Position numbers and translations under genes: made by a program. The notes under the pieces were generated by a model that had not been told where the DNA came from, did not search any database, and was given only the letters and a program-made list of their open reading frames with translations. DNA of 38,470 nt from a virus. The stretch is from the IMG/VR virus record IMGVR_UViG_2919289632_000001. One strand, given 5' to 3'. Numbering within the stretch: the first letter of the stretch is position 1; each line of letters begins with the position of its first letter. Shown here piece by piece: positions 1 through 38,470 of the stretch.

Positions 1-25
1 TGGTTCGAGTCCAATCGCGCCTACC
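1..25 (+). repeat. attL core = 3' end of a host tRNA gene
   Basis: tggttcgagtccaatcgcgcctacc is identical to 38446-38470. It reads as a T-loop (GGTTCGAGTCC), 3' acceptor strand, discriminator and CC(A). The isotype cannot be told from this fragment. Confidence 0.85.
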
Positions 26-82
26 ATCTTTCTCCCTCTTGACGAGACCAGCGTCAGGAACCTACGGGAGATTTATGGGAGA

Positions 83-1258
83 TTACCCGGCTACATGCCG
101 GGTTTTGTCTTTCTGGGCCAGCATCGCCTCGATCTTTGCTTTCTCCCTTCCACGGTCCGCTCCATCGATCCACTTCGCGTAGACGCTGAAGAGCATCTTG
201 GCGTTCTTGTGCCCCATCTGCCGAGCGATGTAGGCCGGGTTTGCGCCCGCCGCCAGGGCGTTCGTGGCGTACGTGTGGCGGGTTTGGTAGGCCCGGCGCC
301 ACCGAATCCCGCAGGCGCGCAGGGCAGGGCGCCAAAAGGTGTCCCGCTGGCTGCGCTCGTCGTGCCAGGCCTTGCCGGTCACCGGACTCTCGAAGATTCT
401 GCGGCCCAGTTCCTGGTCGATCCTGTCGGTGCTGCCGACCATGGTCCATGGCTTCATCGCCTCCAGAGCGGCCACGGCCCGCGCCATCAGGTCAACGTCA
501 CGCACGTTGTACGTCTTCAGGGGCTTCACCTCACCTGCGGTGCGCGCGCGCTGCACGCGGATGGTTCCAGTGCTCCAGTCCACATCACCCCAGCGCAATT
601 CAATCAACTCCTCCGGGCGCATTCCTGTCGTGAAAGCCATCTCGAAATAGGCCCACACACGAATGTCGAAGTTCTGGCGCATGTGAGAAAGCACCTGCTC
701 CATTTCCTGCTGGCTGAGCGGATCTGGCGGCTGCGCCTGGTGCTTGCTGTTCTCAATGCCCTCCATAGGGTCGCCCAGGTCCAACTCGCGGCCGGCCAGC
801 GCGAATACACCCCGCAGCGGAATCAGGTAGTTGTTCAGCAGCTTGGCGGACTTCCACGGGGTTTTCCCAACCTTGGCCGCCACTACAGCGTGTGTCAGGC
901 TCTCCATGGCCGAGTCGGCGCCCAGCAGGCCCTGCCACACCTCCAGGGCGTTGGTGTACTGGCTCAAGGTGTTCTTGGCCAAGCGCCCCTTGGTGTCCAG
1001 CCACAGGCCGCACCACTGTTTGAAGGTGTGCGCGGGCTTCGCTTTCTTCGCCTGGGGGGCGTCCGGGAAGAACTCAGCCCAGTCGAAAGTGCCGCGCGCC
1101 ACCGCTTTGCGCACCCTCTCCACAAGCTTCTCCGCGTAGCGCAGATTCACAGTGGTTGGGGGGAGCGCTAGGCGCACGCGCTGCCACTTCCCATCGAGAG
1201 TGAAATTCACCCTGATTGACTTTTCCCGGGGTTCTACCCCGCTGCCGTCTCGACCCAT
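83..1258 (-). CDS. int: Tyrosine recombinase / phage integrase
   Basis: 391-aa ORF. The C-terminal catalytic pattern is visible (TGMRPEEL, TRHTYATNAL, GHKNAKMLFSVYAKW). The stop codon lies 57 nt from the attL core. Confidence 0.95.
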   Translation of the reverse strand: MGRDGSGVEPREKSIRVNFTLDGKWQRVRLALPPTTVNLRYAEKLVERVRKAVARGTFDWAEFFPDAPQAKKAKPAHTFKQWCGLWLDTKGRLAKNTLSQYTNALEVWQGLLGADSAMESLTHAVVAAKVGKTPWKSAKLLNNYLIPLRGVFALAGRELDLGDPMEGIENSKHQAQPPDPLSQQEMEQVLSHMRQNFDIRVWAYFEMAFTTGMRPEELIELRWGDVDWSTGTIRVQRARTAGEVKPLKTYNVRDVDLMARAVAALEAMKPWTMVGSTDRIDQELGRRIFESPVTGKAWHDERSQRDTFWRPALRACGIRWRRAYQTRHTYATNALAAGANPAYIARQMGHKNAKMLFSVYAKWIDGADRGREKAKIEAMLAQKDKTRHVAG

Positions 1259-1437
1259 CGCTCAGTCTCTTTCGTGTCAATGTAGATGACGCCATCTGCA
1301 CGGCGCCAATGCTTTCCCTCAAGCCATACCCCGCGCTCCATCTTTCGGCGGATGGCTTTTTCCGTGTGTCCGGAGATCGCCGCATACAGGCGAATCGTGA
1401 CGAATCTGGTGGGGGCCACCATCACAGCTTCTGTCAT
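1234..1437 (-). CDS. xis: Excisionase-like small DNA-binding protein
   Basis: 67 aa and basic (GHTEKAIRRKMERGVWLEGKHWRRADGVIYID). It overlaps the int start by 25 nt and is ATGA-coupled to the upstream gene. This is the classic int-proximal position. Confidence 0.7.
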   Translation of the reverse strand: MTEAVMVAPTRFVTIRLYAAISGHTEKAIRRKMERGVWLEGKHWRRADGVIYIDTKETERWVETAAG

Positions 1438-1685
1438 GGTCCTGCACCTCCTGCAGGTTCTCGTTCGACCTGCAGCTTCCGGATGGCGTTCACCTTTCGG
1501 AGCGCGCGCTTGGACTGCGCCAGGCGCTGGCGGTCAGCCTCAATCTGCTCGGATGTGAACTTGCCTTCATCTCTATGCAGATCCCGGGTGGCGCGGTACA
1601 TGTCGCCTTGGGCCTGCACCGCGTACCAGAGAGCAACGGTGTCGTCTTTGGTGAGCTGCAGTGGCCCTGTCGCTGCTCTTTTCAT
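1434..1685 (-). CDS. Hypothetical protein (83 aa)
   Basis: The in-frame ATG at 1685 (MKRAATGPLQL...) gives an ATGA overlap with the methyltransferase stop. The longer 122-aa track ORF would overlap that gene. No domain recognised. Confidence 0.6.
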   Translation of the reverse strand: MKRAATGPLQLTKDDTVALWYAVQAQGDMYRATRDLHRDEGKFTSEQIEADRQRLAQSKRALRKVNAIRKLQVEREPAGGAGP

Positions 1686-2140
1686 GCTGCAAACCTCCTC
1701 GCAATGGCCTGCTGCTTCACCATGCGGTCGTAGAGGAGCACGTTCGCCGCCGCACCCAGGTTCATGCAGTAGCGAGTGGGCACGTAGACCACATGCCGAC
1801 ACTGGCGCACCACGTCGGCAGGCAGGCTGCCATCTTCCGGACCGAGCAGGTAGTAAGCGCGCTCTGGGTGGGTGAACTGGGGCAGCGGCGTGGCCGTGTC
1901 GATGAACTCCACCGCCACCGGCTCGGCTCCGAATGGCGTGGCAGCCAGCAGGTCGGGCACGATCATGGTCGGCATATGCTTCCAGGCGTCCTGCGTGTCA
2001 GTCCGGGACCGCTCGAAGCGCTCACTCTCCAGCGCCACCATGCTGACGCCGTAGCAGCCGGCGGCGCGCATGATCTCTCCCACGTTCAAGCGGTTTTTTG
2101 GCCGATGCAGGCCCAGTGCGGCGAATCCTCGGGGGCTCAT
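1682..2140 (-). CDS. SPOUT (SpoU/TrmH/TrmL-type) RNA 2'-O-methyltransferase
   Basis: 152 aa with the three knot motifs: NVGEIMRAAG, YLLGPEDGSLP and VYVPTRYCMNLGAAANVLLYD. ATGA-coupled on both sides. Confidence 0.85.
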   Translation of the reverse strand: MSPRGFAALGLHRPKNRLNVGEIMRAAGCYGVSMVALESERFERSRTDTQDAWKHMPTMIVPDLLAATPFGAEPVAVEFIDTATPLPQFTHPERAYYLLGPEDGSLPADVVRQCRHVVYVPTRYCMNLGAAANVLLYDRMVKQQAIARRFAA

Positions 2141-2337
2141 GTTCCACCTCCAGGCGCGGGGAGCGCTTCAAAAATCGTCCCCCGCTGTTGCTGGGTGACT
2201 CTCACGTAGTCCACCTGTACCTTTGCCAAGTTCACGAAGGCCGTGGACACCTCGGCAATCGTCTTGGCTCTGGTCAGATCCATGGGGTTCGACTTGTCGC
2301 GCAGGTCAACCAGCGTCTGCACCAGCAGGTCGCGCAC
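2137..2337 (-). CDS. Hypothetical small protein (about 66 aa)
   Basis: These are the last 67 codons of track ORF 2137..3315. The GTG at 2337 lies 5 nt after the upstream stop (2343-2345). Its own stop overlaps the SPOUT ATG. The start choice is uncertain. Confidence 0.4.
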   Translation of the reverse strand: MRDLLVQTLVDLRDKSNPMDLTRAKTIAEVSTAFVNLAKVQVDYVRVTQQQRGTIFEALPAPGGGT

Positions 2338-2342
2338 AGTGT

Positions 2343-2819
2343 CTACCGCGCTTCCTCCTTGTTTCGCCTGTTGATAGCCTGGGTTATCTGGCCCTTCAGC
2401 TGCAAGATCTGGCGCAGCTCCGGCGGAAGGCTCTGAACCGTTACCCGCGCCCAGTGCTCCCGCGAGCTGAATGGCGCCAGGTTGTCCAAGGTGCGAGGCA
2501 GGGCGGGGTTCTTCACCATCAGGTGCGTGCCCGGCGGCATCGGTCCGTTCACCGCTTCCCACTCGATCACCTCGACCCGCTTCCAGTCTTTCTTGGGCTG
2601 GCCAGTGTCTGTAACCTTGCGAATCAGGTGGCCCCGATTGATCCGCTCGGCCCCGATGGGCCGCCAGTTCATTGGCACTTGGCGCTTCAGTCCGAGTCGG
2701 GCGACCAACTTCCTGATCGCTTTCTCCGACCTTCCGGGCAGTTGCTGCTTCAGTACCTTCACCGAGACTGTCGGCAGTAGCTGGCGTACCAGCTCGATTT
2801 CTGGGTCCGTCCATTCCAT
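2343..2819 (-). CDS. HNH_3-like (degenerate homing-endonuclease-like) protein
   Basis: ATG 2819 (MEWTDPEIE) has GGAGAA 4 nt upstream. GC3 is about 90% in this frame (sampled 2511-2570). The pattern RPIGAERINRGHLIRKV...WEAVNGPMPPGTHLMV...LDNLAPF resembles small phage HNH-family proteins, but catalytic His residues are not evident. Confidence 0.7.
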   Translation of the reverse strand: MEWTDPEIELVRQLLPTVSVKVLKQQLPGRSEKAIRKLVARLGLKRQVPMNWRPIGAERINRGHLIRKVTDTGQPKKDWKRVEVIEWEAVNGPMPPGTHLMVKNPALPRTLDNLAPFSSREHWARVTVQSLPPELRQILQLKGQITQAINRRNKEEAR

Positions 2820-2820
2820 T

Positions 2821-3288
2821 GCGTTCTCCGCGTCGCCATGGTCTGCGCTTGGTAATGAGTGCATCAAATGCGGGTGCCAGACCCTGGTGTTCGAAATGCG
2901 TATCTGCTGCGGTATTGATAGCATCAGGCGCTTGTTGTGTTTGGTTCTTCGGCACTTCAGGTGCTGGTGTCCGCGTGGCTACTTTGGGGGCTCTGTGTGC
3001 GACATTCACCGCGGCCCCTGGCTTTTCGCCCGTGCCGTCGTCGCCGTCGTCAAGTCTGCGTGCGGATGGCAGGCTCACCGGCCCCTTGCGGTACAGGTCG
3101 CCCTCCGGGTCGTAGGTCAGCATGTCGTGGTCGAGTGCGGCCATCAGCTGGTTGTGCACGTTGCGGCTGTCACCAGGATGGACGAACTTGGCCACGATGT
3201 CATCGAGAGTCAGCTCCTCATCTGGGTTGCGCGCGAGGAAGCCCAGCACCATGCCCGCCAAGCTGTCGGGGTTGGGGCGGTAGGTCAT
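2821..3288 (-). CDS. Hypothetical protein with a winged-helix-like N-domain; 3' end unresolved
   Basis: ATG 3288 (MTYRPNPDSLAGMVLGFLARNPDEELTLDDIVAKF) is ATGA-coupled to the upstream gene. The frame has no stop until 2137, so the true end is unknown. Confidence 0.5.
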
Positions 3289-3680
3289 GTGCGAGCCTCC
3301 GGCGCCGGGGCGCAAAGGAACTGCATTCCGCCCACCACAGGGAATGGCCAGCAGGCGGACGAGCGAACCTGCTGCGCTTCGAAGGAGTCGCGGCGCTCCG
3401 GGCTCAGGTTCAGCCGAACCTCGAACACGGAACCATCAGCACATTTCTTGGCAACAATGTATTTCCGCCCGGGGCCTCGGCCGAGGGGGCTCCCCTTGCC
3501 GACCTTCGAGCCGTCCGGGTTGTATGTGCACATGCCGCGCCCATTTCCTGGTTGTCCTGGCAGCTGCTCAGGCAGCACAAGGCCTGCCGACACCAAGCGT
3601 TCAGCCGTGCCGGTGTAGACGGCTTGGTAGTGGTCTTGGCGACGGAAGACGCCGGGATGGATTTCGATGCGGTCTCGCAT
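3285..3680 (-). CDS. Hypothetical protein (131 aa)
   Basis: ATG 3680 is preceded by GGGGAGG at 8-nt spacing; the track start at 3686 is TTG. The stop overlaps the next ATG. No domain recognised. Confidence 0.7.
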   Translation of the reverse strand: MRDRIEIHPGVFRRQDHYQAVYTGTAERLVSAGLVLPEQLPGQPGNGRGMCTYNPDGSKVGKGSPLGRGPGRKYIVAKKCADGSVFEVRLNLSPERRDSFEAQQVRSSACWPFPVVGGMQFLCAPAPEART

Positions 3681-3682
3681 GT

Positions 3683-4759
3683 TCAAAGCCTCCCCTTAAA
3701 GCCGTTCTGCAGCTGGGCCAACGTGGCCATCGGCGCGTCGCCGTGCAGCTGTGCTGCGTGATAGACGATCTCAGAAAGGACGACGATGCGAGCCATGACG
3801 CCGTGCACGACAGGGTGGGTTTCTGCAGCGCTGGTCTGTTCGGAGATGGTCTGCATAGCCTGGGCCAGCGATTGAATCTCGTAGCAAGCGGCGCGCGCGC
3901 ACTCCCGGAAATCCGCCAAACGGCTTGCTTCCTCCGCAGCCGCGCTCGGGGCCGGTGGGCGTGGTGCGCCAGGGTCGCAGCAGTCTTCAATGCACCCCGT
4001 GATAGACCGCAGGTGCTGTTCAACCTGCACCAGCAGAGCCCTCCGCTCGTTCGATTCAGAGTCACCAGGAACGAGGCGAGCAGCGCGGATAAGCGCAGCG
4101 ATGTCGAAGGCGACTCGATCAATGTCTACACCCGTTGGGGGGCGAATATAGGCTTCATCTGCAAGCCCGTGGGCAAGCCGGATGAGTCGATCAGAGTCAG
4201 CGCTCCAGTCGTGATCTTCTTCCGTTGCCTGGGCGTGGTTCAGCAGGTACTCGACCTGACCAAACGCAACCTGAATCGCGTCCTTCGGTGGGTCCTTGTC
4301 CAGCTCGGTGCTCAAAGCACTGGGAAGCATGGCGCCCAGTACCTGATCGCCAAGGCTGTCTTGAATCTCATCGAGAGACGTGTGAAAGTTACGCAGTGAA
4401 GGAAGCAGAATCAGGTTTGCATCCTTGGCTGATTCGGCGATGGCGGCCGCCCCTTGCACAAATGCCATAGGCCGGAACATCGCTGTGTACGCCTCATCAG
4501 TTATTTCGCTGGTGAGGGGGCGCACACCGATGTTTTCTGCGATCTTGCCCAGTAGGCTGCTGGCTTCGTCCAGAAGGGTTCCAACGCTCGCCAGATCGTT
4601 TACCGCGAGGTCGGCCAAAGCCTTGGCCCTGGCTGTCGCCTCGGAAAGATCCACAGCCAGTGCATTGGCTAATCCCTCCCATCCATGCCCAGTACCGATC
4701 TCTGGTGCGGCAACGGGCACGGCGGACGCTTTGCTGGCTGGTTCGAGGACGGCATTCAT
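3683..4759 (-). CDS. Hypothetical Ala/Leu-rich helical protein (358 aa)
   Basis: Full-length track ORF, ATGA-coupled at both ends. No catalytic motif recognised. Confidence 0.8.
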   Translation of the reverse strand: MNAVLEPASKASAVPVAAPEIGTGHGWEGLANALAVDLSEATARAKALADLAVNDLASVGTLLDEASSLLGKIAENIGVRPLTSEITDEAYTAMFRPMAFVQGAAAIAESAKDANLILLPSLRNFHTSLDEIQDSLGDQVLGAMLPSALSTELDKDPPKDAIQVAFGQVEYLLNHAQATEEDHDWSADSDRLIRLAHGLADEAYIRPPTGVDIDRVAFDIAALIRAARLVPGDSESNERRALLVQVEQHLRSITGCIEDCCDPGAPRPPAPSAAAEEASRLADFRECARAACYEIQSLAQAMQTISEQTSAAETHPVVHGVMARIVVLSEIVYHAAQLHGDAPMATLAQLQNGFKGRL

Positions 4760-5904
4760 GCTTCACCAGCCTTCCCGAGATCCACGAAGTTTGGACCGAA
4801 GTTCCAGCGGTCATGCCCGCCCAGTATGGCCTCGCCTGCGGCCGTGTCCACCATGCCTCCGCAATGACGCGAGAGCGCCTGTGCTGCGTCTACTAGCCCG
4901 GCCAGTGCCCAAGAATCCTTCTCTGTCTGAGCCTGCATCAGGATGTTGTCGATGGTCGCAAGGTTGCTCGCGGCCACTTCCAGCACGCTAAGCAACTGTT
5001 TTCGCGTGAGGGCGGCCGGACCCACTTCTTCAGAATCGTCTTTCACCCGCCGGATGGGAGGAGTTGGGCGGTCGCGAAACTGCCGAGCTCCAGCGTCGAT
5101 TGCGGCTGCCGCGACATCGTTGGCGTTCAGTTCGCAGTCGTAGCTCAAGCCTGCATTGTTGAGAACCTGGTGTGCCGCATCAATAAGCTGATGGCGATGC
5201 CTGGCCGATGGGTGATCGCGCTGCTCGATGGCAAGAGCCCCGGCACACGCTCCAGCAGCGTAGAAAAACGCCTCCTGCACTGTGCCCATTCGTAGACTGC
5301 CATCAACTACCTGCTGGAGCACCTTCTTGCCGAACTCCAACAACGTCGAAGCGTAGACCGCACCAACCTCGTCATTGATGAGGCCGGCAGCCTGTGACAA
5401 CAACGCCGCTGTGTTGGCGGCGATGGCCAGTTCCTCTTTGGCTGCCGTGCTGCGCTGTCCTGCACGGATGCCTTCGGCCATAGCTTCGCAGCCTTCTTCT
5501 TCAAAGCTGTATCCGTTGGAGGCCGTTCGCAGGGATTGATGCACCACTTCCAAAGGGGCAATCGCGGGACTTCCTTGGCGATCTGCCCGCTCTACTGCGA
5601 GGGCCCCGTACACAGCTGCGGCAGCTTTGTGGATGGCACGTTCGCAATCTTGCGGGGCCTCAAGGTCATCCGCAGCAGTGTGGAGCAACTCAGCGCCGTT
5701 GACGCTCATTTGCATGCTGTGCATGTCATAGATGACCCGCAACTGCTCAGCCAGCGTACTTGCGACCAGCGCCTCGTCCGAGGAGATTGCTCCTGGGGCC
5801 TCTGCCTCTTGCGTAGGCGTCGCCTGGGTTGTCGCCGGAGGCTTTCCGGCCCGCTGTGATGGCTTGGTTGCGCGCACAGGCGCGCCTACGGTACATTCCG
5901 TCAT
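4756..5904 (-). CDS. Hypothetical protein (382 aa): Pro/Thr/Gln-rich N-tail, then a helical body
   Basis: Track ORF with AAGGAAA 6 nt upstream of ATG 5904. It is the first large gene of the coupled leftward chain. Confidence 0.8.
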   Translation of the reverse strand: MTECTVGAPVRATKPSQRAGKPPATTQATPTQEAEAPGAISSDEALVASTLAEQLRVIYDMHSMQMSVNGAELLHTAADDLEAPQDCERAIHKAAAAVYGALAVERADRQGSPAIAPLEVVHQSLRTASNGYSFEEEGCEAMAEGIRAGQRSTAAKEELAIAANTAALLSQAAGLINDEVGAVYASTLLEFGKKVLQQVVDGSLRMGTVQEAFFYAAGACAGALAIEQRDHPSARHRHQLIDAAHQVLNNAGLSYDCELNANDVAAAAIDAGARQFRDRPTPPIRRVKDDSEEVGPAALTRKQLLSVLEVAASNLATIDNILMQAQTEKDSWALAGLVDAAQALSRHCGGMVDTAAGEAILGGHDRWNFGPNFVDLGKAGEA

Positions 5905-6181
5905 GGTTCGTTTCCTTGTGAGAAGGGGCTCGGGCTAAGAGGTTTTCACGGTTGGCGCCGTGATTTCTTCGGGCGATGGCTGGCAGTTGGCGCTGCTGGC
6001 CATTTGCTTTTCTGGTGGTGCATTTGCTTGGTTCACTGTTGTCTCCTGTCTCTGGACTCTACCGAGGTGAGCGTGTAAAAGTGGGTGCGAAAAGCGACCA
6101 AAATCGTGACGTTTACAAATTCGTGGCTTGAGTCACTGTCTCTCGCTCATGGATGCACCGGCAAATGGAGATCCCACTTTT

Positions 6182-6976
6182 TCACAGTAGCGCTCCCTGG
6201 GGCTCAGGCACTGATGCCGCAGTGGGACGTTTCTTTGCTGGCTGCCGGGCACGGTCGGCCTCCATGTGGCGCTTGATGGCATCGACGCCAGCCTGGTTGT
6301 AGACGAACGACTCAACCTGCTTTACCGAATGCTGCGACTTGTCCATGCGGTACTCGCCATGCTCGGGCGTCTTCAAGTCGTGCTGGTTGGCGATTCGCCC
6401 CACCATGGCGCCGGTGATACCCAGCATTTCGCCGACCTCACCTGCCTGGTAGTGCTTCTCCGTGACGCGCGGTAGCGTCAGCACCTCAGCTCCCGCCACG
6501 GGGTTGATGATCTTGGCGAAGACCACTTGGCGCGCGCGTTCGCCTAGGCTGGGGAGCTGGGCAAGGATGCGCTCGGCTGTCTTGGCCGCCAGATCAAGGG
6601 CGCGGGCGCGGCGGAATTCGGGCAGACCACTGGTGTCGGCGGCCTTGGGCGCCTTGTAGCTGCCGGTCTTGCGGATGCTGGGCAGCACCTCCTCGAATAC
6701 CCAGCGCTCAAAGCGCTCGGCGGCGGGCAAGGTGCTGTTGACGATCAGGCGTAACACGTCGGGCTCTGACAGGATCCGGGTTTCCTGCTTGCGGCCAAGA
6801 GTGTCAACGATGGGGTGCAGCTTTTGCACCCCACGGCAATGCGAGCGCATCGCGGTCGTTGGGTCGGCATAGCCGAGGGCTTCGGCCACGTCCTTGCCAA
6901 CGAACCACGGTTCGCCGTTGATTTCCATGGCACGGATGTTTGCGCCTTCGAATTGGTACGGGGTGATATTGCTCAC
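6182..6976 (-). CDS. Bro-N / KilAC-type antirepressor
   Basis: GTG 6976 overlaps the arc-like stop (GTGA). The Bro-N pattern is YQFEGANIRAMEINGEPWFVGKDVAEALGY...PAAERFERWVFEEVLPSIRKTG. The 346-aa track version runs into the arc-like gene in another frame. Confidence 0.85.
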   Translation of the reverse strand: MSNITPYQFEGANIRAMEINGEPWFVGKDVAEALGYADPTTAMRSHCRGVQKLHPIVDTLGRKQETRILSEPDVLRLIVNSTLPAAERFERWVFEEVLPSIRKTGSYKAPKAADTSGLPEFRRARALDLAAKTAERILAQLPSLGERARQVVFAKIINPVAGAEVLTLPRVTEKHYQAGEVGEMLGITGAMVGRIANQHDLKTPEHGEYRMDKSQHSVKQVESFVYNQAGVDAIKRHMEADRARQPAKKRPTAASVPEPQGALL

Positions 6977-7131
6977 TGCTGGGGCCCTTTCTGCGCTGCC
7001 GCGCGTGCTGCTTCCAAGTGAAGAGCCACCTCCGCAGTGAGGCTGCGGCGGGCCTTCTTGGCTTGCTCCTGCAGCCACTGTTTCAGCGCTGCTGGAAGTC
7101 GAACGTTGGTTTGGATGTCGCTGGGTGCCAT
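6973..7131 (-). CDS. Arc-like ribbon-helix-helix (RHH) repressor (52 aa)
   Basis: ATG 7131 has AAGGAAAG upstream. MAPSDIQTNVRLPAALKQWLQEQAKKARRSLTAEVALHLEAA is a typical Arc/MetJ RHH. Confidence 0.8.
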   Translation of the reverse strand: MAPSDIQTNVRLPAALKQWLQEQAKKARRSLTAEVALHLEAARAAAQKGPQQ

Positions 7132-7145
7132 GCTCTTTCCTTTCA

Positions 7146-7205
7146 TGTAGCACACTGCTTGGTTTCGAATGTAGCAAAGTGCTTGGTTGCGTGCAAGCAC
7201 TTTGC
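7146..7205. promoter_or_regulatory. Operator cluster between the divergent RHH genes
   Basis: Direct repeats TGTAGCA-N3-TGCTTGGTT at 7146-7164 and 7170-7188. A perfect 12-bp inverted repeat GCAAAGTGCTTG / CAAGCACTTTGC lies at 7174-7185 / 7194-7205. Confidence 0.6.
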
Positions 7206-7220
7206 TTGGATAATCCGAAC

Positions 7221-7688
7221 ATGGCCTCTGAAGACGTTCAAACAAACCTGCGCATGCCCGCCGAGCTGAAGGAGTCCCTTCAGGCCGCTGCGGAGCGAAA
7301 CAATCGTTCGCTGAGCGCGGAGGTTGTGTTTCGGCTCGTCCACTCCTTCAGTCAAGACGCAGGGCTTCTGCAGGAGGGTGAATCCGATGAAATGCGCCGG
7401 GAGAGGGAGGCTCTTACCTTGAGGCGCGAGGTGATGCTTGGCAGACTCCAGATGCTTGAGACCCTCATTGCGTTCAAAATGAAGATGGTCTTTGAACTTG
7501 ACGTGGGGACTCAAATGGATGAAATCGAGTCTTTGCAACTCGACTTGGCCCTCCGCAGGAAAGAGATGCAATCGCTCAAGCGTGAAATTGCGGACTTGGA
7601 GGCTCGCATCGAAGAGATCGACCGTGACCTCCAGCTTCCAGAGTGGTCTGAGGGACTCAAGTCCATTGCAGCGAAGATGCCGAAATAG
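7221..7688 (+). CDS. Mnt-like RHH repressor with a long C-terminal coiled coil (155 aa)
   Basis: ATG 7221. MASEDVQTNLRMPAELKESLQAAAERNNRSLSAEVVFRLVHSF is paralogous to the arc-like protein. About 100 aa of heptad-rich sequence follow (LKREIADLEARIEEIDRDL). Confidence 0.8.
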   Translation: MASEDVQTNLRMPAELKESLQAAAERNNRSLSAEVVFRLVHSFSQDAGLLQEGESDEMRREREALTLRREVMLGRLQMLETLIAFKMKMVFELDVGTQMDEIESLQLDLALRRKEMQSLKREIADLEARIEEIDRDLQLPEWSEGLKSIAAKMPK

Positions 7689-7699
7689 ATCTCTATGCA

Positions 7700-8296
7700 T
7701 TACACAGCCCTCCCTGCTAGACGCTCCATCAGAGGACGCTCTCGGTACTCGCCAAACACTCCCCCGAAGAACTCGTTTGCGCCTTCATGAAGCATGCGGT
7801 CCAGCTTTGGGCTGGTGGTCATCGCGCGCATCACGGCCATGTCTGCGCACCACTTCAGAGGCCGGGTGGTAATGCTGTCGTCCTTTGTGGCGCTGTTCTC
7901 CAGGTTGAGCGCAACGATGAGGCTCAGGGACTTGTGGCCATACATGTGCACGCGTTCTGAATTGCGATCAGGTCGGCCGCAGTTGATGGCCTCCAAGATC
8001 TGCTCCCGGCAGCCCTTCTGATCGAGCGCAGCGCACAAGTGGAACAGGTAGTTGCCGATCTCGATTTCCATCGTCTCCGCCTGCAATATGACTTCACCCA
8101 GATTGGCGATGATCGTGGCCGCCCGAGCCCCCTCAGGTGTGCCCATGCCGAGGCGTTCCAGTAGATGGTTGCATTCCTGCAGCTCGTGCCTTGATTCAAC
8201 CCGGACCGAAACGATGCGGCGCGCAATGCCGCGCAGGTACACCAGCTGCCTGATGAGCTGGTTGGCGGTCTCGGAGCCGGTCAGTTCGAGGTTCAT
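7700..8296 (-). CDS. Hypothetical protein (198 aa)
   Basis: GC3 is about 85% in frame (sampled 7861-7920). No domain recognised. Confidence 0.8.
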   Translation of the reverse strand: MNLELTGSETANQLIRQLVYLRGIARRIVSVRVESRHELQECNHLLERLGMGTPEGARAATIIANLGEVILQAETMEIEIGNYLFHLCAALDQKGCREQILEAINCGRPDRNSERVHMYGHKSLSLIVALNLENSATKDDSITTRPLKWCADMAVMRAMTTSPKLDRMLHEGANEFFGGVFGEYRERPLMERLAGRAV

Positions 8297-8490
8297 GTTT
8301 GCAGTCTGCGGTGAAATTGATTGATGCGGGAGGCCGATATCGGCACGAAAACGACCGATATCCCCATGTCACAGAAAACTTGCGCGGCGTGCGCGCCACA
8401 GCAGGCCACCGGCCCAGGCCAATGCCTCAACAGGCCCGGCGCCAGCTGCACGGCGCATGCTGGCCAGGCGAACAAAGCAGGTGATGGTTT

Positions 8491-8886
8491 TCATTCCTCG
8501 GTTCCTTTCGTGCGGATGACGGTGACGGGTGCGCATTGGAAAGCGGCACCCGCGTTGATCTCTTCCTCAATGAGGCGGACGCGCTCGGGGTAGGCCGTCC
8601 CTTGGGCTTCCAGCTCAGCATGGCGCCGCGCTGCGTAGTGCTGGCGCAGCCGCTCCCGGCCGCCCAACTCGTCGCTCTTTGCCTCGCAGTAGCTGCACAG
8701 GCATCGAACGCCGCTGGCCCGAAGATCCCGTCCTTCCCGTTCCGCGGTGCGGACCTGCTCAGGGGTGACGCAGTTCGCGACACAAAATCCGCGAAGGTAG
8801 TCGGCGTCCATGGGCGGAATACCGTGGCGAGCGTCAAGGCGCACGCGTATGAGGGCCTCGCTGGAGAGTGTGGGGATAACGGTCAT
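8491..8886 (-). CDS. Hypothetical Cys-rich protein (131 aa)
   Basis: GC3 is about 95% in frame (8641-8700), which beats the overlapping 8427..8837 frame. The cluster CVANC...CLCSYC suggests metal binding. Confidence 0.8.
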   Translation of the reverse strand: MTVIPTLSSEALIRVRLDARHGIPPMDADYLRGFCVANCVTPEQVRTAEREGRDLRASGVRCLCSYCEAKSDELGGRERLRQHYAARRHAELEAQGTAYPERVRLIEEEINAGAAFQCAPVTVIRTKGTEE

Positions 8887-9587
8887 GCCATCCCCATTTC
8901 GGTATTGGTGGGCTGCCCACTCGTCGCTATAGTTGTAAATGCAACGTCACAACTACGGCCGAGAGGGGCATCCCATGAAAACGATTCACACTGAACCTGA
9001 GCGTAGAAGCCAAGTGCCTCCGGCGCGTCAACCACAGCCGCAGCCACAGCCCGGCCCAGCACGCTTCGGGTCAATTGAGAATGGGCCTCCAGATGACAGA
9101 TGATTTGCTCTTCGATATCCAGTACGGGTACTGGTACAACGCGGCTTGCGAGCGGTTCTATCGGCGAATTGATTTCGCGACGAACTTTGTTCAGCTTGTC
9201 GGCGGCTCCGCCGCAGCGACCGCGGCATTCGGCCAGCGGCCTGACTTGGTGGTGTTGAGCGGTCTGGCTTTGGCAGCTGCTGCTGCCATTTCGCTTACTG
9301 TTCAGCCCGCCGTTAAGGCCGAGCGCCACGAACGAGCCAAGTGCGGGTTCCTGGCAATCAAGCGCGTGCAGCACGCCACACCCGATGACCAGCTCCACAT
9401 CGCCGTAACCGAGGCCCAACAGAGCGGCCCCATCGGCATTGGCGCCCTTGCCATGCCTGCATACAACGATGCGTTGCGAGCGATAAATCGCGAACACGGA
9501 TACCGCACCTTGAAGTGGTGGGAAAAGGTCGCCGCGTTTGTCGCCTGATTTTTTGTAGGAGCCCTGCTGGGCTGTGGTGCTGGACAT
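8883..9587 (-). CDS. Alternative reading of the same DNA: 234-aa ORF that would be the first gene after the leftward promoter
   Basis: For: ATG 9587 has GGAG 6 nt upstream, it lies just downstream of the promoter at 9622-9651, and its stop is ATGA-coupled to the 8491..8886 gene. Against: codon choice is poor (CAA, AAA, GTA frequent) and the last ~65 codons lie in non-coding-looking DNA (GC3 about 55%). Confidence 0.35.
   Translation of the reverse strand: MSSTTAQQGSYKKSGDKRGDLFPPLQGAVSVFAIYRSQRIVVCRHGKGANADGAALLGLGYGDVELVIGCGVLHALDCQEPALGSFVALGLNGGLNSKRNGSSSCQSQTAQHHQVRPLAECRGRCGGAADKLNKVRREINSPIEPLASRVVPVPVLDIEEQIICHLEAHSQLTRSVLGRAVAAAVVDAPEALGFYAQVQCESFSWDAPLGRSCDVAFTTIATSGQPTNTEMGMA
9081..9548 (+). 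CDS. 2-TM membrane protein with SLATT/DUF4231-like topology (candidate effector)
   Basis: It has an N-helix (YGYWYNAACERFYRRIDF), two hydrophobic helices (ATNFVQLVGGSAAATAAF; LVVLSGLALAAAAAISLTV), then a helix AERHERAKCGFLAIKR. Codon choice is CAG>>CAA and AAG>>AAA. It is mutually exclusive with the codon-aligned antisense ORF 8883..9587. Confidence 0.5.
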   Translation: MGLQMTDDLLFDIQYGYWYNAACERFYRRIDFATNFVQLVGGSAAATAAFGQRPDLVVLSGLALAAAAAISLTVQPAVKAERHERAKCGFLAIKRVQHATPDDQLHIAVTEAQQSGPIGIGALAMPAYNDALRAINREHGYRTLKWWEKVAAFVA

Positions 9588-9621
9588 TCTTCACTCCTGC
9601 CTCGGCGAGGCGCTGGAGTGA

Positions 9622-9651
9622 ATTATTAGTCACGGTGTTTTATTGTGTCAA
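9622..9651 (-). promoter_or_regulatory. Near-consensus sigma70-type leftward promoter (pL-like)
   Basis: The minus strand reads TTGACA (9651-9646), 17 nt, TAATAA(T) (9628-9622). It sits in an AT-rich tract directly after the cI stop, and operator-like repeats overlap it. Confidence 0.6.
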
Positions 9652-9692
9652 CACTTACGGTGTTTGTTGCGCAAATTATTTTCTGCGGTGTT
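9633..9692. promoter_or_regulatory. OL-like operator repeats
   Basis: CGGTGTT occurs at 9633-9639, 9658-9664 and 9686-9692. GGTGTT-N10-AACAC at 9634-9654 has the same geometry as the cI/cro operator. Confidence 0.5.
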
Positions 9693-10450
9693 CAGATTCG
9701 TTCGCTCTGTCGGTGCACCACTCGGCCCAAGATGATGCAATGGGCATCGGAGCATTCCTTGCGTGGATAGCGCCGCTGGTCTGGATTGTCGGATGTCATC
9801 CACCAAGTTGCCGCGTCGCGCTGTAGGCGCTTCACGACTGGCTCACCTTCGAAATTGAAGGCAAAAACCTCGCCGTCTTTGGGCTCGGTATCTTCCGTAT
9901 TGATCACCACCACGTCGTCATGAAATAGGGTTGGCTCCATGCTGTGGCCGTGGATCTTTATGGCGATGAGCTTGTAAGGCTTGAAGCCTCTGCGTCGCAG
10001 CCAGTCCGTTCGAAAGAAGATCGGCGCCGCTTCCGTTTCGTCCACATCCACAGCAAAACCGCTGATGCCCGCTCGAAGGGTGAGGCGGACGACCCGCACC
10101 GGGGCCAAGTCTGCATGCAGGTCCATGTCAACGGGAGCTATCGGTGAGGGCAGCTGATCCCCAGGATTGATTGCCGCCGCGATTTCTCTCGCCTCCGCTG
10201 CGAGGCGGGGGCTGAACTCTTCTAGGGCCACGCCCAATCCGCGAGCGAAACCCCGCCCCGCCTTCAAGGACAGAGGCGAGCGCCCGCTTAAAAAGTTGCC
10301 AACGGCACTTTGCCCGCCGATGCCATACATCTCGCCAAACACAGCCTGGGGCGGCTTGTGTGGCGTCGCCTCCCAAATGGACCGGAGTTTCATTGCCTCA
10401 GCCAAGTGCTCGGCGTTGACGCGTGAATTTCTTGAAGAAGTTGGGGACAT
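9692..10450 (-). CDS. cI: CI-type repressor (HTH plus S24 LexA-like autopeptidase)
   Basis: 252 aa. The N-terminal HTH is QAVFGEMYGIGGQSAVGNFLSG. The C-terminal S24 motifs are GHSMEPTL and VVKRL. Confidence 0.95.
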   Translation of the reverse strand: MSPTSSRNSRVNAEHLAEAMKLRSIWEATPHKPPQAVFGEMYGIGGQSAVGNFLSGRSPLSLKAGRGFARGLGVALEEFSPRLAAEAREIAAAINPGDQLPSPIAPVDMDLHADLAPVRVVRLTLRAGISGFAVDVDETEAAPIFFRTDWLRRRGFKPYKLIAIKIHGHSMEPTLFHDDVVVINTEDTEPKDGEVFAFNFEGEPVVKRLQRDAATWWMTSDNPDQRRYPRKECSDAHCIILGRVVHRQSERI

Positions 10451-10467
10451 GGCCGAATCATCAGTGA

Positions 10468-10521
10468 AGGTGTTCGTTACTCAAAACACCTGCAATGTTG
10501 CAGAAAAACACGGGCGGTGTT
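10468..10521. promoter_or_regulatory. OR-like operators between cI and cro
   Basis: AGGTGTT-N10-AACACCT at 10468-10491, the TGCAA-TG-TTGCA palindrome at 10491-10502, and AACAC-N5-GTGTT at 10507-10521. Confidence 0.6.
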
Positions 10522-10532
10522 AAAAACGCGGG

Positions 10533-10784
10533 ATGGCACACCTCAAATCCATTCGCGAACGCCTTGGACTATCCCAGGCCGAACTTGGCGCTGTCATGGG
10601 CTGCGTTCAAGGAAACATCACTGCTTACGAACGAGAAGACAAGCCCCGGCCAGTACCTCACTGGCGAGCCGCAAAGGTCATTGCTTTTGCCAGGTCGCGT
10701 GACTTGGTGCTCTCGTTCGATCACTTCTACAGCGATACGCCGCTGCCTGAACGCGCTGTCGCTGAGGCAGTGGCCCATGGCTGA
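10533..10784 (+). CDS. cro: Cro-like HTH_XRE regulator
   Basis: 83 aa with IRERLGLSQAELGAVMGCVQGNITAYE. It is divergent from cI. Confidence 0.85.
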   Translation: MAHLKSIRERLGLSQAELGAVMGCVQGNITAYEREDKPRPVPHWRAAKVIAFARSRDLVLSFDHFYSDTPLPERAVAEAVAHG

Positions 10785-11087
10785 TCACATCCGCCTTGGT
10801 CGAGGCATCGACCGTGGCGCTTGCATGGAGCCTGGCAGGTTGACTCGCGACACCTGGCAGCAGACCTGCAGCTCGCCCGCCACCCACTTCATTTCCAGCC
10901 TGCTTGATTCGATGGTGCGCACGCGCTCGCCATTGGGCAGCACGTTCTCACTCATCGCCGAGCGTTGGCTTGCGTGGATGACCTGGCCTTTCGCCAGTGC
11001 GGTGTTGGGTGTGGTGTTCGTGTTCATGGCCCGAATCTTCGCGGCCCGCTTCTTCCCCGTCCACGTCCAAATTTCGGAGATCCGGAC

Positions 11088-11624
11088 ATGACCATTGCTC
11101 TTGATGCCCTGAACCGCGCCATCGATGCGCTGCCCGGAGGCCGGCCAGTGGTGGCCGTGCGTCTGAACAAGACGATTGAGGTGCTGCGCAAGGAGCTCTC
11201 CCCGGCGAGCTCGCACAAGCTGGGCGCAGATGACGCCATCGCCATTGCCCGCATTTGCGTGGAGGCGGGCAGCCCGCATGCCTATGACTACGCCCAGGCG
11301 GTAGCCGCTGAGTGCGGTGGTCGCTTCGAGTACGGAGAAGCAGCCCCGCACGCGGCAAACCCCATGGAACGCATTAGCGACCTCATGAGAGAGACCAGCG
11401 ATGTGACTGGCACGTTCATCGAGGCCATGGCCGACAGCCGCATCAGCGACAACGAGCTGGAGCGCATCGAGCGCGAGATCTGTGAGGCTGAGGCGGTCTT
11501 GTCGGCGCTGCGCCAGGCCTCACGCCGGATCAACGCTGCCGGCAAGCCGCGGGCCGCAATGATCGATCTGCCAGTGATCGATCGCATGCGCGCGGAGGCC
11601 CCCGGGCCTGTGATGACGGCTTGA
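11088..11624 (+). CDS. CII/CP76-like regulatory protein
   Basis: ATG 11088 has GGAGA 7 nt upstream. ADSRISDNELERIEREICEAEAVLSALRQ resembles the phage CII-type regulator family. Its position after cro fits. Confidence 0.7.
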   Translation: MTIALDALNRAIDALPGGRPVVAVRLNKTIEVLRKELSPASSHKLGADDAIAIARICVEAGSPHAYDYAQAVAAECGGRFEYGEAAPHAANPMERISDLMRETSDVTGTFIEAMADSRISDNELERIEREICEAEAVLSALRQASRRINAAGKPRAAMIDLPVIDRMRAEAPGPVMTA

Positions 11625-11780
11625 TTTTTGGCGCCACGGCTAGGGTAGCTCCCGAAAAGCAGACTCACCACCTGCCTGCCGCTGGTTTCCTCGTGGTGTG
11701 AGGAAGGGTGATCCCATGTCCCAACTGAAGTCACGCCAGCGCTCGAACATTTCTGCTGCTGGTGCATGGAGGCGCGTCGG

Positions 11781-12410
11781 ATGAGCAGACGCGGAGACCC
11801 TCCGAAGAAAGATCCTCGTGGGCAGCATATGCGGCTCTACAAGGACACCTTTGAGTCACACGCATGGGCATGCCTCAGCGGTGGGGCCAGAGACGCTTAT
11901 TTGGCCCTGCTATTGCAGAAGGGCAGCACGAATAACGGCGACCTGTCTCTTCCGATCACTGTTGCACGCAGATACGGCATCAAGAGCGAAGCCACGCTGG
12001 CAAAGGCACTGCGAGAGCTGTGCTCCGTTGGTCTCCTGGCGATATCTCGCAGAGGCGGCAGCACAAAAGATGGCCGCCGCCAAGTGAACCTATACCGCTT
12101 CACCGACTACGAGGTTTTTGAGAACCCCTCGAAAAACATCGAGGCCTGTAAGCCCACCAACGAGTGGAAGTTGATCAAGACGCTTGCGATGGGGCGCCAA
12201 GCGATTCAGCGGGGCGAAGAGGAGGCTGCAGCCCGTGCCGCAGAAAAAAAAGTCCTACTTCAAAAAATGAAGGGAACCACTTCAAAAAATGAAGTGGTAG
12301 AGCCGAAAACCACTTCAAAAAATGAAGTGTGGGCTGTCGCACCACTTCAAAAAATGAAGCTGGCTCATGGCCCGCCAATTGACGCAAAGCCTTGTGCAGC
12401 AACGGCTTGA
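11781..12410 (+). CDS. Replication initiator (winged-helix, lambda O-like role)
   Basis: ATG 11781 (MSRRGDPPKK) is ATGA-coupled to a 22-codon leader ORF; an alternative ATG lies at 11766. The core is ARDAYLALLLQKGSTNNGDLSLPITVARRYGIKSEATLAKALRELCSVGLLA. Iterons lie inside its 3' end. Confidence 0.7.
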   Translation: MSRRGDPPKKDPRGQHMRLYKDTFESHAWACLSGGARDAYLALLLQKGSTNNGDLSLPITVARRYGIKSEATLAKALRELCSVGLLAISRRGGSTKDGRRQVNLYRFTDYEVFENPSKNIEACKPTNEWKLIKTLAMGRQAIQRGEEEAAARAAEKKVLLQKMKGTTSKNEVVEPKTTSKNEVWAVAPLQKMKLAHGPPIDAKPCAATA

Positions 12411-12462
12411 GGCCTATTGCTCAAAAAACAAGCAATGCCGCACCAGACTTCATTTTTTGAAG
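12257..12462. repeat. Origin iterons
   Basis: ACTTCAAAAAATGAAG at 12257-12272, 12279-12294, 12312-12327 and 12344-12359 (spacing 22/33/32 bp). An inverted copy ACTTCATTTTTTGAAG lies at 12447-12462. A related palindrome ATTGCT-N9-AGCAAT is at 12416-12436, and the flank is AT-rich. Confidence 0.8.
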
Positions 12463-12507
12463 GACTAAGTACTTATTGCCATCCCAGCACCCAAAAAAGG
12501 ACACCAC

Positions 12508-13107
12508 ATGACCGCCAGCCAGAACCGACCACATGACCGCCAGCCAGAGCCTTGGACTGGTGACTTCTTGCCCGACGTGAAGATTGAGCTTGCGGATAGC
12601 GGCTTGATCGAGCTTGAGCAGCAGCAGGGCTGCCAGGACCCTGTGACCGTTGCGATCCACCCCTCGCAGGTGCTGTACATCGCGCAGAAGGCCGGTTTGT
12701 TGCCTGGGATGACTCAGGACCAGGCCGCGGCCCGCGAGGCCCTGCAAAGCCGTATCCGAGAGTTGGAGCGTGATCAGCGGCGGCTGCGCTTGACCCTGCT
12801 GGCCTGCTCGGACCGCACCGAGCAGCTTTTTCAGAATCTGGTCGTGCAGCAAGAACGTGGGCATGAAGATTTGGCTCTTGAGGTCGCGAAAGCTGCAGCC
12901 CTCGCCGACATCCTGGACCTTGCAAAGGCGGACTTCGAAGACGAGTTCGGCGTGTATTCCCGTGACGACGACGGGAAGCGGGTCCACCGAACTGCAGCGG
13001 ACAAGCAAGACGCAGCAGTGACCCGCTCGAAGTCCCCCGTTTTTCCTGAAACACCCCCAAAAGCGGGGGAGCCTCGGGACCTCTTCAACGGGCAGGGGCA
13101 GGGCTGA
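12508..13107 (+). CDS. Hypothetical protein (199 aa), in the position of a replication accessory gene
   Basis: ATG 12508 has AAGGA 6 nt upstream. The middle is coiled-coil-like (RIRELERDQRRLRL). No family recognised. Confidence 0.75.
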   Translation: MTASQNRPHDRQPEPWTGDFLPDVKIELADSGLIELEQQQGCQDPVTVAIHPSQVLYIAQKAGLLPGMTQDQAAAREALQSRIRELERDQRRLRLTLLACSDRTEQLFQNLVVQQERGHEDLALEVAKAAALADILDLAKADFEDEFGVYSRDDDGKRVHRTAADKQDAAVTRSKSPVFPETPPKAGEPRDLFNGQGQG

Positions 13108-13499
13108 TGCTGGTGCTGTCTACAAACCCGCGCGGAACCCGCCGGGCAACCCAGCGAGAACCCGGGGAGAACCCACTGGGTTTTGCAACGGTCCCGAAAA
13201 CGGAACCCATCCCAAAAGCGGCACCGGTCCCGAAACTGGGACTGTTGCGCTGCCAATTTGTCCGTGTCCCTGAGGACATCGGCCGGACAGGGCAGGGACA
13301 GGGCGGGGACAAACCGGGCGTGTCCTCGCTTTTCCGGGCGAATTCCGCCGGAAAGCTTGCGGAATTCCTGGAGTCGGCCACCACCACCTGGGCGGAAATC
13401 CGCCGCCACTGCCGAGGAATTCCAGAACCAAACCCTTGCGCAAAGCCTTCGCTGAAGCCTTTCTCCTACCCATACCCAAAGCACCATGACCACCACTGA
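13107..13499 (+). CDS. Hypothetical Pro/Gly-rich protein (130 aa)
   Basis: The start overlaps the upstream stop (TGATG). GC3 is about 70%. The sequence is repetitive (GGTCCCGAAAAC/GGTCCCGAAACT; GGGCAGGGACAGGGC). Coding status is uncertain. Confidence 0.4.
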   Translation: MLVLSTNPRGTRRATQREPGENPLGFATVPKTEPIPKAAPVPKLGLLRCQFVRVPEDIGRTGQGQGGDKPGVSSLFRANSAGKLAEFLESATTTWAEIRRHCRGIPEPNPCAKPSLKPFSYPYPKHHDHH

Positions 13500-14184
13500 A
13501 TCGACACGGCCCACCATCAGCGAGCGCTTGGCCAGCGCTGCAAACAGTTCCGACCTGTCGGTGCAGATCGACAAGCGAGGCGATGCTGACTACCTGATTG
13601 CGGCCGGCTGCACCCCGGCACGTCTGGGGCGGCACGTCTTCCAATTGATGGCCGAGTGGGATGCCTGCGCGAAGCCGCGGCCAGTGACGCCAGCGGACAT
13701 TGAGCGTTTGGCTGCCGAGCTGCCGCGCATCAAGGCCACCAAGCAGACCAAGCGGGGGGCGCAGGTGGTGGAGATGCTGGATTTGGTGGGGGCTCAGGCG
13801 AAGTACGGCGAGTGGCTGGAAGGCGAGCGCCGCCGTGTTCTCGGCAGGCTGAAGAGCCTGCAGCCGCTCATGGACGCGCATGCGGGCCTGTTGCCTTGGG
13901 TGGTAGGGCGGGGCTATCAGAACGCTGCGCAAAAGCTGCTGGACGTGTTGGGGTGGTGGGCGGACCGGCGCTGCCAAACGTGTCACGGTACTGGCGAGAG
14001 GGAAGGGCGCCCATGCAAGCGCTGCAAGGGATCTGGCGAGCGCCCCATTCCCCACGGACAGGAGGGGCAGGCGATCAGTGAGCACATCGCGGCGCACGTT
14101 GATCGGGCCCGGGTCGGAACGCGGAAGGGCTTGCAGGGCATGCGAAAGCTGAAAGCATTTGCAGCTGGCGAATCTGCGTGTTAG
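13486..14184 (+). CDS. DnaJ-type zinc-finger protein; candidate late-gene regulator by position
   Basis: 232 aa with CQTCHGTGEREGRPCKRCKGSG (two CxxCxGxG units). It is the last gene before the terminated leader and the late operon. Confidence 0.8.
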   Translation: MTTTESTRPTISERLASAANSSDLSVQIDKRGDADYLIAAGCTPARLGRHVFQLMAEWDACAKPRPVTPADIERLAAELPRIKATKQTKRGAQVVEMLDLVGAQAKYGEWLEGERRRVLGRLKSLQPLMDAHAGLLPWVVGRGYQNAAQKLLDVLGWWADRRCQTCHGTGEREGRPCKRCKGSGERPIPHGQEGQAISEHIAAHVDRARVGTRKGLQGMRKLKAFAAGESAC

Positions 14185-14300
14185 ACTGCGGTCCTACAGC
14201 GCAGGCGCATTGAAACCGCCTAGCCATCATCGGCGATTGGCCCCCGGGCGGTGAGTCCGGATCGGCAAAACATCGATGGAGTGGTGCGCTCTGAAATTCC

Positions 14301-14337
14301 AAACCCGCAAGGTTCGTCCTGCGGGTTTCGTCGTTTT
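14301..14337 (+). terminator. Intrinsic terminator-like hairpin
   Basis: A 9-bp stem AAACCCGCA / TGCGGGTTT (14301-14309 / 14320-14328) with a 10-nt loop, followed by CGTCGTTTTT. Confidence 0.65.
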
Positions 14338-14412
14338 TGCACCTTGGAGCAGCGGTAGCTCGGCGGGCTCATAACCCGAAGGTCGGCGGTTCAACTCCGT
14401 CAGGTGCAACCA
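14338..14412 (+). tRNA. tRNA-Met(CAU) with initiator-type features
   Basis: 75-nt cloverleaf. Acceptor TGCACCT/AGGTGCA; D-arm GAGC-AGCGGTA-GCTC; anticodon arm GCGGG-CTCATAA-CCCGA; variable loop AGGTC; T-arm GGCGG-TTCAACT-CCGTC; discriminator A; encoded CCA. Confidence 0.9.
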
Positions 14413-14505
14413 AATGCCGCTCTAAGCGGTGTCGCTCGTTGCTGATGTTGGGGCCTGGACTTGCGATCCTCGGCCAGTAATTGAGGCTACTTCAGGTCCG
14501 CCTAC

Positions 14506-14700
14506 ATGAGCACTTTCAACACCAAGCCCGTTGGAGTCCAGGGCGTGATGATCCCGAAAGGGGTCGAGATCAGCGTCTGGAGTGATGGCGAATGGCGCCC
14601 TATCGGCAAGACGCTCAGCCATGTGCGCCCAGCATTGCGCAGGGATCGCAGTCGCACCGTGTGGGGCCTGAAGCGAGGACGCCGCGCCTCGCGCAAGTGA
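14506..14700 (+). CDS. Hypothetical small basic protein (64 aa)
   Basis: GC3 is about 80% in frame, but no clear SD is present. Confidence 0.5.
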   Translation: MSTFNTKPVGVQGVMIPKGVEISVWSDGEWRPIGKTLSHVRPALRRDRSRTVWGLKRGRRASRK

Positions 14701-14855
14701 ATCCGACCCCGAAGCCCGGCAACCAGCGCTGGCCCACCAGGGGGAAGTGGTGGGGGGGATCCCTCCGAAAGCTCGGTGCTGGGAAGCGTAGGCAGCTGCC
14801 AGCAGGGCCAGGCTAAGCCCTGTAGTCCGATGGCAGCACATCACATGGATGCAGC

Positions 14856-15098
14856 ATGGAACTGGAATACACCCGCGTCGAGTCCTTTGAAGTGAAGGGC
14901 ATCCGCTTCACCTGCGTTTCCAAGTGGAACGGCATGGAGGAATGGAAGGACGACAAGGGCCGCAAGATGATCGTTGCGCGTGGATACGAAGGCGGCTTCG
15001 CTGCGACGTTCCAGCAGCTGTTCGGCGATTCGATAGCTCCCGGAACGCTGCGCGTGATCTCCGCCGCTCCTGATCTGATTGCGCTGCTGAAGGCCTGA
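14856..15098 (+). CDS. Hypothetical protein (80 aa)
   Basis: Track ORF with a natural-looking composition, closely followed by the next gene. Confidence 0.75.
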   Translation: MELEYTRVESFEVKGIRFTCVSKWNGMEEWKDDKGRKMIVARGYEGGFAATFQQLFGDSIAPGTLRVISAAPDLIALLKA

Positions 15099-15100
15099 AC

Positions 15101-15346
15101 ATGGAAACCGTCTCCTACCAGCGCATCAGCGACGCCAAGCCCACTCACATCATCACCGCCTGCGAAGACTCCGACACCTGTCCGGGCTGCGGCGCTGGGT
15201 ACAAGGTGGGGCTGAGCGCCTGCGAGTATTGCCGCCGGCCTGTGCGGTTCGCCGCCGGCAGCTTGGTGCCAAAGGAAATGCTCGCCTGTGTGCACATGGG
15301 CGAGGCGATCATCCCTCGAATGCTGGATGAGCGGTTTCGAGAATGA
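15101..15346 (+). CDS. Hypothetical zinc-ribbon protein (81 aa)
   Basis: CPGCG...CEYC motif. The stop overlaps the HNH gene start (ATGA). Confidence 0.75.
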   Translation: METVSYQRISDAKPTHIITACEDSDTCPGCGAGYKVGLSACEYCRRPVRFAAGSLVPKEMLACVHMGEAIIPRMLDERFRE

Positions 15347-15684
15347 AGACGCCGCCCCGCCTGAAGACTATCAAGCCCCGACTCGCCCCCCTGGCCGTCG
15401 CTCCCGTCCGGACTTTGACCTCCAAGGCCGGAGCATCGGAGCGCGTGAGGGGGAACGTCTGGGCCCGCATCCGCAACCAGGTGTTAGTCCGGGATGCATA
15501 CACCTGCCAGGGCTGCGGACGTGTATCAGCCGACAACGAGGTGGATCACATCAAGCCGCTGGAGCAGGGAGGCCACCCGACAGCACTTTCCAACCTGCAG
15601 ACCTTGTGCAAAGGGCCGGACGGATGCCATACGAAGAAGACGGCCCGAGAGGCAGGGAAACGGGCAAAGGGGTGGGGCGGGTGA
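15343..15684 (+). CDS. HNH endonuclease (terminase-associated)
   Basis: CQGCGRVSADNEVDHIKPLEQGGHPTALSNLQTLCKGPDGCHTKKT. It lies immediately upstream of the terminase genes, as in HK97-like phages. Confidence 0.9.
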   Translation: MKTPPRLKTIKPRLAPLAVAPVRTLTSKAGASERVRGNVWARIRNQVLVRDAYTCQGCGRVSADNEVDHIKPLEQGGHPTALSNLQTLCKGPDGCHTKKTAREAGKRAKGWGG

Positions 15685-15793
15685 AAAGTCTGGAGGCCGC
15701 GAAGTCAGGAAACCCCGCCGTTTCCCACGCGCGCCAAAAACCCCTTGTTTGATTCCCTGAGCGGGGGAAATCAAAGAATCAAAGGAATCAAAA

Positions 15794-16204
15794 ATGCCCC
15801 GAGGTGGTTCACGACCTGGTGCAGGGCGCAAGCCCAAAGCCAAGCCGCAGGACGCACCAGCGGCAAAACCGGTGGTGGATGCCGCCGGATTCAAGACGGA
15901 CGCGGCGCCCGAGAACTGGCCGTTCGGCAAGGAACCGCCGAAGGAGCCCGATCCGCCCGAAGACCTGAGCAAGATGACTCCGTTGGAGTTCCTGTTGAAG
16001 GTCATGCGAGACGAGGACGAGGACAAGGGCCGACGCATGCAAGCCGCATCCCTGGCGGCCCCGTATTGCCACCCCAAGAAGGGGGAGAGCACCAAGAAGG
16101 CCGAGGCCGAAGAGAAAGCCAAGGCTGCAGGGTCTGGCCGGTTCGCAACACGCAAGGGTCCACCAGGGCCGCAGCTCGCGGCAGCGGGAGGTAAGAGGGT
16201 CTGA
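15794..16204 (+). CDS. terS: Terminase small subunit
   Basis: 136 aa. The N-terminus is MPRGGSRPGAGRKPK, and MTPLEFLLKVMRDEDEDKGRRMQAASLAAPYCHPK is typical of small terminases recalled from high-GC proteobacterial (Burkholderiales-type) phages. Its position fits. Confidence 0.7.
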   Translation: MPRGGSRPGAGRKPKAKPQDAPAAKPVVDAAGFKTDAAPENWPFGKEPPKEPDPPEDLSKMTPLEFLLKVMRDEDEDKGRRMQAASLAAPYCHPKKGESTKKAEAEEKAKAAGSGRFATRKGPPGPQLAAAGGKRV

Positions 16205-16206
16205 AC

Positions 16207-17958
16207 ATGGAATGGAGCACGGCCTGCAAGGACTGGGAGCGCCGCATCGTTGAGCGTGAGCCGCTGATCCCCTTTGCGCCCTTGTTCCCCGACATGGCCG
16301 ACGAGGCTTGGGATGTTTTCAGCCACCTTGTGATGGTGGACGTTGACGGCCAGCCGACGATGGGCGAGATCTGCCTGCCCTGGCTTGAGCATTGGGTCCG
16401 GGCGATCTTCGGCGCGCGGCACCCGGAGACAGGGCGGCAGCTGATCAATGAGTTCTTCCTCATGGTCAGCAAGAAGAACGGCAAGTCGAGCATTGCGGCA
16501 GGCGTGATGCTGACCGCGCTGATCCTGAACTGGCGCCCCTCGGCCGAGCTGCTGATCCTCAGCCCGACCAAGGAGATCGCCGAGAACAGTTTCAAGCCGA
16601 TCCGCGACATGATCAACGCGGACGAGGAGCTGCAGGCCCTGCTGAAGGTGCAGGAGTACCAGCGGCTGATCACCCATCGCGAGAACCAGGCCACGCTGAA
16701 GGTGGTGGCGGCAGACAGCGACACGGTGTCGGGCAAAAAGGCCAGCTTCGTTTTCGTGGATGAGCTCCACGAGTTCGGTAAGAAGGCCAAGGCCTCCAAC
16801 ATGCTGCTGGAGGCCACGGGCGGCTTGGCGTCGCGCCCCGAGGGGTTTGTGATCTACGCCACGACGCAGAGCGAGCAGCCACCGGCCGGTGTGTTCAAGG
16901 ACAAGCTGGACTACGCCCGCAAGGTGCGGGACGGAGAGATCGAAGACCGGAAGTTCCTCCCGCTGATCTACGAGTTCCCGCAGGCCATGCTGGCGGCCAA
17001 GGCCCACCGGGACCTGAACAACGCCTATGTGACCAACCCGAACTGGGGCACGTCGGTCGATATCGAGCGCATCACCCAGCTGCACAGCCAGGCGCAGGCG
17101 CTGGGCGAGCAGCAGTTCAAGGAATTTCTCGCGAAGCACCTGAACGTCGAGATCGGCATGAACCTGCACAACGACCGTTGGGCGGGGGCGGACTTCTGGG
17201 AGACACAGGGCACACGCCCAGGCCTGACCCTGCAGAACCTGCTGGACGAGTGCGAAGTGATCGACGTTGGTATCGACGGCGGCGGCCTGGACGACCTGCT
17301 GGGCTTGGCGGTGCTGGGCCGCAGGCGTGAGCAAGAAGAGGTGTTCGTGCTGGAGTACACGGACCCTGAGACGAATGAGCTTGTGCCTGCGCATTGGGCG
17401 ACGGTGCAGCGCTGGCTGCTTTGGACCCGGGCATGGGCGCACCCCTCTGTGCTGGAGCGCCGCAAGGAGATCGCCCCCCGCCTACTGGACTTTTCCAAGC
17501 AGGGGCACCTGGTGCTGGTGAAGAACGTGGGCGAGGACACGGCGCAGCTCGCGAAGCTGGTGAAGCGGTGCGAAGACTCTGGCCTTCTGGACCAGGTGGG
17601 CTGTGACCCGCTGGGCCTGGGCGGTGTGCTCGATGCCCTTGCAAAGGAAGAGGTCCCGCGCGAAAAGATCGTGGGCGTGCCCCAGGGCTACAAGCTGCAC
17701 AGCGCCATCAAGACCGGGGAGCGAAAGCTCGCCGAGGGCGTGTTGGTGCATGGGGCTCAGCCCCTGATGGCCTGGTGCGTTGGTAACGCCCGCGTGGAGG
17801 CCAGCAAGAACGCGGTGATCGTGACAAAGCAGGCATCGGGCACCGGAAAGATCGACCCGCTGATGGCCACATACAACGCCATCACCCTGCTATCCCTCAA
17901 CCCTGAAGGCGTCGGACTCAACCTGGACGACATCCTCGCAAACCCATTGATTGCCTAA
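16207..17958 (+). CDS. terL: Terminase large subunit
   Basis: 583 aa with a Walker A-like VSKKNGKSS and the layout of the Terminase_1 family. Confidence 0.95.
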   Translation: MEWSTACKDWERRIVEREPLIPFAPLFPDMADEAWDVFSHLVMVDVDGQPTMGEICLPWLEHWVRAIFGARHPETGRQLINEFFLMVSKKNGKSSIAAGVMLTALILNWRPSAELLILSPTKEIAENSFKPIRDMINADEELQALLKVQEYQRLITHRENQATLKVVAADSDTVSGKKASFVFVDELHEFGKKAKASNMLLEATGGLASRPEGFVIYATTQSEQPPAGVFKDKLDYARKVRDGEIEDRKFLPLIYEFPQAMLAAKAHRDLNNAYVTNPNWGTSVDIERITQLHSQAQALGEQQFKEFLAKHLNVEIGMNLHNDRWAGADFWETQGTRPGLTLQNLLDECEVIDVGIDGGGLDDLLGLAVLGRRREQEEVFVLEYTDPETNELVPAHWATVQRWLLWTRAWAHPSVLERRKEIAPRLLDFSKQGHLVLVKNVGEDTAQLAKLVKRCEDSGLLDQVGCDPLGLGGVLDALAKEEVPREKIVGVPQGYKLHSAIKTGERKLAEGVLVHGAQPLMAWCVGNARVEASKNAVIVTKQASGTGKIDPLMATYNAITLLSLNPEGVGLNLDDILANPLIA

Positions 17959-19205
17959 TGGCCACACTCCTTCACACTGTCGGGCGCTGGTTCGGCTGGG
18001 GCGGGGCCCTTGGCGAAAGCAAGGGCGACCAGTACGCCGCACCGACTACAGCGCTCAATGACGGACTGCGCAACATCGGCGCCGAGGGCGCGCTTCAGAT
18101 GGATACCGTCTGGGCTGCCATCGACCGCCGGGCGACCACAGTCGCCAGCCTCCCGTTTTTTGTCTACGAGCAGCGCAACGGCCAGAAGGTGTTGGCGCGC
18201 ACCTCGCGGCTCTACACGCTGCTGCATGACAGCCCCAATTCGCGCATGACGCCCTTCGAGTTCTGGCGCGCGATGATGATGAACTACGACCTGCGCGGCA
18301 ATGCCTATGCCCGCGTGGAACGTGCGCCAGATGGAGAGGCTGTCGCACTCTGGCCCATGCCCGCCGACCAGGTGATCCCTGTGGTGCTGGACGACGGCAG
18401 CATGGTTTACCGGTACTACATCAACGGGGACATTGCGTTTCTCTCCGACGAGAACGTGCTGCACCTGAAGAACCTCGGCAATGGCACGGTGGGTCTGGCG
18501 AAGCTAGAGTTCATGCGCGGCACGACCGACGAGCAGGCAAAGGCCCAGCAGTCGGCGTCCAAGGTGTTCGGAAACGGTGGGAAGCCGACCGGCGTGCTGA
18601 TGATCGATGCCACCTTGAAGCCAGGCCAGCGCGAATCCCTGCGCGCCAACTATGGCGAGCTGGCCACGGGCAGCACCTCACGGCTGGCGGTGCTTGAAGC
18701 GAACATGAAGTATCAGCAGCTGGGCCTCAGTCCCGAGGATCAGCAGCTCCTGGAGACACGCCAGTTCGGCGTAGAGCAGTTCTGCCGCTGGCTGGATGTG
18801 CCCCCGGTGCTGGTCTACCACTCCAACGTGACGGCCTGGGGCACCGGCATCGAGCAGATCGTGGACGGCTGGCACAAGTTCAGCCTGCGCCCGATCCTGG
18901 TAGGCATCGAGCAAGCCGTGCGCAAGCGCGTGATGACCCCTCGCCAGCGGGCCACCATGACGGCCGAGTTCAGTCTCGACGCACTGCTGCGCGGCAACGC
19001 CAAGGACCGCACCGAGATCGCCGCGAAGAAGGTGCAGAACGGCCTAGCCACTCGAAATGAGATGCGCCAGCTTGAGAACGAACCGCCCATCGATGGTGGC
19101 GATGTGATCACGGTGCAAACCAACCTGCTGCCCATCGACAAGCTGGGCAAGGTGCCAACGAAAGGAACCAGCAATGCTGATTCGGAAAACCCTATCGCTC
19201 AGTGA
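17958..19205 (+). CDS. Portal protein (HK97 family)
   Basis: 415 aa. TAATG coupling to terL, plus typical order and size. Confidence 0.9.
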   Translation: MATLLHTVGRWFGWGGALGESKGDQYAAPTTALNDGLRNIGAEGALQMDTVWAAIDRRATTVASLPFFVYEQRNGQKVLARTSRLYTLLHDSPNSRMTPFEFWRAMMMNYDLRGNAYARVERAPDGEAVALWPMPADQVIPVVLDDGSMVYRYYINGDIAFLSDENVLHLKNLGNGTVGLAKLEFMRGTTDEQAKAQQSASKVFGNGGKPTGVLMIDATLKPGQRESLRANYGELATGSTSRLAVLEANMKYQQLGLSPEDQQLLETRQFGVEQFCRWLDVPPVLVYHSNVTAWGTGIEQIVDGWHKFSLRPILVGIEQAVRKRVMTPRQRATMTAEFSLDALLRGNAKDRTEIAAKKVQNGLATRNEMRQLENEPPIDGGDVITVQTNLLPIDKLGKVPTKGTSNADSENPIAQ

Positions 19206-19845
19206 CGTGTCCCTGAAGATGGACGGGGAAACCGGCAAGTTCACCGGCTATGCCTCTGTCTTCAATGGCGTGGACGCCGCTGGTGACACCATCTTGCGCG
19301 GTGCCTTCCTCGAAACGCTGAGCCAGGCGCAACCAAAGATGTTCTGGAACCACAAGTGGGACATGCCCATTGGGAAATGGACTGTGGCGCGCGAGGACGA
19401 GAAGGGCCTGTTCGTAGAAGGCGAACTGACCAAGGGCCTCGCCCTGGCCGACGACGTGCACGCGGCCATGAAGCACGGCACGCTGGACGGCCTGAGCATC
19501 GGCGGCATGCTCAAGCGTGGCGACTACGACGAAACGAAGACGGGCCGGACCATCCGCAAGTGGTCCCGCCTGGTGGAGGTGTCCCCTGTGGTGTTCCCTG
19601 CCGATGGCATGGCCCGCATCGACACCGCCAGCGTGAAGTCTCTGGACTTCGAGGCGCTACTGCCCGAGTGCAAGACGGAACGAGACATTGAACGGCTGCT
19701 GCGGGATGCGGGGCTGGGCAAGTGGGAGGCGATGGCAACCGTCTCCCGGGCCAAGGCGATCTTCTCGGGACGGGATGTCCCCGACGACGCGGAAGCCAAG
19801 ACCGAGCGCCTGATCCTGGAGCGACTCCAGCGTTTGGCCGCATAG
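19174..19845 (+). CDS. Prohead protease (HK97 / S78 family)
   Basis: AAAGGAA lies 6 nt upstream of the ATG. GKFTGYASVFNGVDAAGDTILRGAF is the family signature. Confidence 0.9.
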   Translation: MLIRKTLSLSDVSLKMDGETGKFTGYASVFNGVDAAGDTILRGAFLETLSQAQPKMFWNHKWDMPIGKWTVAREDEKGLFVEGELTKGLALADDVHAAMKHGTLDGLSIGGMLKRGDYDETKTGRTIRKWSRLVEVSPVVFPADGMARIDTASVKSLDFEALLPECKTERDIERLLRDAGLGKWEAMATVSRAKAIFSGRDVPDDAEAKTERLILERLQRLAA

Positions 19846-19871
19846 CCACTCACCCCAACCCGCAACCAATG

Positions 19872-19893
19872 ACCGCCCGAGAGGCGGTTTTTT
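19872..19893 (+). terminator. Hairpin plus T-run between the protease and capsid genes
   Basis: ACCGCC-CGAGA-GGCGGT followed by TTTTTT. Confidence 0.5.
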
Positions 19894-19911
19894 CATTTCA
19901 GAAAGACGCAT

Positions 19912-21231
19912 ATGAAAAAGTCTCTTTTCTCCTTCCGCGCAATGGCTCTTCTGGCTGTTGCCTTCGTCGCACTGGGCGCCCAGGCGGCCGGCGTGGACAT
20001 CCCCGCCCTCGTCGCAAGCAATCCGCACATGGCACTGGGCCTCACCGGCTTTGCAATGCTCGGCGAGCTGGATGGCACATCCATCATGAAGGCTCTGGAC
20101 GCCGTGGAGAACAAACTGACCGCCATGTCCGAGAAGGCCGACGGCGAGATGAAGACGCTCGGCAAGGTGGCTACCGATACCAAGACCGCTCTGGAAAACA
20201 TCGGCGTTGAGCAGCGCACCCTGGCCGAGCGCCTGACCCAGCTCGAACAGAAGGGCTCTGCGCCCGGCAAGGATCAGCCCGAGGACACCAGCTGGGGCGC
20301 TCAGGTGGTCAAGTCTGCCGCCTTCGAGGCGTTCAACGCTGGCCAGACGCAGAAGGCGCGCATCGAGGTCAAGAACACGCTGACCGGCAGTGACGTGACC
20401 GTGGCTCCCGACCGCCGCCAGGGCATCGTGCCCGGTGCCCAGCAAACGCTGACCATCGAAAGCCTGCTGCGCTCGGTGCCCACCTCCAGCAATGCCATCG
20501 AGTTCACCCGCGAAGACACCTTCACGAACAACGCGGCGGAAACTGCTGAAGGGGTGGCCAAGCCGGAATCGGCGATCACCTACACGCTGGTGAATCAGCC
20601 GGTGTCCACCGTGGCCCATTGGATCAAGATCTCCAAGCAGCTGGCCGCCGACAATGCCGCCCTGGCCGCCTACGTGAACAACCGCATGACCTACGGCGTG
20701 AACCGCAAGGTGGAAACGCAACTGGTGAGCGGCCTGGGCACTGGTGCTCTGCTGTCCGGCATGATGAAGACGGGCAACTACACGTTGCACGGCTACCTCT
20801 CCGGCGCCCTGGGCTCCACGCTCCCCAAGCTGGTCCTGATCCGCAAGATCCTGGCCGACCTGTGGACCGCTGGCTATCCTGCCGACGCAATCCTGCTGAG
20901 TCCTGCTGACTGGGCACAGATCGAGATCGAGCTGTTCACGACGCCCAGCAACACGGTCCGCGTGTCGGTCGATGCCAACGGCGTCACCCGCCTGTTCGGG
21001 GTTCCGGTGATCCAGTCGGTGGGCATCGCAGCCGACACCTTCCTGATCGCCAACTTCGCCCAGGCCTACACCCTCTACAACCGCGAGGGCGTGGTGGTGG
21101 AACTGTCCGAGTCTGACAGCGACAACTTCACCAAGAACCTGATCACGGTTCGCGCTGAGCGCCGCCTGGCGCTGGCCACCGAGATCCCGGCCGCCGCGCG
21201 CGGTGGTGATCTGACGCCTCCCGCGTCCTGA
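19912..21231 (+). CDS. Major capsid protein (HK97 family, with an N-terminal delta/scaffold-like domain)
   Basis: 439 aa. A coiled N-terminal ~110 aa is followed by the capsid fold region. Its position after the protease fits. Confidence 0.9.
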   Translation: MKKSLFSFRAMALLAVAFVALGAQAAGVDIPALVASNPHMALGLTGFAMLGELDGTSIMKALDAVENKLTAMSEKADGEMKTLGKVATDTKTALENIGVEQRTLAERLTQLEQKGSAPGKDQPEDTSWGAQVVKSAAFEAFNAGQTQKARIEVKNTLTGSDVTVAPDRRQGIVPGAQQTLTIESLLRSVPTSSNAIEFTREDTFTNNAAETAEGVAKPESAITYTLVNQPVSTVAHWIKISKQLAADNAALAAYVNNRMTYGVNRKVETQLVSGLGTGALLSGMMKTGNYTLHGYLSGALGSTLPKLVLIRKILADLWTAGYPADAILLSPADWAQIEIELFTTPSNTVRVSVDANGVTRLFGVPVIQSVGIAADTFLIANFAQAYTLYNREGVVVELSESDSDNFTKNLITVRAERRLALATEIPAAARGGDLTPPAS

Positions 21232-21293
21232 TGAGTCTGGGCCGGGGCTTCGCGCTCCGGCCCGCTCCTTCCCCTCAACTCCTGGAGCCCATC

Positions 21294-21593
21294 ATGGAAT
21301 GGATCACTTTCACCACCTTCGGCTCGAATTCCGCCATCGGCGCGTTCGGTGCTGGCGACCAGATGCGCGTCGGCGAGGACATGGCAAAGCACCTGGTCGA
21401 TGATGTCGGCTGCGCGGTGCGCGGCCAGTTCAAGGCGCGCGACCTGCAGCCCGCCGAGGCCGAGCCTGTTGCCAAGCCATCGGCCGGCCTGAACGTGCCC
21501 GAGCTGAAGGCCGCGCTCGAAGCCAAGGGCATCACCGCGCCCGATGGCGCGAAGAAGGCGGAACTGGCCGCCCTGCTGGACGGAGCAGCCTGA
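21294..21593 (+). CDS. Hypothetical head-associated protein with a C-terminal HeH/SAP-like motif
   Basis: ATG 21294 has GGAG 6 nt upstream. The C-terminus is LNVPELKAALEAKGITAPDGAKKAELAALL. Confidence 0.65.
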   Translation: MEWITFTTFGSNSAIGAFGAGDQMRVGEDMAKHLVDDVGCAVRGQFKARDLQPAEAEPVAKPSAGLNVPELKAALEAKGITAPDGAKKAELAALLDGAA

Positions 21594-21931
21594 TGTCGCT
21601 GGTGGACGTACCAACGGCGAAGCTGCACCTCCGGGTGGACGATTCGGCAGAGGACGCCCTCATCCAGCTGTACATCGATGCGGCCGAGGCCTCTGCAGTC
21701 GAGTTCCTGAACCGGAACGTGTACACCAATCAGGCTGCCATGGACGCAGCCGCTGAAGCACCACCTGCTGAGCCGATGGTGATCAACGCTGCGGTGAAAG
21801 CCGCGATCCTGCTGCTGGTTGGGCATCTGTTCCACAACCGGGAAGAGGCTGCCGTGGGTGTATCAGTAGCCGCGCTGCCCGTGAACTCGCAGCGGCTCCT
21901 GCAGCCGTACCGGGTCGGAATGGGGGTGTGA
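21593..21931 (+). CDS. Head-tail connector (gp6-like)
   Basis: AKLHLRVDDSAEDALIQLYIDAAEASAVEFLNRNVY is the family signature. Confidence 0.85.
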   Translation: MSLVDVPTAKLHLRVDDSAEDALIQLYIDAAEASAVEFLNRNVYTNQAAMDAAAEAPPAEPMVINAAVKAAILLLVGHLFHNREEAAVGVSVAALPVNSQRLLQPYRVGMGV

Positions 21932-21932
21932 C

Positions 21933-22250
21933 ATGCGCGCCGGAGATCTGCGAAACCGCATCACCATCGAGCGCCAGACCACAGACCAGGACGCGGGCGG
22001 CCAGCCGCTGGAGGTGTGGACGCCCATGGCCACCGTCTGGGCTGACATCCGCAACCCGACAGGGTTGGGCGCCATCCGCGCAGATGCTCAGGCGGCGGTG
22101 GTGAAAACCTCCATCCGCATCCGCTGGCGCACCGACATCGAGGCAGGCATGCGGGTGGTTCACGGCGCCACGGTGTACGAGATCGGCGCCGTGCTGCCTG
22201 ACCACGCTAGGCGCGAGTTTGTGGACCTCGTATGCGGGGGCGCGAAGTGA
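21933..22250 (+). CDS. Head closure / head-tail adaptor protein
   Basis: MRAGDLRNRITIERQT...WADIRN...IRIRWRTDI...VYEI is the SPP1 gp16-like pattern. Confidence 0.85.
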   Translation: MRAGDLRNRITIERQTTDQDAGGQPLEVWTPMATVWADIRNPTGLGAIRADAQAAVVKTSIRIRWRTDIEAGMRVVHGATVYEIGAVLPDHARREFVDLVCGGAK

Positions 22251-22672
22251 TCGGCGCGAGCTTCGATCTGTCTGGCATCAATGCGCGGCTGGATCGGCTC
22301 ACGGCGGCAGCCAAGAAGAACACCCGCAAGGCGGCCCAGGCCGGTGCGCAGGTGTACCACGATGAGCTCAAGGCCCGGGCGCCCATGAGTGCGCAGCCGC
22401 ACAAGAGCGGCAAGAAGGTCTACACGCCCGGAACGCTCCGGCGCGCGATCTATCAGGCGTTCGTGGAAGACGAGAGCAACGACAGCCAGGCCACCTACCG
22501 CGTGAGCTGGAACAAGTCGCACGCCTTCTACGGCAAGTTTCTGGAGTACGGGACCAGCAAGATGGCGGCAAAGCCTTTCCTGCGGCCGGGCTACGACGCG
22601 GCCCACCCGCGCGCGCTCAGCGCCGTGCGAGAGGTGATGCGGTCGGCTGTCGAGGAGGAGCTGCAGAGATGA
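22232..22672 (+). CDS. HK97 gp10-family tail-head joining protein
   Basis: YGKFLEYGTSKMAAKPFLRPGYD is present. An alternative GTG start at 22247 overlaps the upstream stop. Confidence 0.85.
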   Translation: MRGREVIGASFDLSGINARLDRLTAAAKKNTRKAAQAGAQVYHDELKARAPMSAQPHKSGKKVYTPGTLRRAIYQAFVEDESNDSQATYRVSWNKSHAFYGKFLEYGTSKMAAKPFLRPGYDAAHPRALSAVREVMRSAVEEELQR

Positions 22673-23025
22673 GCATCGATACCCTGATTGCCGCCGCGCT
22701 GTCGCCGCTGGTCAGTGGCCGCGTCTATCCGGATGTGGCTCCCGACAACCCCGTGTTGCCGTACATCGTCTACCAGCAGGTGGGCGGGGCCGGGCTGGTG
22801 TTCCAGGAAGGGACGCTACCTGACCACGAGGGCTGCCGGATCCAGATTGCAACCTGGGGGGCTCGCCGGGTCGATGTCACAGCGCTGGCCAAGCTGGCGG
22901 AGAAGGCGCTGATCGATGCGCCGGGCTTGCAGACCGAGCCGATGGGCGGCCGGGTCTCGGACTACGAGTCAGACACCAAACGATACGGAGCGCGCCAGGA
23001 CTTCATGATCTGGGCGCCCCGCTGA
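22669..23025 (+). CDS. Tail terminator / completion protein (DUF3168-like)
   Basis: VYPDVAPDNPVLPYIVYQQVGG...RIQIATWG pattern. ATGA-coupled. Confidence 0.8.
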   Translation: MSIDTLIAAALSPLVSGRVYPDVAPDNPVLPYIVYQQVGGAGLVFQEGTLPDHEGCRIQIATWGARRVDVTALAKLAEKALIDAPGLQTEPMGGRVSDYESDTKRYGARQDFMIWAPR

Positions 23026-23214
23026 GAGGATGACATGCACCCAGCAACCAAAGAACTTCACCAAACGCTGATCCGCCTGATCAAAGGCTGCATCGGCGCC
23101 TGGGAGCGCTGGTTGGAACAGCAAACCCAGAAGTAACACCAGTTTCCTCAACCCTGCCTCGCAGGCTTGCCACTCCCACCAGGGACTCGCAGCCATGACG
23201 CCTCGCAGAAATCG

Positions 23215-23234
23215 GCCCCGGAAGGGGCTTTTTT
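23215..23234 (+). terminator. Hairpin (GGAA loop) plus T6 in the major-tail leader
   Basis: GCCCC-GGAA-GGGGC followed by TTTTTT. Confidence 0.5.
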
Positions 23235-23251
23235 CATTGCGAAAGGCCATC

Positions 23252-23899
23252 ATGTCACGCACCCCTACCGGCACCATTCACTCGGTCGCCACTCTGCTCG
23301 CTAACGCCAAGACGGTGACTGCGGTCACCAACGCGGCCGAGGCTGTCGTCTCTTCCACCGCCCACGGCTACAGCAACAACGACATCGTCGTGATGTTCTC
23401 GTCCTGGGGCCGGCTGAACGCTCGCGCGTTTCGCATCAAGGGCGTCACCACGGACACGTTCATCTTGGAGCGCGCCAACACCACCAATACCGAGTTCTAC
23501 ACCCCTGGTGGCGGCGCGGGCACGGTGCAGAAGGTCTCGACCTGGGTTGACCTGGACAAGACCCTGAACCACAACTCCAGCGGTGGCGAAGCCAAGACCG
23601 TGACCGTGAAGTTCATCGAAAGCGACGTGGAAATTGTGCTGAACGACGGCTTCACCGCCGTGCAGCGCACCTTCGAAATGGACGCCGACATGATCGGCAC
23701 GCCAGCCTACGAAGCGCTGAAGATGCTCTCGGAAACCGATGCCTTCACGGTGGTGCGCCGCCGCGCGAAGTCCGGCGCTATCTCGTTGATCCCCGCAAAG
23801 GTCAGCTTCAACGAAGAAGAAACCCTGACCGAGGGCCAGGCGGTGGTGGTGAAGGGCACGTTCAACGCCCAGAACGTGAGCACCCGCTACCCATCGTGA
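23252..23899 (+). CDS. Major tail (tube) protein
   Basis: ATG 23252 has GAAAGG upstream. 215 aa and beta-rich. It lies between the tail terminator and chaperone genes. Confidence 0.8.
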   Translation: MSRTPTGTIHSVATLLANAKTVTAVTNAAEAVVSSTAHGYSNNDIVVMFSSWGRLNARAFRIKGVTTDTFILERANTTNTEFYTPGGGAGTVQKVSTWVDLDKTLNHNSSGGEAKTVTVKFIESDVEIVLNDGFTAVQRTFEMDADMIGTPAYEALKMLSETDAFTVVRRRAKSGAISLIPAKVSFNEEETLTEGQAVVVKGTFNAQNVSTRYPS

Positions 23900-24003
23900 T
23901 TCCCGGGCCGTAGGCCCGCAACCTGCACCGACGCATCCATGTTCTTCCTTTCGCAGAGGAAGGCATGGGTGCGCACGGGCTTTTCACTCTGCGAAAGAAA
24001 GAC

Positions 24004-24567
24004 ATGACCGAAGCCAAGAAAGACCCCGTTCCCGTATTCGTGCTCAAGCGTCTGGGCAGCCAGGCTCCCGAGTTCGATATGCCGGTCGATATCCAGAAGC
24101 TGGACGGCACCCCCGCGCGCCTGACGCTGCGCTGCAAGGCGCTCAAGAAGACCGAGTGGGCGGGGATCAAGGACGCCCGGCAGCGTGAGGCCATCGAGGC
24201 GACGCTGAATGAAAAGGTGGCCGCCGAAGCCAAGTCGCAGGAAAAACCGACCACCGACGAGAAGGCCACCAAGGGCAAGGCGAAGGCCAAGGCGCCAGCC
24301 GCTGAGACCCCGAAGGACGCCAACGCGCTGCGCGAAGTGGTGCTACGCACCTTCGATGAAAACACCCTGACCAGCGCGGTCAACGACGCTTTGAAGACCG
24401 ACGCGTCGCTGGTGCTGAAGTTCGCTATCGGCTGGGATCTGGAAGACGAGTTCACTGCGGCCAATCTCGAAGCGCTGGAGAACGAGTTCGCCGGATCCCT
24501 GGAGGCTGCGATCAACGCATTCAACCTGGCGGTGTTCCACGGCCGGGTGGGAAACTCGAAGCCATAG
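24004..24567 (+). CDS. Tail assembly chaperone (gpG analogue)
   Basis: ATG 24004. It is acidic/Lys-rich and ends just after the slippery heptamer. Confidence 0.8.
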   Translation: MTEAKKDPVPVFVLKRLGSQAPEFDMPVDIQKLDGTPARLTLRCKALKKTEWAGIKDARQREAIEATLNEKVAAEAKSQEKPTTDEKATKGKAKAKAPAAETPKDANALREVVLRTFDENTLTSAVNDALKTDASLVLKFAIGWDLEDEFTAANLEALENEFAGSLEAAINAFNLAVFHGRVGNSKP

Positions 24568-24890
24568 CCCACGCGTTCTACGTTCCGGCCTACACCGAGG
24601 CGGAGGCTCATTCCGAAGGCTGGGAGCTGGAGGACTACGAGAGCGAGACGCTGGAGGTGTGGCCGGACAACGAACGCGCCATGGATGCATTCAGGCGGGT
24701 GGGCACCCGCTGGATGTATGGGGCTATGGGCGGTGTGCCCACCGGCCTGCGTTGGGAGGCCATCTATCCGCTGATTGATCGTATGGGCTTGCAGCCCGAG
24801 GAGTGGGATGAGCTGGTCGCCGAGTTGCAGGTGATGGAAATAGCGGCTATCGAGACGATGCGAAAGCACGCTCCGAAGCCAGCGAAATGA
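24004..24890 (+). CDS. Tail assembly chaperone, -1 frameshift fusion product (gpGT analogue)
   Basis: The -1 frame is open from 24549 to 24890. Its peptide VWPDNERAMDAFRRVGTRWMYGAMGGVPTGLRWEAIYPLIDRMGL...MEIAAIE resembles DUF1799-type gpT segments. Confidence 0.7.
24549..24555 (+). promoter_or_regulatory. -1 programmed frameshift slippery heptamer G GGA AAC
   Basis: An X XXY YYZ heptamer in the G frame, four codons before the G stop codon. Confidence 0.75.
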
Positions 24891-24947
24891 AGGATTCTCT
24901 GCGGTGGCGCTAGCGTTAACATGGCCCTTTCAAAATTTGGAGGGGAC

Positions 24948-25439
24948 ATGCGTATTCCGATTGTTGTAGCGATACTTTGTGTGTCTTTGTGCGCCAGCGC
25001 CCAGACGCCTGTCCAGTTTGCTGGCAATGCAAAGCGAGCAGCTGCTGATATGCAACAGGCAGTTTCGGAAATTAAAGAACTTCCTCCAGGGAAATACCGT
25101 AAAGCCACATACAGGCTGGATGAAACAACGACTTGGGATGTCAAAAAGACGGACTCTATGCTGAATCCGATCCAGGCCGTTGTGAAAGCAAGCATTGTCG
25201 GAGGGATGTCGGATGCGTTCGCGTCTCAGGAGGACGCCGGACGGGCTGACACCACAATTGTTAGCTCAACAAAGATTGAGTTGACTTACGTTCCTTCGGC
25301 GACCGGATGGGTTTTTCTAGATGGTCGTTTGTATGCTGAGCCTCTTCGCTCATGGCTGCCGGTCGAGTACGACAAGTGCGCCGGGAAAAAGGTTTTCATC
25401 TGCTCTGTGGTTGACTCGTTTGCAGTAAAGAGCAAATAA
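24948..25439 (+). CDS. Secreted protein of unknown function (moron)
   Basis: ATG 24948 has GGAGG 4 nt upstream. The Sec signal is MRIPIVVAILCVSLCASA/QT. GC is visibly lower than in the flanks, and a terminator follows. Confidence 0.75.
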   Translation: MRIPIVVAILCVSLCASAQTPVQFAGNAKRAAADMQQAVSEIKELPPGKYRKATYRLDETTTWDVKKTDSMLNPIQAVVKASIVGGMSDAFASQEDAGRADTTIVSSTKIELTYVPSATGWVFLDGRLYAEPLRSWLPVEYDKCAGKKVFICSVVDSFAVKSK

Positions 25440-25462
25440 AGCAACCAGCCACCAGTATTCGC

Positions 25463-25484
25463 AACCGCCTTCGGGCGGTTTTTT
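25463..25484 (+). terminator. Intrinsic terminator (UUCG loop) after the moron
   Basis: AACCGCC-TTCG-GGCGGTT followed by a T-run. Confidence 0.6.
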
Positions 25485-25531
25485 CATTTCAGGGCTCGCC
25501 ATTGGCGGGCCCTTTGCATTTGGGTGAACGA

Positions 25532-28500
25532 ATGGCCGATCTGAAAGACGAGATCAAGCTGGTAGCGAACGCTGATGGCGTGGAGACAGGTGTCTCGCGC
25601 GCGAAGCGTTCGCTCGCCACCTTGGGCCAGGCTGTTGACCAAGTGGGCGAGCAAGGCGAAAGGGGCTTCAAGCGCTTTGGCGCTGGCAGCGATGAAGCTG
25701 GCCGCCGCATCGACTCCACCACCAAGGGCATGGTCTCCAGCCTGCAGCGACAGATTGCAGCCCTGGAAGCCGGTGGCACTGCGACGCGTCAGTACCAGGA
25801 GAGCATTGCGCGCCTGCGTGGCGCGGACATGAACGTCCTGAAGCCCTACCTTGACCAATTGGACGCAGCCAAGACCAAGGCGGAAGGCGCGGCCAAGGCC
25901 AATCAGGGCATGGAAAAGAGCATGGGCACGCTCGGCACTGCCGCCGGGTTCCTGCGCGCCCAGATGGTGGCTCTCGTCGGGAGCTTCACGTTTGCAGCTG
26001 GGGTCGCCTATGTCCGCCAGATGACGGACGCGCTTGACGCGCTGAACGATGTGAAGGACGCCACCGGTGCGTCCATCGAAAACATCAGCGCCCTGGAGAA
26101 CGTGGCCATGCGTACCGGCACCACTCTGGACGTGGTGACGACCAGCATGGTCAAGCTGAATGAGGTCCTGAACAAGGCGAAGCCAGGAAGCGACCAAGCG
26201 CTGGCCTTGAAGGCTATCGGGCTGGAAGCTGAAGAGCTCCGCAAGCTCGATCCCGCAGAGGCGTTGCGACGCGTGGCGGTGGCCCTCTCGGAATACGCCG
26301 ACGATGGCAACAAGGCGCGTCTCGTGCAGGGGTTCTTCAGCAAGAGCATCCGCGAGATGGCGCCGTTCCTCGCTGACCTGGCTGAACAAACTCAGCTGGT
26401 CGGCAAGGTCACTTCCGAGCAAACGGCTGAGGCTGAAAAATTCAACAAGCAACTGTTCGAGCTGAAGACTCGTTCGGCTGATGCAGGCCGCGCCATGGTT
26501 TCGGGGATGCTGCCTGGACTGAACCAGATCGCCGAAGCGATGAACAAGGGCGCCAAAGAGGGCGGCTTGCTGCTCGGGGTGTATCGGGCAATCGCTGAAT
26601 TCGGCAGCATCGCGTTCGGGACAGACAAGCTTGGCAAGGAGCTTTCTGCCGCCAAGGACTATCGGGCGGAGATGACACGCCTCTCGCGCCTCATGCAGGG
26701 CCCGCTGCTCGTTCAAGAGCGCGACCCAGAAAATGACGCCAACAATCGTCGTGTCGCATCGTTGCGCGCTCAGTTAGAAGCCGTCCAGAAGAAGGCGCTT
26801 CAAGCAACCGATGCGATCAAAGGACTGGTTGATCCGCCCAAGCCTCCAGAAGCGCCAGAAAAACCCAGCGTGGTTGCGCCCGAGGATGCGGCGACCCTGA
26901 ACGCTGCTCTGAACGACGCCCTGGCCGCCCGCCTGCAGGCCTACAAGAACAACGACAAAGCCATCCTGGACAACCGCAAGGCGTTCTACGACACGCTGGG
27001 GCTGCTCACCAAGCTTGGCACGAAGTCCGAGCTGGATGCGGTCGAGGAATCGCTGGCCAAGGAAGAGGAAGTCTGGGCGGAGCGCAAGGCGAACTTCACC
27101 GCTGAACTCGCCGAAGCCACCAAGAAGAAGAACTCTCAGGCAGAGATCGCCCGCATAACGGGCCAGATGCAGGACGCCGAGCGCGACTACTACCAGACGG
27201 TGGCGAAGCTGCGCGCGGACGCCACGCTCGCGGAGCAGAAGTACAGCGACGCACTGGCCGACCGCATCTCGAAGCAATTGGCAGCCGCTGGAGCGGCGCA
27301 GGAACAGGTGCGCCTAGCGCAACTTGAAGGCAAGGCCATCGGCCTGACCGGTGACGCCCTGCGCGAGCACAACCAGCTGCAGGTGGAGGACAAGGCTCGC
27401 CGCCTTGAAGCCCTGGCGCTGTGGGCGAGTGGTGTTGACGCTTCTGGAAAGCTGGCCCAGGCCTACCTGGACGAAGCTGCCGCGCTGCGCAAGCTGCACA
27501 CCGAGCAGGGCGCCAACCGTTCCGCCCAGCTCGTGAACGAGTACGTGAAGGGCATCGAGGACAGCAACAAGCTGTTGCAGGCAGAGCTCGGCTTGATGGG
27601 GCAGTCTGAGCAGGCGCGTAACACCGCGCTTGAGCAGCTGCGCATCCAGCTCGACCTGGAAAAGAAGATCGCCGAGGTGAAGTCCTTGGAAGGGGACACC
27701 CCTGAGCGCGCCGCGCGCATCGCCCAGCTCGAAGCTGGCGCAGCCATCGCGAAGGCGAACGCGGCCAACAAGGCGTTCCTGGACGAGTGGAAGACCTCCG
27801 TCGGTAAGTACGACGACATCTTCCGCCAGGGCTTCGCCGACATGCTGAACAACGGCAAAAACGGTTGGAAGAGCTTCACGAAGAGCCTGGCCACCACGTT
27901 CAAGACCACCGTCGCCGATCAGCTGTACAAGGCGTTTGCGCAGCCGTTCGTGGTGAACATCGTCGGGAACCTGCTGGGGTTGCTGGGCGGCGGCGCCAGC
28001 GCAGTGGTCGGCGGGGCTGCTGCGGCCGCTTCTGGCGGCTCTGCGCTTAGTGGCTTGGGCACCCTTGCCTCGGGCGCGTCTCTGATTGCTGGCAACTTCG
28101 GCGCGGGCCTGACCACAGGCCTCGGGCAGCTGATGAGCGGCAACATCGTGGGCGGCCTGCAGCTGGGCACCGGCCTGATCGGCTCTGGTGCAACGGCCGG
28201 CGGGCTTGGCACCATCATGGGCGTGTTGGGCCCTATTGCTTTGGGCGTGGGCGCACTGATGGCCATCGCGAAGGCCACCAAGGGCGAAACCCGCACCGGC
28301 GGTCAGTTCGGCGTGTCGTTCGACGGCACCGTGACCAACCAGCGCCGGGGGCAGACTTACACCTACCAGGGCCAGCAGTTCGACCGCGACTTCTCCAACG
28401 GCCAGCGCAACGCGCTGATCGCGGGCCAGGCCTATCGCCTGGAAGGCGACCCGGTGCAGAACGAGCAGGCTATCCGCGATGCAGTCTCGGGCACGGCCAG

Positions 28501-30628
28501 CGGCATCAATGCCTTCCTGAAGGCGTTGGGCAGCAAGGCCACGCTCACCGGCTTCTCTGCGGGCCTGGAGACCTCCAGCAAGGGCCGGGGCGGTGTTTTT
28601 GCAGGCGGGATCTTGTCCGATGGCATCACCTTTGGCGAGAGCGGCAAGGGCGACAACTACGCGGGCACGCTGTACGAAAAGTTCAGCACCAACAGCCCGG
28701 ACTTCAAGACCGCGCTGGAGAACTTCACGCTCGACCTGAAGCAGTCCACCATCCAGGCACTGCAGTCAGTGGGTGACATCCCGCAGACCGTGCAGAAGAT
28801 GCTCAAGGGAGTGGATGCCGAAGCCCTGAGCGAAGAGGCTGCCAACGCGCTGCTGGAGTCCATCAACGCCCAGATCCTGGGGGTGCAGAACCTCACCAGC
28901 GCATTCGAGGCCATGGGCCTGGACAAGCTGGCGCAGATGGGTTTCGACGCTGCTTCAGGCCTGGCCGCTGCTGCGGGTGGGTTTGACAAGCTGCAAACCA
29001 ACCTGAACACCTACTACGACAACTTCTACACCGATGAGCAAAAGCGCGCCAACTTGCAAAAGCAGTTGGACAAGCAGTTTGCAGCGCTGGGCATCGACGT
29101 GCCCAAGAACCGCGAGGAGTTCAGCCGCCTGGTCGAAGACACCCTGGCGCAGGTGGAGGTGCAGGACAAGGCGCGCGCGTCTCTGTCACAGCAGATCAAC
29201 GATGCCGTCGCAGGCGCAGGCAAGGACGGCTTCACGCTGGCCGACGCCGCCGGTCGCAGCATCGTGTCCGGCATCAACCCGGCATTGCTGGGCGACGGCC
29301 CCGCCGACCCGGCCCTGGCTGGCAAGCTCAACGGGTTCCTGGCTGGTGTCAGCGACCTGGCCGCCAAGGGCCTCGACCCAGTCGCATTCGACAAGGGTCT
29401 GGCTGGGCTGATTGATGTGAACGCCGAGGTGCTCGGCATCGGCAAAGACGCCTCCAAGACCGCCGCCACGCTGCTGGCCCTGTCTGGCACCTTCGCCCAG
29501 CTGAACGAAAGCGCCGACGACGCAGCAGCCCGCATCGCCAAGGAGCAGGCCGACGCCCGCGACAAGGCTCTGCGCGGCCTGGAGCGGGCCATCGCCAAGG
29601 AGAAGGAGGCGCTGCAGTCGCAGATCGATGTGGCGCAGGACGTGGCCAGCACCATGAGCGGCCTGTTCGATCTGCTCAAGTCCAACGTGCAGGAGCTGTA
29701 TGGCGAGGTGGACTCCACCCGCGCCATGCTGGCCGTGCAGGGCAACGACTTCATCACCCAGGCGCTGGCCACCGCCCGCACAACGGGTTACCTGCCCGAC
29801 GAAACCCAGCTGGCAGACGCCATCAGCGCAGCGCGCGGCGGCCTGGACCAGAACAGTTTCGGCAACAGTGCAGAACGCGACTATGCCGCGCTGGTGCTGG
29901 CCGGAAAGCTGTCGGAGTTGGAGGGCCTCACCGGCAAGCAACTCACCAGTGCCGAACTCACGGTGAAGGAGTTGGAGTCTCAAAGCAAACAGCTGGACAA
30001 GACGCTCGACTACTGGAAAGAGCAGATCGAGATCGCGAACGGCACCTACGAGGCAACCCTGAGCGTCACCGAGGCCATCAAGACTCTCGAAAAGCTGATG
30101 TTCCCTGACAAGGGCGAAATCGGCACGCTCAAGCCTCAGCAGGTGGGCGGCGTTGTCAGCGGCGGCGCTAGCTTTGGACCAGGCTATGGCAGCGTAGACA
30201 ACACGCCGGCCAAGATTGACCCAACCACGGGCAAGCGCACGTTCTCAGACGGTAGCTCGGACTACCTGACCGAAAACGAGCTTGATTTGTACCGGCGCGG
30301 CATTTTGGGGGGTGTCTACGCTTCCACTGCAATTCCGAAATTTGACGTCGGCACCAACTACGTGCCCCGCGACATGCTGGCCCAGATCCATGAGGGCGAG
30401 GCCATCGTGCCAAAGGCGTTCAACCCTTGGGCCAATGGCGGAGCAACCAGCTCCGGAGACGCCGAACTGATCGCCGAAGTTCGCGCGCTGCGCGAAGAGG
30501 TGAGAGCACTGCGTGTTGCCAATGAAGACACCGCCGACGCCAGCACGCAAACGGCCCAGGTGCTCACTCGGGTGACGCAGAACGGTAACGGAATGATCAT
30601 CACCGACGCCCCATTGGTGGCTGCGTGA
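25532..30628 (+). CDS. Tape measure protein (1698 aa)
   Basis: ATG 25532. It has long coiled-coil regions, a Gly/Ala-rich hydrophobic block (about 27960-28280), and a C-terminal FDVGTNYVPRDMLAQIHEGEAIVP motif. Confidence 0.95.
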   Translation: MADLKDEIKLVANADGVETGVSRAKRSLATLGQAVDQVGEQGERGFKRFGAGSDEAGRRIDSTTKGMVSSLQRQIAALEAGGTATRQYQESIARLRGADMNVLKPYLDQLDAAKTKAEGAAKANQGMEKSMGTLGTAAGFLRAQMVALVGSFTFAAGVAYVRQMTDALDALNDVKDATGASIENISALENVAMRTGTTLDVVTTSMVKLNEVLNKAKPGSDQALALKAIGLEAEELRKLDPAEALRRVAVALSEYADDGNKARLVQGFFSKSIREMAPFLADLAEQTQLVGKVTSEQTAEAEKFNKQLFELKTRSADAGRAMVSGMLPGLNQIAEAMNKGAKEGGLLLGVYRAIAEFGSIAFGTDKLGKELSAAKDYRAEMTRLSRLMQGPLLVQERDPENDANNRRVASLRAQLEAVQKKALQATDAIKGLVDPPKPPEAPEKPSVVAPEDAATLNAALNDALAARLQAYKNNDKAILDNRKAFYDTLGLLTKLGTKSELDAVEESLAKEEEVWAERKANFTAELAEATKKKNSQAEIARITGQMQDAERDYYQTVAKLRADATLAEQKYSDALADRISKQLAAAGAAQEQVRLAQLEGKAIGLTGDALREHNQLQVEDKARRLEALALWASGVDASGKLAQAYLDEAAALRKLHTEQGANRSAQLVNEYVKGIEDSNKLLQAELGLMGQSEQARNTALEQLRIQLDLEKKIAEVKSLEGDTPERAARIAQLEAGAAIAKANAANKAFLDEWKTSVGKYDDIFRQGFADMLNNGKNGWKSFTKSLATTFKTTVADQLYKAFAQPFVVNIVGNLLGLLGGGASAVVGGAAAAASGGSALSGLGTLASGASLIAGNFGAGLTTGLGQLMSGNIVGGLQLGTGLIGSGATAGGLGTIMGVLGPIALGVGALMAIAKATKGETRTGGQFGVSFDGTVTNQRRGQTYTYQGQQFDRDFSNGQRNALIAGQAYRLEGDPVQNEQAIRDAVSGTASGINAFLKALGSKATLTGFSAGLETSSKGRGGVFAGGILSDGITFGESGKGDNYAGTLYEKFSTNSPDFKTALENFTLDLKQSTIQALQSVGDIPQTVQKMLKGVDAEALSEEAANALLESINAQILGVQNLTSAFEAMGLDKLAQMGFDAASGLAAAAGGFDKLQTNLNTYYDNFYTDEQKRANLQKQLDKQFAALGIDVPKNREEFSRLVEDTLAQVEVQDKARASLSQQINDAVAGAGKDGFTLADAAGRSIVSGINPALLGDGPADPALAGKLNGFLAGVSDLAAKGLDPVAFDKGLAGLIDVNAEVLGIGKDASKTAATLLALSGTFAQLNESADDAAARIAKEQADARDKALRGLERAIAKEKEALQSQIDVAQDVASTMSGLFDLLKSNVQELYGEVDSTRAMLAVQGNDFITQALATARTTGYLPDETQLADAISAARGGLDQNSFGNSAERDYAALVLAGKLSELEGLTGKQLTSAELTVKELESQSKQLDKTLDYWKEQIEIANGTYEATLSVTEAIKTLEKLMFPDKGEIGTLKPQQVGGVVSGGASFGPGYGSVDNTPAKIDPTTGKRTFSDGSSDYLTENELDLYRRGILGGVYASTAIPKFDVGTNYVPRDMLAQIHEGEAIVPKAFNPWANGGATSSGDAELIAEVRALREEVRALRVANEDTADASTQTAQVLTRVTQNGNGMIITDAPLVAA

Positions 30629-30634
30629 GGGCCT

Positions 30635-31594
30635 ATGTACTACATCGACAGAATCACGCTCACTGATGCCAGCTTTCTTGCGGGCAGCGTGGCGGAGCCC
30701 GCAGCCGGAGAAACCGTCTGGGCCGTTGGGGCGCATGCCGTAGGCGACGAGGTGATCCGCCCGAGCCTGCACCGCGTCTTCAAATGCGCCGTGGCGCGCA
30801 CTGGTGCGGACACTCTGCCGCCGGAGCAGGACGCAACCTCATGGAAAGACATGCGCTCCACAAAGCGTTGGACACCCTTGGGGCCCCTGGTGCGTGCTGA
30901 CGGGAAGCTCGTGTACGAAAGCCACGCGCTGGAAAGCACGTCGGGCGACATCGAGTACCACCTCAAACTGAGGTACTGCAACGCGGTGGCGCTCTATGGT
31001 CTGCGAGGCGCGGAGTGGAGCGTGGAGGTGTATGCAAACGACGCCGCCCCAACGCCGGTAAAGACTTTCACCGGCACCATAAAAGCGCCCGCCATGGGCT
31101 ACTACGACTACGCCTATGGACAGCGCCGCTACCGCGACCGCAAGTTGATCACCGGCTTGCCGATCTACCCGGCCGCCAAGGTGGTCATCAAGATCAAGGG
31201 CAGCGGCAGCCAAATGCGTCGCGTCACGCAGATTGATGTGGGTCGATTGCGCTTCATCCCTGGCATGAGTTGGGGTGGGGTCCTTGCGGGCCTCACACGC
31301 ACGCCGAGGGCGTACACCTACCGCACCGAGGAGAAAGACGGAAGCAGCACCACCTTGATCTACGGCACCACCTACGACATGGCCGGCCAGATCAAGCTGA
31401 ACGGCAGCTCCGAGGACAACGCCCTGGTGCAGCTGCGCAACCTGCTTGGCAAAGGCGTCTCCTTTGCTCCAACCCTGGCCCCAGGCTTTGAACAGAGCCT
31501 TGTGTTCGGAACGCTGGAAGAAGCGCCAACGACTCGCGAGTCCAAGCCCATCAGCTCGATCAGTTTTCAGATCCGTGGCCTGCCCACATCCTGA
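30635..31594 (+). CDS. Minor/distal tail protein (319 aa)
   Basis: First gene after the tape measure, with GAGGG upstream. No family recognised. Confidence 0.7.
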   Translation: MYYIDRITLTDASFLAGSVAEPAAGETVWAVGAHAVGDEVIRPSLHRVFKCAVARTGADTLPPEQDATSWKDMRSTKRWTPLGPLVRADGKLVYESHALESTSGDIEYHLKLRYCNAVALYGLRGAEWSVEVYANDAAPTPVKTFTGTIKAPAMGYYDYAYGQRRYRDRKLITGLPIYPAAKVVIKIKGSGSQMRRVTQIDVGRLRFIPGMSWGGVLAGLTRTPRAYTYRTEEKDGSSTTLIYGTTYDMAGQIKLNGSSEDNALVQLRNLLGKGVSFAPTLAPGFEQSLVFGTLEEAPTTRESKPISSISFQIRGLPTS

Positions 31595-31614
31595 CTCATT
31601 GAAGAAAGGCACCC

Positions 31615-32280
31615 ATGCCCATTGCACCGCCACCGGCCATTGAACCGGCCCCCACCGTGCCATCTTCGGCCAGCGCCGAAGAGACCTTCGACGCCGCGTA
31701 TGAGGCGTTCAACACATGGGAAAAAAACGAACTGCAGCCCAAGCTGGCGCCACTTGCCGCCAATGTGTTCGCCAATGCCTCTGAGACGGTCGATGCGACC
31801 GAAGCTGCAGTGGCTGCGGCGGTCTCTGCGTCCACTGCCGCAAGCCAGGCCGTTGCCGCCGCCAACTTCAAGGGGTTGTGGCCCAGCATGACGGGCCCCC
31901 TGAACAAGCCCGCCTGCGTCAAGCACAACGGCCGGTTCTGGATGCTGCTCAACAACCTGGCGGATGTCACCACCAGCCAGCCCGGCGTTTCTGCAGACTG
32001 GACTGCGCTGAACGTGGGGCAGGTGTCGGCGCGCATCAGCGCCAACACCAACGCCGTGGCGGGCGTGTTCTACATCGCTACCACCCCAGGAATCACGCTC
32101 ACTTATGCGGGCGGGAGCTGGACGGCAGACGACGCCACGGGCGGGCGCAATGCCTCGGGCGGCAGCTGCTTCATCAACTGGGGGGCCTACACGGTGTCTG
32201 GCGAGACGCCCGAAGCCCCCATGTCCTGGCCCAACCGTGGCCGGTTTAACGCTGTCTACGACGGGAGCACCTTCGCATGA
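31615..32280 (+). CDS. Tail fibre-like protein with a carbohydrate-binding-type motif
   Basis: FKGLWPSMTGPLNKPACVKHNGRFWMLLNNLADVTTSQPGVSADWTAL resembles the CBM5/12-like segments of tail fibres. Confidence 0.65.
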   Translation: MPIAPPPAIEPAPTVPSSASAEETFDAAYEAFNTWEKNELQPKLAPLAANVFANASETVDATEAAVAAAVSASTAASQAVAAANFKGLWPSMTGPLNKPACVKHNGRFWMLLNNLADVTTSQPGVSADWTALNVGQVSARISANTNAVAGVFYIATTPGITLTYAGGSWTADDATGGRNASGGSCFINWGAYTVSGETPEAPMSWPNRGRFNAVYDGSTFA

Positions 32281-33113
32281 TCACATTCAACCAGGCATTC
32301 CCCAGTGGTGCCGCCTCGGGGGCGCTCGGCGGGTGGGCTTTGCCCATCCTGGCGTCCAAGTCCATCACCATCACCCGCAAGGGCAAGCTGCAGATCGCAG
32401 CCATGGGCGGCACCGGCTCGGGTGGGTTCACCGCCACCGGCGGGGAGGGCGCCACCGGTGCGAACTCTGCGCCCTGGGGCGTCAAGGTCATCGATGTCGC
32501 TGTCGGCGATGTGGTCGAGTTCGTGATCGGCGCGGGCGCTGCTGGGCAGACCGTGCCAGGTACGGGCATTGTGGGCAACGCCACGCTGGTCAAGCTCAAC
32601 GGCACCACCATCATGACGTGCAACCCTGGCGAGCCGGGTATCAAAGGCGCTTCGTTCCCCCTGGTTCAGACCGCCCCGACCGCGACTGTCGTGGGCGCGG
32701 ATTACTGGGTGCCGGGCCTTCGCTCCGGGCAGCTTGCTGCAGGCGCAGTGGCCTTTGGTGGCGCTGCTGTGGACGTGTTCCGCACAGGCCTCGGCCGCTC
32801 CACCGGCACGCCGGGCGGTAGCGTGGGAGCGGATGGCAGCTCCAACGGAACAACCTACACCGCCCCCCTGGCTCTGCCGTCTTTCGAGCTGGGCATCAGT
32901 TTCCTGGGCCTGAACACTGCGGGCCTGGCTGGGGTGGCGGGCAACCAGACCACGCCTGCCGGTGGCCTGTTTGCTGGCGGTGCTGGCTCTGTCTCTGGCA
33001 CCAACCCAGGCAAGGGTGGGCGCGGCGCGGGCGGGGGCGGCGGCTACGCCGGGACCAACAGCGGCCCTGGTGGCGACGGCTATGCATTCATCGTGTTCCA
33101 ACCCGAGGCTTGA
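32277..33113 (+). CDS. Glycine-rich tail fibre domain protein
   Basis: 278 aa, ATGA-coupled. It has Gly-rich repeats and ends GGGGGYAGTNSGPGGDGYAFIVF. Confidence 0.7.
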   Translation: MITFNQAFPSGAASGALGGWALPILASKSITITRKGKLQIAAMGGTGSGGFTATGGEGATGANSAPWGVKVIDVAVGDVVEFVIGAGAAGQTVPGTGIVGNATLVKLNGTTIMTCNPGEPGIKGASFPLVQTAPTATVVGADYWVPGLRSGQLAAGAVAFGGAAVDVFRTGLGRSTGTPGGSVGADGSSNGTTYTAPLALPSFELGISFLGLNTAGLAGVAGNQTTPAGGLFAGGAGSVSGTNPGKGGRGAGGGGGYAGTNSGPGGDGYAFIVFQPEA

Positions 33114-33527
33114 TTGACCATGACACAGCGAATCGAAATTCTCGAAAACGGTGCTGTGGTTGGCACCATCATTGCGGACGAAGAGGCCGCAGAGCAGCTC
33201 TATCCCGGCGCGTGGCGCCTGGCAGAGCAGCAGGAGGAGCCAGCACCAGCGCCAGACCTGCGCATCACCCGCCTGGCTTTCCTAGACCGCTTCACCGATG
33301 CCGAGGCCGTGGCCATCGATCTGGCGAGCCTCGGCGCCACGGTGCAAGCGGCAGGCCTGCGGCGCTACCTGCACAAGGTCAATTCGGCCCAGCACATCGA
33401 CCTGGCCCGCGCGGACCTGCAGGCCGGTGTGCAGGCGCTGGAGGCGGCTGGCTTGCTGGCTGCGGGCCGGGCCGAGCAGATCCTGACCGCTCCGATCACG
33501 GACGTGGAACGCTACCGGGGGCAGTGA
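33114..33527 (+). CDS. Hypothetical protein (137 aa), in the position of a tail-fibre accessory gene
   Basis: Track ORF with a TTG 33114 or ATG 33120 start. TGATG coupling to the next gene. Confidence 0.7.
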   Translation: MTMTQRIEILENGAVVGTIIADEEAAEQLYPGAWRLAEQQEEPAPAPDLRITRLAFLDRFTDAEAVAIDLASLGATVQAAGLRRYLHKVNSAQHIDLARADLQAGVQALEAAGLLAAGRAEQILTAPITDVERYRGQ

Positions 33528-34000
33528 TGCAAGTCGCTTTCTACAAAGGCCGCAAGCGGCTATTCAACCGACTCACCGCCTGGTGGCTGCGCGGGGCCTA
33601 CAGCCATTGCGAGTTGGTGCTCGGCACCAGTCCCAGCGGCCTCACGATCTGCGCCAGCAGCTCCTTCATGGACGACGGCGTGCGCGTGAAGCACATGCAG
33701 CTGGACCCGGAGCACTGGGATCTGGTGGCGGTGGATGGCAGCACAGATGACGCATGGGCGTGGCTGCTGCAGCACCAAGGGCAGAAGTACGACCTGCTGG
33801 GGCTGGCGGGCTTTGTCGCCCGCGTGCTGGGCCATGACAAGGCCCGGTGGGTGTGCAGTGAGGCGGTGGCCGCGATGCTCGGCATCCCCGAATCTTGGCG
33901 CTTCGACCCGTGCAGCTTATGGGCCGCGTTATCTCGGCAAATGTCCACCCCCCACCAACCCGCCTCGGCGGGTTTTTCTTTGCCAGAAAGGGCAGCATGA
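33527..34000 (+). CDS. Conserved prophage protein, possibly papain-fold (NlpC/P60- or YiiX-like)
   Basis: MQVAFYKGRKRLFNRLTAWWLRGAYSHCELV...GQKYDLLGLAGF...WVCSEAVA pattern. The family assignment is from memory only. Confidence 0.7.
   Translation: MQVAFYKGRKRLFNRLTAWWLRGAYSHCELVLGTSPSGLTICASSSFMDDGVRVKHMQLDPEHWDLVAVDGSTDDAWAWLLQHQGQKYDLLGLAGFVARVLGHDKARWVCSEAVAAMLGIPESWRFDPCSLWAALSRQMSTPHQPASAGFSLPERAA
33957..33977 (+). terminator. Hairpin plus T-run just upstream of the holin start
   Basis: AACCCGC-CTCG-GCGGGTT followed by TTTTT. It lies inside the 3' end of the preceding CDS. Confidence 0.45.
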
Positions 34001-34266
34001 AAACAGAAACGATTGAACAGGTCGGCGGTGCAGCCAATAAGGTCACTCTGGCCGGTGCGGGGATGACGGGCTGGGGCTGGCTGGCCTCCAATGAGTTCCT
34101 TGGACTCGTGGGCGCGCTGGTCGCTGTGGGCGGCCTGGTGGTCACTTGGTACTACAAGCGAGAGGCAAACAAGCGCCTGATCGAGGAGCACAAGTGGCGG
34201 GTTGTGCGCCTGCGTCGTGGGCTGGACAGCGACACCGATCTGGGCGAACTGGGAGCTGAAGAGTGA
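33997..34266 (+). CDS. Holin (2-TM, pinholin-like)
   Basis: 89 aa. It has two hydrophobic helices (VTLAGAGMTGWGWLA; FLGLVGALVAVGGLVVTWYY) and a charged C-tail. It is directly upstream of the endolysin. Confidence 0.7.
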   Translation: MKTETIEQVGGAANKVTLAGAGMTGWGWLASNEFLGLVGALVAVGGLVVTWYYKREANKRLIEEHKWRVVRLRRGLDSDTDLGELGAEE

Positions 34267-34886
34267 ACGCCCCGGTTCAAGGACGCGGTAAGGTGTGGCC
34301 CAGCATTGGGGCGGCCGTGCTCGCCGTCGTGGCCGGGGTGGTGGCGGTGGAGGGTGGCTACAGCAACAACCCTGCAGACCCAGGCGGCGAGACGAACCAC
34401 GGCGTGACCGTTCAGGTAGCGCGCGAGGCAGGGTACACCGGCCCCATGCGCGAACTGCCCAAGGAATTCGCCCAGCAGATCTATGCCAGGGACTACATCG
34501 AGCGGCCCAACTTCCACCGCGTGATCGCCATGTCCCCGGCCGTGGGCGAGAAACTGGTGGACGCTGGGGTGAATGCTGGGCCCGGTCGCTCCGCGCGCTG
34601 GTTTCAGCAGAGCCTGAACCACCTCAGCCGAGGCGGCGCCGACTTCCCCTTGGTGGCGGTGGATGGGCAGGTGGGTGCGCAGTCGCTGGCCGCCTATCAA
34701 GCGCTGGAACGTAAGCGCGGCCGGGTCAAGGCCTGTGAGCTCACCCTGAAGCTGTTCGACGCCCAGCAGGGCGCGCACTACATGAGCTTGAACAAGCCCA
34801 TGTTCATCGTCGGCTGGACCGACAACCGCCTGGGCAACGTGCCTCTCGCGCGTTGTGCCGACTCTGTGGCTGGAGGTGCCAAATGA
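34263..34886 (+). CDS. GH108-family endolysin with an N-terminal SAR-like signal anchor and a PG-binding C-domain
   Basis: The GTG start overlaps the holin stop. The signal anchor is VWPSIGAAVLAVVAGVVAV and the GH108 signature is EGGYSNNPADPGGETNHGVT. Confidence 0.9.
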   Translation: MNAPVQGRGKVWPSIGAAVLAVVAGVVAVEGGYSNNPADPGGETNHGVTVQVAREAGYTGPMRELPKEFAQQIYARDYIERPNFHRVIAMSPAVGEKLVDAGVNAGPGRSARWFQQSLNHLSRGGADFPLVAVDGQVGAQSLAAYQALERKRGRVKACELTLKLFDAQQGAHYMSLNKPMFIVGWTDNRLGNVPLARCADSVAGGAK

Positions 34887-35248
34887 ATCCGATCCTGATC
34901 GCCCTGGCCATCAGCGTGGCTGCGAATGCCGCACTGGGCTGGGCCTATCTGGGCCAGCGCGACGACACCGCTACAGCCCAGGCCGACCTGCGCGCCGTGG
35001 AGGGCCAGCGCGACGGCGCCCGCCAGGCGGCCAGCGCCTGCAGCGACAGCGTGGACGACTTGCGCGAGCTGGCCGACAAGCGGGCCCGCGATGCCGCGCC
35101 AGCCCGTGCAGCCGCTGCAAGTGCTGCACACGGGCACAACCAGCGGGCCGACCTGATCCTGGCCGCGCCTGCCCTGGTGCCGGGCGATGCCTGTGCCAGC
35201 GCGCAGGCTCGGGTGGATGACTGGCTCAAGGGGAGGGTGAAGCCATGA
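34883..35248 (+). CDS. i-spanin (Rz-like)
   Basis: ATG 34883 has GGAGG 6 nt upstream and an ATGA overlap. It has an N-terminal TM (ILIALAISVAANAALGWAYL) followed by an Ala/Arg-rich coiled region. Confidence 0.7.
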   Translation: MNPILIALAISVAANAALGWAYLGQRDDTATAQADLRAVEGQRDGARQAASACSDSVDDLRELADKRARDAAPARAAAASAAHGHNQRADLILAAPALVPGDACASAQARVDDWLKGRVKP

Positions 35249-35607
35249 GCCACCTTGCAAAGCCAGTTCGATTGGGCTATGGCCAGGGATATGAACCGTG
35301 TGCTGTGGAGGAGGCTACGCACCTGACGTTGAATATTCCGGGACCTACCGGACAGCTCACGTTGCCTGTGATGCTCAAAGGTCGGCGCGAGGGGACTGGC
35401 TGCTGGACGTGGAACGGAAGCATTGACGCTCCCACCCTGCGCCCAAGCGTTCTGACCACCGCACCGCCTGGCGGCCGAGAGGGCGGATTTCAGTGCCACA
35501 CATGGATCACTGACGGTCAGGCTCAGTACCTGGACGATTGCTCGCACGCACTGCGCGGACAGACCGTGCCCCTCAACCCCTTGGAGGATGCCCCATGCGA
35601 ATCGTGA
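35245..35607 (+). CDS. Small Cys/His protein (DUF6527-like pattern)
   Basis: CWTWNGSIDAPTLRPSV...FQCHTWITDGQAQYLDDCSHALRGQTVPL matches a recalled phage family. ATGA-coupled. Confidence 0.7.
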   Translation: MSHLAKPVRLGYGQGYEPCAVEEATHLTLNIPGPTGQLTLPVMLKGRREGTGCWTWNGSIDAPTLRPSVLTTAPPGGREGGFQCHTWITDGQAQYLDDCSHALRGQTVPLNPLEDAPCES

Positions 35608-35909
35608 TCATTGGGCTTTTGGTTTTGCTGGCCGGTTGCGAGACGGCGCCCCGTGTCGAGATCCAGCGCGTGAACATGGCTGTGCCCGTGGCATGCCAGG
35701 AGAAAGAACCCGAGCGCCCGGTGATGCCTACCGAAGCCCTGCGGCCAGGCGCCACGGTGGATCAGTTCACCCAGGCGGCCCAGGCCGAGATCGAGCGCCG
35801 CGAGGGCTACGAGGTGCAACTGGTGGCAGCCCTGGCCATCTGCACGCGGCCCGTCGATCCAGCGCCCGCGAAGGCGCCGCTGGGGCTGCGGGCGGCGTGG
35901 CCGAAGTAG
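35595..35909 (+). CDS. Outer-membrane lipoprotein (o-spanin candidate)
   Basis: ATG 35595 has GGAGGA 6 nt upstream. The lipobox is LLAGC. The mature N-terminus is Pro-rich with conserved Cys residues. Confidence 0.75.
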   Translation: MRIVIIGLLVLLAGCETAPRVEIQRVNMAVPVACQEKEPERPVMPTEALRPGATVDQFTQAAQAEIERREGYEVQLVAALAICTRPVDPAPAKAPLGLRAAWPK

Positions 35910-35922
35910 GGCGGCCAGAGCG

Positions 35923-36528
35923 TCAGGCCTTCACGGCCGCTTGACGACGTGTCCGGAGCTGTGCGCAAGATTCATAGGCGTCCGCGACGTCCGACAGGTG
36001 CATCTGCATCGGAAGTTCATTGCCGGGCACGAACACCTTGAACCAGGTGCTCCCCTGGTCGACCTCGATGAAGGCGAACGCAGTGATGGGCGCGGCCTCA
36101 AAGTCGTCATCGGGCACCATCTGAACCATCTGCGGATGGCCAGGCTTCACGCTCTTGATGCGCGCGAGATTCTGTGTGTCCCGGGTGTCGAACACATAGG
36201 CCGCCTGGGGTGCGACAGCCTGGCGCCGCGCCAACTCGTTGAGCCGCGTCTGCCAGCCTGGACCGGAGGCCTTCAGCGCCACCAGCACGTCCGGGTCGAA
36301 CCGGATGTTCGTTGCCACCTTCGGGTTCTCCTTCACCGAGCCCTTCGGGCGTCCACCCTTGGCGCGCGCGGCGATGGCTTCGGGCGTGTGCACGGCGCCC
36401 ACCTTGCCCGCCTTCAGTTCGGCCAGGGACTCGCGCAGGCCGGGGATGGCCTGGCCTGCGTCTGCCTCGATGGCCCGGGCCACCTTGTCGGCGTCCAGGC
36501 CCTGAAAGTCTTTCAGGGTTTTGATCAT
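35923..36528 (-). CDS. Antitoxin: BrnA-like RHH N-half fused to a ~100-aa unknown C-terminal domain
   Basis: GGRPKGSVKENPKVATNIRFDPDVLVALKASGPGWQTRLNELARR is the BrnA-type pattern. It is ATGA-coupled to the toxin. Confidence 0.75.
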   Translation of the reverse strand: MIKTLKDFQGLDADKVARAIEADAGQAIPGLRESLAELKAGKVGAVHTPEAIAARAKGGRPKGSVKENPKVATNIRFDPDVLVALKASGPGWQTRLNELARRQAVAPQAAYVFDTRDTQNLARIKSVKPGHPQMVQMVPDDDFEAAPITAFAFIEVDQGSTWFKVFVPGNELPMQMHLSDVADAYESCAQLRTRRQAAVKA

Positions 36529-36815
36529 CGTTTGATCTCCTTCGGAAGAATGTTGGCCTTCTCGGCCTTCGTGTACACAGCCACCAGCAGCACGATTTCC
36601 TCGGCGGCGACGTTGAAGTACACCACGCGAGCGCCACCGCGCTTGCCCTTGCCTGCCACCGTCCAGCGCACCTTGCGGGCACCGTCTGCGCTAGGGATCA
36701 CGTCGCCAGCTTCAGGGTTGGCAGCGATGAAGCTGATGAACTCCAGGCGGTCCGCTTCGTTCCACACGTCAGCGACTTGCTTCTGAAATGTGGGGGTTTC
36801 GATGACTGTGAACAT
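36525..36815 (-). CDS. RelE/HigB-family (DUF1044-like) toxin
   Basis: ATG 36815 (MFTVIETPTFQKQ...). GARKVRWTVAGKGKRGGARVVYFNVAAEEIVLLVAVYTKAEKANI is the family signature. Confidence 0.85.
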   Translation of the reverse strand: MFTVIETPTFQKQVADVWNEADRLEFISFIAANPEAGDVIPSADGARKVRWTVAGKGKRGGARVVYFNVAAEEIVLLVAVYTKAEKANILPKEIKR

Positions 36816-36822
36816 GGGTTTA

Positions 36823-36870
36823 TTGTATCCACAAAATACATTTCGGCAAGCTGCTTTTGTGTAGATACAA
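36823..36870. promoter_or_regulatory. Imperfect inverted repeat in the AT-rich TA promoter region
   Basis: TTGTATCCACAAAA (36823-36836) pairs with TTTTGTGTAGATACAA (36855-36870). Confidence 0.45.
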
Positions 36871-36914
36871 AAAATAATTAACTGATCTTTTATCCAGTGG
36901 TGCACAATCTCGCC

Positions 36915-37205
36915 ATGCCGTCCGATCAGCTCGTCCAAACCGCTCTCGCCATCCTTGGCCCTGCCGCCATCTGGCTCTCCCAGAGCCGCACCGTGCATTT
37001 CCAGCGCTGGGCTTGCATCGTCGGCCTGGTCAGCCAGCCTTTCTGGTTCTGGTCCGTGTGGCGCAGCGGCCAATGGGGTGTCGGCGTGGTGGCGGTGGTC
37101 TGCGCGCTGGCATGGCTCAAGGGGCTGTGGGTTCACTGGCTGGCACCGCGCCCATCGTCTGGGCTCGCCATGCTGTCGCTGCCTCCAGAGAGCAAGCTGA
37201 AATGA
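36915..37205 (+). CDS. Small integral membrane protein (about 3 TM, Trp-rich)
   Basis: High GC3 in frame. Hydrophobic segments are ALAILGPAAIWL, ACIVGLVSQPFWFW and VGVVAVVCALAWL. An alternative GTG start lies at 36897. Confidence 0.7.
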   Translation: MPSDQLVQTALAILGPAAIWLSQSRTVHFQRWACIVGLVSQPFWFWSVWRSGQWGVGVVAVVCALAWLKGLWVHWLAPRPSSGLAMLSLPPESKLK

Positions 37206-37486
37206 TCGAGATTGGCGTGGACAAGGGGATCTTGGTGAAGATCCTGGGCCAAGACATCAGTCGCGGTATGGCCCAGCTACCGCCAGCGGGGCCGGATCAG
37301 CCGGAGAAGATGCAGGCGGTGATCGAGGTTGCGCCCCATGGCCGGGTGCGCATCACCTACCGACTGAACAGAAGCCCTCGGAGGAAGGTTAATCTCTGGT
37401 TCTGGACCGCTTTCCACGCGGTAGCCGAACCCCTTCAAGAAGACCAGCCTTCAGATGCTCCTGACCCTGCACATCAGCAAGATTGA
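37202..37486 (+). CDS. Hypothetical protein (94 aa)
   Basis: The in-frame ATG at 37202 is ATGA-coupled to the membrane-protein gene. Confidence 0.6.
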   Translation: MIEIGVDKGILVKILGQDISRGMAQLPPAGPDQPEKMQAVIEVAPHGRVRITYRLNRSPRRKVNLWFWTAFHAVAEPLQEDQPSDAPDPAHQQD

Positions 37487-37724
37487 ACCCGGAAACTATC
37501 GCGTGATCGTCCTCGACGGGCGGGAAGAGTTGGACCAGTGGGGTGCCCCGAACATCGGCGCCGCGATCCGGCAGTGCAGCCAGGCCGAGATGCCGGACCT
37601 GTCGGGGTTCCACATTTGGTACGAGCACGTCTGCGTAGGCACCACCACGATGAGCAACATGCGAATCGACCCCGAAGGCATTGCGCAGCGGCTGATGGCG
37701 CTGCATGGGGCGGTGCGGGGCTGA
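37455..37724 (+). CDS. Hypothetical protein (89 aa)
   Basis: Track ORF with a natural composition. It overlaps the upstream gene by 32 nt. Confidence 0.6.
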   Translation: MLLTLHISKIEPGNYRVIVLDGREELDQWGAPNIGAAIRQCSQAEMPDLSGFHIWYEHVCVGTTTMSNMRIDPEGIAQRLMALHGAVRG

Positions 37725-37778
37725 GGCTTATCTGCGACCGGACAATATCCGGTCACAAACGGCGGTACAACAATGTTT

Positions 37779-37991
37779 CTAGCTGGGCGCCATATGGCCC
37801 CGGATGATGTCCATCACCATCTGGCGGTGCAGTTCTTGGCTGCTGCCCATGCGAATGCCCTGCGACCAGAGGTCATCGGTAAAGGCCTCGGTGTCGCTGG
37901 TGCGCCGGTGCTCCAGTGGGCGGCCGACCCATTGTGTGTAGACCGCATCATGCTGGTGGCGGGCCAGCTCCGCTTTCGTTTTCTTCGTCAT
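37779..37991 (-). CDS. Hypothetical protein (70 aa)
   Basis: ATG 37991 has AAGGAG 6 nt upstream. Confidence 0.6.
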   Translation of the reverse strand: MTKKTKAELARHQHDAVYTQWVGRPLEHRRTSDTEAFTDDLWSQGIRMGSSQELHRQMVMDIIRGHMAPS

Positions 37992-38072
37992 CAGAATCTC
38001 CTTGAGCCCGACATTGGGCACAACGGAGTCTTGCGTCACGACGACCGAAGCGGCTACAAAATATTCCAAAAA

Positions 38073-38339
38073 TTATTCCGGCAGGGTCAGACCGACCCGC
38101 CCGCCGTCTAGCCGCACCAGTACCGCCCCGGGCGTGGCGATCTCCACCACCGGCACGCCCGCCAGCGATCCTGGATACACGTCGCCAGCCTCCGGCAGCA
38201 TGGCAGCCATGGCCTCCCGGTGGTCTCGCTGGAACTGGCGGAACAGGTCGGGCCCGAGTTCGATGCGTACGGGCATGAGGCGGCCGGCCCTCGGCTCTGA
38301 GTAGATCGCTTCCACCAGTTGCTGAATGATTGGGGCCAT
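38073..38339 (-). CDS. Hypothetical protein (88 aa)
   Basis: Track ORF. It is the last gene before attR. Confidence 0.7.
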   Translation of the reverse strand: MAPIIQQLVEAIYSEPRAGRLMPVRIELGPDLFRQFQRDHREAMAAMLPEAGDVYPGSLAGVPVVEIATPGAVLVRLDGGRVGLTLPE

Positions 38340-38445
38340 GCGCGGGTGATTCTTTTGGGTGAAAACAGGGGAATCAAGGGGAAAACAGGGGTGATTTTCC
38401 TGCCCGCCGCCCTGTAAGGCGTTGATCCATCTGGCTCAAAATTAT

Positions 38446-38470
38446 GGTTCGAGTCCAATCGCGCCTACCA
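38446..38470 (+). repeat. attR core (phage-borne copy of the tRNA 3' end)
   Basis: Identical to 1-25; the printed last line may carry one more A, which would make it 26. The preceding bases are TATGG, not ATTGG, so this copy cannot form the T-stem. Confidence 0.85.

Follow-up and report, generated by a model that had tools for sequence, protein, structure and literature searches.

Lambdoid Stx phages carry tRNA genes downstream of Q, PR' and tR', such as ileZ-argN-argO of phage 933W, and these genes encode rare-codon elongator tRNAs. The initiator tRNA of E. coli is encoded by metZWV and metY in a host tRNA operon setting and has a C1xA72 mismatch at the end of its acceptor stem. Its mutant T1 (C1 to U, giving U1:A72), attributed to Seong & RajBhandary 1987, reportedly remains active in initiation while also acquiring EF-Tu binding and the activity of an elongator. 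Engineered U1-A72 initiators of E. coli and Aquifex also initiate efficiently in vivo, and their authors suspect a stronger binding to EF-Tu (PMC11822699). Van den Berg et al. remark that tRNA-fMet is generally missing from the tRNA sets of phages, which avoid it (PMC10264068); phage or prophage genes of this type, though uncommon, are already documented. They have been tabulated for the phiLM21-like prophages of Sinorhizobium meliloti (PMC12429752) and described for Komagataeibacter phage phiKX1, Aeromonas phage AP1, and huge phages (PMC10747093), and the GenBank record of Caulobacter phage CcrSC carries the note 'tRNA-fMet' for a tRNA with U1:A72, G2:C71, and C3:G70. Bacterial initiator genes with U1:A72 were noted in 2006 (PMC1635315). 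Given these precedents (PMC12429752, CcrSC), the novelty of a phage tRNA-fMet was overstated in an earlier reading of the present locus, referred to here as the first-pass annotation.

The window, which is the whole stretch of 38,470 bases analyzed here, is one prophage of Acidovorax delafieldii (GCA_031458055.1, where it lies on a 700-kb contig, as identified by exact protein look-ups), with identical copies in other assemblies. Its first 26 bases (TGGTTCGAGTCCAATCGCGCCTACCA) are an exact terminal direct repeat of its last 26, and the window therefore spans the entire prophage from attL (1..26, +) to attR (38445..38470, +). In sequence, the repeat resembles the 3' terminus of a tRNA gene of the host, with a partial tRNA covariance model (CM) match at 1-23. 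Pfam and PHROG searches identified an integrase, a CI-like repressor, an HNH endonuclease, a terminase, an HK97-type portal, and a prohead protease, of which the tyrosine integrase (83-1258) and the CI-like S24 repressor (9692-10450) lie on the minus strand. The rightward early genes include CII-like and O-like genes. The methionine tRNA under study occurs once in the window, 14 kb inward from attL, and is prophage-encoded as the first-pass annotation had proposed. It was also considered as the attachment tRNA and rejected, since the att repeats at 1-26 and 38445-38470 derive from the 3' end of a different tRNA. The locus resembles the described phage and prophage carriers of tRNA-fMet in having a single initiator-type tRNA in a tailed phage, and the phiLM21-like elements are likewise temperate prophages, of about 50 kb. 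It differs from the known carriers in its host clade (Comamonadaceae) and in its placement directly 3' of a leader terminator, which is not described for other phage tRNA-fMet genes; it differs from the E. coli initiator genes, which belong to a host operon, in lying inside a prophage.

The first-pass annotation had suggested an ARAGORN run, and this program, applied to the whole 38,470-base window, called one tRNA only, a tRNA-Met(cat) at 14338-14412 on the plus strand. Rfam was concordant, with an RF00005 match to tRNA-Met at 14338-14409 (60.2 bits, where the gathering score is 29; E = 9e-11). In the ARAGORN cloverleaf, all seven acceptor pairs are Watson-Crick (U1:A72, G2:C71, C3:G70, A4:U69, C5:G68, C6:G67, and U7:A66). 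The D stem GAGC/GCUC contains A11:U24 and G12:C23 and closes a D-loop of 7 nt, while the anticodon stem GCGGG/CCCGA consists of G27.A43, C28:G42, and the triplet G29-31:C39-41 below the loop CUCAUAA. The variable loop is AGGUC, the T stem GGCGG/CCGUC has one G.U pair, and the gene ends with discriminator A73 and an encoded CCA. Apart from that G.U pair, G27.A43 is the sole non-standard pair noted. The cloverleaf is intact, the conserved tertiary positions are all present, and the sequence is identical in at least five assemblies. The folding energy of the cloverleaf (-27.1 kcal/mol) lies 1.8 kcal/mol above that of the minimum free energy structure (-28.9 kcal/mol), an unremarkable gap for a tRNA sequence without modifications. 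Each of the initiator hallmarks listed earlier for 14338-14412 was found in the cloverleaf and the sequence.

To place this CAU tRNA, we aligned it jointly with the E. coli CAU tRNAs metZ/W/V, metT, and ileX, taken from annotated genome records; in these, metZ/W/V form a tandem of three tRNA-Met genes flanked by mltA and amiC. Over positions 8-65, the window tRNA is identical to the initiator metZ at 53/60 positions (88%), to ileX at 37/60 (62%), and to the elongator metT at 30/60 (50%). Between positions 10 and 48, there are just two differences from metZ: the D-loop lacks 2 nt, and U27 is changed to G, which gives G27.A43 in place of U27:A43. The T stem has G50.U64 instead of U50.G64, and only 6 of 14 acceptor-stem positions agree, with U1:A72 in place of C1xA72 and with A4:U69, C5:G68, C6:G67, and U7:A66 where metZ has four G:C pairs. 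Shared with the metZWV/metY initiator are the anticodon CAU, the loop CUCAUAA, A73, G29-31:C39-41, A11:U24, G12:C23, G2:C71, C3:G70, and the variable loop AGGUC. The alignment thus agrees with the earlier statement that the tRNA nearly matches E. coli tRNA-fMet from the D stem to the variable loop and departs from it in the acceptor and T stems. A blastn search against 5,426 complete E. coli genomes returned a median of 4 matches per genome, which equals the number of E. coli initiator genes, and the match inspected falls in metZWV, the group of three tRNA-Met genes that mltA and amiC enclose. Judged by this count per genome and the one inspected match, the E. coli matches are confined to the initiator loci.

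Published criteria point in the same direction. In a classification of 1,070 bacterial CAU tRNA genes, Silva et al. wrote of A11-T24 and G12-C23 that they 'seem to be complete discriminators of fMet', described R29G30G31..Y39C40Y41 as the anticodon-stem feature conserved in tRNAfMet, and found that in 1.5% of 457 bacterial tRNAfMet genes A1-U72 or U1-A72 replaces the C1-A72 mismatch, 'probably not affecting the formylation' (PMC1635315). By these criteria, the window tRNA is therefore a tRNA-fMet gene of the rare U1:A72 class. It contains the G:C triplet at 29:41, 30:40, and 31:39 exactly as in E. coli metZ, the formyltransferase (Fmt) determinants G2:C71 and C3:G70, and the MetRS identity elements CAU and A73; at 1:72, where an initiator is expected to have no Watson-Crick pair (C1xA72), it has U:A. 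The features of an elongator tRNA-Met (Py11:Pu24, no GGG/CCC, U4:A69, A5:U68, and a strong 1:72 pair) are contradicted by A11:U24, GGG/CCC, A4:U69, C5:G68, and U1:A72, respectively.

We also built a covariance model (CM R1) whose training set combined E. coli metZ with 66 unique initiator-like tRNAs found on viral (IMG/VR) contigs, the window sequence being left out; the training tRNAs were chosen by an identical anticodon arm, with no constraint on their D arm, T arm, or acceptor stem. The first-pass annotation had held that covariance models favoring elongator Met or Ile would speak against its reading. On CM R1, a model that leans to the initiator reading because its training set was selected by the anticodon arm, the E. 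coli initiators scored 96.5 bits, the window tRNA 80.5, ileX 65.3, and metT/metU 58.5. A tRNA-Ile2, in which TilS would turn C34 into lysidine so that AUA is read, deserves consideration because mislabeling is common among CAU tRNAs, and the acceptor stem of the window tRNA agrees with that of E. coli ileX at 10 of 14 positions, C5:G68 included. However, the window tRNA carries A4:U69 and not the C4:G69 of tRNA-Ile2, its A11:U24 and G12:C23 are the fMet discriminators (PMC1635315), its body is closer to metZ (88%) than to ileX (62%), and ileX lies 15 bits below it on the initiator model, which makes this identity extremely improbable. Analysis of the blastn matches, the alignment identities, CM R1, and the criteria of PMC1635315 bore out the initiator-type assignment, and on these sequence comparisons the window tRNA is a descendant of a bacterial initiator.

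Comparison with the canonical initiator acceptor stem (CGCGGGG/CCCCGCA) revealed that the window tRNA departs from it at five of seven pairs. The pair U1:A72 stands where the canonical tRNA has a C.A mismatch, and pairs 4:69, 5:68, 6:67, and 7:66 are changed on both strands with Watson-Crick pairing retained, while 2:71 and 3:70 are unchanged. Because pairs 4-7 changed in a compensatory manner and 2:71 and 3:70 were kept, the tRNA appears to be under selection for structure and Fmt recognition and does not look like a decaying copy; the pattern is the one expected of a tRNA so selected. We examined how common these states are in a comparison set of 67 unique initiator-like tRNAs (66 from IMG/VR contigs and E. 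coli metZ), whose cloverleaf is well supported, with 95.9% of cells paired and 13 double-change pairs against 8.2 in shuffles. In this set, 2:71 is G:C in 64/67 and 3:70 is C:G in 64/67, and the 1:72 position is unpaired in 48, weakly paired in 17 (A:U in 7, U:A in 7, U.G in 2, and G.U in 1), and G:C in 2. Being present in about one in ten of these tRNAs (7/67), U1:A72 is a recurrent natural state; beside the CcrSC tRNA, at least seven U1:A72 examples occur in IMG/VR contigs, some of them within phage tRNA arrays. Measured against the 67 tRNAs, pairs 5-7 (C:G, C:G, and U:A) of the window tRNA are rare or unique and its G27.A43 is unique, A4:U69 replaces the minor Fmt determinant G4:C69, and the acceptor stem as a whole is the most divergent among the phage initiator tRNAs compared. 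T1 and the engineered U1-A72 initiators (PMC11822699) have the same weak Watson-Crick closure, but they are laboratory mutants on an E. coli or Aquifex backbone, whereas the change in the window is natural and the acceptor stem has been rebuilt.

The paired 1:72 end raises the question of whether the tRNA serves initiation, elongation, or both. When position 1:72 of the E. coli initiator is closed by a Watson-Crick pair, Fmt acts on the tRNA poorly, so that it is less formylated and takes part in elongation, and the C1-A72 mismatch shields fMet-tRNA from peptidyl-tRNA hydrolase (PMC6393288, citing Seong & RajBhandary 1987). These statements, the stronger EF-Tu interaction suggested for engineered U1-A72 initiators (PMC11822699), and the seven Watson-Crick acceptor pairs of the window tRNA would suit a dual-use or mainly elongator methionine tRNA, in which U1:A72 permits EF-Tu binding, the main effect is more internal AUG decoding, and initiation is optional. 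We consider this unlikely. The retained G:C triplet, A11:U24, G2:C71, and C3:G70 would make no sense in a pure elongator, and the similarity of the tRNA body to the elongator metT is just 50%. Moreover, a U:A pair is weak, genes with U1-A72 or A1-U72 probably still yield formylatable tRNAs (PMC1635315), and the engineered U1-A72 initiators initiate efficiently (PMC11822699). Since 1:72 is paired, a partial escape from formylation is possible for a tRNA that otherwise works as an initiator.

The tRNA gene directly follows an intrinsic-terminator-like hairpin (14301-14328), which together with its U-rich tail, UUUCGUCGUUUU(U), occupies 14301..14337 on the plus strand. The last U of the tail (UUUCGUCGUUUUU) is position 1 of the tRNA. 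The hairpin folds with -16.1 kcal/mol (z = -3.3) and is kept with compensatory changes in 17 aligned relatives; a simple terminator scanner skipped it because of one internal mismatch. Upstream of it lies a conserved non-coding promoter-like and leader module (14159..14300, +), recognized from alignments and covariation. It comprises a -35-like TTGCAG (14159-14164), a -10-like TAGACT (14182-14187), for which most relatives have TATACT, an invariant CCTAnAGCGCAGGCGCA box (14193-14209), and a conserved hairpin around GGCGGTGAGTCYGG (14240-14266) with two covarying pairs, all on the plus strand. In an alignment of the sequence downstream of homologues of the preceding gene, the approximately 180 bases from the stop codon of the preceding gene to the terminator hairpin are conserved above the level of coding sequence. 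The module is present in L218-L224, and a pattern search with its conserved part retrieved 18 further IMG/VR contigs, all 18 of which have the same gene end upstream of it. An Rfam search of the module gave no family match, and a sigma-70 promoter scan of 13400-15400 gave no site at 9/12, the promoter-like motif in the window matching the consensus at 8/12 positions. From its arrangement and conservation, the module is probably a late promoter with a leader RNA.

The preceding gene (13486..14184, +) encodes a zinc-finger protein of 232 aa with a CxxC...CxxC pattern and a weak Pfam DnaJ_CXXCXGXG match. It closes the early-right operon and in every case stands before the conserved module, which follows it in at least 22 related phage contigs. 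The family is confined to Comamonadaceae phages, and its four cysteines are invariant among homologues. We examined the protein as a Q-family antiterminator and rejected this assignment. Pfam, PHROG, and NCBIfam searches gave no antiterminator match, and its AF2 model (pLDDT 90) had no PDB neighbor at E <= 0.001 in Foldseek. The resemblance to Q is one of position only, and the protein is a putative regulator in that sense. As in the lambdoid layout, the last early gene is separated from the late genes by a short, conserved leader that ends in an intrinsic terminator. The locus shares with the lambdoid Stx phages a tRNA cargo between a late regulator with a leader terminator and the late genes, and would likewise share antitermination-linked expression; it differs in that the Stx phage tRNAs are elongators and that its own regulator candidate has no detectable sequence or fold similarity to Q. 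The order of regulator gene, promoter, leader, terminator, and late genes would thus be like that of lambdoid phages as a functional analogy only.

On the 3' side of the tRNA, a same-strand run (14506..17958, +) contains three small ORFs (14506-14700, 14856-15098, and 15101-15346), an HNH endonuclease (15343-15684), the small terminase (15794-16204), and the large terminase (TerL, 16207-17958), the last three assigned by Pfam and PHROG, and the portal and protease follow. A scan of the plus strand from the tRNA to the HNH gene found no terminator-like site. The first-pass annotation had placed the tRNA at the head of the late operon. As a position this is well supported by the sequence, because the leader and terminator lie 5' of the gene, the late genes lie 3' of it, and no plus-strand terminator intervenes; late, antitermination-dependent expression of the tRNA would follow by analogy with the lambdoid phages.

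Comparison with related phages indicated that the tRNA is not part of the conserved module. In 22 copies of the module, each inspected over 330 downstream bases, a tRNA 3' of the terminator was found in the window only (1/22). No tRNA was present in eight retrieved loci from the window's 90%-identity TerL cluster, and none was found downstream in seven retrieved loci of zinc-finger gene homologues. Among 80 prophages with TerL at 53-86% identity, 6/80 carry a standard tRNA 1-2 kb upstream of the terminase, differing from case to case. L002, from an Acidovorax metagenome-assembled genome (MAG) and the closest TerL relative in a scan of species-representative genomes, has in the same slot another initiator-like tRNA with C1xA72, the three G:C pairs, C11:G24, and the loop UUCAUAC (C32U and A38C). 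In a Shinella MAG (L065), a tRNA-Met with U1:A72 and A11:U24 heads a four-tRNA array (Met-Trp-Thr-Pro) 3' of a terminator-like hairpin. The slot holds a non-initiator CAU tRNA in an Oxalobacter relative (L038) and tRNA-Gly or tRNA-Leu in three others. Judged from these comparisons, the slot upstream of the terminase serves as a site for cargo, and the tRNA is an accessory gene outside the core of the phage lineage. It is sporadic cargo, since the module occurs elsewhere without it and close relatives lack it, and it is dispensable for the phage, since every close relative examined does without it.

The sequence itself is also rare. The 39-nt tRNA core had no match in IMG/VR, and the pattern of the tRNA body with the acceptor stem left free matched one IMG/VR sequence and one metagenome sequence, each with a different acceptor stem. 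In the phage collection, the window tRNA had no close sequence relative, and none of the phage records resembled the region, the tRNA itself excepted. Phage records that match the tRNA number 52 of 50,697 at E <= 1e-5, many of them jumbo phages, and it is this rarity of initiator tRNAs among phage tRNAs that gives the window its relevance. More than 120 IMG/VR contigs contain the canonical initiator anticodon arm; in some it surely belongs to host sequence flanking a predicted prophage, and in others it lies within a phage tRNA array.

Such a distribution might be produced by a neutral or decaying hitch-hiker, that is, a tRNA gained by illegitimate recombination into the variable post-terminator slot, with no selected role. 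The absence of a tRNA from relatives with TerL identity of at least 90% and from those sharing the upstream gene agrees with this idea, as do the near-uniqueness of the exact body lineage in public sets (the one IMG/VR and one metagenome match), the G27.A43 mismatch, and the unrelated cargo in the same slot of other phages. It is nonetheless rather improbable in view of the intact cloverleaf with its conserved tertiary positions and CCA, the four acceptor pairs altered on both sides with none broken, the formyltransferase determinants held while their neighbors changed, and the identical sequence in at least five assemblies. For a functional initiator as such, the unfavorable points are the Watson-Crick U1:A72, A4:U69, the unique G27.A43, the absence from close relatives, the 8/12 promoter, and the lack of a Q-like fold.

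A protective role had been suggested as well, in which the tRNA replaces or outlasts host tRNA-fMet that is cleaved or modified by a toxin, either of the VapC type or an acceptor-stem-directed enzyme. The general hypothesis that phage tRNAs counter tRNA-depleting defenses has been published (PMC10264068), the strongly remodeled acceptor stem could evade a factor that reads this stem, and L002 carries in the same slot an initiator-like tRNA with the changed loop UUCAUAC (C32U, A38C). On the other hand, van den Berg et al. report that, where tRNA-fMet is the target of VapC, phages mostly do not carry a gene for it (PMC10264068), no host toxin is evident from the present data, and late expression would come after an early abortive response. 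Resistance to VapC-type nucleases is not supported: because positions 28-42 are identical to those of the canonical initiator, a nuclease acting at the anticodon stem-loop would cut the window tRNA too, and the gene could only add supply. VapC is said to cleave between A38 and C39 (Winther & Gerdes 2011). The window tRNA keeps A38, and the L002 tRNA has C at this position. Taken together, a spare tRNA against host defense is quite unlikely.

The SpoU-family (SPOUT) methyltransferase gene (1682-2140, -) had been proposed to act on the tRNA, but we found no link between them; the gene lies 12 kb away on the opposite strand, in the leftward, integrase-proximal region of the prophage, and belongs to a very large TrmL-like family. 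Its product has a Pfam SpoU match, weakly resembles the methyltransferase domain of TARBP1 in a PDB search, had no match in NCBIfam and PHROG searches, and falls below the NCBIfam TrmL model. The family comprises more than 1,300 small SpoU proteins, auto-named TrmL by JGI. Both the anti-toxin and the SPOUT ideas are without support.

Our preferred reading is that the gene specifies a functional, phage-carried methionine tRNA that derives from a bacterial initiator, is made with the late transcript, and feeds the initiator pool, and from the sequence evidence we give it a probability of roughly 0.57. Most likely, the tRNA would be the first product of the late transcript, adding to the initiator pool and perhaps partly serving as an elongator tRNA-Met. 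The tRNA would be produced only on readthrough of the upstream terminator, that is, upon antitermination in lytic growth, and RNase P and 3' processing would release it from the transcript. MetRS would then charge it by means of CAU and A73, and the host enzyme would formylate it through the formyltransferase elements G2:C71, C3:G70, and A11:U24. The three G:C pairs of the anticodon stem would serve P-site and IF3 selection, so that the tRNA would enlarge the initiator pool during late protein synthesis; such an initiator supply role is plausible. A fraction of the tRNA may evade formylation, bind EF-Tu, and serve elongation too.

The tRNA gene itself brings little that is conceptually new. 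A speculative extension, to which we give a low probability, is that the rebuilt acceptor stem may be an adaptation that provides a phage-private initiator with altered partner specificity, or a deliberate dual function in initiation and elongation, in both cases switched on through antitermination of the late operon only. If true, the phage would have a private initiator that is still charged and formylated, yet unseen by a host factor that recognizes tRNA-fMet through its acceptor end, and the evaded reader could be a toxin, an acetyltransferase, or peptidyl-tRNA hydrolase. The leader/terminator module and its orphan-fold zinc-finger partner may be the more useful by-product, as by sequence and position they look like an undescribed late-control system of Comamonadaceae phages. 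The prophage also offers a clean natural system for asking whether initiator supply limits phage protein synthesis and how a paired 1:72 end behaves in vivo.

The window is a complete prophage, spanning attL to attR and inserted in a host tRNA gene. A 26-nt exact direct repeat (TGGTTCGAGTCCAATCGCGCCTACCA), which matches the 3' end of a tRNA gene, occupies both ends of the window (1-26 and 38445-38470), with the integrase adjoining attL and with no intact tRNA preceding the right-hand copy (38445-38470). Inside these borders, the gene at 1682-2140 (-) encodes a small methyltransferase of the SpoU family (152 aa), which has more than 1,300 homologues, many of them on phage-sized contigs. These homologues are automatically named TrmL by JGI; the protein itself falls below the level of the NCBIfam TrmL model, and its top PDB sequence match is the methyltransferase domain of TARBP1 (E = 0.005). 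An int-alpA RNA (Rfam RF02996; 11633-11703 (+)) scores 41.2 bits, above the gathering score of 35.8, and lies between a CII-like gene (11088-11624) and an O-like replication gene (11766-12410).

The region upstream of the initiator-type tRNA encodes a 232-aa zinc-finger protein (13486-14184) with four invariant Cys residues, which is restricted to phages of Acidovorax, Delftia, Ottowia, Comamonas, and Variovorax. AlphaFold models the protein with confidence (pLDDT 90, pTM 0.79), and the PDB contains no neighbour of this model at E <= 0.001. The protein, which resembles Q in position only, may be an orphan-fold late regulator. After the zinc-finger gene, a conserved non-coding module (14159-14337) recurs in 22 or more phage contigs of the Comamonadaceae type, including the loci L218-L224, which carry homologues of this gene, and the IMG/VR contigs L225-L242. 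Promoter-like boxes and the invariant CCTAnAGCGCAGGCGCA are accompanied in this module by a hairpin around GGCGGTGAGTCYGG that shows covariation, and by an intrinsic terminator. A search of Rfam gave no family for this segment, which could be a late-promoter/antitermination leader or a small RNA. Comparison of the sequences following the terminator revealed TTTTTGCAGCTCG in the tRNA-less relative L218 and TTTTTGCACCTTGG in the window (14334-14341); the palindrome TGCA, which forms the first four bases of the window tRNA, is therefore common to the tRNA start and the tRNA-less backbone. The common TGCA may be a trace of the tRNA insertion junction, or else may have arisen by chance.

The same slot holds other tRNAs in related prophages. 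In an Acidovorax MAG prophage (L002) whose TerL is 86% identical, it is occupied by a different initiator-like tRNA (4856-4931), which shows the initiator-type features C1xA72, G2:C71, C3:G70, and three G:C pairs, and departs from them in C11:G24, U27.C43, and the anticodon loop UUCAUAC (C32U, A38C). This loop is therefore altered at the position reported as the VapC cut site in tRNA-fMet. A Shinella MAG prophage (L065) carries a Met, Trp, Thr, and Pro tRNA array (3915-4234) with a terminator-like hairpin directly 5' and the terminase downstream, an architecture identical to that of the window tRNA, which likewise stands right behind the terminator and before the terminase. The tRNA-Met, first in the array, has U1:A72 and A11:U24, and its anticodon stem contains A29:U41, G30:C40, and C31:G39.

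Analysis of 66 unique initiator-like tRNAs from IMG/VR contigs with the initiator anticodon arm (L082-L201) indicated that G2:C71 and C3:G70 are almost invariant and that 1:72 is C.A in just 22 of the 66. The other states are C.U (8), U:A (7), A:U (7), U.U (6), A.A (4), A.C (3), U.G, U.C, and G:C (2 each), and G.A, A.G, and G.U (1 each). The diversity at 1:72 in viral contigs seems to be greater than that reported for bacterial genomes.
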